From Shigella phage Sf16: DNA of 64,000 nucleotides. A program made the translations under genes and the position numbers. This document shows positions 1 to 64,000 of the stretch, in pieces. The stretch lies in sequence record MF158043; one strand, written 5' to 3'. The notes beneath the pieces were generated by a model. It saw only the letters and a program-made list of their open reading frames with translations, was not told the DNA's origin and searched no databases. Every line of letters begins with the position of its first letter. Within the stretch, counting starts at the first letter, position 1.

Positions 1-63
1 AGAAGGGACTGCTAAAACTCCTTCAGCTAAAGACCCAAGTACAGCTAATAAGGCAAACAAATA

Positions 64-564
64 ATGGCAGAAGTTATCTCTATTTCCAATGCTACGCGAG
101 TGCATTCTTATAGAGGTGTCTTAATTATCACTGATGAATTAACTGTAGAGGCTGGCTCAAGGGTCAGCCTTTCAGGGTATGTTAGTGATGGTGGAACCTC
201 TGACGTTTTCACTATTTGCAGGTTACTTGATGCTCCAATGAGCGGAAAACAGTTTATTTCAAACAATTGTAACGAAATTGTTAAAATTCCATTTGACAGT
301 TCATGCCTTTTGGGTGTAAAGTTATATAACTGTGAGAATAAACGTGTTAACGTTAATAGTGTTGAAGCTGCATTCATTACCATTGATACAGCATTTCAAT
401 CTCCAATGACAGTAAATAAAGAGTCTAACAGACTTGAGTACATTTTTTCACAAAATGATTACAAAGTACTTGTCAAAGGTAAAGTTTATGATATGATTGT
501 AAATGTGGTAGATGAATCTGGTAACCATTCAACAATCCTTAAACAAAAAGTAAGGTTTAATTAA
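64..564 (+). CDS. hypothetical head-module protein
   Basis: 166-aa ORF with ATG start, directly upstream of prohead protease; no recognisable motif. Confidence 0.4.
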   Translation: MAEVISISNATRVHSYRGVLIITDELTVEAGSRVSLSGYVSDGGTSDVFTICRLLDAPMSGKQFISNNCNEIVKIPFDSSCLLGVKLYNCENKRVNVNSVEAAFITIDTAFQSPMTVNKESNRLEYIFSQNDYKVLVKGKVYDMIVNVVDESGNHSTILKQKVRFN

Positions 565-896
565 TGGGAACATTAACGATTGATGGTAAGAATAAAATCC
601 TAGCCACACTAACCCCGACAACTATTGTATTACACAATGTAGACCCAACGGCAGACCCTACAGCAAACAAGGTTACTCAGCCAGTGGCTATCTTCTTCTC
701 AGAACCTAATAATGGATTAATTGCCTCAGAAGACACAGTTAATATTACTGTTCCGGCTTCTGCTACAGTTTCTCATTTTAGCTTATGGGATGACAACTCT
801 AAGTGCGTGGCAACAGGTGCTCTAAGTAGCTCTCAGTTCTTTGCTGAAGAAGGAATTTATGTTATCTCTTCAGTATCCATTGACTTAAATAAATAG
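564..896 (+). CDS. hypothetical head-module protein
   Basis: 110-aa ORF, start overlaps upstream stop (ATGA coupling). Confidence 0.4.
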   Translation: MGTLTIDGKNKILATLTPTTIVLHNVDPTADPTANKVTQPVAIFFSEPNNGLIASEDTVNITVPASATVSHFSLWDDNSKCVATGALSSSQFFAEEGIYVISSVSIDLNK

Positions 897-907
897 GGTG
901 AGTAAAA

Positions 908-2257
908 ATGAGTTCGAATATCTTCAGACTTGCTGACAGATTATTCAACCAACCTTTACTAGCTACAGAATCATTAGCCCACTCAGCAGCGACTTATGTT
1001 AATAACCGCTTGTTAGGTGAGGTACAAGCAGCAGTAAACTTCGATAAGCCAAAAGGTGAAGCAAGAAGTCTTTTAAAAGTTAAAGAAGACATTGCTATCA
1101 TCCCTATTATGGGTGGCCTAACACATCGTATGACCTTCATGGATGCAATGTGTACTGGTGGACTAAGTTCTTATGAAGGTTTACGCAGAGGCTTTGACGA
1201 AGCCCTAGCAGATGAGTCTATTAAGACTATCGTGCTGCACGTTGATTCAGGTGGTGGTGAAGCGTCAGGTTGTTTTGAGTTGGCACGTCACATCATGGCT
1301 TCAAGAGGCCAAAAGAAAATTATTGCTTATGTAGATGAGTTTGCTTGCTCTGCTGCATACGCTCTTGCATCTTCCGCTGAAGAAATTATTGCATCACCAG
1401 ATGCAGATGTTGGTTCAATTGGTGTGATTATGGTTCACCAAGAATTAACTAAAGCATTTGAAAAGAATGGCGTAACTATTAACGTTATTAAAGCTGGTGA
1501 ATTTAAAGGTATGGGTTCCCCATTCCAAGCATTATCAGAAGAAAGCAAGAATAGACTTCAAAAGAGAATTGATGACACCTACAAGACTTTTACTAGTTTT
1601 GTTGCAGACTCACGTAATATCTCTGAAGAAGCTGTAAAGAATACTGAGGCGAATGTTTATTCTGCTCAGGAAGCTCTTGAACTTGGTTTAATTAACTCTA
1701 TCATGTCTCAAGATGATTTCTTAAATTACTTACAAGGTTCTGAAGAAGCTCCTGTAAGTTTAAACACAAACAATTCAGGTGAAGAAATGACTGAACAAGA
1801 AAAGCAAGAACTAGAAGCTCTGCGTCTTCAGGTTGCTCAAATGAAAGCTAAGGAACAGGAAGCAGTTCTTACAGATTTAACTGGTAAGATTTCTGCATCT
1901 GCTGAAGCTTTTGGGTTTGATGCAAAAGAAGCTGCAACAACTATTTTAGGTGCTGGTCTTGACAACCCTCTGAGTGTTCTGTTTATGAATGCTATGGAAG
2001 GTGCTAACCAGAAACTTAATGAAACTATCGCGTCCCATGCTTCTGCCATGTCTGAGAAGGATTCTGAAATCACTAAGCTGAAAGAAGCTGCTGGTGCTGT
2101 TCTGGAACACTCAAACGCTATGGAAGAACTTGGCAATGACGGCGAAGCAGAAGTGGATGATGGTAAAGATACCACTCCAGAAGCAAATGTTAATGCTAAC
2201 GCTGACCAACGCAAACTGGCTCTCCAGAATGCTTTGAATACTCTTATCAAGAAATAA
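908..2257 (+). CDS. prohead protease, S49/SppA (ClpP-fold) family, with C-terminal coiled-coil scaffold-like region
   Basis: motifs IPIMGG...VLHVDSGGGEASG...IAYVDEFACSAAYALAS typical of S49 peptidases (lambda gpC-like); Glu/Ala/Lys-rich C-terminus; position before capsid gene. Confidence 0.7.
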   Translation: MSSNIFRLADRLFNQPLLATESLAHSAATYVNNRLLGEVQAAVNFDKPKGEARSLLKVKEDIAIIPIMGGLTHRMTFMDAMCTGGLSSYEGLRRGFDEALADESIKTIVLHVDSGGGEASGCFELARHIMASRGQKKIIAYVDEFACSAAYALASSAEEIIASPDADVGSIGVIMVHQELTKAFEKNGVTINVIKAGEFKGMGSPFQALSEESKNRLQKRIDDTYKTFTSFVADSRNISEEAVKNTEANVYSAQEALELGLINSIMSQDDFLNYLQGSEEAPVSLNTNNSGEEMTEQEKQELEALRLQVAQMKAKEQEAVLTDLTGKISASAEAFGFDAKEAATTILGAGLDNPLSVLFMNAMEGANQKLNETIASHASAMSEKDSEITKLKEAAGAVLEHSNAMEELGNDGEAEVDDGKDTTPEANVNANADQRKLALQNALNTLIKK

Positions 2258-2269
2258 GGAACACAAATA

Positions 2270-2647
2270 ATGGCATATCAAGGTTTTACTAAATTAGGTG
2301 AAAGAGAACCTCTTAACGATATTATCCTTTGGGAAGAAATTACCCCAACTGGTCACTCTCGTAAAGAGTACGCTCCAGTAGCAAGCACAGAATACCGTGT
2401 TGGTGAAGTTCTGAAGGCTGACGGCTCTAAAGTAGCTGCTGGTCAAGAAGCTCAGGCAGATTCTGTATGTATCGTTAACTTCTATGCAGACCTGCAACTG
2501 TCTTATCATGGTCAGTTAAAAGTCGTTGGTATCTACCGTGACGCTGAACTGAAAGACTTGCTGAAGCTAGAGAGTGGCGTTGATGCTGCTGCTGTCAAGT
2601 CTGCTCTTAAGGCGAAAGGTATTGATTTCGTCCCAACTGGCCTGTAA
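2270..2647 (+). CDS. putative head decoration protein
   Basis: 125-aa ORF between protease and major capsid gene, as in lambda D position; assignment by position only. Confidence 0.35.
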   Translation: MAYQGFTKLGEREPLNDIILWEEITPTGHSRKEYAPVASTEYRVGEVLKADGSKVAAGQEAQADSVCIVNFYADLQLSYHGQLKVVGIYRDAELKDLLKLESGVDAAAVKSALKAKGIDFVPTGL

Positions 2648-2678
2648 TTAATAATAAGACATTCTGGAGAATTTTACA

Positions 2679-3782
2679 ATGTTGACTAATTCTGAAAAAA
2701 GCAGATTTTTCCTTGCTGACTTAACTGGTGAAGTCCAGTCTATTCCAAATACTTACGGATATATCTCTGGTCTGGGACTGTTCCGTTCTGCTCCACAAAC
2801 ACAGACTACTTTCCTGATGGACTTGACTGATTGGGATATCAGCTTACTGGATGCGGTAGACCGTACCAGCCGTAAAGCTGAGACTAGCGCTCCTGAGCGT
2901 GTTCGTCAGATTAGCTTCCCGATGATGTACTTCAAGGAAGTTGAAAGCATCACTCCTGATGAGATTCAGGGTGTTCGTCAGCCAGGCACTGCAAATGAAC
3001 TGACTACTGAAGCAGTTGTACGTGCTAAGAAGCTGATGAAGATTCGTACCAAGTTTGACATTACTCGTGAGTTCTTGTTTATGCAAGCTCTGAAGGGTAA
3101 AGTTATCGACGCTAACGGTGTTCTGTACGCAGACCTGTACAAGCAGTTCGATGTAACTAAGAAGACTATCTACTTCGACTTGGACAACCCGAACTCTGAT
3201 ATCGATGCGCACATTGAAGACCTGCGTATGCACATGGAAGATGAAGCTAAGACAGGTACTGTAATCAACGGTGAAGAAATTCACATCGTTGTTGACAGAA
3301 CTTTCTTCAGCAAGCTTATCAAGCATCCTAAGATTCGTGACGCATACCTTGCACAGCAGACTCCGCTGGCTTGGCAACAGATTACTGGTTCTCTGAGAAC
3401 TGGTGGTACTGACGGTGTTCAGGCTCACATGAACCGTTTCTACTACGGTGGTGTTGTATTCGTACAGTACAACGGTAAGTTCAAAGACAAGCGTGGTAAG
3501 ACTCATACTCTGGTTAGCATTGACGGTGTATCTGATACTAATGTTGGTGTAGGTCACGCATTCCCTAACGTAGCAATGTTAGGTGAAGCTAACAACATCT
3601 TCGAAGTTGCTTACGCTCCATGTCCTAAGATGGGTTATGCAAACACTCTGGGTCAGGAACTGTATGTGTTCGAATATGAGAAAGACCGTGACGAAGGTAT
3701 TGACTTCGAAGCCCACTCTTACATGCTGCCATACTGCACACGTCCTCAACTGCTTGTTGACGTTCGTTCAGACGCTGAGTAA
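2679..3782 (+). CDS. major capsid protein (lambda gpE-like)
   Basis: 367-aa ORF following protease and decoration-like gene, strong RBS, size and order match E-type capsid genes. Confidence 0.65.
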   Translation: MLTNSEKSRFFLADLTGEVQSIPNTYGYISGLGLFRSAPQTQTTFLMDLTDWDISLLDAVDRTSRKAETSAPERVRQISFPMMYFKEVESITPDEIQGVRQPGTANELTTEAVVRAKKLMKIRTKFDITREFLFMQALKGKVIDANGVLYADLYKQFDVTKKTIYFDLDNPNSDIDAHIEDLRMHMEDEAKTGTVINGEEIHIVVDRTFFSKLIKHPKIRDAYLAQQTPLAWQQITGSLRTGGTDGVQAHMNRFYYGGVVFVQYNGKFKDKRGKTHTLVSIDGVSDTNVGVGHAFPNVAMLGEANNIFEVAYAPCPKMGYANTLGQELYVFEYEKDRDEGIDFEAHSYMLPYCTRPQLLVDVRSDAE

Positions 3783-3804
3783 TAACTTGAAAGGAGGGTT
3801 ATAA

Positions 3805-4254
3805 ATGTGTTATACAGGCGACCCCGCTAATAACCCTCTTGATAGAGTTCGAATCCTCTGCACCGACACTGACAACAATGAAATCCTCATTGACCAATCG
3901 GTGCTAGAGTGGTTCTACCAAGAATCTGGAAAGGATGAAAAGAAAGCAGCCATCAAAGCTCTTAAATATTTACTCTTTCAAGTAGCCAAGATGGGAGATG
4001 AGAAAGTTGGTGGTGTTTATTTACGAAACTCTTCCAGATTCAAATCTCTGAAAGCTGTCTATGACGACCTAGTTAAAAGCTCTGTTAGTGGCCTCCCTTA
4101 TGCGGGGGGTATTAACCAGTGTGATATTGATATGCGTCGTCAAAATCCTTGCTCTGTCAAGAAATATACTGAATATGGCGATGCTGTTAGATACTACGGT
4201 AGAGATTACTGTGAACGTGTCAATGGTGTATTTATTATCGAGCGAGATGAATAA
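3805..4254 (+). CDS. hypothetical head-tail joining protein
   Basis: 149-aa ORF, RBS aaggagg upstream, between capsid and sheath genes. Confidence 0.35.
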   Translation: MCYTGDPANNPLDRVRILCTDTDNNEILIDQSVLEWFYQESGKDEKKAAIKALKYLLFQVAKMGDEKVGGVYLRNSSRFKSLKAVYDDLVKSSVSGLPYAGGINQCDIDMRRQNPCSVKKYTEYGDAVRYYGRDYCERVNGVFIIERDE

Positions 4255-4736
4255 TGGTTAAAAGGGTTATTCACCCCGCTAGAGCTAAATTAGTCGGGGC
4301 TATGAAGAACTTGCATACGGCTAATGCTCAAGTTGGGTATTTTCAGGAACAAGGTCAACATAGCTCTGGTTTTTCTTACTCTGCTTTAATGTACTTGCAT
4401 GAAGTTATTGGTGTACCAGCAGCTTCAGGTAAAGTATATCGTAGGTTGTTTGAAATTACTATGATGTTACACAGACAGACCTTGTTAGAGCAGACTAAGA
4501 AGAATCTCTATAAGCAATTAAACAGTCTTAATACTGACCCCTCAGATACTTTAGAAGCATTTGCAAAGAGTGCTCAGAAAGCAATTAAAAGAGGTTTTGG
4601 TAATACGGCTATATTGCCTCCTAACGCTCCATCTACAGTTAAAAAGAAAGGCTTCAATGCCCCTCTTGTGGAAACTGGAGATTTACGAGATAGCCTTGCT
4701 TATAAAATCTCTACTAAGAAAGGTATTAAAAAATGA
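4254..4736 (+). CDS. hypothetical head-tail joining protein
   Basis: 160-aa ORF with overlapping start/stop. Confidence 0.35.
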   Translation: MVKRVIHPARAKLVGAMKNLHTANAQVGYFQEQGQHSSGFSYSALMYLHEVIGVPAASGKVYRRLFEITMMLHRQTLLEQTKKNLYKQLNSLNTDPSDTLEAFAKSAQKAIKRGFGNTAILPPNAPSTVKKKGFNAPLVETGDLRDSLAYKISTKKGIKK

Positions 4737-5134
4737 GACTCTTAAATAGACACAGCTTTGTAGTTAAAAGAAAGGTATCTGAAGATGGTCATTACAATGA
4801 AGATGGTGATTGGGTAGCTTCACAGGATGTTGTATCAATTAACTGCAAAGGTAATATTCAACCTTATATTAAGGGTTCTGTAAAGAATGGTACACAGATT
4901 GTTTTACCTGAAGGTATCAGACTAACAGATACAAGAATCCTTTTCACTGTAGCTGAGTTAAGAACGTCTGATGATGTTGATTGGACTGAAGCTGATATTG
5001 TCATGATTAAGGGACACGAATACGAAGTCTTTATGACAATGGATTGGTCTGAACAATTAGCTCACACATCCCATTATGAGTATATCATTATTAGAAGGGA
5101 TAAGATGAATGCAGTTAGAAACAGCAGAACTTGA
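4733..5134 (+). CDS. hypothetical head-tail joining protein
   Basis: 133-aa ORF with overlapping start/stop. Confidence 0.35.
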   Translation: MRLLNRHSFVVKRKVSEDGHYNEDGDWVASQDVVSINCKGNIQPYIKGSVKNGTQIVLPEGIRLTDTRILFTVAELRTSDDVDWTEADIVMIKGHEYEVFMTMDWSEQLAHTSHYEYIIIRRDKMNAVRNSRT

Positions 5135-5708
5135 GAAAGGTATTGTCCGAGTTTTGGTTGATGTTATTGGTCACCGTCTAGCGAGAGACAAGAATAACAG
5201 ACCAAATGTTATCAGGGCTTACCCTTCAGATAATTCCAATGATAAAGGTCTGAAACCAGACCAACCTTTTATTACAGTATACTGTCAAGATGCTACCACA
5301 CCTTATGGTTGGGTTCTTGATAAGTTCGTGGAAGATGATGCAGTTTGTTACAGAATTGCTTTCCAGATTCCTGTACTGATTACTGTAAATGGTAAAGGTG
5401 CTCACAGTATTATGCTTGAGCTAAAACAAAGATTAGAGATGAGTACTACAAGAGATTATCTAGCTGACATGACAGGTGCTTCAGTACTTGATACAGGGGC
5501 TATCCCGAATGATTATACTTATCTCAACACAGATTTTGAAAATTCTGCACCTCTTGTTGTAACCCTTGTAAAAAATTCAGTATTAAAAGATGAACGTGGA
5601 AGTATTATTGAACGTGTCATTGTGGATGGTGAATTGGTTTACGAGGAAGGACAGGAGCCACCAGAATATACTATCCATCTAGATGTAGACTCCAAAGGGG
5701 TAAAATAA
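5109..5708 (+). CDS. hypothetical neck/tail completion protein
   Basis: 199-aa ORF immediately upstream of sheath gene. Confidence 0.35.
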   Translation: MQLETAELEKGIVRVLVDVIGHRLARDKNNRPNVIRAYPSDNSNDKGLKPDQPFITVYCQDATTPYGWVLDKFVEDDAVCYRIAFQIPVLITVNGKGAHSIMLELKQRLEMSTTRDYLADMTGASVLDTGAIPNDYTYLNTDFENSAPLVVTLVKNSVLKDERGSIIERVIVDGELVYEEGQEPPEYTIHLDVDSKGVK

Positions 5709-7061
5709 ATGTGGAATCCAATTGTTAATGTAGATATTACATTGAACACAGCAGGAACTACAAGAGAAGGTTTTGGTTTACCATTATTCCTTGCTTCAAC
5801 AGATAACTTTGAAGAAAGAATCCGTGGTTACACTTCATTAACAGAAGTAGCCGAAGACTTTGATGAAAGTACTGCTGCGTATAAAGCTGCAAAACAGCTA
5901 TGGAGCCAAACTCCAAAAGTAACTCAACTGTATATTGGTAGAAGAACTATGCAATATACTGTTTCTATTCCTGATACAGTGGCTGAAGGAAGTGAATATT
6001 CATTGACAGTTGCTATCGGTGGTGGTGTTTCTCAGCCATTCCAATACACTGCAAAAGAAAATGACACAGCACTTATTGTCTTGAATGAGTTTAAATCACA
6101 GATTGAAGCAAGCCCAACAATTAAAGATGGTGTTAATGCTAGTGTAACAGGTACTGGTGCTTCTGCGACGATGATTATTACTAAAGCTGGTGATAATGAC
6201 TTCGTAAAAGTAACGTCCATTACACCTACAACGTCTATTGCAGCAACAACTGCTGACACGGCTTCCGCTGCTCTGGCATCCATTGAAACATATTCAACAG
6301 ATTGGTACTTCATCTCAGCAGAAGACAGAACTCAACAGTTTGTCTTGGCAATGGCTTCAGAGATTCAGGCGCGTAAGAAGATTTTCTTCACAGCTAATGC
6401 TGACGTTAAGGCTCTGCAAGGCACTGATTTGACCTCTGCAACAGATGTTCCGGCACAGTTAGCTAAGAGCAAGTACACTCGTACAGTTTGCTTGTGGCAT
6501 CACACAGCCGAGTTTGACTACCCAGAAATGGCTTACATCGCATATGGTGCCCCATATGATGCAGGCTCAATTGCTTGGGGTAACGCCCAATTAACTGGTG
6601 TTGCAGCATCTCTACAACCTGCTAACCAGAGACCACTGATAAGCATTCAGAAGTCAGCTTTAGACACTCGTAGCTGTAACTTCATTGACCTCGATGGTGG
6701 GGTTCCTGTAGTGCGCAGAGGTATCACTTCTGGTGGTGAATGGATTGATATTGTACGTGGTGTTGATTGGCTTGAATCTGATTTGAAAACATCTCTGAGA
6801 GACTTGCTAATTAATCAGAAGGGTGGTAAGATTACTTATGATGATACTGGTATTACCCGTATTCGTCAGGTCATTGAAACATCTCTTCAGCGAGCAGTTA
6901 ACAGAAAATTTTTGTCAACTTACACCGTTACTGTTCCTAAAGCCTCACAAGTTGCATTGGCAGATAAGAAAGCACGTATCCTGAAAGACATTACCTTCCA
7001 CGGTATTCTTGCAGGGGCTATCTTGGATGTTGACTTGAAAGGCACAGTGGCTTACGAATAA
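5709..7061 (+). CDS. tail sheath protein
   Basis: 450-aa ORF directly followed by a small tube-size ORF and a strong terminator; size and order typical of contractile tails. Confidence 0.5.
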   Translation: MWNPIVNVDITLNTAGTTREGFGLPLFLASTDNFEERIRGYTSLTEVAEDFDESTAAYKAAKQLWSQTPKVTQLYIGRRTMQYTVSIPDTVAEGSEYSLTVAIGGGVSQPFQYTAKENDTALIVLNEFKSQIEASPTIKDGVNASVTGTGASATMIITKAGDNDFVKVTSITPTTSIAATTADTASAALASIETYSTDWYFISAEDRTQQFVLAMASEIQARKKIFFTANADVKALQGTDLTSATDVPAQLAKSKYTRTVCLWHHTAEFDYPEMAYIAYGAPYDAGSIAWGNAQLTGVAASLQPANQRPLISIQKSALDTRSCNFIDLDGGVPVVRRGITSGGEWIDIVRGVDWLESDLKTSLRDLLINQKGGKITYDDTGITRIRQVIETSLQRAVNRKFLSTYTVTVPKASQVALADKKARILKDITFHGILAGAILDVDLKGTVAYE

Positions 7062-7075
7062 AGGAGTAATTAGGA

Positions 7076-7522
7076 ATGGCTATGTATCAGCAATATTCCC
7101 CTAAAGATGTAGTTTGTAGCTGGAATGGCATTGCCATTGAAGGTTTTGCACCAGACTCATTCTTGCGTCTTCAGAGAACTTCTCCACTTGTTACGCCAGT
7201 TGTAGGTGCAGGTGGTCAAGTAGCTCTGACAAGAAATGCAGACAAGACAGGTACGATTGAGATTGAGCTAATGCAGACTTCTCTATCAAACCAGATGCTT
7301 TCTGCAATTCAAGCTAAACAAGATGACATGGAACTTGAAGAAGATATCTCATCTAACTTTGTAATTTACGACCCATCTGGTTCAGTTCTGGCAACAGGTA
7401 TTAATGCTTGGTTGCAAGAGCTTCCACAGATTGAATTAGGTCGTGACCAGAACTCGAAAACTTGGATTTTCGGTTGTGAGAAGTTAGACTACACTTCAAC
7501 AATCCCTGCGTCAAGCGTTTAA
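7076..7522 (+). CDS. tail tube protein
   Basis: 148-aa ORF after sheath gene, followed by a terminator. Confidence 0.5.
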   Translation: MAMYQQYSPKDVVCSWNGIAIEGFAPDSFLRLQRTSPLVTPVVGAGGQVALTRNADKTGTIEIELMQTSLSNQMLSAIQAKQDDMELEEDISSNFVIYDPSGSVLATGINAWLQELPQIELGRDQNSKTWIFGCEKLDYTSTIPASSV

Positions 7523-7535
7523 CAAATCCTAATAA

Positions 7536-7570
7536 GGGGGAGACTGTAAAAGGTCTTCCCCTTTTGTGTT
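7536..7570 (+). terminator. rho-independent terminator after tail tube gene
   Basis: GGGGGAGACU-guaaaa-GGUCUUCCCC hairpin followed by UUUUGUGUUUUU. Confidence 0.6.
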
Positions 7571-7598
7571 TTTATAGCATAACTTTTAAGGAATCACA

Positions 7599-8000
7599 AT
7601 GAAGACTGAAACTAAAATGATTAACGGCAAGAAGGTAACTATTATTCTTCTTGGAGCAAGAGATGGTATCCGTATCTCTATGAAACTTGGTAAAGCAGTT
7701 GTACCAGCATTTGCACAGATGTTCTCTGGTTTAACCTCTAAAGATGGGGAAGCTAAAATCCCATTTAAAGAACTCGTTGAAGCTTGCTTTGAAAAGGTTG
7801 ACGAACTAGATATTGATGCAATGGCAGAGACACTATTTCAGGGGGCAACAGTTAACGACTTCCCACTGAAAATTGATAGTTACTTCCAAGCGAACTACGG
7901 TGAATTTATTGACTTCTTAGCTTTTGCTTTGGAGGCAAACTTCGGAAGTTTTTTCGAGGCAAGCATTTTCAAAAGCCTAACTTCTCAGCAGGAAGCTTAA
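7599..8000 (+). CDS. tail assembly chaperone (G-like)
   Basis: 133-aa ORF immediately upstream of tape measure gene. Confidence 0.5.
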   Translation: MKTETKMINGKKVTIILLGARDGIRISMKLGKAVVPAFAQMFSGLTSKDGEAKIPFKELVEACFEKVDELDIDAMAETLFQGATVNDFPLKIDSYFQANYGEFIDFLAFALEANFGSFFEASIFKSLTSQQEA

Positions 8001-8236
8001 GTTATTCTATGCAGACCCCGCTGACTGACGGGGCTGTAAAGGCAACTTATGATGAAGCAGATGAGATGAAATTTGTGCTTGCTATTTATGGTATGGATGG
8101 GTGTAAAGAAACACTCAACCAACTTTTTGATATGACCTTCGTTGATTTATTATCTCTACGTCAGTATTTAGAAATCCAGAAGTCATATAAAGAAGAAATG
8201 GCTTACAACGAACTCAGAAAAGCAGGTAAAATTTAA
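7599..8236 (+). CDS. tail assembly chaperone GT-like fusion via programmed -1 frameshift
   Basis: the -1 frame is open from 7880 to 8236, overlapping the 3-prime end of the G ORF; slippery heptamer T_TTT_TTC at 7949-7955 is in the zero frame. Confidence 0.45.
7949..7955 (+). promoter_or_regulatory. -1 ribosomal frameshift slippery site (UUUUUUC)
   Basis: X_XXY_YYZ heptamer in frame of the 7599 ORF, inside the two-frame overlap. Confidence 0.5.
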
Positions 8237-10472
8237 TGGCACAATATACAGTTGATAGTTTTATTGTTGAACTTGGATTCAGTGAAAAGGTTATTAAGGG
8301 TTTGCAAAGAGTTGAGAAAATGGCTATGCAGTCTGCTCAACGTATCGAACGCAATATCAATAAAGCCTTTGATGTGAAGCCTAATAGAAGTTCACAAGAC
8401 GCTCTAAACAGACTTGTAAAAAACGCTCAGACTGCTTCAGGCAGAATCAATAAATCCCTAAACAATGCTATGAATTTAGATTCACAAGGTGTAAAATCAC
8501 TTCGTAGATTAGAAACACAGGGTAAGAAAACAGCCAAAGAAATTAATAAGGCTCTAAGACAAGCTATGAATGTTGAAGGTAAAGTCAATGTTCGTGGTGG
8601 AGTTGGTAGAGGCCGTGGTAATACTATCCCTCCGGTTGGAGGTGGTGGTTCACCTAGAGTCAGACCTGATATTGCTCAAAGACAGATGGAAAGAATGTTT
8701 AACAACAACTTCTATTCTGGTTTGACTCGTCGTCTTGAAACAATTGGTGGACAAGGCAACCAAATGGCTACTTCCTTCAGAGGAAGCTTACAAGGAATCT
8801 ATAATAAGTACAAAGGTAGTGGTAAAGTTGGTGAGTATGAGATGGAAGTTAAGAAACTCATTGACACTACCAAACGTTGGGTTATTGCAGAAAATGCTAG
8901 ACTTAAGGCAGTCAGAGAGTCAGCTTGGTTACAAGACAGAGCAAACTCTTCACTAAGACAGCTTGTAGGTGGTTTTGTTTCAGCGTATGCTATGCTGGAA
9001 TTAGCTCAGAAGACTATTGATGCAGGTGTAAAGAGACAGTCTGCACAGTTAGCCTCAACAGCTATCTTTGGAGGGGATACACAGCAAGCGAGAATGTTCG
9101 CTGCTACGTTCTCTCACCAGATTGGTCAGAACTACACAGACACTATGAAGCAGTACTCAAACTTCGCTGCTGGTGCTCAACCAGAGTTAGGTTTCCAAGG
9201 GACTCAAGAGTTCTATAAGAATGCTGCTATGTTCTCACGTATTCGTGGTGCTTCTGATGAAGACTTGAAAGGTATCATGGTTGCTTTCCAGCAAATGGCA
9301 TCTAAAGGTAAGATTCAGGCTGAAGAACTTCGTGGACAGTTAGGTGACCGTTTGGCAGGTGCTGTTCAGTTATTCTCTGATGCTATTGGTAAAACTCCAC
9401 AAGAACTTGACAAGATGATGAAAGATGGTCAGCTTCTTGCAAAAGACGTTCTACCAAAAGTCTCAGAAAAAATGAGAGAGCTTGTTGAAGCAGCAGGTGG
9501 TATGAATGCAGTTTCTAAGCAGACAGCTACCTCTATGGGTCAAGCAAAGGCAATGTGGGATAACACCCTTGTAGCTTTGTTTAACAACTCTAGCGAAGGT
9601 ATCTCACAACTCTCTAACTCAGTTGCAATGTTCTTGCAAGGTTCCCTTGGTACATCTGAAGCACTTGGTACAGGTATTGGTTACCTTTTAAAAGGTGCTA
9701 GTAACCTTCTAGACTTCGTGACAGATATCATGTACCGCATTTCTTCATTATACTATACCTCAATGGGCTATTTCAAGGAATTAGATGCTAGTCAACAGAA
9801 ACTAATCAAGGATTCTGCTGAGTTAGTTGCTACGTTCACCGCTATTGGTGTCTCAATTGCAGCTATTACAAAAGTCGCTAAAATCTTTGGTGGTACTGTA
9901 GCATTTGTCAAGAGTATCTTTGAAGAAGGTATCTTAGCTAAGATTGCACAGAAGTTTGGATTAACTACAGCAGCAGAAACAGCAGCTACAACGGCTGGTG
10001 TATCAGCAACCAGAATGGCTCTTGGTGTAGGTGGTTCTGCATTAATGTTATCTGGTTCAGTTGACAAGAATGCTGGAAAGAGATTTAACGAGGTTAACAC
10101 ACCTAATCCTTTCAATGAAGCTATCTCAGGAATCACTAATCCAAAACGTCCAATGTTCTTTGACCAGAATGGACAACTTCAGTTTGCACAATATACCACA
10201 GACACTTCTGGAAATATTCAGAGAGTTGATAATGGTTTGTCAAATTGGGATATTATCATGAACAACCTGTCTGAGTCTCTAAATAACTTTGCAAACAAGT
10301 TTAACCAGACACCTATGATGATGACTCCTTCTGGACTACCATTGCAAACTAAGCAGACGCTTAACGTTTCCTTTAATCTGGATGGTAAGCAGATTGCTAC
10401 TAAGATGGTGGATATCACTGATAAGAGTCAGGAAGATATTCTGTTAAACTCTAGCTACCCAGAGGATGAATA

Positions 10473-10473
<1 letters not shown>
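8236..10473 (+). CDS. tail tape measure protein
   Basis: 745-aa ORF, coiled-coil-rich N-terminus, Gly-rich segments, hydrophobic central stretch; follows chaperone pair. Confidence 0.7.
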
Positions 10474-13234
<2,761 letters not shown>

Positions 13235-13235
<1 letters not shown>

Positions 13236-13651
13236 TGAAAACAGATTTTGCAATCAATCTTGGTGGTGACTACGTAGCTAAATTAGGAAATGATTCTGTA
13301 TACGTTGCTCACGGAGATTTAAAAATTACGGGTAATCAGATTAGAATTATCCCAGAAGACGATAAAGCTACTCAGGTAGCTCAAAGATTACATATTAGGT
13401 GTCTTCTAAGGGCTGGAGAAGTATTCTTTAATACATCTGCTGGATTCCCTTATTTACAGCTTGCTAAGTTCAAGCAGAAGACCTCTATTTTTGATAATTA
13501 TATGAAAGGTTACCTTGTTGAAACGAGAGATGTAACAAACATCTACAACTACTCTTCAACAATGGATAATGCAATGAGAAAAGTGTCAGTCAGATTTAAT
13601 GCAACGACAACTGCTGACGATGTTGAAATTAATACAGAGGTAAACATTTAA
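13235..13651 (+). CDS. putative baseplate wedge small subunit (gpW/gp25-like)
   Basis: 138-aa ORF, gene order. Confidence 0.35.
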
Positions 13652-15120
13652 TGGCTGGATTAACAACTACAGGTTTACAAACAAAAAGATATCAAGAAAT
13701 CTTGGATGATGTTAAAGCAAGTCTGTATAGAGATATCTCACCAAACCTTGATGTTTCTGAAGATAGCGAACTTGGGTTATTCTTAGCTTCTGTTTGCCGA
13801 GGTCTTGCAGACGTTCATGAAATCTTGTCAGAAATCTATGATGGTGGTACTATTGACAAAGCTGAAGGATTCAGTTTAGATGATGTAACAGCTTTGAATG
13901 CTGTATACAGATATGTGGCACAAGCTACAAGAGGTCAAGCTGAGTTCACTGGTAACTCTGGTGCTCCTGTACCAGCAACTACAAGATTAAGAAGCACAGC
14001 AGGTAACATCTTTTACCCTGTGTCAACTTTCACGCTGACTCCATCTTACTGTGTAGAGGCAAACTTAGAAGTTAACTCTTTACGAACAGATGCAAACTAT
14101 GTTATTATCATTGATAACATTGAGTATTCATATCAGCCGACTAGCTCTGATACCATTACAACATTGCTACAGAAACTTGCAGATGCTATTAATGGTGGTA
14201 TTATTGCAAAGGCTGAAGTTACTAATGATGGCTCAGTTCTAAGAATCTATAAAGACACTGGAGATATCATTGCCAGAACTAACCCTATGGTTGTTACTGC
14301 AACGACATTCTTAACATTTACAAAGATTACTTCAATCAGTGACGTTGTAGCAGATGAAACTGGAGCTATCCAGACTCTGGCAGGAACCTTGATTGAGATT
14401 GAAACAACTGTAGATGGTCTTGATAGTGTCTTCAACAGATATGATTTGACAACAGGTCGTGATGAGGAAACTGACACAGAACTGAGACAACGTTACTTAG
14501 AATCTCTGGCTGTTACCGGTGTAGGTACTCTGGATGCTATTGTAGCTGCTGTAAAGAGAGTTCAAGGTGTGTCTGACGCTTCTGGTGTAGAAAATGATAC
14601 TGAGACAACAAACTCTGATGGTCTTCCTCCGAAGTCTTTTAAGATTGTTGTAGTTGGTGGTCAGAATGATAATATTGCACAGGCAATCTGGGACACGAAA
14701 CCTGCTGGTATTCGCCCATATGGTGCAATCTTTGGGACTGCATATGACTTAGGCTCTCTCCCTCACGATGTTTACTTTAGTAGACCAATGCCTAAATACG
14801 TTTTTGTCAAGGTCACTTACTCTCTTTACGATGAAGAAACTCTTAACATCCCTGAACAGGATATTCATGACAGAATTGTTCAAGGTATCAATACCTATGG
14901 TAGAACGTTGAAAGTTGGTAACGATGTAATCCCTAACAGAATTTATGGGCATATCTATGATGTGATTCAAGGTATTGAGATTAATGAGATTAAGGTTGCA
15001 CTTTCAAACAACCAAGCAATTCCACCTGCTGATGAGCAGTACACCACTTCAAGAATTACTATTGATGGTGACCAGTACACTGTTTGGGAAAGCTCACAGT
15101 ATACAATTACCAAGGAGTAA
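13651..15120 (+). CDS. putative baseplate J-like protein
   Basis: 489-aa ORF, gene order. Confidence 0.45.
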
Positions 15121-15122
15121 CA

Positions 15123-15980
15123 ATGTTTAAAAAGATTGAAAACTTTTATGAGAAAACATTGGACGAAAGAACTGTAACTCAATTCAAAGATAAGTTTATT
15201 TACACAAGTCTATTGAAATCTATCACAGATGAGTTACAATTATTAGAGGATATTAGTAATCAGTTATATACTGAAAGAAATATTCGTGTAGGTGTTGGCA
15301 CACAACTTGATAACATCGGGGCTTTGATTAAAGTCCCTAGACCTATTGGTGCTGATGATGACATTTACAGAGCTACCCTCTACATTCAAATTTTCTTAAG
15401 ACGTTCTGACACCACACCAAGCTTCTTACAAAAAGCTGTTATGACCCTTTACAACGCATCATTCAGTCAGATTTTTGAGCACATTACGCCAATGACTGGT
15501 GGAATTGTTATCCGTGTAAACACTCGTAATGACGTGTTAGATACAGCATACACACTTTCTAAGATTGCTGCAACAACTATTGGTTCAGCAGTTATCCTTA
15601 GAGATGTTACCTTAAATGGCACTGCTTGGACTCCTGTAGAGGTTGCTGATTCATCTCTGGCAATCACTGATGAGAACAATAACTGGTTTGTAACAAACAC
15701 TAACAAGGGTCTTATTACGAACAACACAGGTGGCTCTCTAGAAGCAAATAAATTAGGTAGTTTTGCAGATGCAGGTGTAAGAGATGGTTATGTAAGAGTG
15801 GATAAAACTGGTGGAAGTACCAGTAAAGATTATTTAAAAGTCAGCAAAACAAACAATAGCAACGACTATTTCATTGCTGGTAAAGAAACAGTAGCAGGTG
15901 GTGATTATGGGATTATGGCAGAAGTCGCCCAAATCGTCAAAGGCAGAAAAGATAAATCTCAACAAGAAGGAAGTTCATAA
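15123..15980 (+). CDS. putative baseplate/tail-fibre attachment protein
   Basis: ATG at 15123 with AGGAG RBS (track start 15084 is TTG inside upstream gene). Confidence 0.35.
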
Positions 15981-16279
15981 TGTCTCTTTCATGGTCTACA
16001 GACACAGTTGATGCTGACGGTAACCAGCTTAAAGTTTTACCACCTCCAGAAATTCAAGCCACTGGCCTATTAAGGGGTGAACCTATGGGTCGTCAGTGGT
16101 TTAACTATATTATCAACTATTTGCTTAACAAAGTAAATGGTACGGTTGGAGAGGTTCGTTCATTTGCTACGGAGCAACCTGATTTAGTTTCCAATGGTTG
16201 GGAATTAATTGACACAGTAACAGGAACTGCACCCACTAGCACGACTAACCTTTACACATACGAATATAAAGGGAGCTAA
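15980..16279 (+). CDS. hypothetical tail protein
   Basis: 99-aa ORF, ATGA overlap. Confidence 0.35.
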
Positions 16280-16281
16280 TA

Positions 16282-17457
16282 ATGCCAGTCGGTGAAATTC
16301 AAATTAGTGCATTGCCTCAAGCCTCATTGCCTATTGATTTAAGTGATATCTTTCACCTTAAGCAAGGTATCGAGGATAAACGATGCACACTTGAGCAATT
16401 ACTTGCTCCACACGCATCTTTAAGAAATAACCCACACGGTGTTACAAAGGTTCACGTAGAACTCGGTAATGTTGTTAACGCACTCCAATTAGTGGCTGCT
16501 AATAACTTGTCAGACGTGGTTAGTGTTGAAGAGGCTAGGCAGAACCTTAATATTCTATCAAGTGATGAAGTTAATGCCCTTATTCAGAATCACATTAATG
16601 ACAAGAATAACCCTCACAACACTAACAAGATTCAAGTAGGTTTGTCTAATATTCAAAACTGGACATATTCAAACTCTTACTCTGAGGATGCTGATAAGTA
16701 TGCTACTGCAAAAGCTGTGAATGCTTTATACAGGGCTATCCAGAATAGCTATCCAATCGGTACTATTCATTTGTCAGTTAACCCTGCAAACCCATCTACA
16801 TATTTACTTTGTGGTGGTACTTGGGAGTTAGTTTCTAAAGGAAGGTCTCTTGTCGGTTATGACACAGATACAAGACCTGTAGAATCAGTATTTGGTTCTG
16901 CTACTGTAACACTTACACAAAATAACATTCCAAGTCACACACACTCTGTGTTGTTAACTGGTGGTGGACACTCCCACAATGCAACAGTAGTAATTTCTAG
17001 CTTTGACTATGGGACTAAGAGCACATCAAGTTTTGATTATGGCTCTAAGGCCACAAACGACTCTGGAAGCCACGCTCATAATGTTAATGGTTCTGTGAGT
17101 AGTGCTGGTAGTCACAGCCACAGGATTCCATTGAGGGGTTCTGACAGGGGTGGTGTGAACGCTATTACGGCAACGGCTGATGCAGGTGTTGGTAATGCGT
17201 CATATACAGACTTTGATGGGGTTCACACACATACCTTCAACGTTAACTCTTCAGTTGGTGGTAACCACTCTCACAGTGTGTATATCGGAGCACATGGACA
17301 CAGTGTTGCAATTGGTTCACATGGACACTCAGGTACTGTGACAGTTCAATCTTCTGAGCACACTCACTCAGGTACAACTGGTGCATTTGGTGCTGGACAA
17401 GCATTTAATATTGAGCAACCTTCTTATGTTGTATATGTTTGGAAGAGAACTGCGTAA
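16282..17457 (+). CDS. tail fibre protein with His-x-His-rich C-terminal module
   Basis: about ten HxH motifs (HTH, HSH, HAH, HGH...), SFDYGTK repeats, C-terminus ...VWKRTA shared with next gene. Confidence 0.55.
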   Translation: MPVGEIQISALPQASLPIDLSDIFHLKQGIEDKRCTLEQLLAPHASLRNNPHGVTKVHVELGNVVNALQLVAANNLSDVVSVEEARQNLNILSSDEVNALIQNHINDKNNPHNTNKIQVGLSNIQNWTYSNSYSEDADKYATAKAVNALYRAIQNSYPIGTIHLSVNPANPSTYLLCGGTWELVSKGRSLVGYDTDTRPVESVFGSATVTLTQNNIPSHTHSVLLTGGGHSHNATVVISSFDYGTKSTSSFDYGSKATNDSGSHAHNVNGSVSSAGSHSHRIPLRGSDRGGVNAITATADAGVGNASYTDFDGVHTHTFNVNSSVGGNHSHSVYIGAHGHSVAIGSHGHSGTVTVQSSEHTHSGTTGAFGAGQAFNIEQPSYVVYVWKRTA

Positions 17458-17502
17458 TTATTTTATAAGGGGCTACACAGCCCCTAGAAAGAGGATTTAT
17501 AA

Positions 17503-19881
17503 ATGGCTGAATATAAGCTAAGTGAGCTAAACAGTATTGATACAGTTCGCTCAGAAGATTTACTTCACCTAAGAATTATCAAAAGGTCTGATATGCTAGG
17601 TGATGAAGACCGTAAAATGACCTATGCAAATTTCCTTGCCTCTTTCAAACTAGAAAGATTCTTACAACTAACTGGTGGGGATATGACAGGGAATCTTGGC
17701 ATCGTCAAATTAAGATACGGTGGAAAAGACTTATTAGACCCAACAGGTTCTTCTGAGGTTATTCTCGGTGACACTGCCAAGACCTTTAGAATTAATGCAA
17801 GTGCTTTAAGATTAACTGTAAATGATGCCACAAGGTCTGCAACAGTTTATCACACACTTAATAAACCATCTCCTAATGAATTAGGTATGAGAACTAATAC
17901 TGAAAATGATGCAAGATACGCTATGAAGGAAACTGAAAATACCTTCTTGGCAAGACAAATCATTAATATCAACGGTGTTGGTTTGACACTTAAAAGTATC
18001 TTACCAGATGGTGGAGCATATATTGAAGCAAGAGACTCAAATAATGCTTTGAGATTCACAGTTGGTAACTTGACTTCTGGGACTGATGTTACATTAGTTA
18101 ACAGCAAAGGTGCTACGTTGACTCTTGGTACAAACTCTGTTAGTGTTGACAAGAACTTTGAAATCAATGGTCAGGTTCAGCCTAATAACTGGAACAACCT
18201 TGATGCAAGATTCTTTACACAGACTGCTGCTGACCAGAGATTTGCAAGACTTAATGCAAGTAATAACTTTGTTGGGGTTAACAACTTCAACGGGAAGACT
18301 TATGTTATTGCAGATAGTAATGCACTTAACTTAAGAGCGGCTTCAGAGAATGCTGCATTATTTATGCGTGGTTACAACAGTGCTGGGACAGGTGCTTGGT
18401 ATGTGGGTCAACCAGATGGTACGCAGTCTGAGATTGTTTTAGCAAACCAGATGACAAATGTTAACTTGAAAATTGCTACAGAGTTTTCATTTAACAAAGC
18501 TATTAATGTAACTGGTCAGGTAAAACCAAGTGACTTCGCAAACTTTGATACAAGATATGTTCCAAGCTCTTTAACAAACGTGCTTGCAAGAACTAATGCT
18601 GCAAACGTTTTTACTAACCCACAAACTATTGTTACTACAGATGCGGCTTTCACATTGCAAAGTGGGACAGCTAATTCATCACTATATATTGTTGGTGCTA
18701 ATGCAGATGGAAACAGACGTTGGTATGTTGGTAACGGTGAAGGTAGTAGACCAAACTCTCTGTTCCTGTACAACTACTCAAGCGGTGGTGTACAGTTAGA
18801 AATTGCTGATACTTTCATGTTTAATAGAAGCGTATCAGTATCTGGTCAGGTTCAGCCTACAGATTGGACAAACTTTGACTCAAGATACTACACACAATCT
18901 GCTGCAAACTCAAGATATATGTTGTCTGGTGTATCTGGAACGGGAACCGAAGTCGGTGATGCAACAGGTATTGCTTGGAATGCAAAAACAGGTTTGTACA
19001 ATGTTACCAACTCAACTGGTGGTTCGACTCACTTAGTTTACCAAATGTACCTTGGAATTGGCGCATCCACACCTTCTGCACAGCTTAAATTTAACTATAA
19101 GAATGGTGGAATCCACTATAGAACAGCAAGGGATGCTTTTGGTTTTGAAGAGGCTTGGGCTAAAATCTACACAGACCAAGACAAACCTACACCTTCCGAG
19201 ATTGGTACTTACACCAAGGCTGAAGTAGACCAACGTATTGCTTCTGCTGTAACTGATTCTACAGACCTTAAAAAAGTGTATCCAGTTGGTATTGTGACGT
19301 TCTTTGCTTCTAATGTCAACCCAAATACAGCTTTCCCAGGCACTACTTGGACTTACTTGACAGAAGGTGCAAACAGAACTATTAGAATCGGCTCTGCGAA
19401 TGGCTCTGATGTGAAAGGTCTTGGGGGTGCTGATACGGTTGCATTAAGTGTTGGTCACATCCCTGCGCACACTCACGGATTCTCTGGAACGACTTCTTGG
19501 TTTGACTATGGTACTAAGTACACAGATGCTCAGGGTGCTCACGACCATGACAGAGGTAACATGGAAATCTCTGGGGTGTTCGGGTGGTTCAGAAGTGATA
19601 ATGCTGCATTCTATACTGCAAGTGGTGCTTTTGCAATGGGTGGTAGTCAGGCTTCTCATGGTTTCACTGGTTCTAACTTCACATATGGTGCTCCAGTTGA
19701 TTTCTATGCTTCCAGAACTTGGACGGGTAGAACAAGCTGGGTAGGTGCTCATGCTCACGGTGTAGGTATTGGTGGACACAACCACACATTTAGTGGTGAT
19801 ACTGGTGCAACTGGTTCTGGTGCAGCATTCAGTGTTCTTAACACTTACATTAAATTAATGGCTTGGGTAAGAACTGCATAA
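17503..19881 (+). CDS. tail fibre protein (long), with internal ~110-aa repeats and HxH C-terminal module
   Basis: three internal repeats (NGQVQP...NFD.RY), C-terminal HTH/HDH/HAH/HNH motifs and ...AWVRTA ending. Confidence 0.6.
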   Translation: MAEYKLSELNSIDTVRSEDLLHLRIIKRSDMLGDEDRKMTYANFLASFKLERFLQLTGGDMTGNLGIVKLRYGGKDLLDPTGSSEVILGDTAKTFRINASALRLTVNDATRSATVYHTLNKPSPNELGMRTNTENDARYAMKETENTFLARQIININGVGLTLKSILPDGGAYIEARDSNNALRFTVGNLTSGTDVTLVNSKGATLTLGTNSVSVDKNFEINGQVQPNNWNNLDARFFTQTAADQRFARLNASNNFVGVNNFNGKTYVIADSNALNLRAASENAALFMRGYNSAGTGAWYVGQPDGTQSEIVLANQMTNVNLKIATEFSFNKAINVTGQVKPSDFANFDTRYVPSSLTNVLARTNAANVFTNPQTIVTTDAAFTLQSGTANSSLYIVGANADGNRRWYVGNGEGSRPNSLFLYNYSSGGVQLEIADTFMFNRSVSVSGQVQPTDWTNFDSRYYTQSAANSRYMLSGVSGTGTEVGDATGIAWNAKTGLYNVTNSTGGSTHLVYQMYLGIGASTPSAQLKFNYKNGGIHYRTARDAFGFEEAWAKIYTDQDKPTPSEIGTYTKAEVDQRIASAVTDSTDLKKVYPVGIVTFFASNVNPNTAFPGTTWTYLTEGANRTIRIGSANGSDVKGLGGADTVALSVGHIPAHTHGFSGTTSWFDYGTKYTDAQGAHDHDRGNMEISGVFGWFRSDNAAFYTASGAFAMGGSQASHGFTGSNFTYGAPVDFYASRTWTGRTSWVGAHAHGVGIGGHNHTFSGDTGATGSGAAFSVLNTYIKLMAWVRTA

Positions 19882-19889
19882 TTACCTTG

Positions 19890-19918
19890 TTGACTAACTG
19901 TCAAGATGGTGTTAATAT
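19890..19918 (+). promoter_or_regulatory. sigma70-like promoter TTGACT-17-TAATAT overlapping a 10-bp inverted repeat
   Basis: hexamers read directly; inverted repeat caagatggtg/caccatcttg at about 19902-19945. Confidence 0.4.
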
Positions 19919-19967
19919 TTCTTAGTAGGTATTCTCACCATCTTGGCTCAAGAAGTAAGGTGATTAA

Positions 19968-20162
19968 ATGCCAACCATTCTAGCAATCCTCATGAAAAAC
20001 CTTGGGGCATTCTTTTGGAAGCTTCTTTTTTCTCTTCTCAGTGAATACATGATTGAAAAAGTGTTCTTTAAGCTTGCAAGATACCTTGCGAGTAAAACAG
20101 ATACACCTATTGATGATGAATTTGTAGATACCTTGGAAAAGGCTTTTAAAGGTGAGAAATAA
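19968..20162 (+). CDS. small membrane protein
   Basis: 64 aa with hydrophobic N-terminal segment ILAILMKNLGAFFWKLLFSLL. Confidence 0.4.
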   Translation: MPTILAILMKNLGAFFWKLLFSLLSEYMIEKVFFKLARYLASKTDTPIDDEFVDTLEKAFKGEK

Positions 20163-20536
20163 TGAAGTGGCTTGAAGATGCTTTTAAGAATAATATTGGT
20201 GCAATCGTTGTAGGTATTTTCAGTGTAATTGGTATGTACACTACAATGCAGGTCTCTGATGGTAAACAGGAAGTGTCTATCACAAATAAGTTACAGCAGT
20301 TGGATGGTTACTCAAAAGGTAACTATTCAGCTATTCGTGACTTACAATCTGATATGAAGCTCCTACAATTAGGGATGGAGAACCAGAAAGTTCAGCTAGA
20401 GAATGTTAAGGGAGAAAACGCTAAGTTGACTAAGACCCTTGATAAGTTCTCTGACAGTGTTAACAACTTAGCACAATCTGTATCAGCTTTGCAAGCAATT
20501 ACAGAACAAAATACCCAAAGCACTAAAAAGAAATAA
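20162..20536 (+). CDS. membrane-anchored coiled-coil protein
   Basis: N-terminal TM helix IGAIVVGIFSVIGMY, then heptad-like Q/L/K-rich region. Confidence 0.4.
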   Translation: MKWLEDAFKNNIGAIVVGIFSVIGMYTTMQVSDGKQEVSITNKLQQLDGYSKGNYSAIRDLQSDMKLLQLGMENQKVQLENVKGENAKLTKTLDKFSDSVNNLAQSVSALQAITEQNTQSTKKK

Positions 20537-20542
20537 TTCTAA

Positions 20543-20568
20543 GGCTCCTTTTTACGGGAGCCTTTTTG
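20543..20568. terminator. terminator between convergent + and - blocks
   Basis: GGCUCC-uuuuuacg-GGAGCC followed by UUUUUGUUU; sits between convergent stop codons. Confidence 0.55.
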
Positions 20569-20571
20569 TTT

Positions 20572-21471
20572 CTACTTACCTACTGATAAAGGTGCTTCAA
20601 TCTTACCAGCATGTTTATACCCTTTCAATCCACCTAGGAAGTCATCTGCTGTCATATGTCTCAAATCTTCAAGGGACTTCAAATCTTGATGAATTTCAAA
20701 CTTAGGTGCTGGAAACTCTTCATTGCCAAGAAGCTGAAAAACCTGCGACATATGGTTCTGATAGATTTGAGTATCACCATAAGTCCCTACCAGATATCGC
20801 GGTGTATATCCCGTCAGTTTACACAATACTTCCAAGATAAAGGCATAGGAAGCAATGTTAAACGGTAACCCTAAGAACGTATCACAAGAGCGCTGATACC
20901 ATTTCAAATCCACCTCATTAGTGTTCGAGATATAAATCTGAAAAAGTACATGGCAAGGTGCTAATGCCATAGAGTTACTTGAGATATCTGCTGCATTCCA
21001 TGCGTTAACGAGCATGTAACGGTCTGTAGGAGACTTTCTCATCTTCTCTACAAGATTACTCAACTGGTCTACAACAACGCCACCATGACCTTCGTAGGCT
21101 CTCCATTGGACCCCATAGATTCTTCCTCCAGCGTCCTCCAGCCAATCATTCTCTGTAGCATAGGTTGTTTTCAACCAACGTTTAAAATCATCTGTCCAGA
21201 TAGTCCAACGCTCTCCGTCGTTCTCTCCCCAAGTTCTGTAACGCAAATGACCTAGTTGGTTTTCACCGTTCATAAACCATAATGCTTCACCGAGGACTTG
21301 ACGCATAAATGTTTGTTTTGAGGTGATTAATGGAAATCCACTACGCATATCAAAACGGAACTCAGGTGGAGCAAAGGTCGAAATCACTGAGCCAGTTCGG
21401 GTTTTACGCAACTCACCAACTGATAAAACATGGTTTAAAATAGCTTTGTAGCTTACATCTGCTTGTGACAT
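20572..21471 (-). CDS. thyA: thymidylate synthase
   Basis: LAPCHVLFQIY...WYQRSCDTFLGLPFNIASYAFIL...GDTQIYQNH motifs; adjacent DHFR. Confidence 0.8.
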   Translation of the reverse strand: MSQADVSYKAILNHVLSVGELRKTRTGSVISTFAPPEFRFDMRSGFPLITSKQTFMRQVLGEALWFMNGENQLGHLRYRTWGENDGERWTIWTDDFKRWLKTTYATENDWLEDAGGRIYGVQWRAYEGHGGVVVDQLSNLVEKMRKSPTDRYMLVNAWNAADISSNSMALAPCHVLFQIYISNTNEVDLKWYQRSCDTFLGLPFNIASYAFILEVLCKLTGYTPRYLVGTYGDTQIYQNHMSQVFQLLGNEEFPAPKFEIHQDLKSLEDLRHMTADDFLGGLKGYKHAGKIEAPLSVGK

Positions 21472-21472
21472 A

Positions 21473-22018
21473 TTAGAAAAGTCCTCTTACTTGTGGAACA
21501 TAGGTATCAAACACTACAGACTTGTCTTCTGAAGGTTTGGACTGTACTTTAGCAAATAAATCTGTGTCATACAAGTACTGGAAGAAACCCTCATAAGGTA
21601 GCTTGACAGTAGCCTCTTCAGTAACTTCTTTAATAACACTGTGGAAAACTACGTCAGCATACGGCAAAGCTGAGATTAAGATATTGGCTCCACCAATTAC
21701 TAAAACATCTTCCTCAATAGAACTATCAATATACTTCAGGAAAGCCCCAAAAGCTTCAGGCTTAACTTTTGCTTTACAATGAGAGTCATCTTTAAAATCC
21801 AGACCATAAAAGTCAAGAGAGTTTGTCAAGACAAGGTTCTCACGGTTTGGCAAAGGTTTGCTACCAAGAGTCTTCCAAGTTTCGCTACCCATCAAGACTA
21901 ACTGGTTAACAGTCTGCTTCTTAAACTCTGCCATATCTTGTTTATTACGAGGCCAAGGCATTCCAGTAGCTGTGCCAAACTCCCCGTTAATACCACTTGC
22001 AAAAATTAACTTAATCAT
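21473..22018 (-). CDS. frd: dihydrofolate reductase
   Basis: MIKLIFASG...GMPWP...LVLMGSETWKTLG..PLPNRENLVLT pattern of DHFR. Confidence 0.8.
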   Translation of the reverse strand: MIKLIFASGINGEFGTATGMPWPRNKQDMAEFKKQTVNQLVLMGSETWKTLGSKPLPNRENLVLTNSLDFYGLDFKDDSHCKAKVKPEAFGAFLKYIDSSIEEDVLVIGGANILISALPYADVVFHSVIKEVTEEATVKLPYEGFFQYLYDTDLFAKVQSKPSEDKSVVFDTYVPQVRGLF

Positions 22019-22287
22019 TTTGTAAATCCTTTGATAATGAACCAGTTCAGAACACGCTTCACAATCCTGTTCGGATGGTAAACAAGGTGAGGTTGTGGTT
22101 CATAACTTCCATAAGCCCAAAAAGATAAAATCTTTCCACATCCACAGCAACGGGTGTACTCTTCAGCGATGTTACCAGAGACAATCTCTGAAACTTCACC
22201 TTGGAAGTTCTCACCTCCACAATGGCAGCATTTAACTGGCTCACCATTATTCATGTAACACTGTGATACTCCGCTTAAGATTTTCAT
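22015..22287 (-). CDS. small zinc-ribbon protein
   Basis: CCHCGG ... CCGCG cysteine pairs. Confidence 0.4.
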   Translation of the reverse strand: MKILSGVSQCYMNNGEPVKCCHCGGENFQGEVSEIVSGNIAEEYTRCCGCGKILSFWAYGSYEPQPHLVYHPNRIVKRVLNWFIIKGFTK

Positions 22288-22799
22288 TTTTTGTTTACCT
22301 TAAAAGTGCGTTCAAATTTTAGTATGAAATCAAGGTCATCAACTTCACTTGACAGGAAATCTTCAAAGTGTTTTGGAACAAAGTCTAAGAAACTCATAGA
22401 ACCAAAGTCACCTGTCAGTTTGATAGTGCCTTGTTCACACTCAGCAGTTACTACATGACCACCTTCAGTCTGCTTAACAATCTCTACAATATCAGCTATA
22501 AAGATGTTTAGCAATGCTTTAAAGCTTCTTGGATACTGTGTATCTGAGTAGAGTTCAATACTTGGCTCCAGATTAACTTCAATAGAACGACTGTCACGTA
22601 GCTCTGGAGTAAATAAGTGAGCAGGAAGAACACACAAGGAATCAGCAGTGTCTTCATCAATGAACTCAATAGTTCCTGCATCATAGTTAGTATCAATCAA
22701 GAATGTCTTCTCAGTATGATTTGTAGACTTCATATGCTCAGACAACATTGATTTCAAGAACTCTGCTTCAGGCTGGCAAAGGGTAATTCCAATTTTCAT
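22284..22799 (-). CDS. hypothetical protein
   Basis: 171-aa ORF, operon-like packing. Confidence 0.4.
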   Translation of the reverse strand: MKIGITLCQPEAEFLKSMLSEHMKSTNHTEKTFLIDTNYDAGTIEFIDEDTADSLCVLPAHLFTPELRDSRSIEVNLEPSIELYSDTQYPRSFKALLNIFIADIVEIVKQTEGGHVVTAECEQGTIKLTGDFGSMSFLDFVPKHFEDFLSSEVDDLDFILKFERTFKVNKK

Positions 22800-22800
22800 G

Positions 22801-23304
22801 TTAAACCTCTACAAAAGTATCTTTGTCATTATCATACTTGAAGAATTTTATACACTTTTGTGTATTCCAGTCAACCTTTTCATCATAAGCAATACCTTTT
22901 GCTACACGCTTTCCAATAGTCTGTGTAATGATTTCACGGAGCTTTACATACTCTTTCCAATCTCTTGAGCCAATAGTTATATTATATTTGTTATAACTAT
23001 CAATTGCTTGTTCGTTATAGCGTATCTCCATAGGACTTGCAGGTTTGTACAGATGGGGTAGTAAATTCCAACCCATATGCCCCTCTTCTTTGGCTAGTTC
23101 TAGTTGGTGAAGATATTCATTTAACCGTCCATCTTCCTCAAGCCACCTGTGAAGTGTCTGCAAGCCTAAGATGTTGTTGTTAAAGTGTGATGCACGTTTC
23201 ACAGAGCCTAAATCACAACGATAATCTGACTTTGGTAGTGACAGTATGCTGCCTTGCAATACACTGTACCCAAAGTATAAATCGAGTTTTAAGGGAAGAG
23301 ACAT
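22801..23304 (-). CDS. hypothetical protein
   Basis: 167-aa ORF. Confidence 0.4.
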   Translation of the reverse strand: MSLPLKLDLYFGYSVLQGSILSLPKSDYRCDLGSVKRASHFNNNILGLQTLHRWLEEDGRLNEYLHQLELAKEEGHMGWNLLPHLYKPASPMEIRYNEQAIDSYNKYNITIGSRDWKEYVKLREIITQTIGKRVAKGIAYDEKVDWNTQKCIKFFKYDNDKDTFVEV

Positions 23305-23648
23305 TTGATATCCTCATTTTTAAACACAAAAGTTGTGTAGTTGTGACCGTCAACATCTAACCAGACAGCCTTGACTTCAACACCATCTAGGTTCTCTGAC
23401 AACTCTTTGATGAAGTGGTCTCGTACCTTTTTGGCACTGGTGGTTTCAAGTTTGATGTTAGAGATTGCAGAGCCAATTGCCATATAACCTCTTACACGGT
23501 TTGCTTCAGTATGCTTCATACCACCAGTTGTGTAAACCTCTTTCAAGGTCTCCAGAATTGCATTACCATAAAGCTTCTCTGCTGGAGTTGGTTTACTATA
23601 GAAGCCAATTGCAAAGTTATCGTTAAAGATTGCATTTTCACGTTTCAT
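23289..23648 (-). CDS. hypothetical protein
   Basis: 119-aa ORF. Confidence 0.4.
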   Translation of the reverse strand: MKRENAIFNDNFAIGFYSKPTPAEKLYGNAILETLKEVYTTGGMKHTEANRVRGYMAIGSAISNIKLETTSAKKVRDHFIKELSENLDGVEVKAVWLDVDGHNYTTFVFKNEDIKCLFP

Positions 23649-23649
23649 A

Positions 23650-23949
23650 TTAATCTGCCAGCCTTAAGTTAAAATTTACACCAAGTTTTGTACAAGCATT
23701 AAGCATGTACTCTAAAGAAATCTTTTGAGGGTCGTTAATGATATTTGATACACGACTCTGTGAGATTTCACAAACAGTTGCTACTTGAGCCTGAGAAAGT
23801 TTTAGCTTCTCAATCTCTTTAGAGAATCTGAAAGATACAAAGTCTTTCATCTCTTCTATATCCATTGGACAGACATAACTCTCCATTTCAGCCTCTCTAT
23901 CAGCCTCCCAAGAATCTTGAGGTGCATATGGGTCAAAGACTTCATTCAT
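23650..23949 (-). CDS. helix-turn-helix (XRE/Cro-like) DNA-binding protein
   Basis: C-terminal segment LSQAQVATVCEISQSRVSNIIN resembles XRE-type HTH. Confidence 0.45.
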   Translation of the reverse strand: MNEVFDPYAPQDSWEADREAEMESYVCPMDIEEMKDFVSFRFSKEIEKLKLSQAQVATVCEISQSRVSNIINDPQKISLEYMLNACTKLGVNFNLRLAD

Positions 23950-24145
23950 CTTTCTTTCTCCGTTTTCGAGAAGTGTCTATTAACGAATCAAGATTAGTTG
24001 CTCTGACGTTTTCACGAGTCCCATTAATGTAGTTATCTAAAGACTCTACAACGGTTGCAAAATCATTAGCCCAAACTCTGTAAATAACTACTCCGTCATC
24101 ATCGACCACTTCACCATAGTCTGTTCTACAGATGTTCTTCCTCAT
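23942..24145 (-). CDS. hypothetical protein
   Basis: 67-aa ORF. Confidence 0.35.
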   Translation of the reverse strand: MRKNICRTDYGEVVDDDGVVIYRVWANDFATVVESLDNYINGTRENVRATNLDSLIDTSRKRRKKDE

Positions 24146-24147
24146 GA

Positions 24148-24528
24148 TTATAAACCCATGCAGTGACGATTTTCAATAAAGTATTGAACACCTTTGAAAG
24201 ACTCACGCATAAAGTTGTCTTTCACATCTTCTACAGTCTCAATACCTTTGCTATCAAGAAGGTCAACGTTCTGAGTGACCATCTCATCTGCTAATCTGTC
24301 ATAGTAATCTCCCATAAAATGGTAGTTGTAGTCAACCATCTTATCAGTCATTTCTTGAACAGTCTGAGCAGACAACGGTTTAGTCAACTCTCCAGCATTT
24401 GAAGCGATTTTCTGTACAATCTTACAAGATTCTAAAGCAACACCATTAAAGTTTGCTTCAGGCATCTTCATAGCTGCTGCACTAAAACTCATACCAAGAG
24501 CAACAATACCAACAAGTAACTTTTTCAT
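24148..24528 (-). CDS. secreted/periplasmic protein
   Basis: N-terminal signal peptide MKKLLVGIVALGMSFSAAA. Confidence 0.45.
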   Translation of the reverse strand: MKKLLVGIVALGMSFSAAAMKMPEANFNGVALESCKIVQKIASNAGELTKPLSAQTVQEMTDKMVDYNYHFMGDYYDRLADEMVTQNVDLLDSKGIETVEDVKDNFMRESFKGVQYFIENRHCMGL

Positions 24529-24545
24529 AACTACCTCCGAGGTTT

Positions 24546-24592
24546 CTGACGGGTTCCTATATAATTTTCTATATAGGTAGTATACCCGTCAG
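24546..24592. promoter_or_regulatory. nested perfect palindrome (possible operator/terminator)
   Basis: ctgacgggt ... acccgtcag outer arms with inner cctatata ... tatatagg. Confidence 0.4.
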
Positions 24593-24611
24593 GTTACTCA
24601 TGTCAACAACT

Positions 24612-24761
24612 TTATACTAAATACATTCTAACTGCTGCATTCACTGCAAATGATAACAGAGTAAGGGCTAAGGCTGCTTTGTATGTTATACTTAACAGTT
24701 TACTTATGAAGTAAGATAATGATAAAACAACAAAAACAAACAGGATAATTGTACTAAACAT
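24612..24761 (-). CDS. candidate 49-aa hydrophobic miniprotein (not in ORF track)
   Basis: hand translation MFSTIILFVFVVLSLSYFISKLLSITYKAALALTLLSFAVNAAVRMYLV; GAGG 5 nt upstream of ATG. Confidence 0.3.
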   Translation of the reverse strand: MFSTIILFVFVVLSLSYFISKLLSITYKAALALTLLSFAVNAAVRMYLV

Positions 24762-24769
24762 ACTAACCT

Positions 24770-25870
24770 CTATTCATAGTCTCGAATTACTAGCCCAACA
24801 GGGAACTGTAAAGAACCCTTACGAGTCATCTTCTGGAACTGAACCGTTAAAGGTTTCCCGATAAATTCTTCAGGATGTTCAGCAAGATACTGTTTCTTCT
24901 CGTGTGTAGTTTTCCATGAAACATCTACAAAGACGTTAGGAAGAGTCTCTACAACGAACTTACCATGACCACGTTTATCAGTCTTTACACCAGTTACTTT
25001 AAATTCCTGTGTGTGCATCTTCTTGTGCTTAATCAGGAAGTAAGAGCGATGACCACACTCATAGAACGAATCTGGTGAGATTGACCGATACATTGCCCCT
25101 TCAAACTTGAGTTTAACCCAATTGTCATGAGCATTATCAAATTCTTCCCAAGAGTTAACACGGATTGTCTGAACAGGTACAACCCTGCAAGCATCACCGA
25201 GTTCAACGATTGGTGAATTATCAATAACTTCACGACGCTCAGGCCAAGATTTAGTCTTGTCACAGATATCATACCAGTAGAATTTAAGAAGGTGACGGTC
25301 TGGATTGTCAGCATTCTTAATCATAGACACAATATCTTCCAAGTCCCAACCATGAGCATAAATCTCACCGTCGAAATCTTCAACATCTTTGTGCAGTTTC
25401 AGCATAAGAAGAACATCAGGAATCAACTCTACAGGAATGTTGTATACCGTGTTCTCACGAGAGTATGCTGTAAAACTTTCTGAGTCAGCATCTCTTGAAA
25501 TCCTGCAACGAACCCCGTCAAGTTTAGGTTGAGCATCGGCAGGGAATACCAGATACTTCTTGTGACTTATCTTGGAAGCATCCTGAGCAAGCTGTACACC
25601 AACCTTCTCAACATTCTCTGCTTCAGACTTTGTGTAAGCATACCCTTTACGGTCAACCTGCTTCTTGTACTTAGCAGCAACTTCAAAGAGAGCTTGCTGT
25701 TCAGCATTACGCTCATTCTTCTTACCGATGTTCTTAGGTTCTGCTGTGTACTCTTCAAACATCATCTTGCCATTTTCTTTACCATAAGTTGTGACGACTT
25801 TATCACCTACAGCAACACATGACCAGACGTTGAAAGAACCATCTTTATTTTGTTTGTACAGAATTGTCAT
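24770..25870 (-). CDS. ATP-dependent DNA ligase
   Basis: adenylation motif I KLDGVRC (KxDG) with surrounding ligase-like context. Confidence 0.7.
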   Translation of the reverse strand: MTILYKQNKDGSFNVWSCVAVGDKVVTTYGKENGKMMFEEYTAEPKNIGKKNERNAEQQALFEVAAKYKKQVDRKGYAYTKSEAENVEKVGVQLAQDASKISHKKYLVFPADAQPKLDGVRCRISRDADSESFTAYSRENTVYNIPVELIPDVLLMLKLHKDVEDFDGEIYAHGWDLEDIVSMIKNADNPDRHLLKFYWYDICDKTKSWPERREVIDNSPIVELGDACRVVPVQTIRVNSWEEFDNAHDNWVKLKFEGAMYRSISPDSFYECGHRSYFLIKHKKMHTQEFKVTGVKTDKRGHGKFVVETLPNVFVDVSWKTTHEKKQYLAEHPEEFIGKPLTVQFQKMTRKGSLQFPVGLVIRDYE

Positions 25871-25961
25871 TTATTACGTGCCTCACAAGCTAGACAACCT
25901 TTTGTGAAAAATGAGTGCCAAGAGCACCCTCCAAAATCTTCAGAGATGATACGTAAGACTC

Positions 25962-26219
25962 TCATTGCCACTTACCTTTTAAATACACATTTACAACTTG
26001 GTGGTCATAGCCATCTTTAAGTTTATGCTTGACCTCTTCAACTCTGTAGTTCCAATCATTAATCTCAACAGTCTCCCCTTCTCGTGGAATAACTGGATTG
26101 CGTTGAGCTACAGTCATAGTGCTGAAGATGTTTTCATACTTATAGATAAAGTTTACTAGAACCTGCATATCAATATCCTTCATCAAAAACTGTGGTGTGT
26201 GACTGACTATTCTTCCCAT
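25962..26219 (-). CDS. hypothetical protein
   Basis: 85-aa ORF; true start may be an internal Met. Confidence 0.35.
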   Translation of the reverse strand: MGRIVSHTPQFLMKDIDMQVLVNFIYKYENIFSTMTVAQRNPVIPREGETVEINDWNYRVEEVKHKLKDGYDHQVVNVYLKGKWQ

Positions 26220-26415
26220 ACTTGTAAGAAGTTGTCGTCTGAGAATTTGGGCAGCGAACTACAATAACATCTCTGCTAGTGGCATCACCATTAAGCTTGT
26301 AAATCTTACAGTCTTGCATTTCTGGAGGAAGTCTGTAAGAAGCATCCTTGTTCTCATAAGAAGGGTTGCACCCCACCAGTAGGACCGCTAAAGCTGGTAT
26401 CAATAATTTTAACAT
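26170..26415 (-). CDS. small lipoprotein
   Basis: signal peptide with lipobox MLKLLIPALAVLLVGC. Confidence 0.5.
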   Translation of the reverse strand: MLKLLIPALAVLLVGCNPSYENKDASYRLPPEMQDCKIYKLNGDATSRDVIVVRCPNSQTTTSYKYGKNSQSHTTVFDEGY

Positions 26416-26425
26416 TTTAAACCTC

Positions 26426-26692
26426 TCAATAAAATAAATCTGAAGCTTTTGAATTTACAGGATTCAAAGAACCTTCGTAATGTTCTTCATAACCCTCTTG
26501 GCAGATATTATACAGTTCTTTGAATCGGGTTTCATCAACTGGTTTAACATCTTTCTTAGCGCATAAGAAGAGATACCAATCATACCCCAAATCTCTGCAC
26601 CAAGCCTCTGAGACAAAAGCTATTGATTTGTCTTCGCTCTTGAAGATTACTAAAGCTTCTTGCTCTTTATTGCTCATTTTTGGTGTCTCCAA
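26426..26692 (-). CDS. hypothetical protein
   Basis: 88-aa ORF. Confidence 0.35.
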   Translation of the reverse strand: METPKMSNKEQEALVIFKSEDKSIAFVSEAWCRDLGYDWYLFLCAKKDVKPVDETRFKELYNICQEGYEEHYEGSLNPVNSKASDLFY

Positions 26693-26883
26693 AATTCAAT
26701 ATCAATAAGTTCCTGTGCAATACTCTTCAGATTCCCTTTCAAGAAAACCTTTTCAGAGTTAGGTAGGCTTGCATTATCAATGAGTCTATTCATTCTGTCA
26801 AAAAGAGTTTTCTTCCGATTCTTGATAGTCTCTTTTGAAGCCCCTTGCATCATGGCAAGATGAGTTCTTCCACGATGGCTCAT
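26674..26883 (-). CDS. hypothetical basic protein
   Basis: 69-aa ORF. Confidence 0.35.
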   Translation of the reverse strand: MSHRGRTHLAMMQGASKETIKNRKKTLFDRMNRLIDNASLPNSEKVFLKGNLKSIAQELIDIEFWRHQK

Positions 26884-27080
26884 AGACGTTCACCTTTAAG
26901 GTAGCCTGTCTTATCCTTGATAATCTTGCCCCCAGCGATAAAAATATCAACCTTGAAAAGATTTTCATTAGAAAGCTTGAGGTGCTTATGGCTACTGCAA
27001 ATGATGATGCACATAGATTCAATCTCACTTTGAGAGTATCCAGCACATTGCAGTTGAACTTCAATTTCTGAAATAGTCAT
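26880..27080 (-). CDS. hypothetical protein
   Basis: 66-aa ORF, ATGA overlap with downstream gene. Confidence 0.35.
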   Translation of the reverse strand: MTISEIEVQLQCAGYSQSEIESMCIIICSSHKHLKLSNENLFKVDIFIAGGKIIKDKTGYLKGERL

Positions 27081-27141
27081 ACAAGTCTCCTATACAATAT
27101 AGAGTATAAGGTACTCTTCCATGAGCACCTTGTCAACACTA

Positions 27142-29841
27142 TTAGTGGACTTCAAGCCACGATTTACCAACTTTCCCTGCACCTGTGACCAATGTCTCTT
27201 TTCTTAGCCCAAGGTTCTTAGATGCTTGACCATAATACCAGTCAGTTACTGCTTTCACATCTGCTGTCATGCTCTCTGGACATTCCCAGCTTGTTTCATC
27301 GTGGTAAGCACAGAGTAAGCGAGCACCAATAGCTGGTTTACGACCATTCAACTTCATCAAACCTTCGTCAATCATACGACGACATGCAAGGTTGATTGCT
27401 TCATTCTGAACTTGTGCTTCTGAACCCATCAGCAAATAGTTCAAGAGTTTGTGTGGAGACTTACACCACAGCCAAGCCCCAGCAACCTTCACAAAACCAC
27501 CTTTAGAGATTGCAGCAGTCTTACCAAACACCTCTTCAAGTGCTTTCTTAGTTGCTTTGAAATCAGCTTCCAAGTTGTCTAACAGTTTCTTAATCTTCGG
27601 TAAACGCACAAAGTAAGTCTGCTTAGTCAATGCACCTTCCTGAGTAGTTGCTGCTTTAATTGTTTTAGCAAACTTCTCATCACCTGCACCGAACAACAGG
27701 GCATAGATACCATTCTTAGCTTTCTTACGTCCCTTGCTAATCTCATGAAGAAGATTCTCATCCTGAGTAGCACGACAAGTCAAGATATCTTGCTCATCAT
27801 TAAGGCTGAAGTAGATACTGTTCAGAGTGTGAGCATCAGTCCCTGAGTAAACTACGTACAAATCGTTTTCAGAGTCATAACGCAGATACTTGTCAATCTC
27901 TGGATTCAGATACTGGTCAAAGTGTTTGCAGTAGTATCTTCCATCCTCTTGACGAACAAACTCAATCTCTTCTTTACCCTCTGTTACCGCTTTGGTGAAG
28001 TCTTTATCACCCATGAAGTTACAGAGTAGTACAAGCTGTGCAGAGTTCATATCAACAGATACTACGTTGGTTCCCTCTTCACAAATCCACACTGCCCTCA
28101 TTGGCTCACCGTAAACAGCAGCACCAGAAGGTACGTTTACAATACCATACTGAGTCATACGTCCAGTAGAAGTACCAAACACCATTGCACCTGCACTCAA
28201 ACGACCATCTGGACGAATCTGGTTCAGCCAACCTTTCTCATCATCCTTTGAGTTCTCAATAGTCCTGCGTCGGTGCATCAAAGTATAGTACTTCGCAATC
28301 TTCTGTCCAAGCTCACCTTCGATTGTATCATAAGAAGACTCTGTAAGCTTTGGTGAAGTCCTAATCAAGCAAGGTTCAAGCACATCTGTGTACTTCTTAA
28401 CAGACCAGTTATGCTCGATGTAATAGACACCTTCATGCTCAATATAGTTCAACCCACAACGCTCAACCATCTCATCCCACTTAGGATGTTTGTGAATCAT
28501 CTTTTTGTTGTCTTTGAATCTGCAAACCTTGATAGGACGACCATCAGAATCTTTTTTATAGTTCCAATCATCAGGAATCCAGCCAACGGATTTTAAGTAA
28601 TCCTTCACCACAGCTACCTGAGTCATTCGTGAAACTTCAAACTCAATTGGTGTGAATGGTGCATCAATCAAACCAGTGTAGCGACTAGACTCTAACTCAA
28701 AGTGATTAACAACGTGAACGTTGTAGTACTTCACAGTTTTCACAGTCTTAACTGGCTTCCAATCTTTACACTTCTTGCCAATCTTCTCATTCAGTTCATT
28801 ACAAACTGCACGAGCATCTTTCATTGCTACAAAACCTTCAGGGTACTCTTCTTTTGTGACCGTGTTAGTTGGAGTGTAGCAGTTGCGTTTCTCAACATTA
28901 AAAATCTTTGTAGTTGGCTTACCATATGGCTTAATAGGGTACTGCTTCAACTCACCTTCACGCATCTGTTCACGATACTTTGTCTTAGGGTACTTGGTAA
29001 TCCTTTTCAAACCATCGACGTGACCAAATGTATCTACATACTCGTTCCAAGACTTGGCAAATTCTTCACCTGTGACTTTACCTTTTGTCTTAATAGTTGG
29101 TGGAAGGTGTGGTTCAACCTCAGCAGCCAACTCATTAGTTAACTTGTCAAGCTCTTTAACGTGGAACTGCATAAGCTCTACATCAGCTTTCCAACCGTTG
29201 ATAGCTTGCTGACTCATCCAGAAAGATGTTTCTTTAGCTCGCATGTAGGTTTCATAAGTATCCACGCCACACTTCTTAAGCTTGAGATACTCATTGTCAA
29301 GAGCACGTTTAGTTTTGGCGTTAATCTTAATATCTTCTACAACACGAGTAAGAATCTCTGCATTCCAGACACCCCACTCTTCAATCTCTGGTTTACGGAC
29401 ACCTACACGAGCACCCCATGCAGCCAAACCATGAGCACCTTTGTAACCTTTTGGCGTAGGTCTATCCATCCACTGTACGCGAGATTGGATAAGTGAATCC
29501 TGAAAGAAGTCACTCCAAGGCTTACACTTAGGATTCTCAAAGTTCCACAGGTCAGGTGCAATGTGATTAAACACCCACCAGTCATAACCAAGACCATTGT
29601 GGATACAAAGACGTTTAGCTTTCAGTGCAAACTCAACACCTTCACGCAGACCACCTTTGATGTATTTTGTATACTTGTGACCAAGAATAGGCTCATCAGT
29701 GAAAACCCACACAGCAGGTTCATCACTGTCATCTTTATAGTCTGCGAAAGCCATTACGTGTGCTTTTGTAAACTCAAGGAGCAACCCATCAGTTTCTGTA
29801 TCACCAACCAAATGTAATTTTTCGAAATCTACATTGTCCAT
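27142..29841 (-). CDS. DNA polymerase, family A, with 3-prime to 5-prime exonuclease domain
   Basis: N-terminal exo motif VGDTETDG; polymerase motifs VDMNSAQLVLL (motif A-like), KGRKKAKNGIYALLFGAG (motif B-like), LLCAYHDE (motif C-like); strong RBS. Confidence 0.8.
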   Translation of the reverse strand: MDNVDFEKLHLVGDTETDGLLLEFTKAHVMAFADYKDDSDEPAVWVFTDEPILGHKYTKYIKGGLREGVEFALKAKRLCIHNGLGYDWWVFNHIAPDLWNFENPKCKPWSDFFQDSLIQSRVQWMDRPTPKGYKGAHGLAAWGARVGVRKPEIEEWGVWNAEILTRVVEDIKINAKTKRALDNEYLKLKKCGVDTYETYMRAKETSFWMSQQAINGWKADVELMQFHVKELDKLTNELAAEVEPHLPPTIKTKGKVTGEEFAKSWNEYVDTFGHVDGLKRITKYPKTKYREQMREGELKQYPIKPYGKPTTKIFNVEKRNCYTPTNTVTKEEYPEGFVAMKDARAVCNELNEKIGKKCKDWKPVKTVKTVKYYNVHVVNHFELESSRYTGLIDAPFTPIEFEVSRMTQVAVVKDYLKSVGWIPDDWNYKKDSDGRPIKVCRFKDNKKMIHKHPKWDEMVERCGLNYIEHEGVYYIEHNWSVKKYTDVLEPCLIRTSPKLTESSYDTIEGELGQKIAKYYTLMHRRRTIENSKDDEKGWLNQIRPDGRLSAGAMVFGTSTGRMTQYGIVNVPSGAAVYGEPMRAVWICEEGTNVVSVDMNSAQLVLLCNFMGDKDFTKAVTEGKEEIEFVRQEDGRYYCKHFDQYLNPEIDKYLRYDSENDLYVVYSGTDAHTLNSIYFSLNDEQDILTCRATQDENLLHEISKGRKKAKNGIYALLFGAGDEKFAKTIKAATTQEGALTKQTYFVRLPKIKKLLDNLEADFKATKKALEEVFGKTAAISKGGFVKVAGAWLWCKSPHKLLNYLLMGSEAQVQNEAINLACRRMIDEGLMKLNGRKPAIGARLLCAYHDETSWECPESMTADVKAVTDWYYGQASKNLGLRKETLVTGAGKVGKSWLEVH

Positions 29842-30100
29842 TTTTACTCCCTCTCAAATCATTCTGGATAATACCCTACAGCAATTTTCTGCAAAAAGCA
29901 AGTTGACAAACTGCTTGACAAGGTGTTAGTCTTTTCGAAGTGGGTTTTATCTTAATAGACTCCCTTTATAGATTAACTATACAGTTTCTTTAAAAGTCTT
30001 AAAAGATTTTTAATAGCTTTTAAAAAGCTTTAAAGTTATATGTATAACATACATAAAGATAAGAGATTAAAATCTTTATAGATACTTAACAGAGGCAATC
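29842..30100. promoter_or_regulatory. divergent AT-rich control region
   Basis: 259-bp non-coding gap between divergent genes; two TTGACA hexamers, TGCTTGA, AT-rich dyad repeats. Confidence 0.4.
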
Positions 30101-30541
30101 ATGCAGAGGATGTACGTTCACCCAGATATCAATAACCTTGTCCAAGCTTTAGAAAGAGTTGAAGCACTTTACATTGAGGCTCAGAAGGAGTATGCTTATC
30201 AACATCGTCGAATGGTTGATGTTCAGCATGAGATAGAACTATCAAGTGGATACGACGAAGGTTTAAAGTGTTCTGTATTTGAGCACATGAAAGAGATATC
30301 TTCAGAAAGACGTAAAGCGAAAGACACAATCTTTTTGATAGATACCTTAAAAAATAAGTTGCAAAATGGAACGGACTTAGATAGTCTATCCCAACTGCTT
30401 CAGGATGCAGAGAATACGTGGGACAGAAATTACTTCCCACGGTCTGAAAAAGGACTTGACTTCTCTTCACAAGAAAGCTTAAGATTATCACGACTTACTA
30501 TTAACAAAATGAGAGAGATTAAAGATGAAAACTGTAAATGA
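30101..30541 (+). CDS. hypothetical protein
   Basis: 146-aa ORF with AGAGG RBS. Confidence 0.4.
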   Translation: MQRMYVHPDINNLVQALERVEALYIEAQKEYAYQHRRMVDVQHEIELSSGYDEGLKCSVFEHMKEISSERRKAKDTIFLIDTLKNKLQNGTDLDSLSQLLQDAENTWDRNYFPRSEKGLDFSSQESLRLSRLTINKMREIKDENCK

Positions 30542-31319
30542 GATTCTGGAAGAAAAAGGTATTGACGAAGCATTCATGCTGAACACTGTTGAGACTCTTG
30601 CTATCATTATGCGTAGCAACTCACTGTCAGGAAAATTTATCCCTGAATCTCTGCGTGTTGTAAAAAACGCTGTAGAGAATGACGAAGATTTCCGTAAAGA
30701 GGTTGAATACCTGCTGGCTAATAAGACTGATGCTCTGAAAACCATCCTCATCGGTGTTGATGCTTTTGCAACATACATCTTTGATGAAATGTATTCAGGT
30801 GGATACATCCAGATTACTGAGCAGGGTATTAAAGAGCTCGATAACATGAGTGATGAAGACCTTCTGAAAGCTATTTGTACGCCAGTTGCTGCTGTAATGG
30901 CATCGCTAGAGAAGCGTATGAATGATAAGTCACCACGTTATGCAAAACTGGATTGGGGTTTTGATGAAGTCTCTGACAAGGCAATTCAGTATGCTGATGA
31001 GACAATGAATAAGCTGTCAGAGATTACTAATGGTCTCTCTCTAGACCCTATTCAGGTTAAAGTAACTTCAATGTTAAATGCCATCTTTAGTATCATGGGT
31101 ATCCATGCTTTACTTGAAGTGTCAAAAATGTTAGAGTCTGACCCAAGCTTTGTAGAGAGCATGTCACAAGGTGCTCATACAGCAGCACTCGGAGAAGTAT
31201 TTAGTCAAACTGGTGCAGCAGTTCTTAGCACCAAGATTGCAATCAACTTTGGTGAAGAGTTTGTTCAGCAGCTAGAAGCAATGTCTGAGCGTGAACTATC
31301 TGGTTCTAAACTACAATAA
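30525..31319 (+). CDS. hypothetical protein
   Basis: 264-aa ORF. Confidence 0.4.
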   Translation: MKTVNEILEEKGIDEAFMLNTVETLAIIMRSNSLSGKFIPESLRVVKNAVENDEDFRKEVEYLLANKTDALKTILIGVDAFATYIFDEMYSGGYIQITEQGIKELDNMSDEDLLKAICTPVAAVMASLEKRMNDKSPRYAKLDWGFDEVSDKAIQYADETMNKLSEITNGLSLDPIQVKVTSMLNAIFSIMGIHALLEVSKMLESDPSFVESMSQGAHTAALGEVFSQTGAAVLSTKIAINFGEEFVQQLEAMSERELSGSKLQ

Positions 31320-31335
31320 TTGTGGCATACCCTTA

Positions 31336-31359
31336 AGCCTCCTTAATTGGGGGCTTTTT
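31336..31359 (+). terminator. rho-independent terminator
   Basis: AGCCUCC-uuaauu-GGGGGCU followed by UUUUU. Confidence 0.5.
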
Positions 31360-31376
31360 ATTATGGAGTGACTGAT

Positions 31377-32117
31377 ATGAAAAGTGTTATTGCATTTACT
31401 GGAAAGGCTCGTTCTGGAAAGGATACATCTTGCAGCATTGTAAAAAATCTATTGAATGAGGCTGGATACACTGTTAAAGTGTTTGCGTTTGCCGATAACT
31501 TAAAAGCAACTGCTGGGTTTATCTTTGACTTGAACTGGCAAGACCTATATGGTGATACGAAAGAAACACCTAAAAAGTTTAGCTTAGATTTTGACAATCT
31601 TAACTCCCGTGTGGCATGGGCTTTCCAGTTAAACATGAAAAGTAAGGGCATCCATGAAGATGCAAAACTTTGTGGTGAAATCACAGACAGGCTTATCAAA
31701 GAGCTAAAGAAAGTTGGTAAACCTACATTGCTTACAAAGCTTGGTTTGAAAAATGAATATATGATTTCCTCAAGACAAATACAGCAAGTCTGGGGTAGTG
31801 AGGTTATCCGTAAAATTCTTGGAGAGCGTTTCTGGATTACAGATTTGGCAGAACGTATTGAAAAATTCTATGGTGATTGCGTTAAGAAAAGTCACATAGG
31901 TATTGCACTGGTATGTGATTTAAGGTTTGATATTGAAGCTGAGTTCCTTCAAAGCTATGATAGCCAGATAATTGAGATTACAAGAAAAGATGCTATTCAG
32001 GTGGCTTCCCATAGCTCTGAACGTGGTATTTCCACTAACTTCTCTCGTGATATTATCCAGAATAATGGAACGATGGAAGAATTAGAGAGTAAACTTAAAA
32101 CCATTATCAATCTGTAA
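31377..32117 (+). CDS. deoxynucleoside monophosphate kinase-like P-loop protein
   Basis: ATG 31377 with GGAG RBS; P-loop AFTGKARSGKDT resembling T4 gp1 dNMP kinase GxxRSGKDT. Confidence 0.5.
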   Translation: MKSVIAFTGKARSGKDTSCSIVKNLLNEAGYTVKVFAFADNLKATAGFIFDLNWQDLYGDTKETPKKFSLDFDNLNSRVAWAFQLNMKSKGIHEDAKLCGEITDRLIKELKKVGKPTLLTKLGLKNEYMISSRQIQQVWGSEVIRKILGERFWITDLAERIEKFYGDCVKKSHIGIALVCDLRFDIEAEFLQSYDSQIIEITRKDAIQVASHSSERGISTNFSRDIIQNNGTMEELESKLKTIINL

Positions 32118-32120
32118 AAG

Positions 32121-32321
32121 GTGTTGAAGATGAGAGAGAATAATTTTAAAGTAATTGACCACCGTACAGTGGAACTCTCATCTCTTTCCAAAGAAGTTAT
32201 GATGGAGCGACTTGAAAGGGTCGCTTCAAGAAGGAAAGAGATTGCAGAAGAAATCCATGAGCTTGATAAGATTGAAAACGGTCTTAAGGCAGAACTACAA
32301 CGAAGAGGTGTGAATGGCTAA
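32121..32321 (+). CDS. hypothetical coiled-coil protein
   Basis: 66-aa ORF. Confidence 0.35.
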   Translation: MLKMRENNFKVIDHRTVELSSLSKEVMMERLERVASRRKEIAEEIHELDKIENGLKAELQRRGVNG

Positions 32322-34305
32322 ACAGAGAAAACTGAAAGATGCTGGAACATTTGTAGGTCACTGTGCATGTCCACGCCCTCAATGTTTATCTTCAGATGCA
32401 GGTTCTATATATCGTCATGATGACGGTTCGTATTCAATGACATGTTTCAGTTGTGGAAAAGGTTTTCCAGAGTGGGATTTTGATAAAGGGCAGATTGTGA
32501 GCACTCATACTTCAGGTTCAGAGAATAAAAACCGTACATTTCGTGGTATGGATTTGGATGATGTGAAAGAAAACCTAGAAGCAATGGATTTAAAAGACAG
32601 GAAGATTCCTGCAAAAGTCCTTGAGCGTCTTGGTATTAAAGTTGATATTGATGACAATGGTGATATTGATGCACATTTCTATCCAACATACAAAAAGGAT
32701 GAAGATGGTAAGTTGCAACATGTAGGTTATCGTGTTCGTCACAAATATCCAGATGACTATCACAAAGAGCACTTACGTGGGAAGTTGAAAGACTTTTCTG
32801 GTGGTGTTGGAGATATTAAAGGTGAACTGGCTATGTTCGGTTCATGGATTGCTCCAGAAGGTGGTAACCGTCTTTTCATCTGGGAAGGTGAGATGGAATG
32901 TGCTACAGCAATCTACATGACTTCTTTAGCAATTAAAGATAAGTCTAGACGTAAGAATTACTGCCACGTTTCTGTACCATCTGGTGCTAATGTTAAGTCT
33001 ATCAAGGAGAACTATCAGTATATTACTTCCTTTGATGAGATTTACCTATGCTTTGATAATGATGAAGCAGGTGCTAAAGCAACTAAGGAAGCTGCTGGTA
33101 TCTTACCTATTGAGAAAGTAAGACTGTTCCAGTATCCTGAAGGTATTAAAGACCTTAGTGAGTGGTGGACTAAGTTCTTCAAAGATAAAGATACAGTCTT
33201 AGAAGGATTTAAACAACGAATCTACAATGCACCTCGTTACTGCCCTGCTGGTATCAAGAACTTTGCAGACGGTTTCGACGCTATGAAGAATCGTGGTCAG
33301 ATTCCTTTAATTCCTTTCCCAGATTCTTTCGGGGATTTGAATAAGCTGACTTATGGCGGGTATGGTTTAGGTGAGATTACAACCCTTGCTGCACCTTCAT
33401 CTGTAGGTAAATCTGCATATACTCGTGAAATGATTTACAAGGCATGGAAAGATACTGAGTACAACATCGGTGTAATTCCTGTAGAAGATACTTACGAAGA
33501 ACTTATGGAAATGCTCTGTGCAATCCATCTTAGTAAGCAGATTTCAGAGATTCCTTATGATGAACGTAATTGGGATGAGATTAAGGTTGCACATGCTGAG
33601 TTGTCAAAGGGTCGTCGTATTCACATCGTAGACCACCAAGGGGCAATTGACCAAGATAACCTGCTGGAGTTTGTTGACTATCTGGTTAACAGTCTCGATT
33701 GTAAGATTATCATCCTTGACCCTATTACATTGGCACTGTCACGCTCTGATACAGATGAAGAAGAAGTTCTGTCTGAGTTACTTCGTCGCTGTAAGCGTTA
33801 TCAGTATGCTCAGGTAAACGTATGTCACGTTCGTAAGAGTGCAGGTGGTCAAAAGGCCAACTCTGAAGGTGGTGATATTTCTGAAGAAGATATCAAGGGT
33901 TCTGGTGCATACTTCCAGATTTCCATGAACAACATTTTGCTTATGCGTAACAAGGTTGACCCAGACCCTGTTAAAAAGAACTTGACAAAAATCAAGCTAA
34001 CAAAATGTCGCCGTCATGGTAAGTCAACTGGTATTGCTGGTCACACTTGGTATAATCCAGATACAGGTCGTCTTGTAAAGGCTGCTGGATGTGGTGTTGA
34101 TATTGATGGTGCAGCAGAGAATATTCGTCAGCAGTTTGGTATTGGTGAGGCTGAAGACCATTATGATGACTCTATGCCACACTATGAAGATGTTGATTTT
34201 GACCGTGAATCTGGAGAGATTTACACACAAGAACAACGTGAAAGTTCCACCATTCCACCTGTGATTAACGAGGATAATGATGACTGTCCGTTCGAAACTG
34301 ATTGA
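32314..34305 (+). CDS. DNA primase-helicase (T7 gp4-like)
   Basis: N-terminal Cys4 zinc finger (CACPRPQC...CFSCGK), central primase-like region, C-terminal Walker A AAPSSVGKSAYT. Confidence 0.8.
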   Translation: MAKQRKLKDAGTFVGHCACPRPQCLSSDAGSIYRHDDGSYSMTCFSCGKGFPEWDFDKGQIVSTHTSGSENKNRTFRGMDLDDVKENLEAMDLKDRKIPAKVLERLGIKVDIDDNGDIDAHFYPTYKKDEDGKLQHVGYRVRHKYPDDYHKEHLRGKLKDFSGGVGDIKGELAMFGSWIAPEGGNRLFIWEGEMECATAIYMTSLAIKDKSRRKNYCHVSVPSGANVKSIKENYQYITSFDEIYLCFDNDEAGAKATKEAAGILPIEKVRLFQYPEGIKDLSEWWTKFFKDKDTVLEGFKQRIYNAPRYCPAGIKNFADGFDAMKNRGQIPLIPFPDSFGDLNKLTYGGYGLGEITTLAAPSSVGKSAYTREMIYKAWKDTEYNIGVIPVEDTYEELMEMLCAIHLSKQISEIPYDERNWDEIKVAHAELSKGRRIHIVDHQGAIDQDNLLEFVDYLVNSLDCKIIILDPITLALSRSDTDEEEVLSELLRRCKRYQYAQVNVCHVRKSAGGQKANSEGGDISEEDIKGSGAYFQISMNNILLMRNKVDPDPVKKNLTKIKLTKCRRHGKSTGIAGHTWYNPDTGRLVKAAGCGVDIDGAAENIRQQFGIGEAEDHYDDSMPHYEDVDFDRESGEIYTQEQRESSTIPPVINEDNDDCPFETD

Positions 34306-34558
34306 TAGTTATCTGAAGGAGGGTTTTGAACCCTTCTATTCAGAAAAAAGCAGAGAAAAATTTGTAAAAGAGTGCTTGACTAAGATAGAGCAGTTCGGTA
34401 AAGTACTCATCAACAAGGGACATGAAGTAAAGTTTGAACACTTATCAAAAGATAATGTTGAGCAATTTGCATTAGCGATTGATGGGTTATCTACAGTTTA
34501 CATCTTTACCTTGACTAATAAACATTTTGAATATGAAATATATCGGAGAGATTCATGA
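34277..34558 (+). CDS. hypothetical protein
   Basis: 93-aa ORF. Confidence 0.35.
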   Translation: MMTVRSKLIDSYLKEGFEPFYSEKSREKFVKECLTKIEQFGKVLINKGHEVKFEHLSKDNVEQFALAIDGLSTVYIFTLTNKHFEYEIYRRDS

Positions 34559-34692
34559 AACATTCTAAAGCATTCGAGAAAGTATTTGGCGATTCCATGA
34601 AAGCAACTGCTGGTAAATCTGCTGAACACTATGTACAGAAGCGAGTTCGTACAGGTAAGACGGCTCGTAAAGCAGCTAAGAAATCTGCTTAA
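34555..34692 (+). CDS. candidate 45-aa lysine-rich basic miniprotein (not in ORF track)
   Basis: hand translation MKHSKAFEKVFGDSMKATAGKSAEHYVQKRVRTGKTARKAAKKSA; ATGA overlap, GGAG RBS. Confidence 0.3.
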   Translation: MKHSKAFEKVFGDSMKATAGKSAEHYVQKRVRTGKTARKAAKKSA

Positions 34693-34777
34693 AGTATTTG
34701 ACAAGGGAGTACGAAGTCTGTAAGATTGTACTCCTTGATAGTTGAGTTGAAAGTTAATTTGAGAAAGAGGTATTAAA

Positions 34778-35638
34778 ATGTCTAAAGTTGTTAAAATGAA
34801 AGCTCCGGTAGAGAAGTACAATGGTCAAGAACGTGAGACTCTTCGTTACCTGCTGAAAGATGTTTGGTTCTATTACCTGAACACTATTCCACGTCCTCAA
34901 AAGGGTAAATCTGTGGATAAGCATTTTCCGGGCAAAGATTGTAACTACAGCGTTTCAATTCTGGCAAAAGATGGTAACAAGCTCTTTAAAGAGTTCACCA
35001 AATCCAAGCGCAACACTGAAGGTTGGGATAAAGTTACTACAGAGGCTGTTGATGCAGATGACTTCGAAGAGAAGTTTGGTTGTGAGCCTCCGTTTGAAGC
35101 TGAAACTTATCACATCCTGAAGGTTAGCCGTTCAGCAGCATATAAAGACGGTGCTGTGTGGTCAGCAAAACAGAGTTTCCCTGTAATGCTGGTTGAAGAA
35201 ATCAATGGTAAGCGTGTTGCAGTTAAGCAGCCTATGAAGAAAATCAAGGCAGCAAAATCTGATAAGCACGATGATGATAAGACTTACGATGTAATTCATC
35301 CAGATATTGCAGTTGGTAACGGTTCATTTGGTAGTGTGATTCTGGCGACTCACTTCTACACATTTGAAGGTAACGTTCTGACTAAGCCAATTCAGGAACA
35401 ATTTATCATTGATACTCTGGTTCCTTACACTGGTGGTACTGGTGGTGCTACTGAGACTGAACTGGATGAAGATGAACTGGCAATGCTTGGCCTTGCAGGT
35501 GTTGAAGACAACGGTGAAATCACTGAAGAAGATGCAAAAGATTCTGGTGATGAAGGTAAAGGTGGTGATGACGATGACGACGACCTGCCAAACCCAGATG
35601 ATGACGACGAAGATGATTTCGAAACTGACGACGAGTAA
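34778..35638 (+). CDS. acidic-tailed protein, candidate ssDNA-binding protein
   Basis: C-terminus GDDDDDDLPNPDDDDEDDFETDDE; position among replication genes. Confidence 0.4.
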   Translation: MSKVVKMKAPVEKYNGQERETLRYLLKDVWFYYLNTIPRPQKGKSVDKHFPGKDCNYSVSILAKDGNKLFKEFTKSKRNTEGWDKVTTEAVDADDFEEKFGCEPPFEAETYHILKVSRSAAYKDGAVWSAKQSFPVMLVEEINGKRVAVKQPMKKIKAAKSDKHDDDKTYDVIHPDIAVGNGSFGSVILATHFYTFEGNVLTKPIQEQFIIDTLVPYTGGTGGATETELDEDELAMLGLAGVEDNGEITEEDAKDSGDEGKGGDDDDDDLPNPDDDDEDDFETDDE

Positions 35639-35657
35639 TAGTCAGTAACTACTACAA

Positions 35658-35686
35658 AGCCCTGTACAGACGTATGGGGCTTTTTC
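35658..35686 (+). terminator. weak terminator/hairpin
   Basis: AGCCCU ... GGGGCUUUUU with 12-nt loop. Confidence 0.4.
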
Positions 35687-35700
35687 GTATGGAGAGTACA

Positions 35701-36747
35701 ATGGAACAATACACCTTAACAAAGCTCCCAGAGAGCGTTACACACGTCTTTATTGACTCTGATAGCATTGCTTACAAAGGTGCTTGTGTAGTTGAAAAAG
35801 CAAAGTACAAGTATGTGAATAAAATCACTGCTGAAGAATCCGATGCTTTTGATAGTGCAAAACTGGCAGCACAATGGTTGTCTGACCAAAGAGTTTTAAC
35901 TGAAGAGTTAGGACTTGACTTTGATGAAGATGAATGGGAAAGACAGACTTGGAAGGAAGCTAAAAGTGAAGCTGAAGCAATTATGGCTACACAGCAAGTT
36001 CTTCAGGAGTGGTTGAAAGTCGTTGGTAAAGAACGCAAATGGATGGGTTACCTTACTGAGAAAGGTGTTCACAAACACAAGGATATCAAAGGTCTTGAAC
36101 ACCAATATCAAGGTAACAGAAAAGAAGCTGTCACACCTACACACCTAGTTGCTTGTCGTGAGTATCTTCTGTCACGACCAGAGTTTAAGCTCCTAAAAGG
36201 GGGCTTCGAAGCAGACTCTATCGTTATTGCAAAAGCTGAGAAGATGGGTAAAAAAGCTGCTCTGATGAGTATTGATAAAGACCTTCGTCAAGCTGAAGGA
36301 ACTTACTGTATTGATATGACTTATGAGAAAGCTCCATTAATTTTCATTGCAGATAATAACGTTGGTGAGATTTGGGATTGCCCTATCAAATCTAAACCGA
36401 AAGCTAAGAAGACAGTCGGAGTGGGTTTTAAATTCCTCTGCTATCAAGCTGTAGCAGGTGATAATGCAGACAACTACTTCGGTTTAAAAGGTGCTGGTAA
36501 GGTTGCGGTGATGAATGCACTGGAAGGTAAGACTACCTATAAAGAGTGCTTAGATGCAATCTATGAACTTTATGCTAAGAAAGACTCTTACACTTATGAA
36601 TCGTGGGATGGTCAGATTGTGACAAGAACTCCACTAGAACTAATGGAGCAGCACTTCTGGATTGCATACCAAGAAAGAAATCCTAAAGATGATTTCACTT
36701 TTGATAAGTACGGGTGGACACCAAATGCTAACTCAACAAACTCTTAA
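35701..36747 (+). CDS. 5-prime to 3-prime exonuclease / flap endonuclease-like
   Basis: ATG 35701 with GGAGAG RBS; acidic clusters FIDSDSIAYKG, FEADS, SIDKD, and GDNADNYFGLKGAGKVA resembling FEN-type motifs. Confidence 0.5.
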   Translation: MEQYTLTKLPESVTHVFIDSDSIAYKGACVVEKAKYKYVNKITAEESDAFDSAKLAAQWLSDQRVLTEELGLDFDEDEWERQTWKEAKSEAEAIMATQQVLQEWLKVVGKERKWMGYLTEKGVHKHKDIKGLEHQYQGNRKEAVTPTHLVACREYLLSRPEFKLLKGGFEADSIVIAKAEKMGKKAALMSIDKDLRQAEGTYCIDMTYEKAPLIFIADNNVGEIWDCPIKSKPKAKKTVGVGFKFLCYQAVAGDNADNYFGLKGAGKVAVMNALEGKTTYKECLDAIYELYAKKDSYTYESWDGQIVTRTPLELMEQHFWIAYQERNPKDDFTFDKYGWTPNANSTNS

Positions 36748-37216
36748 AGAATACCTACACTATGACCCCGAAACAGGGGTCTTTACTTGGCTTAAAAAGT
36801 CAGCTAAACGTACAAAGATTGGCTCTATAGCGGGTACGAATTTAAAAGGCTATATTAGAATCTACTTGTTTGGTAAAGGTTACTATGCACATTCACTAGC
36901 TGTACTTTATATGGAAGGTTATCTTCCTGAATGTGTTGACCACAAAAATCATGTAACATTGGATAACCGTTGGACTAACCTAAGAGCTTGTACTCTTTCT
37001 GAAAACCAATGTAATAGGTTACTTAACAAGAATAATAAATCTGGTGTCAAAGGGGTGTACTTCCATAAAAAGTATCAAAAATGGTCTACACAAATCACTT
37101 TCAAAAAGAAAGTTTATTTCTTTGGCAATTATGACACTATTGAGGAAGCAGCAGAAGTTGTAAACAGAGAAAGGTTACGTTTACATAAAGAGTTTGCTAA
37201 TAAAGGTGATAAATGA
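36725..37216 (+). CDS. HNH homing endonuclease with AP2-like DNA-binding domain
   Basis: HSLAVLYMEGYLPECVDHKNHVTLDNRWTNLRACTLSENQCN (HNH) followed by GVKGVYFHKKYQKWSTQITF...FGNYDTIEEAA (AP2-like). Confidence 0.6.
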   Translation: MLTQQTLKEYLHYDPETGVFTWLKKSAKRTKIGSIAGTNLKGYIRIYLFGKGYYAHSLAVLYMEGYLPECVDHKNHVTLDNRWTNLRACTLSENQCNRLLNKNNKSGVKGVYFHKKYQKWSTQITFKKKVYFFGNYDTIEEAAEVVNRERLRLHKEFANKGDK

Positions 37217-37716
37217 TAAAAATTAAAGGTTTTGGCAATTGCCCTACTTATGGTCACTGGATTTCACTGTGTGGTGAAGTTGACCCATCAAAATACTTTG
37301 GTTTTGTATATCTAGTCTACTGCAAAAAGACTGGTCAATACTATTTGGGAAAGAAACAATTTAATAACGTCACTAAGAAAAAGGTTGCTGGAAAGACCAG
37401 ACGTAAAGTCGTGACAAAAGAAAGTGATTGGATGACTTACCAAACATCTTCTGAGTACATTAAGAAGGATATTGAATCTTTTGGTGAAAAAGAGTTTGAC
37501 TTCTACATCATCCAGACTTACTATACGCGAGGTGGCTTAGTTTATGGCGAAGCTAACCTACAACATAAGTTTGACGTCATGACAAAAAGGATTGACTCTA
37601 AGCTTCGACTCTTCTACAATGCGAACATTGCAGCAATCAAGTTTCTTACAAAAGAGACCTATGATGAAGCTGAGAAGAGAATCACTAAAATCATGAAACT
37701 TAATGAGAGAGTTTAA
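37213..37716 (+). CDS. putative GIY-YIG-like endonuclease
   Basis: N-terminal FGFVYLVYCKKTGQYYLGKK resembles GIY-(x10)-YIG; downstream R/E-containing region. Confidence 0.4.
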   Translation: MIKIKGFGNCPTYGHWISLCGEVDPSKYFGFVYLVYCKKTGQYYLGKKQFNNVTKKKVAGKTRRKVVTKESDWMTYQTSSEYIKKDIESFGEKEFDFYIIQTYYTRGGLVYGEANLQHKFDVMTKRIDSKLRLFYNANIAAIKFLTKETYDEAEKRITKIMKLNERV

Positions 37717-37933
37717 AATGTTTAATAAAATCAAAAATGACCATGTTTCTAAAATCCAGAGTGGCGTAGCAGCACTGAAGGAAACTATCAGTAAAGCTAA
37801 GTCAGCTACAGAAGCCGAGATGGATGCTCTGGAATCACAAATTCAACATCTGTTAAGCAAACGTGTTGAACTCAAAGAACGAATGGACTATATTGAGTCT
37901 CAACAAAAGTTGTTTGAAGATAAGGAGGCTTAA
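37703..37933 (+). CDS. hypothetical coiled-coil protein
   Basis: 76-aa ORF. Confidence 0.35.
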   Translation: MREFKMFNKIKNDHVSKIQSGVAALKETISKAKSATEAEMDALESQIQHLLSKRVELKERMDYIESQQKLFEDKEA

Positions 37934-38697
37934 TGTTTAATTCCAGAGAATCCGTAAGAAATTGGAATCTACGTTGTGGCAATAATCCAAAAGAACCATA
38001 CAGCACAGAGTATTGGGAATCACTGAAAAGCCAATCTCTGTGTATGCTTGAAGAAGCTAGAGAGTTAGTCGCAGCAGTAGAAGCCAAAGACCCTGTTGAG
38101 ACCCTTGATGCTCAAGCTGATTTGCAGTATGTACTTGATGGTTTAATTTTCCTGACACAGCATGACCATGATGGTGCTATCAAGGCTGTTTGTGAAAACA
38201 ACAACCTCAAATACACAGATGACTATCAAGAAGCTGTACAGAGAATGTTTGATATTGAGAAACGTACTGGTGATGAATGTTACCTGCGCCAATCAATTAT
38301 TGAAGGCAAAGAGTGGTTTGCGATTATTCGCAAGTCTGATGGTAAGATTATGAAACAGTCTAATCTTCCAAAAGTTCAACTTGAAAGTTTTATTGCAGAA
38401 GTTGACGCAAAAGAATTATTTGTGGTAACATCTGACACATGCGTTATCTGCCAAGGACTGATTGGAAGTCTTGGAAGTCTTGGTAATCTTGGCATTAAAA
38501 ACTTTTCTAAAGTTGAACCAATCTCTTCAAAAGCAGATAAAGACTTCTGCCGTGAGAATGGATTATGGCTTGCGGATATTGTGTACTATGATGGTGAGAA
38601 GTTCCATGTAACCTCATATCCGAAATTGAATTATGATGCAATCAACCTCAAGCAGTGGTTGAAAGGAGTCGGTTATAATGGATTCACAGAACATTAA
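37933..38697 (+). CDS. MazG-like nucleotide pyrophosphohydrolase (putative)
   Basis: EEARELVAAVEAKDPVETLDAQADLQYVLDGL resembles MazG EExxE...D motif. Confidence 0.4.
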   Translation: MFNSRESVRNWNLRCGNNPKEPYSTEYWESLKSQSLCMLEEARELVAAVEAKDPVETLDAQADLQYVLDGLIFLTQHDHDGAIKAVCENNNLKYTDDYQEAVQRMFDIEKRTGDECYLRQSIIEGKEWFAIIRKSDGKIMKQSNLPKVQLESFIAEVDAKELFVVTSDTCVICQGLIGSLGSLGNLGIKNFSKVEPISSKADKDFCRENGLWLADIVYYDGEKFHVTSYPKLNYDAINLKQWLKGVGYNGFTEH

Positions 38698-39004
38698 TAA
38701 AGGTGAAGAAGTGGTGGCAAAAAGCCACTTCTCCAACTACAACCTCTCTATGACAGTGTTTATGAATGATTCACTGTTAGACAAGTACGGAGAGAAGCCA
38801 GAAACGATTCTGGATAATGAACAAGTATTAGCAGCAGTGTTGTATAAGTATGGCTTAAATATTGATAAACCGTACTCTTACGAGATTTGCCAGCACAGAA
38901 ATACTTTTGGTAAAGTTGTTGTAGCCCCCCTGTTCATGGGTGTAGAGCGCACAGATGACCAGTGGATTTACTTGAAACGAAACTTGGATAGATATCATGT
39001 CTAA
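38678..39004 (+). CDS. hypothetical protein
   Basis: 108-aa ORF. Confidence 0.35.
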   Translation: MDSQNINKGEEVVAKSHFSNYNLSMTVFMNDSLLDKYGEKPETILDNEQVLAAVLYKYGLNIDKPYSYEICQHRNTFGKVVVAPLFMGVERTDDQWIYLKRNLDRYHV

Positions 39005-39332
39005 AATTAAAAAGTTAACTAAAGAAGAAATCAAAGCTGGTGAAGAACTAGGTAATGATAAGTTTGGTGAGACATTACATCATGGTGACTTTGTAATGTA
39101 CACTGAAGATTGCAAAGGTCGCAGTGATATCAAATTTGGACGAGTTGTCTGCAAAGTACGTGGTAACTTTTCAATTGCACGACTTGAAGAAGATATTAGT
39201 GAGAAGCTTGACATGGCATTTGATGAAGGTAAACGTTACTGGTACATGAATACAATGTCTAAAGGTTCACTGACAAAAGTATCACAGAAGTTCGTTGAAC
39301 TCTGGGAAAGTAAAAAGATTTTCAGCATTTAA
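38997..39332 (+). CDS. hypothetical protein
   Basis: 111-aa ORF. Confidence 0.35.
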   Translation: MSKIKKLTKEEIKAGEELGNDKFGETLHHGDFVMYTEDCKGRSDIKFGRVVCKVRGNFSIARLEEDISEKLDMAFDEGKRYWYMNTMSKGSLTKVSQKFVELWESKKIFSI

Positions 39333-39341
39333 TCTCTAAGG

Positions 39342-39364
39342 GGTCTCTTCGGAGACCCTTTTTC
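39342..39364 (+). terminator. rho-independent terminator (UUCG tetraloop)
   Basis: GGGUCUC-uucg-GAGACCC followed by UUUU. Confidence 0.6.
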
Positions 39365-39383
39365 ACCTGTAGGATTTAATATA

Positions 39384-41618
39384 ATGATTACTACTATTCG
39401 CAAATCAGACGGTACAATCGTACCATTCGAACCAGAACGTTTAAATAAATGGGCTTCATGGGCTGACAAGAGAGGAATTATCTGGTCAGAGGTTGTAATG
39501 GAAGCTATGAAGCGTGTCTATGAAGGTTGCACAACAAAAGAAATGCACCAAGCTATGATTGACGTTTGTATTGATAAACAAACTCAAGAGTACTCTGATA
39601 TGGCTGGGAGACTACTTCTTGGTATTATCTACAAAGAAGCTTTTGGTGGATTTACAAAGGTTCCTCAGTTACTTCCATTTGTGATGAAGATGGAGCAGAT
39701 GGGGCTTTGGGAACATATGGATTACACACCTGAAGAGATTGACTACTTACAAGGTCACATCGTACATTCAAAAGATATCTCTTATGGGTATGCAGTGCTG
39801 AAGCAGTTCCGTGATAAGTATGGAATCCGTGACATTAAAAGTGGTAAGTTGTTTGAGTCTCCACAGTTTATGTTTATGGGTATGGCTATGAAAGCCTTTG
39901 AAAGACAGCCTAAACAGCGTCGTTTAGATGATGTTATTAAGCTCTACACATATCTATCTGACCTGAAGATTAATGCTCCTACACCGTACCTGAACGGTCT
40001 GAGAGCTACAAAATCTGGCTATGCTTCTTGCTGCCTAATTAAAGCAAACGATACTGCTGAATCTCTTGGCATTGCTACAAAAGTAGCTTATGACATGACC
40101 ACTAAGCAAGCAGGTATTGGTATGCTGATGGAGACCAGAACAATTGGTGATGGAATCCGACAAAACACTATTGAGCATATGGGAAAACTCCCTTATTATA
40201 AGCTTGTACGTGCTGCTGTAGAGGCTAATAAGCAGAAGAGTCGTGGTGGTTCAGCTAATAACTTCTTCACTGCATTAGACCCACAGATTGAGGATTTGCT
40301 ACGCTTGAAGCACCCTACAACGGTTCCTGCAAAGCGTATTAATGAAATGGATTACTCATTTGGTGCAAATGATTACTTCTGGCAATGTGTACAGTACGAT
40401 ACAGATTGGTTGCTATTCTCTTACAAAGATGCACCAAGACTGTATGACATGTTCTACACAGCAAGTGCTGATGAATTTGCTATGGCAGTAGGTCACGCAG
40501 TTCATACAGGTGTTAAACATAAACGTGTAAAGGCTCGTGAAGTTGCCAAGTTGTTTATTCAACAACGTTATGCTACAGGACGTGTTTACCCGTTCTTTAC
40601 TAACAACGCAAACTATCATACACCTTTCAAAGAGCCTTTGAAAATGTCAAACCTGTGTATGGAGATTGTCTTACCAGTTCATGGTTTTGAGGATGAAAGA
40701 GACCTGTATAGCTACACAGCCAAGAAAGAAGACGGTGAAGTTGCTCTTTGCTTCCTAGCTAGTTTGGTTGCAGGGAGAATCACAGAAGATGAATACGCTG
40801 ACGTTGCTTATTATGCTCTTGCAATGGTTGACTCCGTTATTGACCTTATGGATTATCCGTATCCGTCAATGCGTAACCATGTTCAGAAACGTCGTTCTGT
40901 TGGTATTGGTCTTACTAATGTGGCCCATCACCTTGCGAAGAACTATGTGAACTACTCATCAAGGGCTGGTAAAACTAAACTTCATGAGTTGGCTGAGATG
41001 CACTCTTACTTCTTGCATGAAGCATCTTTAAGACTCGCAAAAGAGCGTGGTGTACCAGAGTACATGCAGTTTACTAAGTACCCTGACGGTTGGGTTCCAC
41101 CAAAGACTGCTAACAAGAAAATTGATGAAAAGCACGATGCAAAACTTCGTTATGATTGGGATGACCTGTCACAGCGAATCAAGGAAAATGGAGGTATCCG
41201 TAACTCTGTGTTAGAGGCTTACATGCCTAATGAGAGTTCTTCTCTGGCAACTAACACGACAAACGGCCTATACCCTATTCGTGACTTCATCTTAACTAAG
41301 AAGTCTGCAACTGGTAACGTTCTGTTTATTGTACCTGATTATGAAGAGTTGAAGTATGTATATGAAATTGCTTGGGATATTGACACATTTGATATGATTG
41401 ATTGCTATGCAATTGTTCAAAAATTCACTGGTCAAGCTATCTCTTCAGATTTCTATGTTGACTACTCGAAGTCTAAGAAGGTATCATTAGAGCAAGCTTT
41501 GAAGTACATGATTTATGCAAACCTTGTTGGTTTGAAAACTATGTACTACCTGAACAGCCGTATCGGTGTTGGTAAATCAGCACTACAAGATGCCTACTGT
41601 GAGGGTTGCGGCGTTTAG
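39384..41618 (+). CDS. nrdA: ribonucleotide reductase class Ia large subunit
   Basis: 744 aa, N-terminal ATP-cone-like start, C-terminal Cys pair CEGCG, followed by nrdB. Confidence 0.85.
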   Translation: MITTIRKSDGTIVPFEPERLNKWASWADKRGIIWSEVVMEAMKRVYEGCTTKEMHQAMIDVCIDKQTQEYSDMAGRLLLGIIYKEAFGGFTKVPQLLPFVMKMEQMGLWEHMDYTPEEIDYLQGHIVHSKDISYGYAVLKQFRDKYGIRDIKSGKLFESPQFMFMGMAMKAFERQPKQRRLDDVIKLYTYLSDLKINAPTPYLNGLRATKSGYASCCLIKANDTAESLGIATKVAYDMTTKQAGIGMLMETRTIGDGIRQNTIEHMGKLPYYKLVRAAVEANKQKSRGGSANNFFTALDPQIEDLLRLKHPTTVPAKRINEMDYSFGANDYFWQCVQYDTDWLLFSYKDAPRLYDMFYTASADEFAMAVGHAVHTGVKHKRVKAREVAKLFIQQRYATGRVYPFFTNNANYHTPFKEPLKMSNLCMEIVLPVHGFEDERDLYSYTAKKEDGEVALCFLASLVAGRITEDEYADVAYYALAMVDSVIDLMDYPYPSMRNHVQKRRSVGIGLTNVAHHLAKNYVNYSSRAGKTKLHELAEMHSYFLHEASLRLAKERGVPEYMQFTKYPDGWVPPKTANKKIDEKHDAKLRYDWDDLSQRIKENGGIRNSVLEAYMPNESSSLATNTTNGLYPIRDFILTKKSATGNVLFIVPDYEELKYVYEIAWDIDTFDMIDCYAIVQKFTGQAISSDFYVDYSKSKKVSLEQALKYMIYANLVGLKTMYYLNSRIGVGKSALQDAYCEGCGV

Positions 41619-41673
41619 TTTGAATAACTATGAGGGTCGTAAAAGACCCTCTAAAATTAACTTGGAGAAAGGT

Positions 41674-41949
41674 ATGCTAGATTTAATTCGCAATGCGAGA
41701 ATACGTAGTAAAGATAACTCACTATATTTATTTTATATTCCAAGACGGTCTTTGTATTATATTGCAGACTTAGACTTAAAAGTTAAGATGCCAGATGGTT
41801 CTTGGAAAGAACATATACGATATGTTGATTGTTTTAATCCAAAGCAAACATATGCAAGGCCACTTGATATGTTCAACAAGGACAAATGGGTTGTTATGAC
41901 AACAACTGAAGCCAGAAACTTTCTAGATACAGGAATCTTACCAGAATGA
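41674..41949 (+). CDS. hypothetical protein between nrdA and nrdB
   Basis: ATG 41674 with GGAG RBS; ORF ends overlapping nrdB start. Confidence 0.35.
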   Translation: MLDLIRNARIRSKDNSLYLFYIPRRSLYYIADLDLKVKMPDGSWKEHIRYVDCFNPKQTYARPLDMFNKDKWVVMTTTEARNFLDTGILPE

Positions 41950-43019
41950 TTAATCCACATCCAATTTTCTTAGGCGGTGAACGAAAAACTTTCGATTCAC
42001 TGAATAAACACTATCCAAAAATCTTTGAACTGTATAAGCAGCAGAAAGCACAAGACTGGTCTGAAGATGAGTTCCCATTTGAACAGTCACGTTTAGACTT
42101 TGAGAGTGTCCCTCAGTCAATGTCTGGTGTAATGCTTGAGATTCTGAAATGGCAATGGGAAGCAGATACACAGGTTGCTAAGAGTTTAGCTTTTGCATTT
42201 GCACCATTCATCTCTGATGATATCTATGCAACTGCTATCATGAAGCAATCAGAAATTGAGAACCTTCATGCACTAACTTATTCAGAGATTGTTCGTCAGT
42301 GTATCAAGAACCCTGAAACAATCCTTGATGAGATTAACCAGAACGCTGCTGTACAGGACAGATTGAAGACTGTGAACAGAGCACTGGCAGAATTACTTGA
42401 CGAAGGTATTAACTATCGTTTAAGCTATGTTTGTCAAGAGCTAATGGAGAAAGACCCTTTACACTTCCACAAAGTAATCTTAAAAGGTCTCTTTGCAGTA
42501 ACAGCACTTGAGGGTATTTCCTTCATGGCATCCTTTGCATGTACCTTTGCACTTGATGCACAAGATAAATTCCAAGGGATTGCACAAGCAGTACAGAAAA
42601 TTATGCTTGACGAAATCATTCACACAAAGATTGATATCGAAGCATTAAAAGAAACTTTGAAAGATGAAGAGTGGCAAGAAGCTTTCCGTCAAGTACTCCC
42701 AGAAATTAAAGTAATTCTGGATGAGGTAGTTGAAAGTGAAGAGAAATGGTCTTATTATATTTTCTCTGAAGGACGTGCTGTTGTAGGTTTAAATACAAAA
42801 CTTCTTCACGAATGGGTTTACTACAACGCTGCTCCATTGTATGATATGTTTGGTATTCCAAGAGACTTCGTAGCTCCTAAAGAACCACCTTTGAAATATA
42901 TGATTAAGAAGATGGAAATTGATAAAGAGCAAAACGCTAACCAAGAACAACAAAATGGTGCGTACCTTTTGAATACCGTTGTTGATGATTTAAATTCAGG
43001 ATTTTTAGAGGTTCCTTAA
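41946..43019 (+). CDS. nrdB: ribonucleotide reductase class Ia small subunit
   Basis: 357 aa, ferritin-like diiron protein size and position after nrdA. Confidence 0.85.
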   Translation: MINPHPIFLGGERKTFDSLNKHYPKIFELYKQQKAQDWSEDEFPFEQSRLDFESVPQSMSGVMLEILKWQWEADTQVAKSLAFAFAPFISDDIYATAIMKQSEIENLHALTYSEIVRQCIKNPETILDEINQNAAVQDRLKTVNRALAELLDEGINYRLSYVCQELMEKDPLHFHKVILKGLFAVTALEGISFMASFACTFALDAQDKFQGIAQAVQKIMLDEIIHTKIDIEALKETLKDEEWQEAFRQVLPEIKVILDEVVESEEKWSYYIFSEGRAVVGLNTKLLHEWVYYNAAPLYDMFGIPRDFVAPKEPPLKYMIKKMEIDKEQNANQEQQNGAYLLNTVVDDLNSGFLEVP

Positions 43020-43261
43020 TGACTTATGTAATTTACTCAAAAGATGGATGCCCACAGTGTGTGACTGCTAAGAACTTTGCTCAGGCTCGTGGCTTAGACC
43101 ATGTTGTTAGAATGCTTGGGAAAGATTATGAGCTAAGTGACCTGATGGATATTGCAAAGATACCTGTTCGTCAGATGCCTTTCATTATGAAGGTTGAAGA
43201 CAATGAAATGAAACCTGTTGGAACACTACAGAACTTTATGGCAGAGGTGAATAATGCTTAA
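43019..43261 (+). CDS. glutaredoxin-like protein (NrdH/NrdC-type)
   Basis: 80 aa with CPQC active-site motif. Confidence 0.55.
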   Translation: MTYVIYSKDGCPQCVTAKNFAQARGLDHVVRMLGKDYELSDLMDIAKIPVRQMPFIMKVEDNEMKPVGTLQNFMAEVNNA

Positions 43262-43454
43262 ACGTTTATGGGATGGTTTTGTTGAAGATGCTCCGATGAT
43301 TGCTCTGGCATTCATGGTTACTAGCCTGTTTACTGATTTAAAACAAGGTGCTCTATTTGGAGCTATGCTAGTATGGGTTATCTTTGAGATATTAGATATC
43401 AAACATGATTTGAGTGGAAAGCTTAAAAAGCTTATTGAAAAGTTTTCTAAGTAG
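43254..43454 (+). CDS. small membrane protein
   Basis: 66 aa with two hydrophobic segments. Confidence 0.35.
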   Translation: MLKRLWDGFVEDAPMIALAFMVTSLFTDLKQGALFGAMLVWVIFEILDIKHDLSGKLKKLIEKFSK

Positions 43455-43465
43455 AATTAATATAA

Positions 43466-43490
43466 GGGTCTCTTCGGAGACCTTTTTTGC
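43466..43490 (+). terminator. rho-independent terminator (UUCG tetraloop)
   Basis: GGUCUC-uucg-GAGACC followed by UUUUUU; near-identical to the terminator at 39342. Confidence 0.6.
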
Positions 43491-43503
43491 ATTAGGAGTC
43501 AGA

Positions 43504-45648
43504 ATGGTTAAAGTACAAATTATTAAGAAAGACGGTTCACTGGAAAAACCAAATGTAAATAAAATCGTCGAAGCAGTTACCAAGTCAGCTAATAGAGTTG
43601 GCTACAAAGAGTTACCACTAGAAGTTATCCATGCTCTTGAATCAGCCTTTATGAGACTGCTTGTCAGAGCAACTAATCAGAATGCTATGCTCATCTCTGT
43701 AGATGATGTTCACAGTATTGTGGAAGGAACTCTGGCAGAGATAAACCATGAAATCTACGAGTCATATTCAACCTACAGAAACTATCGTAAAGAGGTTGCA
43801 CAGAATTGGGATGAACTTTACCAGAAAACTAAAGACACACTCTTCTTAGGTGACCGTGAGAATGCTAACTTTGACAGTAGCTTAATCTCTACAAAAGGTT
43901 CAATCATCCGTGGGTATCTGACAAAAGAAATATTTAAGCAGTATCACTTGACACCAGAAGAAGCAAGTGCTATTGAAGATGGATTCATTTATATCCATGA
44001 CTTAAGAGATTTAATCTTCGGTGGTATTAACTGTTGCTTGTTTGACATTGGAAGTGTCTTGAAAGGTGGTTTTGAAATGTCCGGCATCGAATACTGTGAA
44101 CCAAAGTCTGTACTTTCAGCTTTACAGGTTATTGGTGACGTTGTACTCTCAGCAACTGCACAGCAGTTTGGTGGGTTCACTATCCCAGAGATTGACAAGG
44201 TTCTTGTGCCATATGCTAAGAAGTCTTTTGAGTATCATCTGGAAAAAGCAAAGCAGTATAATATCACAGGGAGAGGTGGTGCATACCACTATGCTAAAGA
44301 ACAACTTCAGATTGAGCTAACCCAAGGCTTCCAATCTCTGGAAATGAAACTGAATACAGTTCCTTGCAGCCGTGGTGACTTTGCATTCACAACCTTAACA
44401 TTTGGTTTACTCGAACCAGATATGGCTAGTGAAGATAACCGCTTGCAATTTATGATTGCGAAGACTATTCTTGATGTGAGAATGAATGGTCAAGGTAAAT
44501 CTAAGAAGCCTGTTGTATTCCCTAAACTGGTTTACATCTATGATGAAACAAGACACATGTTAGACCCTTGGCAGGGAACTCTTTATGACAAAGCTATTGA
44601 GTGCTGTTCTAAAGCTATGTACCCAGACTTCTTAAGTGTTTCTGGTCATGGTTCTGTTGCAGAAGCTTTTGAGCGTTCAGGTGCAGTCATCTCTCCAATG
44701 GGTTGCAGAGCTTTCTTATCTCCATATCATGATGAAGATGGTAAAGAGTTCTACACAGGGCGAGCAAATATCGGTGCAGTATCTCTTAATCTGCCAATGA
44801 TTTACAAGTATTCTGAAGAGAATGGTTTAGACTTCTGGACAGAACTTGACAAGTATCTTGAGATGATTAGAAGCTTCCATAAAAAGCGTTATGAGATGAT
44901 TGCTAATATGCCAGCAAGTTCTAACCCTCTGGCATTCACACAAGGTGGTTTGTATAAAGGTCATAAGAAGCCAACTGACAAGATTGGTTGGGATACTGTG
45001 AAGTCTTTTACAGCCTCTTTCGGTGTCACTGCATTGGATGAGTTGACAGTCCTTGCACAAGGTAAGAGATTACATGAGTCAGACGGTGATATTGCAAGTA
45101 AGGTTTTAAACTACCTGAATGGCAAACTGGAGCAGTTTAAACAGGAAGATGGTTTCTTGTATGCCCTCTATGGTACACCTGCTGAGAGCCTTTGTGGTAC
45201 GCAATTGAAGCAGTTTAGAAACATGTTTGGAGTTGTTAAAGGTGTATCTGATAAAGAATACTTTACAAACAGCTTCCACATGAATGTTGGTGCAGATATT
45301 ACACCATTTGAAAAGCAAGACTTAGAAGAACCTTTCTTCCATGCTTGTAATGGTGGTCATATCCAGTACGTTCGTATTGCTAATCCAGAGAATCATAAAG
45401 CTATTAGGGCTTGTGTGACAAGAGGTATGGGTAAAGGTTTCTATCAAGGTGTTAACTTTGACTTGGCAATCTGTGAGAATTGTGGTCACCGTCCAAGTGC
45501 AGATGTTGAGTTGTGTCCTAAGTGTAACTCACATGATATCTCTGTGATTAACCGTGTTTGTGGATACCTTGGCTGGACTAAGATTAAAGGTACTTCCAGA
45601 ATGAACGATGCAAAAATTGCTGAGATTCAGGATAGAAAATCTATGTAA
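43504..45648 (+). CDS. nrdD: anaerobic ribonucleotide reductase (class III)
   Basis: ATG 43504 with AGGAG RBS; C-terminal glycyl-radical motif RVCGYLGW preceded by CxxC...CxxC zinc ribbon. Confidence 0.85.
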   Translation: MVKVQIIKKDGSLEKPNVNKIVEAVTKSANRVGYKELPLEVIHALESAFMRLLVRATNQNAMLISVDDVHSIVEGTLAEINHEIYESYSTYRNYRKEVAQNWDELYQKTKDTLFLGDRENANFDSSLISTKGSIIRGYLTKEIFKQYHLTPEEASAIEDGFIYIHDLRDLIFGGINCCLFDIGSVLKGGFEMSGIEYCEPKSVLSALQVIGDVVLSATAQQFGGFTIPEIDKVLVPYAKKSFEYHLEKAKQYNITGRGGAYHYAKEQLQIELTQGFQSLEMKLNTVPCSRGDFAFTTLTFGLLEPDMASEDNRLQFMIAKTILDVRMNGQGKSKKPVVFPKLVYIYDETRHMLDPWQGTLYDKAIECCSKAMYPDFLSVSGHGSVAEAFERSGAVISPMGCRAFLSPYHDEDGKEFYTGRANIGAVSLNLPMIYKYSEENGLDFWTELDKYLEMIRSFHKKRYEMIANMPASSNPLAFTQGGLYKGHKKPTDKIGWDTVKSFTASFGVTALDELTVLAQGKRLHESDGDIASKVLNYLNGKLEQFKQEDGFLYALYGTPAESLCGTQLKQFRNMFGVVKGVSDKEYFTNSFHMNVGADITPFEKQDLEEPFFHACNGGHIQYVRIANPENHKAIRACVTRGMGKGFYQGVNFDLAICENCGHRPSADVELCPKCNSHDISVINRVCGYLGWTKIKGTSRMNDAKIAEIQDRKSM

Positions 45649-45716
45649 GTAGTTGACAAGGTGGTGTAGGTCTTGATAGGCTTACATCACCTTTTTATTG
45701 AGTATGGAATTAACGT

Positions 45717-45974
45717 ATGAGCTATGATTTTTGGCCTAAATTTTGGTTATGGTTTCTTGGGATTGCATTAGTAATTCTGGTAGGTTTTGCTGTGTATGAC
45801 AGTTACCACACTAAGCTTTGGATGACTGCAAACCATTGTCAGCAAACGTCACAGAGTAGAAATTACCTATACTATATGACAGTCATATCAGGCAACGCTA
45901 CAATCATCGTCCCACAAATCGGGACAGAGTACCTGTATGTTTGTGATAACAATCAAACAATATGGTGGTATTGA
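45717..45974 (+). CDS. small membrane protein
   Basis: 85 aa, TM helix FWLWFLGIALVILVGFAVY. Confidence 0.35.
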   Translation: MSYDFWPKFWLWFLGIALVILVGFAVYDSYHTKLWMTANHCQQTSQSRNYLYYMTVISGNATIIVPQIGTEYLYVCDNNQTIWWY

Positions 45975-46070
45975 TGATGATTAAAACATTCTTGTTAGTC
46001 ACCTTAGTAGGCTCTGTCTTACTAGGTTTCTTGTTAGGGCTTTTATACAACACATTGAAAGGAAAGAGAA

Positions 46071-46463
46071 ATGACTAAATTAAATAAAAATCAAATGAAC
46101 TGGCTTAAAGACTATGCTTTAGAGTGTGGCTCTTGTGAGAAAACTCACAGAAAATACTCAGAGTTTTACATAGCATGTACCCTTTTAATAACTGATTCTG
46201 TTATTGATGATGCAACGGATGATGACATTGAACTCCCTACGGAGTTGAGTGATAAAGTCTTAGTAGTAACTGGAACATGGTCAGATTCATATGGTACAGA
46301 AATTGGTGACATGTCTTTCTACAGTATTCAGCAAACAATGAACCCTAAGTACGTTGCTTTGATGACTCGTGCTCAGGAAGATGAACTGCTTCAGGAATTT
46401 ATTAAAGAGCACTGTGAAGAGTACGTCACAAAACATGTAAGTTTTGAAGTTGAGGTGTGCTAA
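46071..46463 (+). CDS. hypothetical protein
   Basis: 130-aa ORF. Confidence 0.35.
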   Translation: MTKLNKNQMNWLKDYALECGSCEKTHRKYSEFYIACTLLITDSVIDDATDDDIELPTELSDKVLVVTGTWSDSYGTEIGDMSFYSIQQTMNPKYVALMTRAQEDELLQEFIKEHCEEYVTKHVSFEVEVC

Positions 46464-46948
46464 TGAACTACATGGAAATACGAAAATTTGATACAGCGAA
46501 CGGTGAAGGTGCTCGTGTCAGTCTTTTTGTAGCTGGCTGCAAGCATCACTGTGAAGGTTGCTTTAACAAAGAGTCTTGGAAGTTTAATGCTGGTAAAGAG
46601 TTTACTTATGCAAACCTTTATGGCATTATGCAGATAATGAATGATGATGGAATTAGTGGTCTATCTATCCTTGGTGGAGAACCACTTGATGATAGAAATG
46701 TTCAGACAGTAACAAATATCTGTAAGCGGATTAAAACCGTATACCCAGACAAGTCTATCTGGTTATGGACAGGTTACCAGCTACATGAAAAAATTAACTT
46801 AGAAGTGATGAAATATGTTGACGTGGTAATAGATGGTAAGTATGATGCTTCTAAACCGACACACAAACCATATCGTGGGTCTGACAATCAAATACTTTGG
46901 AGAAAAGAATATGGCTGGCAAGGTGACTGTCAATGGAGAGCAGAATAG
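46457..46948 (+). CDS. nrdG: anaerobic RNR activating enzyme (radical SAM)
   Basis: CKHHCEGC (CxxxCxxC) cluster motif; follows nrdD. Confidence 0.7.
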   Translation: MLMNYMEIRKFDTANGEGARVSLFVAGCKHHCEGCFNKESWKFNAGKEFTYANLYGIMQIMNDDGISGLSILGGEPLDDRNVQTVTNICKRIKTVYPDKSIWLWTGYQLHEKINLEVMKYVDVVIDGKYDASKPTHKPYRGSDNQILWRKEYGWQGDCQWRAE

Positions 46949-46973
46949 AGCGGGTTTTCGAAGAGGTGAGATT

Positions 46974-47231
46974 ATGACCATCTCTTGTAATAGCTCACTG
47001 TTTGGAGAGTATAAGGTTAACCCTAACACTCTTGAAGATTGGCAGAAGTATACAAAGAGCCTTTTTGATACAACTGGATTAGACGCTTTAAAAAAGCTTG
47101 CAGAAGTTGAAGTTTTCAGAGTAAAATATAAGTCACACATGTCAAACTTCTACGCAACAAATATTGTTGAAGATGACAAAGTAATTTCCGTAACAGAAGA
47201 AGAACTGAAACAGTTCTGTATTAAACTTTAA
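46974..47231 (+). CDS. hypothetical protein
   Basis: ATG 46974 with GAGGTG RBS downstream of nrdG stop. Confidence 0.3.
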   Translation: MTISCNSSLFGEYKVNPNTLEDWQKYTKSLFDTTGLDALKKLAEVEVFRVKYKSHMSNFYATNIVEDDKVISVTEEELKQFCIKL

Positions 47232-47246
47232 TAGAGAGATATTAAA

Positions 47247-47504
47247 ATGGGAATTTTTTCAAACATGAAAGCAGGTTTCTTAGCAGCTCTGGCAAAAGCA
47301 GCAGCTATCGTTTCAATGACTGGTAAGCAGGTTGGAGTGGACGCTTCAGCAGTTGCACAGGTTCTTGCAAGCCATATTGAACAGCAACCTTACATCCATG
47401 TTGGACGTGGTAAAGGTGGCAAGAAGCAAGCTCATCGCCAAACTGGTGCAGCAGCAATTAAACGTGCAGCTAAAAAAGCTCGCAACCGTAAACGTAGCAA
47501 GTAA
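47247..47504 (+). CDS. hypothetical basic protein
   Basis: 85 aa, Lys/Arg-rich C-terminus. Confidence 0.35.
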   Translation: MGIFSNMKAGFLAALAKAAAIVSMTGKQVGVDASAVAQVLASHIEQQPYIHVGRGKGGKKQAHRQTGAAAIKRAAKKARNRKRSK

Positions 47505-47515
47505 GGATTACTAAA

Positions 47516-47827
47516 ATGGAAAAGATTTATAACACTCGTAAAATTCAGATTGCAATCCTGTGCCAGTTTATGGCTGATAAACACAATTCACACTATTGTG
47601 GTACAGGTTTCCTTATGCAAGGTAGTGGCTACATTAGTTTCAAAGAAGCTGTGAAGATGTATAATGAGCACCCTGAAGATGACAAAGAGTTGAAACAACT
47701 GAAGCTTACTTATGACAAGAAGCGTAAGAAAATTGTATGCTTGAACAACCTTATCAAGCCAACTGAAAACGTTTATGATTCAATTGGTGAAGAAGGTTTC
47801 TTAAAAGTCTTGAAAATAGCTCAGTAA
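47516..47827 (+). CDS. hypothetical protein
   Basis: 103-aa ORF. Confidence 0.35.
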   Translation: MEKIYNTRKIQIAILCQFMADKHNSHYCGTGFLMQGSGYISFKEAVKMYNEHPEDDKELKQLKLTYDKKRKKIVCLNNLIKPTENVYDSIGEEGFLKVLKIAQ

Positions 47828-47840
47828 ACGTATATGATTA

Positions 47841-47868
47841 GGGAACTGTAAAAGGTTCCCTTTTTATT
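47841..47868 (+). terminator. rho-independent terminator
   Basis: GGGAAC-uguaaaag-GUUCCC followed by UUUUUAUUUU. Confidence 0.6.
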
Positions 47869-47879
47869 TTGGAGAAATC

Positions 47880-48395
47880 ATGTACCATTCAAATCTGAAA
47901 CGTGCTGCTGCAATGTCTGTTCTTCGTCTTGATTTTGATGAGCGTCAAGAGTTCATCGAGTCACATCAGTATGACCCTTCAAATTCTAATCACATGGTGC
48001 TTTGGAATCGTGGTAAGTTCCGTGATAGTGCCTTGTTCCAGTACTACCCTCATTACACTATTGACAACCTCTATGAATACTGCGTTGTCAAGAACACTAT
48101 TGCAACCCTTAATAAGCTTTGTAGATATTCTGGAAAGAAAGCTTTCACATTAGGCCACCATAAGCCCGTGACAAAAGGTGGAGAGCACCATTGCTCGAAC
48201 TGGTTTATCCAGACTCAAGAAGATAACCAGAAGCAGGGAGAGAAGCTTCCAGAAGCCCCTAAGATGACTTGGGAGGAACAGAAAGCATATCTCAAAAATA
48301 ATATGCCACCAATGCTTGACAGGGAATATGCAGTTCTGGCAATATCACTCTTGTTGAAGCTTGAGACAGTTTATGAGGCAACTTATCATGGCTAG
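47880..48395 (+). CDS. HNH-like nuclease domain protein (putative)
   Basis: LGHHKPVTKGGEHHCSNWFIQTQEDNQKQG resembles the HNH core. Confidence 0.35.
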   Translation: MYHSNLKRAAAMSVLRLDFDERQEFIESHQYDPSNSNHMVLWNRGKFRDSALFQYYPHYTIDNLYEYCVVKNTIATLNKLCRYSGKKAFTLGHHKPVTKGGEHHCSNWFIQTQEDNQKQGEKLPEAPKMTWEEQKAYLKNNMPPMLDREYAVLAISLLLKLETVYEATYHG

Positions 48396-48666
48396 AGAAC
48401 AATGGGATATCAAAGAGCTTATTAGCGAAGCTGGAAATGGTAGTGAGATGTATATGATACGTGGTCACGTCCCAGATGCACTTGCTATTGAGATGATAGA
48501 CCACTACTCCAACGGATTCTATAAAGAGTTTGGAGAGCCAAATATTGAACGTACTTGGACAAAACCAGTACCAGACGGAACAGGAAACTGTTCAGTTATC
48601 TACCACATTGTAGACCCAAAGAAATGTAAATCAGCTATGGCTGTAACATTTGTAACTTTTGACTGA
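48388..48666 (+). CDS. hypothetical protein
   Basis: internal ATG 48388 of track ORF 48361-48666. Confidence 0.3.
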   Translation: MAREQWDIKELISEAGNGSEMYMIRGHVPDALAIEMIDHYSNGFYKEFGEPNIERTWTKPVPDGTGNCSVIYHIVDPKKCKSAMAVTFVTFD

Positions 48667-48676
48667 GAGATATATT

Positions 48677-49558
48677 ATGAAAACTACTATTCGAGTTCTA
48701 CTTAATTCAAATTCCAAAGGTTCTCATCAAGAGACCTTCAACATTATCCAGTTCCCTTCTGGGGAGATTGGTGGTAACTTCTCAGAAGACTTAGTAGGCT
48801 TTGTTGAACATGCTGCTGGTAAGATTGAAAATGTTATCTTCACTGTACAAGGTTATGACAAAGACACACTCTTTGCATTGGCTATGGCTAAAGAGGCTAT
48901 TGACCGCTTGATTCCTCAGAAAGCAACCATGAAAACTGTTCTTTTTGGATTCTTACCAAATGCTCGCTATGACCGTCACATGTTTAAAGGTGATGCAGCA
49001 GCACTTAAAGTCTTTGCAAATCTTGTAAATGCTATGGAGTTCGATGCAGTATGTGCTCTGGATACTCACAGTAATGTTGCAGAGAATTTGTTTAAGAGCT
49101 TCTACAACCTCCCTCAAAAAGAGGCAGCAGTCCACTTTGCAAGTGACCCACGCATTGATTACTTAGTGGCTCCAGATGCAGGTGCAGCTAAGAAGACTGA
49201 AGAGGCTGCTAAAGAGGTTGAGAAACCTTACATTACAATGGCTAAGGTACGAAACCTGAAAACTGGTGAAATCACTGGTATGCGAATCCTTGATGATGTA
49301 GACTTGACAGGTAAGACTGTCATGATTCTGGATGATATCTGTGACGGTGGTCGAACCTTTATCGAGGCTGCAAAGTATCTTCGTGAAGCTGGAGCAGAAC
49401 GTGTAGAGCTTTATGTGACTCATGGGATTTTCTCTAAAGGTGTTGAAAATCTTCTTGACAATGGTATCGACCATATCTACACTACAAACTCACTCGGGGA
49501 TGAAAAAGACCGTGGTCTTTCCCACTTCTCACAAGTGACCGTAGCAAATATTGAATAA
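48677..49558 (+). CDS. ribose-phosphate pyrophosphokinase (PRS)-like protein; candidate ADP-ribose pyrophosphate synthetase
   Basis: PRS N-domain FPSGEIGG and PRT-type motif VMILDDICDGGRTFIEAAKYLREAGA; adjacent to NAMPT-like gene. Confidence 0.75.
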   Translation: MKTTIRVLLNSNSKGSHQETFNIIQFPSGEIGGNFSEDLVGFVEHAAGKIENVIFTVQGYDKDTLFALAMAKEAIDRLIPQKATMKTVLFGFLPNARYDRHMFKGDAAALKVFANLVNAMEFDAVCALDTHSNVAENLFKSFYNLPQKEAAVHFASDPRIDYLVAPDAGAAKKTEEAAKEVEKPYITMAKVRNLKTGEITGMRILDDVDLTGKTVMILDDICDGGRTFIEAAKYLREAGAERVELYVTHGIFSKGVENLLDNGIDHIYTTNSLGDEKDRGLSHFSQVTVANIE

Positions 49559-49566
49559 CAACTTTA

Positions 49567-49582
49567 GGGGCTGAAAAGCCCC
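49567..49582 (+). promoter_or_regulatory. GNRA-tetraloop hairpin between PRS-like and NAMPT-like genes
   Basis: GGGGCU-gaaa-AGCCCC; identical 16-mer recurs at 54419-54434. Confidence 0.35.
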
Positions 49583-49602
49583 ACTTTGAGAGAGATAAAA
49601 AG

Positions 49603-51420
49603 ATGACTAAATCACTTTATGCAGTACCAGCAGCACTTAATGCAGATGCCTACAAATCTGGCCATTTCTACCAGTATCCAGATGCTACACAGTATCTTAT
49701 GCTGAACTTAACACCTCGTGGAGACAAATGGTTTAACTCTCCGTTAGAGATTGATGGTGTTGTAGCCTTTGGTATTCAGCGTTTTGTAAAAGACTATCTG
49801 GTAGACCACTGGAATGCAACGTTCTTTGAACGTGATAAGAAAGAAGCCATTGACGAAATCTTGGAAATCATGAATGGTGTTCTCGGTGCAGATGCTATTG
49901 GTCGTCAACATTGGGAAGAACTTCATGACTTGGGCTACCTACCTGTTGAAGTCTACTCTGTAGAGGAAGGTACAATTGTCCCTATGCGTGTCCCGATGAT
50001 TGTATTCAAAAACACTGTAGAGGGATTCCATTGGGTAGCTGGTTACCTTGAAGATGCTTTCTCTGCTGAAATCTGGAAAGCTTGTACGATTGCAACAATT
50101 GCACTGCACTACAAACGTATTTGTAAGCAATGGGCTGACAAGACCTGTGACAACGACTTCCATTTACCTTGGCAGTGTCATGACTTTGCAATGCGTGGTA
50201 TGTCTGGCTTCACAGATGATGCGTTTAACGCAGTAGGTCACCTGACAAGTTTTAAAGGTACTGACAGCTTCCCTGCTGTATATACAGCTAAACGTGCATA
50301 TGGTCAGTTTATGAATGTAGGTGAGATTGGTAACTCTGTCCCAGCGACTGAGCACTCTGTGATGTGTGCAAACATCTCATGGAACAGCCTTAACAAAGAG
50401 GTAAGTGATTGGCATCTATCGCATTCTGACAACTTACTTGATGCAATGCGTTGGCGTGGTGAGGTAGAAACTTTCCATCGCCTTCTGACAGAAGTTTACC
50501 CAACTGGTATTGCAAGTGCCGTATCAGATACTTACAACTTCTGGCGTACTGTTACACAGATTCTGCCAGAGCTACGTAATGTAATCCTGAATCGTGATGG
50601 TAAGTTGGTAATCCGTCCAGACTCTGGAGACCCTGTTCACATTGTCACAGGTTACAAAGCTGTTGAATGGGAAACTGCTAAGTCAATGTTCTATAAGCAC
50701 ATGAAAGAGCTTGCACCGAACAATACACATCTGCATGACACAATCTTGAATTGTGAAATGTCTGATATTGGCTTTGGGTTCTCTGCTTGGCTAATCTCTG
50801 AAGGTTATGAGATGGTTGTTGATAAAGAAGATTTTGAATCTGCTGATACAATCAACTTGATTACTGCTCAGAAGACTGGACAGTTTACTGTGAAGCGTAT
50901 GTTAACAGCAGAAATTGATGGAGCTATCCACACGCTGTATAACATCTTTGGTGGCACTGTTAACTCCAAAGGGTACAAAGTACTGGATGAGCACATTGGA
51001 CTAATCTACGGTGATTCAATCACTCTGGAAAGGGCTAATGAGATTCTGTCACGTCTTGCTGATAAAGGTTTTGCAAGTTCTAACGTAGTGTTTGGTGTAG
51101 GCTCATATACCTATCAGTACCTGACTCGTGACACCTTTGCATTTGCTGTTAAAGCAACTCTTGCACAGATGGATGGTCAAGAAATTATGCTGGCTAAAGA
51201 CCCTAAAACTGACAGTGGTCTTAAGAAGTCTGCTTTTGGTGGAGTTGTCCCTATGTGGGATGGTGACAAGCTAGTAGCTGTAGATGGTTTTGGCTTTGCA
51301 GAGTTTGAAGGTGCAATTGACAATTGTCATAGTGCTTTGAAGCTGGTATTTAGTAACTCGCAACCTTATGGTTACGTTAACCTGCGTGATGTTCGAAATA
51401 CTATTGACAAGCAACTTTAA
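49603..51420 (+). CDS. nicotinamide phosphoribosyltransferase (NAMPT/NadV)-like protein
   Basis: 605 aa, N-terminal NADAYKSGHFYQYP signature of NAMPT family. Confidence 0.8.
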   Translation: MTKSLYAVPAALNADAYKSGHFYQYPDATQYLMLNLTPRGDKWFNSPLEIDGVVAFGIQRFVKDYLVDHWNATFFERDKKEAIDEILEIMNGVLGADAIGRQHWEELHDLGYLPVEVYSVEEGTIVPMRVPMIVFKNTVEGFHWVAGYLEDAFSAEIWKACTIATIALHYKRICKQWADKTCDNDFHLPWQCHDFAMRGMSGFTDDAFNAVGHLTSFKGTDSFPAVYTAKRAYGQFMNVGEIGNSVPATEHSVMCANISWNSLNKEVSDWHLSHSDNLLDAMRWRGEVETFHRLLTEVYPTGIASAVSDTYNFWRTVTQILPELRNVILNRDGKLVIRPDSGDPVHIVTGYKAVEWETAKSMFYKHMKELAPNNTHLHDTILNCEMSDIGFGFSAWLISEGYEMVVDKEDFESADTINLITAQKTGQFTVKRMLTAEIDGAIHTLYNIFGGTVNSKGYKVLDEHIGLIYGDSITLERANEILSRLADKGFASSNVVFGVGSYTYQYLTRDTFAFAVKATLAQMDGQEIMLAKDPKTDSGLKKSAFGGVVPMWDGDKLVAVDGFGFAEFEGAIDNCHSALKLVFSNSQPYGYVNLRDVRNTIDKQL

Positions 51421-51435
51421 AACAGTATGATAAGA

Positions 51436-51459
51436 GGCTCCCGTAGGAGCCTTTTTAAT
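51436..51459 (+). terminator. rho-independent terminator
   Basis: GGCUCC-cgua-GGAGCC followed by UUUUU. Confidence 0.6.
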
Positions 51460-51473
51460 TTGTGGAGATTACT

Positions 51474-51809
51474 ATGAAAATTAAACAGATGAATGTTAAT
51501 TTAATCATTGAAGAACGTTGGGAAAACATCAAGCGCCATGAAGATGGTCATAAGTTTATCAATGAACTGTTTCAAGCAGCACAATCAGAGTTAGCTTCTG
51601 AGATTTATACAACGGTTACTTTGAAGGTTTATATCAAAGGTCTTCCACAGAACCATCAAGAAGCTCTTGATTTGTTTCAAGAAGAATTTTACAATCCAAA
51701 CAAAAAGATACTTGAGAATAGTTTTGCAGTATCTTCGAGTATTGTCCATGACAGGAGTTTTGTCCTATTCAGAACTATAGGAGACAAGGTATGCAAGGTT
51801 ATTGGTTAG
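51474..51809 (+). CDS. hypothetical protein
   Basis: ATG 51474 with GGAG RBS (track start 51462 is GTG). Confidence 0.35.
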   Translation: MKIKQMNVNLIIEERWENIKRHEDGHKFINELFQAAQSELASEIYTTVTLKVYIKGLPQNHQEALDLFQEEFYNPNKKILENSFAVSSSIVHDRSFVLFRTIGDKVCKVIG

Positions 51810-51970
51810 AAATTGTTCTTTCACTCGGTTGTATAGTTGCTATTGCAGTGTTACTATGCAAGTACTTCTCAGAGACTGAACCTTGTGATGAATGTGAAGG
51901 TTCTGGGGTAGTTGGTATAGGGCATTGTTGCCCTTACTGTAATGGAACTGGAAAGAAATTTAAAAAGTAA
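51791..51970 (+). CDS. candidate 59-aa membrane-anchored miniprotein with two CxxCxGxG zinc-finger motifs (not in ORF track)
   Basis: hand translation MQGYWLEIVLSLGCIVAIAVLLCKYFSETEPCDECEGSGVVGIGHCCPYCNGTGKKFKK. Confidence 0.35.
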   Translation: MQGYWLEIVLSLGCIVAIAVLLCKYFSETEPCDECEGSGVVGIGHCCPYCNGTGKKFKK

Positions 51971-51971
51971 C

Positions 51972-52001
51972 TTGACAGTGGCATCTATAAAATTATATAG
52001 T
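51972..52001 (+). promoter_or_regulatory. promoter TTGACA-16-TATATA overlapping dyad GTGGCA...TGCCAC, upstream of rIIA
   Basis: hexamers and dyad read directly. Confidence 0.45.
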
Positions 52002-52032
52002 TTGCCACATCGACAACTAAGGAGATATTCTT

Positions 52033-54405
52033 ATGCGCATGGTAAATGACCACGCAACGGTAATTAAAAGCTCAAGTACACTGGAAACCTCTCAGGCTCA
52101 GATTAAGATGACACCTGAAATGTTCAGTCTTCTAAGCTCAGGTGTTTACACATATAAAGAACGTGCTGTAATTCGTGAATTGTCATGTAACGCAGTAGAT
52201 GCTCACATTGATTCTGGTAACGTTGATAAACCTTTCTTGGTTCACTTACCAACTCGTTTCGAGCCATTCTTTGAAGTTCGTGACTTTGGTACAGGGCTGA
52301 CTCATGATAAAGTTATGAAACTTTACATGACCTATGGAGAATCTACAAAGAACGATTCAAACGACTACATTGGTGCTATGGGTATCGGTTCAAAGTCACC
52401 TTTTGCGATTGCTCAGTCATTCACTGTATCAAGCTATGTTGATGGTGTAGTTAACAAATACTCAGTTTACCTTGAGAATGGTATCCCTCAAGTAACTAAG
52501 TTGACTACTAACCCAACTACAGAGCCAAATGGTTTAGCTGTTCGAGTAGCGGTATCCGATAACCGTATCAACAAGTTTCATGAAGAAGCGAGCAATGTAT
52601 ACTCGTACTTTAAAGTTAAGCCAGAGTGTAATGTTGAGTACTATGACATTCTTGAAGCAATGACTTCCATTTCTCGTGAAGATGGTGTCTATGATGCAAT
52701 GAAGTACAAAGAGAACTGGCGCTCAAATAGTAACAGCGTCCATTTCAATGTAATCATGGGTAACATTGCTTATCCGGTTGAAATGGGTGAGTTGCTTGGC
52801 TCAGAGTTTACAAGCATTCTGCCTCAGTTCTTCCGTAGTGCTGTAGACCTTGTTAACATCTACATGCCAATTGGTTCAGTGGCTATTGCTGCATCTCGTG
52901 AAGCATTGCAGATGAATGAAACTACTAAGACCAAGATTGTTGAAGCTGTGAAGAAAATCACTAAGACAATCGTAGAAGATGTGGTAAAAGAGGTTGCTAA
53001 TAAGCCAACTCTGATTGATGCTGCTCAAGCCTATGATACCATGAGGAAGGAGGCTCGTGAAATCTTTATTCACGTCCAAGATTCTCTGGAATGGCAAGGC
53101 CAGAACTTGAAAAAGCTTGAACAAAAGCTGCTAGGTATTCGCCGTGGTCAGTTAACTGAAGCAGATGGTTCTCCGTCATTCTTGAAAGATGATGCAGGTA
53201 ACTTGAGGCTTGACAAAGATGGTAATCCAGTTCCTAATATTGGTAATCTGTATGAACCTGTAGCATACTACAAGTACAGCAGTCTGGAGAACCGTATTCG
53301 AGCAACTTCAGCAACTTATTCACAAGATGCAGCAATGTTTAGTATCTTTGGTGCAATGAGTAAAGATAAGTTGAGCAACTATTTGTTCCTTATCAATGAC
53401 CGTCGAAACAAGAACGGGTCTGAGAAGACAACCGGTAAAAACCAGATTATCCGTGGAGCTTGCCGTGACCGTGAACAGGAAGACTCTAACTTCCGTCGCT
53501 ACAACGGTATTGCTTTCTTGTTCAGCAGTCAGCAGCAATTCGATGAGTTTGTAGATTTGCATATGCTTGACAAGAGTCTGTTAAGTGTGCATACAATGTC
53601 ATCTAAAGAGCACCACTATGAGAAACGTACTATTGTACGTGGTGTTATAAAACTGTATAAAGCATTTATATGTCCAAATACCGACATGATTCGCTATACA
53701 GAGGTTAAAGAGAACTTTGATGAGATTGAAGAACCACAACTGTATATCAAAGCACAGAGTGATGAAGTGATTGGTGGAATCTTCTCATGTTCACCAGAAC
53801 GTGCTGCAACGTTGATGACAGAGTTAACTGGACAGTCAGTTTATGTCTTCCGTAAAGCCAACTGGAAAAAGATTCCTGAAGATTGGACAGAAGTCAATGA
53901 ACAAGTATTGAAAGATTTTATTGATGCCACACATTGGATTGAGTATCATCGTTTCTTGACTCACCAGTATATGACAAATAATCACGATATCACTGATTGT
54001 AATGTTATTTCTCGAAACTTTACGTTTGCTGATAAGCGTAAGTCCAGAGGCCACATTTACAGTAAAGATTTTAAGAAGACTATTTTCTTAGAAGGGAATG
54101 AAGAGGCTATAGAAGCAATGTTTGGACGCTTGGCATACACTGCTGCACCAGTTGCTTACAAAGATATTACCAGCACTCTTGATACCATTCGTAGGAATAT
54201 GAGAGGTTCTTGTAAGCCAAGAAAGGTTCTGGATAATGCTAAGAAGCGTCTTGAAAGCAAGTTCAAAGATTACTTTGAGAAACGCCGTAAAGAAAACTTC
54301 TTGCTTTCTAATCTGGATTGGAATAAAGTATCACCAGTCGAAGTTGGTAAGTTTTTAGGTTTTGACACTAAGAGCATTCCAGAAGATACTGTATGCTGGG
54401 ATTAA
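52033..54405 (+). CDS. rIIA: rIIA-like protein (GHKL ATPase-like N-domain)
   Basis: RELSCNAVDAH, RDFGTGL, SNDYIGAMGIGSKSPF motifs as in T4 rIIA; 790 aa; followed by rIIB-like gene. Confidence 0.7.
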   Translation: MRMVNDHATVIKSSSTLETSQAQIKMTPEMFSLLSSGVYTYKERAVIRELSCNAVDAHIDSGNVDKPFLVHLPTRFEPFFEVRDFGTGLTHDKVMKLYMTYGESTKNDSNDYIGAMGIGSKSPFAIAQSFTVSSYVDGVVNKYSVYLENGIPQVTKLTTNPTTEPNGLAVRVAVSDNRINKFHEEASNVYSYFKVKPECNVEYYDILEAMTSISREDGVYDAMKYKENWRSNSNSVHFNVIMGNIAYPVEMGELLGSEFTSILPQFFRSAVDLVNIYMPIGSVAIAASREALQMNETTKTKIVEAVKKITKTIVEDVVKEVANKPTLIDAAQAYDTMRKEAREIFIHVQDSLEWQGQNLKKLEQKLLGIRRGQLTEADGSPSFLKDDAGNLRLDKDGNPVPNIGNLYEPVAYYKYSSLENRIRATSATYSQDAAMFSIFGAMSKDKLSNYLFLINDRRNKNGSEKTTGKNQIIRGACRDREQEDSNFRRYNGIAFLFSSQQQFDEFVDLHMLDKSLLSVHTMSSKEHHYEKRTIVRGVIKLYKAFICPNTDMIRYTEVKENFDEIEEPQLYIKAQSDEVIGGIFSCSPERAATLMTELTGQSVYVFRKANWKKIPEDWTEVNEQVLKDFIDATHWIEYHRFLTHQYMTNNHDITDCNVISRNFTFADKRKSRGHIYSKDFKKTIFLEGNEEAIEAMFGRLAYTAAPVAYKDITSTLDTIRRNMRGSCKPRKVLDNAKKRLESKFKDYFEKRRKENFLLSNLDWNKVSPVEVGKFLGFDTKSIPEDTVCWD

Positions 54406-54412
54406 AAATAGT

Positions 54413-54441
54413 TTGACAGGGGCTGAAAAGCCCCTTAGAAT
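54413..54441 (+). promoter_or_regulatory. promoter TTGACA-17-TAGAAT with hairpin in spacer
   Basis: spacer is the GGGGCUGAAAAGCCCC hairpin. Confidence 0.45.
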
Positions 54442-54484
54442 ACGAACCACTAAGTAATTTTAAACAACAAAGAGAGATATTGAA

Positions 54485-55606
54485 ATGACTACTAAGACTA
54501 AAGCACAAATCGACGCAGAAATCTATGCACTGGTTAAAGAAGGTAAACTGACCAAAACTGCAATCGCTCTGAAGTATAACACTTCAACCCGTTCGGTAGG
54601 TCGTGCTGTAGAGCGTCATGAAGCAACGCTGCTGTCAGGGAAAACCAAAGCAAAACCTGCAAAGACTCTGAAAGATATTGCAAAGAGTGCTAAGAAAGCT
54701 AAAGCGACCAAGAAGGTATCTAAGCAGAAACCTGTTGCAAAAGCTGTTAAAGAAGCAGTTAAAGCAGAACCTGTAAATGCTCTGCATGAAGCAATGCAGA
54801 ATAACAGCCAGATTGAGTACATGATTACTGGCGATTCTGTTATCATGACTTTCGGTGCAGAGTCTGAGATTGTTGAGTCAACTCATCCTAACTACACTGA
54901 TATTGTAATGGCTGTTGTTTCAGGTGAGTACAAGAAAGCTTTTGAACTGATGAACATTCGCAAGTCTATTGAGAACTTCACTCAGGGTGCTGTAACCATC
55001 AAAGGCGACAACCTGTATTACGGTGCTGTTCAGATGCGCTCAACTCTGGTAGACCGTATTCTGGATATGATGAAGAAAGGTGATAGTGGTTTTGTTCGAC
55101 TGATTGCATTCTTCGAAAAACTGATGGAAAACCCATCAAAAGATTCTGTAGAACAACTTTGGGGCTTCGTATCACACCTTGATGTTGAAATTGATGAAGA
55201 AGGTTATATCATCGGCTGGAAGAAAGTCACAACTCGTGGTGGTAAACTGTTTGACTCTCGCACCTGCAAAGTTCCAAATGATTTGGGTAACATTGTAGAG
55301 ATGCCACGTTGGATGGTTGATAATAACCGTCATGTAACCTGCTCTCAGGGTCTGCACGTTGGTGCTTGGGATTATGTAACTAGCTTCTCTGGTGACACTA
55401 TCCTGAAAGTTCGTGTTCATCCTCGTGATGTTGTTTCAGTACCAACTGACTACAACGACATGAAAATGCGAGCTTCCCGCTATGAAGTTGCAGCGATTGT
55501 AAATAGTCGCCGTGAAGTCATCAAAGAGTGGGATGGTTCAGAAGCACTCCACGTAGTTGTAGGTACTGCTGGTGAACTGATTTCTCAGCGTAAACGTGAA
55601 GTTTAA
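54485..55606 (+). CDS. rIIB: rIIB-like protein
   Basis: C-terminal KVRVHPRDVVSVPTDYNDMKMR and LVDRILDMMKKGD resemble T4 rIIB; Lys/Ala-rich insert near N-terminus. Confidence 0.65.
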   Translation: MTTKTKAQIDAEIYALVKEGKLTKTAIALKYNTSTRSVGRAVERHEATLLSGKTKAKPAKTLKDIAKSAKKAKATKKVSKQKPVAKAVKEAVKAEPVNALHEAMQNNSQIEYMITGDSVIMTFGAESEIVESTHPNYTDIVMAVVSGEYKKAFELMNIRKSIENFTQGAVTIKGDNLYYGAVQMRSTLVDRILDMMKKGDSGFVRLIAFFEKLMENPSKDSVEQLWGFVSHLDVEIDEEGYIIGWKKVTTRGGKLFDSRTCKVPNDLGNIVEMPRWMVDNNRHVTCSQGLHVGAWDYVTSFSGDTILKVRVHPRDVVSVPTDYNDMKMRASRYEVAAIVNSRREVIKEWDGSEALHVVVGTAGELISQRKREV

Positions 55607-55623
55607 TAAGTAAATTCCTAAAG

Positions 55624-55648
55624 GGGCTGCTTCGGCAGCCTTTTTTAT
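55624..55648 (+). terminator. rho-independent terminator (UUCG tetraloop)
   Basis: GGCUGC-uucg-GCAGCC followed by UUUUUU. Confidence 0.6.
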
Positions 55649-55676
55649 TTGAAAAATGTGCAGGTTAGTGTATAAT
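55649..55676 (+). promoter_or_regulatory. promoter TTGAAA-16-TATAAT
   Basis: near-consensus hexamers immediately after terminator. Confidence 0.5.
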
Positions 55677-55707
55677 TGTCTGCATGTTTAACAAAATAGG
55701 AGTGCAA

Positions 55708-56256
55708 ATGAAGAAATTTGTTTTAGGTTTGTGCTTATTCTTTACAGCACATTTAGCTACAGCATCTGACTGTCCAGAGCTTACAATCAGCCAGAAAGTT
55801 AATATGTTAAAAGCATATAACTATGGCGAAGGACAGATGGGAAAAGGTTGGGGAATCCCTTTAGCAGCTATAGCCTTACAAGAGTCACAATTAGGTGTCA
55901 TGTTAGAAAATAAAAAGACTCATGATTATGGTGTTTTCCAGAATCACTTGAAGACTGTTGTAAAGCGTAACAAGGTATCTCCAAAGGTTGCTAAGAAGAA
56001 GCTAGTAAGTGACTTCCATTACTCAGCGAAAGAGGCTCATAAGGAGCTATTATTCTGGACTAAGGTTCATGGTAACCCAGATGGAAAGTACTCTATGAAG
56101 CGTGTCCTAGCTTCTTATAATGCTGGTTACAAATACAAGATTCCAAAGGCTAGACAATACTCTCAAGATGTGTACAATAACATGAAACTGCTGGCTCAAT
56201 GTGAGTTTGCAACAAACATTAAAAAGGTAAAATATGAGCGAATCAAAACAATTTGA
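55708..56256 (+). CDS. secreted lytic transglycosylase (SLT)-like protein, candidate endolysin
   Basis: ATG 55708 with AGGAG RBS; Sec signal MKKFVLGLCLFFTAHLATA; AIALQESQLG resembles SLT catalytic E-S motif. Confidence 0.5.
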   Translation: MKKFVLGLCLFFTAHLATASDCPELTISQKVNMLKAYNYGEGQMGKGWGIPLAAIALQESQLGVMLENKKTHDYGVFQNHLKTVVKRNKVSPKVAKKKLVSDFHYSAKEAHKELLFWTKVHGNPDGKYSMKRVLASYNAGYKYKIPKARQYSQDVYNNMKLLAQCEFATNIKKVKYERIKTI

Positions 56257-56929
56257 TATGGTTCTGTGTCATGCTTATGATATTAAGCCACTTGATTTAG
56301 ATATCAGTTCTGCAAGTTGGTCAGATATTGCTAGAGCTGACTTTGCAGATACAGCAAGAAATGTTATATGTAGTTTTGAAGACTTTCATTCAACAAAGAC
56401 ACAGATTCCTTGTCAGGATTTGCTAACAGGTAAAACTGTATATGTTGGTCGTAACAGCCTTATCTTGGTTGCAAAGAACTTGGAAGAAAAACGTAAAATG
56501 GTCTTAGCAGACATTGACGGTGTTCTTACAAGCTTTAATAAGGAGCTTAATGCAACTCTGCTAACTGATGGTACTTACTCACAGTACACTGATTTGGTAG
56601 AATCTTGCAGAGCTAAACCAACATATGTTTTTAACATTCTGTGTGGTATATCAAGAAATGCTGATATAGGATTCTTAACTGCTCGTGGTGAATCACAAAG
56701 AGTTGTCACACATCTTTTCCTGAATGAGAATGTAGACAGTGATTTCCTACTGTTTATGCGTGGATTTGGTGACAATGAGATTAGTGCAGAAAGTTTGAAA
56801 GTTCGTATGCTTCAGTCTTGCATTCTACCTTACTATGATGTAGTATGCTTTATAGAAGATACAGTGAAGAACGTGGAGAAGGTTGAAAGAATCTTACCAC
56901 ACATCAAAACAATGCTTGTTAAAAACTGA
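56234..56929 (+). CDS. putative HAD-like phosphatase
   Basis: LADIDGVL (DxDG[TV]), FLTAR and downstream Asp motifs; weak. Confidence 0.3.
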   Translation: MSESKQFDMVLCHAYDIKPLDLDISSASWSDIARADFADTARNVICSFEDFHSTKTQIPCQDLLTGKTVYVGRNSLILVAKNLEEKRKMVLADIDGVLTSFNKELNATLLTDGTYSQYTDLVESCRAKPTYVFNILCGISRNADIGFLTARGESQRVVTHLFLNENVDSDFLLFMRGFGDNEISAESLKVRMLQSCILPYYDVVCFIEDTVKNVEKVERILPHIKTMLVKN

Positions 56930-56940
56930 GAGAGTAAACC

Positions 56941-57405
56941 ATGCAAAACATTATTACAGTAGCTATCGATGCTTCCGGTAACAAATCACAGGTAGTTCGT
57001 GAGATTATCAAAAGTAATTTCGATGGTAAAATCTTTCGTGCAGTAAACGTGAAAGCTGATGGTAACATTCGTGAGTATCGTGCAATGTTGAATGTTACAA
57101 AACACGTTAAGGGTGTTGGTTCAACTACTGCTCATAAAGAAAATCTGATGACTATCTATGATATGGGTATGGCTTCAGAGTTAGGTGCAAAAGGGATTGT
57201 ACAATCCGGTGCTCCTTACCGTTCTTTCAATCTGGAAACTGCTCTTATGCTTTCCTTTACAAGTGGTTCTCAAACTACCACTTACCTCTTCACAGATACT
57301 GCAACGGTTTCTGCGATTAAGGACAATACCATTAAGGCTGGCGTAGCTGCTGCTTCAAAAGCCTCAACAATGGCAGCAAATGTCCTTGCGAAAGTTCTTG
57401 GTTAA
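56941..57405 (+). CDS. hypothetical protein
   Basis: 154-aa ORF. Confidence 0.35.
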   Translation: MQNIITVAIDASGNKSQVVREIIKSNFDGKIFRAVNVKADGNIREYRAMLNVTKHVKGVGSTTAHKENLMTIYDMGMASELGAKGIVQSGAPYRSFNLETALMLSFTSGSQTTTYLFTDTATVSAIKDNTIKAGVAAASKASTMAANVLAKVLG

Positions 57406-57416
57406 AGTTATTATAG

Positions 57417-57441
57417 AGGCTCCTTCGGGAGCCTTTTTCAT
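57417..57441 (+). terminator. rho-independent terminator (UUCG tetraloop)
   Basis: AGGCUCC-uucg-GGAGCCU followed by UUUUU. Confidence 0.6.
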
Positions 57442-57457
57442 TTCTAGGAGAAGTTAA

Positions 57458-57805
57458 ATGACGTTTAAAGAATTTTGTCAAGCAGCTTTTGTAATCATTT
57501 TCTTAACAGGTGTTGGTGCTTGGGGAGGCTACACTTACAAGACCAGCCAAGTTAATGAAAAGGAGCTAACTAACCAGAAACTGGTAAGTGTTGCTAAAGA
57601 TGCTTATCAAGAAGGTTTATCAAATCTTAGCTCCAATTACAAAAATGATTTGAAAGATGTGCTTGCTAAAAACAAACACACCAAAGAGGTATTGAACTAT
57701 GAAAAAACTAAGACAGTCTTTATTAATGATTGTGCTACTGAGCCTTATGTCAGGGTGTTCAACGAGCAAAGTGAGCAGTACCTTCAAAAACTCCCAAGTA
57801 AGTGA
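57458..57805 (+). CDS. i-spanin-like protein
   Basis: N-terminal TM helix FVIIFLTGVGAWGGY, then periplasmic domain; overlapped by lipoprotein ORF. Confidence 0.45.
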   Translation: MTFKEFCQAAFVIIFLTGVGAWGGYTYKTSQVNEKELTNQKLVSVAKDAYQEGLSNLSSNYKNDLKDVLAKNKHTKEVLNYEKTKTVFINDCATEPYVRVFNEQSEQYLQKLPSK

Positions 57806-57965
57806 GAGTGACAAGTATACTCAAGAAGAAGCACGTTATGAGGTTAAAGGCACTAAAGGTGAAGACCTTGCAAGTGCTCTTGAGTTTTATCGTGATGGTT
57901 ACTATGAATGTACTATTAAGGCAAACAATTTAATTGATATGATTTTGTTAGGGAATAAGCAGTAA
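57699..57965 (+). CDS. o-spanin-like lipoprotein
   Basis: lipoprotein signal MKKLRQSLLMIVLLSLMSGC; starts inside the previous ORF in another frame. Confidence 0.45.
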   Translation: MKKLRQSLLMIVLLSLMSGCSTSKVSSTFKNSQVSESDKYTQEEARYEVKGTKGEDLASALEFYRDGYYECTIKANNLIDMILLGNKQ

Positions 57966-58234
57966 TGACAGAGAAGAATGAAACATTTTTTGTGGAAGGT
58001 TATCTTCTGTTACCAAGACCAAGTAACACTTACATGAGATTTGACATTATGCCAACGGTTATGGATGATGTAACTTGTCACATCTTTATGCAGGGTGTTT
58101 CTACACAACTTAAACATGTTGGAAGAGATTGCAAAATACGTGTTGACAACCATCCTGAAATCAACGAGAATCACTACACATGGTTCGGGGAAGATTCTAA
58201 AGAAATCTATGCAGTCCTTAAAACGAGGAAATAA
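57965..58234 (+). CDS. hypothetical protein
   Basis: 89-aa ORF. Confidence 0.35.
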   Translation: MTEKNETFFVEGYLLLPRPSNTYMRFDIMPTVMDDVTCHIFMQGVSTQLKHVGRDCKIRVDNHPEINENHYTWFGEDSKEIYAVLKTRK

Positions 58235-58237
58235 AGT

Positions 58238-58690
58238 ATGAAAGTTCAACCATATTATACTGAGTTTAAAGATTCTAACGGTGAAATCTGCACATTACAA
58301 AGAAGCTCATCATTTGAGCCTCGTATTTGGCTTGGTGCAAAAGAAGTCTCAGTAAAGTATCTGAGCAATGGTTGGAAAGAACTGGATATACCCGCATTGA
58401 CAGGTAAGGATTTTGTAGGTAATCAACGTATGAACCTGAACCAAGCTCAGGTAAAAGAGCTACTACCTTACCTTCAATACTTCGCAGAACATGGTGAGTT
58501 ACCTAACTGTGAAATTTCACCAGAAACACATACTGATAAAAAGCAAGAATTGCTTAAACTGATTGAAGAGTATGGTGATTCTCGTTACAATGAAGCTGGA
58601 GAAAGTTGTGTAGGTTCTGTAGAGGGTTTAACACTCTGGGAAGAAGCCTCAATAGCCTTACTCCAACAAATCAAAGAAGTTATCCAGTGA
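58238..58690 (+). CDS. hypothetical protein
   Basis: 150-aa ORF. Confidence 0.35.
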   Translation: MKVQPYYTEFKDSNGEICTLQRSSSFEPRIWLGAKEVSVKYLSNGWKELDIPALTGKDFVGNQRMNLNQAQVKELLPYLQYFAEHGELPNCEISPETHTDKKQELLKLIEEYGDSRYNEAGESCVGSVEGLTLWEEASIALLQQIKEVIQ

Positions 58691-58696
58691 GGTTTA

Positions 58697-59026
58697 GTGA
58701 TGCAACTAGATGGTAAGAATTATGTAGCCGTCTTTTCAGACGGTGAGAAAGAAATTGGTACAGCACAAGTCTGTCACAGTGGTAAAGAGTTTCTCTATGG
58801 GGTTGTTGCATTCATTGGTACTCGTGGTGATATGAAATCTTTTAAAGATTGTGTTGACAAGCTTGAAGAATCCATAGAGAATCATTGGTGTCTGATATGG
58901 CTTAATGCAGAGAATGTTAAAGAACGCTATGCAAAAGTTGGTATCCATATTGAAAGCATCGAACATGTTGACCTGTTTGAACTAACTGAAAAGGTGATGT
59001 ATGAAAGCAATTCTGGTAAGAAGTAA
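58697..59026 (+). CDS. hypothetical protein
   Basis: 109-aa ORF. Confidence 0.35.
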   Translation: MMQLDGKNYVAVFSDGEKEIGTAQVCHSGKEFLYGVVAFIGTRGDMKSFKDCVDKLEESIENHWCLIWLNAENVKERYAKVGIHIESIEHVDLFELTEKVMYESNSGKK

Positions 59027-59225
59027 AGTTACACGTCAAGTGTTAGCAGGGGCTATATTTGTTGGACGGGATGAGGTGATGCCATTTGGTTCACGAATCT
59101 ATAAAGGTTCTGTACTATCACATAGCCACTTTAAGGCTGGTGATTTTTGTCACTATATTAACAGGGGCTATCTAAGAGAGGAACTCGGATATTGGAAGAC
59201 CCGCATTAAGGGAAAGATACGGTGA
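59001..59225 (+). CDS. hypothetical protein
   Basis: 74-aa ORF overlapping previous gene end. Confidence 0.3.
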   Translation: MKAILVRSKVTRQVLAGAIFVGRDEVMPFGSRIYKGSVLSHSHFKAGDFCHYINRGYLREELGYWKTRIKGKIR

Positions 59226-59254
59226 CAGAGTATTCTTACAAGAGGTAATCTCAA

Positions 59255-59455
59255 ATGGCTGATTTCTGCACTAAGTGTTCTGTTGAGATGTTTGGAAAAG
59301 ACACAGGGGACTTAAAAGGCCTCTTTACAAAAGCAGAGTTTGAAGCTGGTTCAGCAATGCCAGTAATCTGTGAAGGTTGTGGTGCTTTATGGGTAGACCA
59401 TGAAGGTAACCGAGTTAAACCATCTGAAGATAACGAACGTTGGGAGCATTACTAA
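59255..59455 (+). CDS. small zinc-ribbon protein
   Basis: CTKC ... CEGCG cysteine pairs. Confidence 0.4.
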   Translation: MADFCTKCSVEMFGKDTGDLKGLFTKAEFEAGSAMPVICEGCGALWVDHEGNRVKPSEDNERWEHY

Positions 59456-59456
59456 T

Positions 59457-60251
59457 ATGGGTATCGTAAAAATTATTAAAGGTGATATCTTTAAAGACTT
59501 TGATGGTAAGAAATTTGATATCATTGGTCACGGTTGTAACTGCATGAACTTGATGGGTGCAGGTATCGCAGCAACAATTGCCAAACGTTACCCAAAAGCT
59601 TATGAAACTGACGCTGAAGTTTATGCTACAGTAGGTGGTGAAAATCATAACCCTAAGCATCTAATGCTTGGTAACATCTCTGTAGCACGTTTTAAGCAGG
59701 GTCGAATTGCTAACCTTTACACTCAGGTTATCACTGGCAAAGATGCACGATACAACGCCTTAGAAGCAGCTTTACAGCGTCTTAACAACTACTGTAAAGT
59801 TAATCAACTTAAGAAAGTTGGGCTTCCGATGATTGGTGCAGGGATTGGTGGTCTTGATAGCATGGCTGTGCTGTCCATTATCAACCAGACTATGAAGGAT
59901 GTTGACGTTTATATGTATGTCTATGAAGATAAGATGTACAGTCAGTTGACTAGTCCTGTTACTGGTTGGGAGAACTTCAGTGAGCCTCAATACTTTGATG
60001 GTGTTGCTGTGGTAGGCAAGGATAAAGTTACCCTCAAGGTGAAGCGTAATGGCAAGGTACACACCAGTTACCCTCCGGTTGAGAAGTACAATCGAAGTAA
60101 CGCTCAAGTTACCCACCCGTTACAAGGCCACCACCACAGAGCGGTAACGTTTGGCGATGATGCAAGTGTATATATCAATGCGACTACAGAAGAGTTTGCA
60201 GAAGATTATATCACACATGAAAACGTAAACTATGTTGAAGCACGTAACTAA
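59457..60251 (+). CDS. macro-domain protein, TARG1/DarG-like ADP-ribosyl hydrolase (putative)
   Basis: IKGDIF...DIIGHGCNCMNLMGAGIAATIAKRYP and LPMIGAGIGGLD...VYMYVY match the TARG1/DarG macro pattern; extra C-terminal ~110 aa. Confidence 0.65.
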   Translation: MGIVKIIKGDIFKDFDGKKFDIIGHGCNCMNLMGAGIAATIAKRYPKAYETDAEVYATVGGENHNPKHLMLGNISVARFKQGRIANLYTQVITGKDARYNALEAALQRLNNYCKVNQLKKVGLPMIGAGIGGLDSMAVLSIINQTMKDVDVYMYVYEDKMYSQLTSPVTGWENFSEPQYFDGVAVVGKDKVTLKVKRNGKVHTSYPPVEKYNRSNAQVTHPLQGHHHRAVTFGDDASVYINATTEEFAEDYITHENVNYVEARN

Positions 60252-60277
60252 TAAGTCACCTAGATAGACATAGACAA

Positions 60278-60325
60278 GCCCTCCAAAGTTTGAGTTTTAA
60301 ATCTCAGGTAAGGAGGGCTTTTTCA
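60278..60325 (+). terminator. putative terminator
   Basis: GCCCUCC ... GGAGGGC stem with long loop, then UUUUU. Confidence 0.4.
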
Positions 60326-60515
60326 TTTCAAATCTGTGCAGGTATAGTTGAGTAGAACTCTGGACAGATTTCTTTAACTGAACTCCAAAGGGAAATTTCA
60401 TTTTCAAAACGTACAGGTCTAGACTCCAAAGAGCTTTTTCATTTTCAATCTGTGCAGATGCAGTTGGACTCCAAAGGGAAAATTCATTTTCAAATTGTGC
60501 AGGTAGGTAGCTGTA
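60281..60515. repeat. four degenerate ~45-bp direct repeats
   Basis: unit ACTCCAAAG(G/A)G...TTTCATTTTCAA(A/T)(T/C)TGTGCAG(G/A)T seen four times. Confidence 0.55.
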
Positions 60516-60522
60516 GGAAACC

Positions 60523-60556
60523 AGCCCCACCACCCCCTCTTACTCCCCTTCCTCCC
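60523..60556. other. C-rich polypyrimidine tract
   Basis: cccaccaccccctcttactccccttcctccc. Confidence 0.4.
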
Positions 60557-60676
60557 AAAAGTCAAGCTAAAAATTTGTAGAGAACTGAAAAATAATTCTT
60601 GACGAGATTTCTGTTTTAGTGTATTCGCATACGTGCGTTCTATTCACGAAACATAAAATATTTTTAAAAAATTTTG

Positions 60677-60703
60677 TTGACTTCATAAATCCAGTCTTAT
60701 AGT
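60677..60703 (+). promoter_or_regulatory. promoter TTGACT-15-TATAGT with AT-rich upstream element
   Basis: hexamers read directly; first promoter of the small-ORF array. Confidence 0.5.
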
Positions 60704-60755
60704 ATTTGCATCAACGGGAAACATCCCAACAATCCTAAACTGGAGAATCTAAAAA

Positions 60756-60962
60756 ATGTTATATCAACGTGAGTTAATGATTGTTGACAACAACAAAACA
60801 AATAAACGTCGTTTCTATATGCTAATTTGTGATGTTTGGCAACGCATTTCAGAAAAGGATTTTGATAAATATGTTGATACGTCAATCAGGTCAGATTGTT
60901 ACTTGACAACTCATACAAGACAGTTTACAAGGCATACAGCAATTTATTATTACAACGTTTAA
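60756..60962 (+). CDS. hypothetical small protein
   Basis: 68-aa ORF preceded by conserved leader CCTAAACTGGAGAATCTAAAA. Confidence 0.35.
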   Translation: MLYQRELMIVDNNKTNKRRFYMLICDVWQRISEKDFDKYVDTSIRSDCYLTTHTRQFTRHTAIYYYNV

Positions 60963-60973
60963 AAGGCTTGACA

Positions 60974-61135
60974 ATGATTAAAGAAAACGATGTAATACAA
61001 TACAAAGATTTGGACGGATACCCAAAAATTGGTAAAGTTTTCTATCTCTATAAGTCTGCTATGGGTAATGATTGTATAGCCCTTATAAATGGCGACAAAA
61101 TAACCATGAAAGATTTTATAAAAATTATTGCATAA
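60974..61135 (+). CDS. hypothetical small protein
   Basis: internal ATG 60974 of track ORF 60896-61135. Confidence 0.3.
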   Translation: MIKENDVIQYKDLDGYPKIGKVFYLYKSAMGNDCIALINGDKITMKDFIKIIA

Positions 61136-61218
61136 AGTGCTTTACATGGGGTTTAAAAGCTAGTATCTTAAGCCCAGATAAAGAGCTTTACAAACAATCC
61201 TAAACTGGAGAATCTAAA
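61136..61218 (+). promoter_or_regulatory. repeated promoter/stem-loop/leader element (PeSL-like), copy 1
   Basis: TTTACA-17-TATCTT, hairpin CTTTACATGGGG...CCCCAGATAAAG, conserved leader and GGAG RBS. Confidence 0.5.
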
Positions 61219-61599
61219 ATGAAATATCGTGCGCCTAAATTTATCAACAAAGAAAACTTTCGTAGTATCTTAGAGGAAACTATGAAAGAAAACTTCAAAG
61301 AAAAAATAATTGTTGTTCACGCTTACAATTTTAAGTATGATGTTAATGGTAACCGTATTAACCACTACAAAGCTACTATGCTTGACGGCACATTATCCGG
61401 TGAAAAAGCTATCATAAATGCTATTGCAGGACGTGGTAAAACTGTGATACGATGCGAAAAAAGACGCTATCAAGGCGGAAAATATGGATATGAAGATGCA
61501 ATGTACCATCTTGATAAAATGGGGTATGATGTAGAGAAAGCTGGAGTATCTCAAACGATTGGTAGTGACGGCTACGTTACAGTTTTCAAAATTAACTAA
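61219..61599 (+). CDS. hypothetical small protein
   Basis: 126-aa ORF after element copy 1. Confidence 0.4.
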   Translation: MKYRAPKFINKENFRSILEETMKENFKEKIIVVHAYNFKYDVNGNRINHYKATMLDGTLSGEKAIINAIAGRGKTVIRCEKRRYQGGKYGYEDAMYHLDKMGYDVEKAGVSQTIGSDGYVTVFKIN

Positions 61600-61691
61600 A
61601 TAAAGTCCTTTACATGGGGTTTATAGTTAGATAAGATAAGCCCCAGATAAAGAGCTTTACCAAACAATAACCTAAACTGGAGAATCAAAAA
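61600..61691 (+). promoter_or_regulatory. PeSL-like element, copy 2
   Basis: TTTACA-17-TAAGAT, same hairpin arms and leader. Confidence 0.5.
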
Positions 61692-61949
61692 ATGGCTACT
61701 ATCAAAAACATCATTGTATCTGCAAAATCTCGTGATGACGCTCGCGCAACTGCTAAAAAACTAAATGGCAAAGTTGTTGACAACGGAAAAGAAGCTGCTG
61801 TAAGATGGGGCGTGAAATGTGATAAGGAAATTACTTTAAAACGTAGTTCCTATGACCTTTTCAAAGGTGTAAAAGCAATCGGTAGAACTAATGTCTACAC
61901 AAAGAAAGGTTACAAAATGCACTTATCATTAACTAGCAATTTAATCTGA
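61692..61949 (+). CDS. hypothetical small protein
   Basis: 85-aa ORF. Confidence 0.4.
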   Translation: MATIKNIIVSAKSRDDARATAKKLNGKVVDNGKEAAVRWGVKCDKEITLKRSSYDLFKGVKAIGRTNVYTKKGYKMHLSLTSNLI

Positions 61950-62040
61950 TAAAGTGCTTTACATGGGGTTTATAAGTTGCTAGTATAAGCCCCAGATAAA
62001 GAGCTTTACTAACCAATAGTCCTAAACTGGAGAATCTAAA
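61950..62040 (+). promoter_or_regulatory. PeSL-like element, copy 3
   Basis: TTTACA-17-TAGTAT, same hairpin arms and leader. Confidence 0.5.
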
Positions 62041-62553
62041 ATGAATTTTGTTGAAAGCACCTTTGAAGTTCAAAAAGAAAAATTCACTATCATCTATGAA
62101 GCTGTTAATATTTGTGAAGCATCCCATTGTGTGGAGAATTGGAAGTTTACCGATGAGCACAAAGGCGGGGTTACAATCAAACTTAAAAATCCAGAGCGTA
62201 ACGGGTACAAATATGCAATTCCACAGCATTACAGCCTTGCACAATTGATGAGTGATTATGCTAAGCAAGGCCGCGAAAATCCATCTATAGAGGCTTACAA
62301 GAGCTTACAAGATGAATTACAAAGAGATTTAGAAGCTAACAGCTATGTGCTATTTGCAAAGGTAGAAGATAAAGAAGGTAATACGGTATTAAATAGCTTT
62401 TCACTTGCTTATGGTTTCGATTGGTGTTATCTTGACGGGGAAGATTTAGATTCACGCTTAGAAGAGGAAGTGTCGAACTCCGATGGAGAATCTGAAGTAA
62501 TGGAACGTTTAGAAGCCTTGAAAGATTCTGTTATGAATATCTTTAATATCTAA
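62041..62553 (+). CDS. hypothetical protein
   Basis: 170-aa ORF, acidic C-terminus. Confidence 0.4.
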   Translation: MNFVESTFEVQKEKFTIIYEAVNICEASHCVENWKFTDEHKGGVTIKLKNPERNGYKYAIPQHYSLAQLMSDYAKQGRENPSIEAYKSLQDELQRDLEANSYVLFAKVEDKEGNTVLNSFSLAYGFDWCYLDGEDLDSRLEEEVSNSDGESEVMERLEALKDSVMNIFNI

Positions 62554-62636
62554 AGTGCTTTACATGGGGTTATCAAGTTGATAAGATAGCCCCAGATAAA
62601 GAGCTTTACAAACAATCCTAAACTGGAGAATCTAAA
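62554..62636 (+). promoter_or_regulatory. PeSL-like element, copy 4
   Basis: TTTACA-17-TAAGAT, same hairpin arms and leader. Confidence 0.5.
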
Positions 62637-62933
62637 ATGTTTATTGCCGCAAACGTTAGAACTAAATTAAGCCAGCTATTAAGTAATATCCAATTCATTG
62701 AATCCATGCGCCGTACATCTGAAGCCGTAGAGTGGTATCATGGAAAGATTAACAAAAAGGAAGTAATAATTTGTGTATGGAACTTTTGTAAAGAATACAA
62801 AAAACCATTGCTTCAGGTTGATATCTATGATAACACTAATAAGTCATCGATTAAGACTACTAGAGATATGGTTGATTCATATGAAATTAGTCACACTGGT
62901 AAACTATTTCACAAAGGCGTGAACAAATGTTAA
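62637..62933 (+). CDS. hypothetical small protein
   Basis: 98-aa ORF. Confidence 0.4.
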   Translation: MFIAANVRTKLSQLLSNIQFIESMRRTSEAVEWYHGKINKKEVIICVWNFCKEYKKPLLQVDIYDNTNKSSIKTTRDMVDSYEISHTGKLFHKGVNKC

Positions 62934-63274
62934 TCACATACACTGCAATTTTTATCTCTATTGTGGCGCTCTATAAAGCTCTGCAAGCGCACAGTATAGC
63001 TAATAAGGCACTTACAAGGGATTTAAAAATAAATCTTGTACGGGGATTTTTAGAGCGTTTGAGCTTAGAACAATTGAAACGCTTAGAGATGAGCTTTCGA
63101 TTCAAAGCAGAAACATACCGGATTGATAACATCCTAGACGGTGATTTTAAATTAATCAGTGATTATGACATACTTCTTGAGTCAATTCAAGATATAAACC
63201 TGAAAGATTATTATATCGTGATAGCACAAGAAATTAATAAAAAAGAGCTTGCAATGCAGAATCAAAACAAGTAA
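62927..63274 (+). CDS. hypothetical protein with N-terminal hydrophobic segment
   Basis: 115-aa ORF, no element upstream (translationally coupled). Confidence 0.35.
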   Translation: MLITYTAIFISIVALYKALQAHSIANKALTRDLKINLVRGFLERLSLEQLKRLEMSFRFKAETYRIDNILDGDFKLISDYDILLESIQDINLKDYYIVIAQEINKKELAMQNQNK

Positions 63275-63332
63275 AGTATTCATCAACGGGGCAAGATAGA
63301 AGCCCCAACAATCCTAAACTGGAGAATCTAAA
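63275..63332 (+). promoter_or_regulatory. variant leader element (type B) with GGGGC...GCCCC hairpin
   Basis: shares CATCAACGGG...CCCAACAATCCTAAACTGGAGAATCTAAAATG with the leader at 60704-60755. Confidence 0.4.
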
Positions 63333-63605
63333 ATGTATACTACTAATGACGGTCGCACTTTGAACGTAACTTTAAAACACTATGTAGACGGTGTATTAAA
63401 CTTTGAAGAGTTAAGAGCAGAACAGCACCTATTAGATTGGCAAGTAGCAGGTTTACAAAAAACCGCCACAGGATATGGAAAGAAAATTCCTACATCTTGG
63501 AAAGTTCGATACCTTGGAAAGTTACGCAGAATTTATCAAGATGTTTATAGTAATAGCGGTGTAAGTTATATTATTGTTAGCGGTAAAAAATTGTATTTAG
63601 TCTAA
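63333..63605 (+). CDS. hypothetical small protein
   Basis: 90-aa ORF; its 3-prime 185 bp is duplicated at 63816-64000. Confidence 0.4.
   Translation: MYTTNDGRTLNVTLKHYVDGVLNFEELRAEQHLLDWQVAGLQKTATGYGKKIPTSWKVRYLGKLRRIYQDVYSNSGVSYIIVSGKKLYLV
63421..63605 (+). repeat. 185-bp exact direct repeat, copy A
   Basis: identical base-for-base to 63816-64000. Confidence 0.8.
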
Positions 63606-63695
63606 TAAATTGCTTTACATGGGGTTTAAAAGTTAGTATCTTAAGCCCCAGATAAAGAGATTTACCAACAATCAACCTAAACTGGAGACTAGAAA
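63606..63695 (+). promoter_or_regulatory. PeSL-like element, copy 5
   Basis: TTTACA-17-TATCTT, same hairpin arms, variant leader. Confidence 0.5.
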
Positions 63696-63830
63696 ATGAC
63701 TACAATTAATCACAAAGAAGTTGCAATTTTGAAAGCACGTTTGACCATTAACCGCATCAACATTGTAACATCAGCAGCGCCAGACGAAACACTGCATAAT
63801 ATCATCGGTAAAATTAACAGCACCTATTAG
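63696..63830 (+). CDS. short 44-aa ORF running into the duplicated segment
   Basis: hand translation; terminates at TAG 5 codons into the repeat copy, in a different frame from the original gene. Confidence 0.25.
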   Translation: MTTINHKEVAILKARLTINRINIVTSAAPDETLHNIIGKINSTY

Positions 63831-64000
63831 ATTGGCAAGTAGCAGGTTTACAAAAAACCGCCACAGGATATGGAAAGAAAATTCCTACATCTTGGAAAGT
63901 TCGATACCTTGGAAAGTTACGCAGAATTTATCAAGATGTTTATAGTAATAGCGGTGTAAGTTATATTATTGTTAGCGGTAAAAAATTGTATTTAGTCTAA
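63816..64000 (+). repeat. 185-bp exact direct repeat, copy B (start-less 3-prime gene fragment, truncated by window end)
   Basis: identical to 63421-63605; in the gene frame a stop lies immediately upstream and no start codon is present. Confidence 0.8.

What the first reader, a model, noticed from the sequence alone, without database searches (positions are those of the whole stretch)
63421..64000. Exact 185-bp direct duplication of a gene 3-prime end, ending at the window edge
63421-63605 (the last 61 codons and stop of ORF 63333-63605) is repeated base-for-base at 63816-64000, 395 bp downstream. Between the copies lie one PeSL-like element and a 44-codon ORF that reads into copy B out of frame and stops 5 codons in; in the original frame copy B has no start codon. 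Inference: either a recent element-mediated recombination left a gene fragment (direct evidence of the shuffling mechanism), or this is an assembly/terminal-redundancy artefact. The identity may extend beyond the window.
Basis: seen in the sequence. Interest (0 to 1): 0.55.

Follow-up and report, generated by a model that had tools for sequence, protein, structure and literature searches.

The report
Untrimmed assembly overlap at record end
The exact 185-base repeat is real in the sequence. It is most likely a leftover overlap from closing and re-opening the assembly of Shigella phage Sf16, not a biological gene duplication, so the finding is ordinary.

Summary
Observation confirmed. Window 63421-63605 equals 63816-64000 base for base, 395 nt apart, and it is the only long exact repeat in the window.

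The window is the last 64 kb of the GenBank record of Shigella phage Sf16 (Mooglevirus, 88,580 bp). The 44-codon chimeric ORF is the record's last CDS (Sf16_gp134). The record's first CDS (Sf16_gp1) is the intact 135-aa gene whose first 40 residues gp134 repeats. A 395-nt unit (gene A 3' end, intergenic cassette, gene B 5' end) is therefore written twice across the record's ends.

None of more than 20 relatives has the junction. The junction lies inside both coding sequences, not in the repeated intergenic element, and has no microhomology.

All six sister records from the same laboratory that could be checked carry the same kind of exact leftover:
- Sf13 and Sf15: 248-nt end overlaps.
- Sf17: 427-nt end overlap.
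- Sf14: 416-nt tandem unit at the record origin.
- Sf18: 416-nt tandem unit that splits the baseplate gene.
- KPS64: 127-nt tandem unit.

Verdict: an untrimmed contig-end overlap, rotated to a gene boundary (about 0.88). A real recent tandem duplication is not excluded (about 0.07). Element-mediated shuffling is not supported. Interest is low.

The parts
63333..63605 (+). Gene A, 90 aa, hypothetical early protein (Sf16_gp133, ATE86273.1; phrog_3436, unknown function). Intact copy.
63421..63815 (+). First, complete copy of the 395-nt repeated unit: gene A 3' end (185 nt), intergenic cassette (90 nt) and the first 120 nt of gene B.
   Evidence: the unit length follows from the 395-nt spacing
63421..63605 (+). 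Copy A of the 185-nt exact repeat: the last 61 codons of gene A plus its stop.
63606..63695 (+). Intergenic promoter/stem-loop cassette (PeSL-like), one of at least 6 copies in 60.7-63.7 kb. It is not the site of the junction.
63696..63830 (+). Spurious 44-aa chimeric ORF, annotated as Sf16_gp134 (ATE86274.1), the last CDS of the record. It holds codons 1-40 of gene B, then NSTY and a stop read from copy B.
63815..63816 (.). Junction ...GGTAAAATT|AACAGCACC.... All relatives continue ...GGTAAAATT|CAGGGCG.... There is 0 nt microhomology, and the junction is found in no other public sequence.
63816..64000 (+). Copy B: the first 185 nt of the second copy of the unit, ending at the stop codon and at the end of the source record. 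The remaining 210 nt of the unit lie at the start of the record, outside the window.

Best explanation
The window is the last 64,000 bases of GenBank record MF158043 (Shigella phage Sf16, 88,580 bp).

Inferred history of the record:
1. The assembler produced a contig that ran slightly more than once round the circular map. Its first 395 nt and last 395 nt were therefore the same sequence: gene A 3' end, intergenic cassette, gene B 5' end.
2. The curators joined the ends without removing one copy.
3. They re-opened the sequence 185 nt further on, exactly after the stop codon of gene A.

The end overlap thereby became an apparent tandem duplication written across the record's ends. The record now ends with gene A, the cassette, the first 40 codons of gene B, and then a second gene A 3' end. 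It begins with the cassette and an intact gene B.

Because 395 is not a multiple of 3, the join creates a spurious 44-aa ORF, which was annotated as gp134. The true genome would be about 88,185 bp with one copy of each gene, and the repeat has no biological function.

Shown: the exact repeat, its absence from relatives, the position of the repeat unit across the record ends, and the same artefact class in sister records. Inferred: the order of assembly and curation steps, and that no reads support the junction.
For: 1. Source and position. The 44-aa ORF is ATE86274.1, Sf16_gp134, a singleton seen on one contig of 88,580 bp. Gene A is Sf16_gp133 and upstream genes are gp124-gp132, with consecutive accessions. 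The next accession, ATE86275, is Sf18_gp1, so gp134 is the last CDS of the record. Sf16_gp1 (ATE86141) is a full-length 135-aa gene B and gp2 is the 82-aa gene that follows B in all relatives. The first 40 residues of gp1 equal those of gp134, including the Sf16-specific MTTIN where KPS64 has MTNVN.

2. Absence elsewhere. In every relative examined, gene A is followed by a single intact 135-aa gene B, and homology to the window breaks exactly at 63815. These comprise 22 phage records and 16 loci, including ENA metagenome scaffolds. The junction string is absent from the viral, genome and metagenome contig collections.

3. The junction is inside both coding sequences with 0 nt microhomology.

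4. All six same-laboratory records that could be checked carry exact leftovers, at unrelated loci:
- Sf13: first 248 nt equal the last 248 nt, in the tape-measure chaperone region.
- Sf15: first 248 nt equal the last 248 nt, in the gene B region.
- Sf17: first 427 nt equal the last 427 nt, and the second gene copy is tagged Sf17_xxxxx.
- Sf14: a 416-nt unit straddles the record origin, the record ends at a stop codon, and the depositors noted 'potential duplication of gp130 sequence'.
- Sf18: a perfect 416-nt tandem unit lies inside the baseplate J-like gene and splits it into gp135 and gp136, whereas the window has one intact 489-aa ORF at 13651-15120.
- KPS64: a perfect 127-nt tandem unit; 127 is, from my own knowledge, the largest default k-mer of SPAdes.

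The same length, 416, recurs at two unrelated loci, and the Sf18 and KPS64 junctions printed also lack microhomology.

5. The records are cut at gene boundaries. Sf14 and Sf18 end at stop codons and Sf19 starts at an ATG. This explains why copy B ends exactly at a stop codon.
Against: No reads are available, so the absence of reads spanning GGTAAAATT|AACAGCACC is inferred, not shown. The start of the Sf16 record could not be read as DNA; only the proteins gp1 and gp2 were seen. A genuine 395-nt tandem duplication longer than the read length could itself make an assembler break there and emit a contig with identical ends. The record structure alone therefore does not exclude a real duplication. 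The overlap lengths (248-427 nt) are not those of a common fixed k-mer, and the assembler used is unknown to me because the original paper, PMC5874400, was not held.
Confidence: 0.88

Rival explanations
1. A real, very recent 395-nt tandem duplication in the Sf16 stock. One illegitimate exchange between sister genomes joined codon 40 of gene B to codon 30 of gene A. This would give gene A, cassette, a B5'::A3' chimera, cassette and an intact gene B. The assembler then broke at the repeat, which is why the repeat sits at the record ends.
For: The structure is exactly what a single-junction tandem duplication would give, and both parental genes stay intact. The region holds small non-essential early genes where extra DNA would be tolerated, and related genomes differ by gene-sized indels here. 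Repeats longer than the reads can break assemblies. A circular 4.7-kb metagenome contig from a relative shows that real rearrangements occur in this region.
Against: The two copies are 100% identical. There is no microhomology. The junction is in none of more than 20 relatives or any contig collection. Six sister records show the same pattern at unrelated loci, including a frameshifting 416-nt unit inside the baseplate J-like gene of a phage that was isolated and propagated, and the same 416-nt length twice. A technical cause explains all seven records at once.
Confidence: 0.07
2. The 395-nt unit is the physical direct terminal repeat of the packaged linear genome. The record shows the two terminal copies brought together.
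For: A Felixounavirus, Pr103Blw (same subfamily, Ounavirinae), was reported by PhageTerm to have 581-bp direct terminal repeats (PMC8303462). Other Felixounavirus coliphages are also reported with direct terminal repeats (PMC11737134). The size of 395-427 nt is in the same range.
Against: Sequence-specific termini should sit at the homologous place in phages that are 96-99% identical. Here the redundant segment differs in every sister record: gene A/B in Sf16, near gene B in Sf15, the 113-aa gene in Sf14, the 87-aa gene in Sf17, the baseplate gene in Sf18 and the tape-measure chaperone region in Sf13. No common boundary motif is visible at the junctions. Both boundaries in Sf16 lie in the middle of coding sequences.
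Confidence: 0.03
3. PeSL-type element-mediated modular shuffling. Recombination between repeated intergenic cassettes replaced the 3' part of gene B with a fragment of gene A.
For: The region is packed with near-identical promoter/stem-loop cassettes. These resemble the PeSLs that mediate shuffling in T4-type phages (PMC2839356).
Against: The junction is not in a cassette but inside both coding sequences. Gene B is not lost: an intact copy is the first gene of the same record.
Confidence: 0.02

Closest known systems
Untrimmed end overlap of a circular or circularly permuted phage assembly (for example the k-mer overlap SPAdes leaves on circular contigs, or the direct terminal repeats that completeness tools flag)
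   Same: The two copies are exactly identical. The repeat is tied to the ends of the record, absent from relatives, arbitrary in position and without microhomology. Sister records Sf13, Sf15 and Sf17 show the unrotated form, and Sf14, Sf18 and KPS64 the rotated, tandem form. The relative KMM2 was called complete because its record has such terminal repeats.
   Different: The record was re-opened 185 nt into the overlap, so the leftover looks like an internal duplication near one end rather than identical record ends. The overlap length of 395 nt is not a standard k-mer size.
PeSL (promoter-early stem-loop) cassettes and PeSL-mediated modular shuffling in T4-type phages (Arbiol et al. 2010, PMC2839356; Comeau et al. 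2014, PMC4122927)
   Same: The intergenic cassette between the copies combines a sigma-70-like promoter with a stem-loop. It is repeated before many small early genes in a variable region.
   Different: This is an Ounavirinae (FelixO1-like) phage, not a T4-type phage. The duplication junction does not lie in the cassette, so the cassette played no visible part in making it. Promoter and terminator activity were not tested.
Short direct terminal repeats of Felixounavirus phages (581 bp in Pr103Blw, PMC8303462)
   Same: Size range of a few hundred bases, in the same subfamily (Ounavirinae).
   Different: The position is not conserved among near-identical sister phages, and both boundaries fall inside genes. 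No read-start evidence is available.
Genuine tandem duplications in phage genomes (for example the T4 rII-region duplications; from my own knowledge, not checked here)
   Same: A single novel joint gives head-to-tail copies with the parental genes intact.
   Different: Nothing here requires a biological event. The joint coincides with the record ends, and the pattern recurs at arbitrary loci in the same sequencing batch.

Membership tests
Assembly end-overlap artefact (untrimmed circularisation) | The two copies are exactly identical | tested here: met
   185/185 identical. The first 40 residues of gp1 equal those of gp134, including Sf16-specific residues.
Assembly end-overlap artefact (untrimmed circularisation) | The repeated unit touches or straddles the ends of the deposited record | tested here: met
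   gp134 (63696-63830) is the last CDS, and gp1 is the intact gene B, of the 88,580-bp Sf16 record. Copy B ends at window position 64000.
Assembly end-overlap artefact (untrimmed circularisation) | The duplication is absent from close relatives and independent assemblies | tested here: met
   plus no exact junction match in three contig collections.
Assembly end-overlap artefact (untrimmed circularisation) | The same pipeline leaves the same kind of leftover in other records, at arbitrary loci | tested here: met
   Sf13 and Sf15 (248 nt), Sf17 (427 nt), Sf14 and Sf18 (416 nt; Sf18 inside the baseplate gene) and KPS64 (127 nt).
Assembly end-overlap artefact (untrimmed circularisation) | No sequencing reads span the novel junction, and coverage over the unit is single | not testable with these tools
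   No read data are accessible.
PeSL-mediated modular shuffling | The recombination junction lies within the repeated promoter/stem-loop cassette | tested here: not met
   The junction at 63815|63816 is at codon 40 of gene B and codon 30 of gene A. The cassette at 63606-63695 is untouched.
PeSL-mediated modular shuffling | Gene content is changed (insertion, deletion or replacement) relative to relatives | tested here: not met
   Intact gene A (gp133) and intact gene B (gp1) are both present.
Physical direct terminal repeat | The termini sit at the homologous position in closely related phages | tested here: not met
   The redundant segments of Sf13, Sf14, Sf15, Sf16, Sf17 and Sf18 lie at six different places.
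Physical direct terminal repeat | Read starts pile up at the repeat boundaries, with about twofold coverage | not testable with these tools
   No read data are accessible.
Genuine tandem duplication | The junction is supported by reads or by PCR | not testable with these tools
   No read data or wet-lab access.

The most novel reading that the evidence does not exclude
The Sf16 stock really carries a recent 395-nt tandem duplication (gene A 3' end, promoter/stem-loop cassette, gene B 5' end), and the assembler broke at it. It would be a freshly caught illegitimate-recombination event in the variable early-gene region of a FelixO1-like phage, adding a second copy of an early promoter cassette and a truncated 44-aa peptide.
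Probability: 0.07. Interest if true: 0.25.

Novelty: not a real feature. Interest (0 to 1): 0.06.

Why it matters
The biological significance is close to none. The practical significance is modest. The public Sf16 record probably overstates the genome by 395 bp and carries a spurious CDS (gp134, ATE86274.1; UniRef100_A0A291AZ42) that has propagated into protein databases as a singleton ORFan. Equivalent leftovers sit in Sf13, Sf14, Sf15, Sf17, Sf18 and KPS64. In Sf18 the leftover falsely splits the baseplate J-like gene into two proteins. Anyone using these records for pangenome, ORFan, terminus or duplication analyses would be misled. It is also a useful negative control for the scan: exact repeats that end at a window or record edge should first be tested as closure artefacts.

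Tried and rejected
- Searched for the exact junction string in viral, genome and metagenome contigs. No hits, so no independent occurrence.
- Tried to read beyond the window via the look-up of encoding contigs with the 44-aa ORF and the 283-aa form of the Macro protein.
- MF158043 is not in the phage collection and the original paper PMC5874400 is not held. The assembler and read type therefore remain unknown.
- Considered that contig ends cluster in the early region because of the repeated cassettes or a physical terminus. Dropped as an argument once Sf13 and Sf18 showed leftovers in structural genes.
- Considered a conserved direct terminal repeat, because Felixounavirus phages are reported to have them. 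Rejected because the positions differ among sister phages.
- Looked for microhomology at the junction. There is none.
- Pfam gave nothing for genes A and B. PHROGs gave only unknown-function families.
- Checked the arc lengths. The window up to the stop of gene A (63,605 nt), the 395-nt unit and the remaining arc (24,580 nt) sum to 88,580. From the record coordinates I reckon the same arc in KPS64 at about 24.5-24.6 kb. This is consistent, but it says nothing about where the window sits in the record.

Full report
**1. The observation.** Window 63421-63605 and 63816-64000 are identical over all 185 bases, with a start-to-start spacing of 395. A whole-window scan finds no other long exact repeat, so chance is excluded. 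The ORF description also holds.
- ORF 63333-63605 ("gene A") encodes 90 aa.
- ORF 63696-63830 encodes 44 aa: 40 codons, then AAC AGC ACC TAT TAG read out of frame from copy B.
- In the frame of gene A, the join itself forms a TAA at 63815-63817, and copy B has no ATG or GTG start in that frame.
- Between the copies lies one copy of the repeated intergenic cassette. It has TTTACA-17 nt-TATCTT overlapping a GGGG...CCCC hairpin, then CCTAAACTGGAGA before the ATG.

**2. What the window is.** It is a Mooglevirus (Ounavirinae, FelixO1-like myovirus). It is 96-99.8% identical to Shigella phages Sf13-Sf19, KPS64 and Escherichia phage 3HA14.

Exact protein look-ups identify the source as Shigella phage Sf16.
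- The 44-aa ORF is ATE86274.1, "Sf16_gp134". It is a singleton cluster seen on one contig of 88,580 bp.
- Gene A is Sf16_gp133, and the upstream genes looked up (gp124 and gp128-gp132) carry accessions in step with their numbers.
- Sf16 is MF158043.1, 88,580 bp. It is missing from the phage collection served here.
- The next accession, ATE86275, is Sf18_gp1, so gp134 is the last CDS of the Sf16 record.

The window edge at 64000, which is exactly the stop codon of copy B, is therefore the end of the record.

**3. What relatives have.** In every relative, gene A is followed by the cassette and then by one intact 135-aa gene ("gene B"). The relatives comprise 22 phage records and 16 fetched loci, including ENA metagenome scaffolds.

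Homology to the window stops exactly at 63815. Relatives read ...GGTAAAATT|CAGGGCG..., whereas the window reads ...GGTAAAATT|AACAGCACC.... The junction string occurs in no viral, genome or metagenome contig. The junction sits at codon 40 of gene B and codon 30 of gene A, not in the cassette. It shares no bases with either parental flank.

**4. The other half of the unit.** Sf16_gp1 (ATE86141.1) is a full-length 135-aa gene B, and gp2 is the 82-aa gene that follows B everywhere. The first 40 residues of gp1 are identical to those of gp134, including the Sf16-specific MTTIN where KPS64 has MTNVN.

The record therefore ends with A, cassette, B(1-40) and then the A 3' end. It starts with an intact B. 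Joined end to start, this is a 395-nt unit written twice, with the record cut 185 nt into the second copy, right after a stop codon. Because 395 = 3 x 131 + 2, the join shifts the frame and makes the 44-aa ORF.

**5. The same leftover in sister records.** The Sf records and KPS64 share one annotation style and Michigan sampling sites, and the Sf phages trace to Doore et al., so I take them to come from one laboratory.

| Record | Leftover | Location |
|---|---|---|
| Sf13 | first 248 nt = last 248 nt | tape-measure chaperone region |
| Sf15 | first 248 nt = last 248 nt | gene B region |
| Sf17 | first 427 nt = last 427 nt, no mismatch; second gene copy tagged "Sf17_xxxxx" | 87-aa gene |
| Sf14 | 416-nt unit straddling the record origin; record ends at the stop codon of gp131, annotated "potential duplication of gp130 sequence" | 113-aa gene |
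| Sf18 | perfect 416-nt tandem unit | inside the baseplate J-like gene |
| KPS64 | perfect 127-nt tandem unit that relatives lack | 46-aa gene region |

Further points:
- The first 29 nt of the Sf14 record complete its second unit.
- In Sf18 the unit splits the baseplate gene into gp135 and gp136. The window and the other phages have one intact 489-aa ORF (window 13651-15120). The Sf18 record also ends at a stop codon.
- The length 127 in KPS64 is, from my own knowledge, the largest default k-mer of SPAdes.
- The Sf18 and KPS64 junctions printed have 0 nt microhomology.
- The length 416 recurs at two unrelated loci.
- One of the units would frameshift the baseplate gene of a phage that was isolated and propagated.

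These cannot all be biological. They are what remains when a contig that overlaps itself is left untrimmed (Sf13, Sf15, Sf17) or is joined and re-opened at a nearby gene boundary (Sf14, Sf18, KPS64, Sf16). Only the two ends of Sf19 were seen, and they show no overlap.

**6. Rivals.**
- **Real recent tandem duplication.** It would give the same structure and could itself break an assembly. It cannot be excluded without reads, but it needs special pleading given section 5. I give it about 0.07.
- **Physical direct terminal repeat.** Felixounavirus phages are reported with direct terminal repeats, 581 bp in Pr103Blw. However, the redundant segment lies at six different places in six near-identical sister phages, and its boundaries fall inside genes. 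I give it about 0.03.
- **PeSL-type element-mediated shuffling** (PMC2839356). The junction position contradicts it, and so does the intact gene B at the record start. I give it about 0.02.

**7. Genes involved.** Gene A matches phrog_3436 and gene B matches phrog_4327, both of unknown function. Neither has a Pfam hit. Nothing about them bears on the verdict.

**8. Verdict.** The repeat is present in the sequence, but it is most likely an untrimmed assembly overlap at the end of the Sf16 record (confidence 0.88). The true genome would be about 88,185 bp, and Sf16_gp134 would be a spurious ORF. Interest is low. The value lies in flagging errors in seven public records and in the side observation of a circular early-gene contig in a relative.

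Noticed in passing
L016 (ENA ERZ1309543 NODE_10456, 4,752 nt), junction at about L016 3795-3815: The first 55 nt of this contig equal its last 55 nt, so it is a circular 4,697-nt path. It carries the early genes 85, 170, 98, 115, 90 (A), 135 (B), 82, 185 and 76 aa, joined to 68, 52 and 126 aa. The single novel junction lies in the shared stem-loop motif CATCAACGGG, between the cassette after the 76-aa gene and the cassette before the 68-aa gene. The longest identical stretch between the two parental cassettes is 14 nt, far below the 55-nt overlap, so reads should span the junction. It is a candidate PeSL-type mini-circle or tandem amplification in a wild relative (compare PMC2839356). Coverage is low (3.7x) and it was reported in 2 samples.
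   Followed up: partly
Sister records: L034 616-1447 (Sf18 MF158044 88886-89717); L019 15142-15944 (Sf14 MF327003); L027/L028 (Sf17 MF327004 1-427 and 89666-90092); Sf13 MF158040 and Sf15 MF158041 record ends; L001 6890-7143 (KPS64 MK562502): Six public Mooglevirus records carry exact leftover overlaps of 127, 248, 248, 416, 416 and 427 nt. In Sf18 the leftover falsely splits the baseplate J-like gene into gp135 and gp136. In Sf14 and Sf17 it produces a duplicated CDS.
   Followed up: yes
window 60314-60511: Four imperfect copies (62-88% identical) of a roughly 40-45-nt repeat, consensus ACTCCAAAGGGAAATTTCATTTTCAAAATGTGCAGATCTAG. They lie in the non-coding stretch downstream of the Macro-domain gene, where relatives annotate a small reverse-strand ORF. 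They could be a regulatory or origin-like array. Function unknown.
   Followed up: no
window 60700-63700 (for example 61133-61221, 61589-61691, 61938-62040, 62551-62639, 63287-63332, 63604-63696): Two kinds of repeated intergenic cassette precede nearly every small early gene. One has TTTACA-17 nt-TAxxxT overlapping a GGGG...CCCC hairpin, followed by CAGATAAAGAGCTTTACC. The other is a shorter CATCAACGGGG...CCCC hairpin. Both end in the near-invariant CCTAAACTGGAGA just before the ATG. This is a PeSL-like architecture in a FelixO1-like rather than a T4-type phage. Mordin's depositors annotated a 14-nt repeat_region immediately upstream of the ribosome-binding site of many of these genes.
   Followed up: partly
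L012, L013, L015, L020, L021, L022 (metagenome, Logan and phage-record ends): Several independent assemblies of related phages end inside this early-gene region. This is probably because the repeated cassettes and the low G+C (35% against about 39-40%) break assemblies there.
   Followed up: no
window 59400-60251: The longest ORF of the Macro-domain gene is 283 aa. Most relatives, and the Sf16 annotation, use the internal ATG at 59457 (264 aa). One record (Henu12) uses the 283-aa form.
   Followed up: partly
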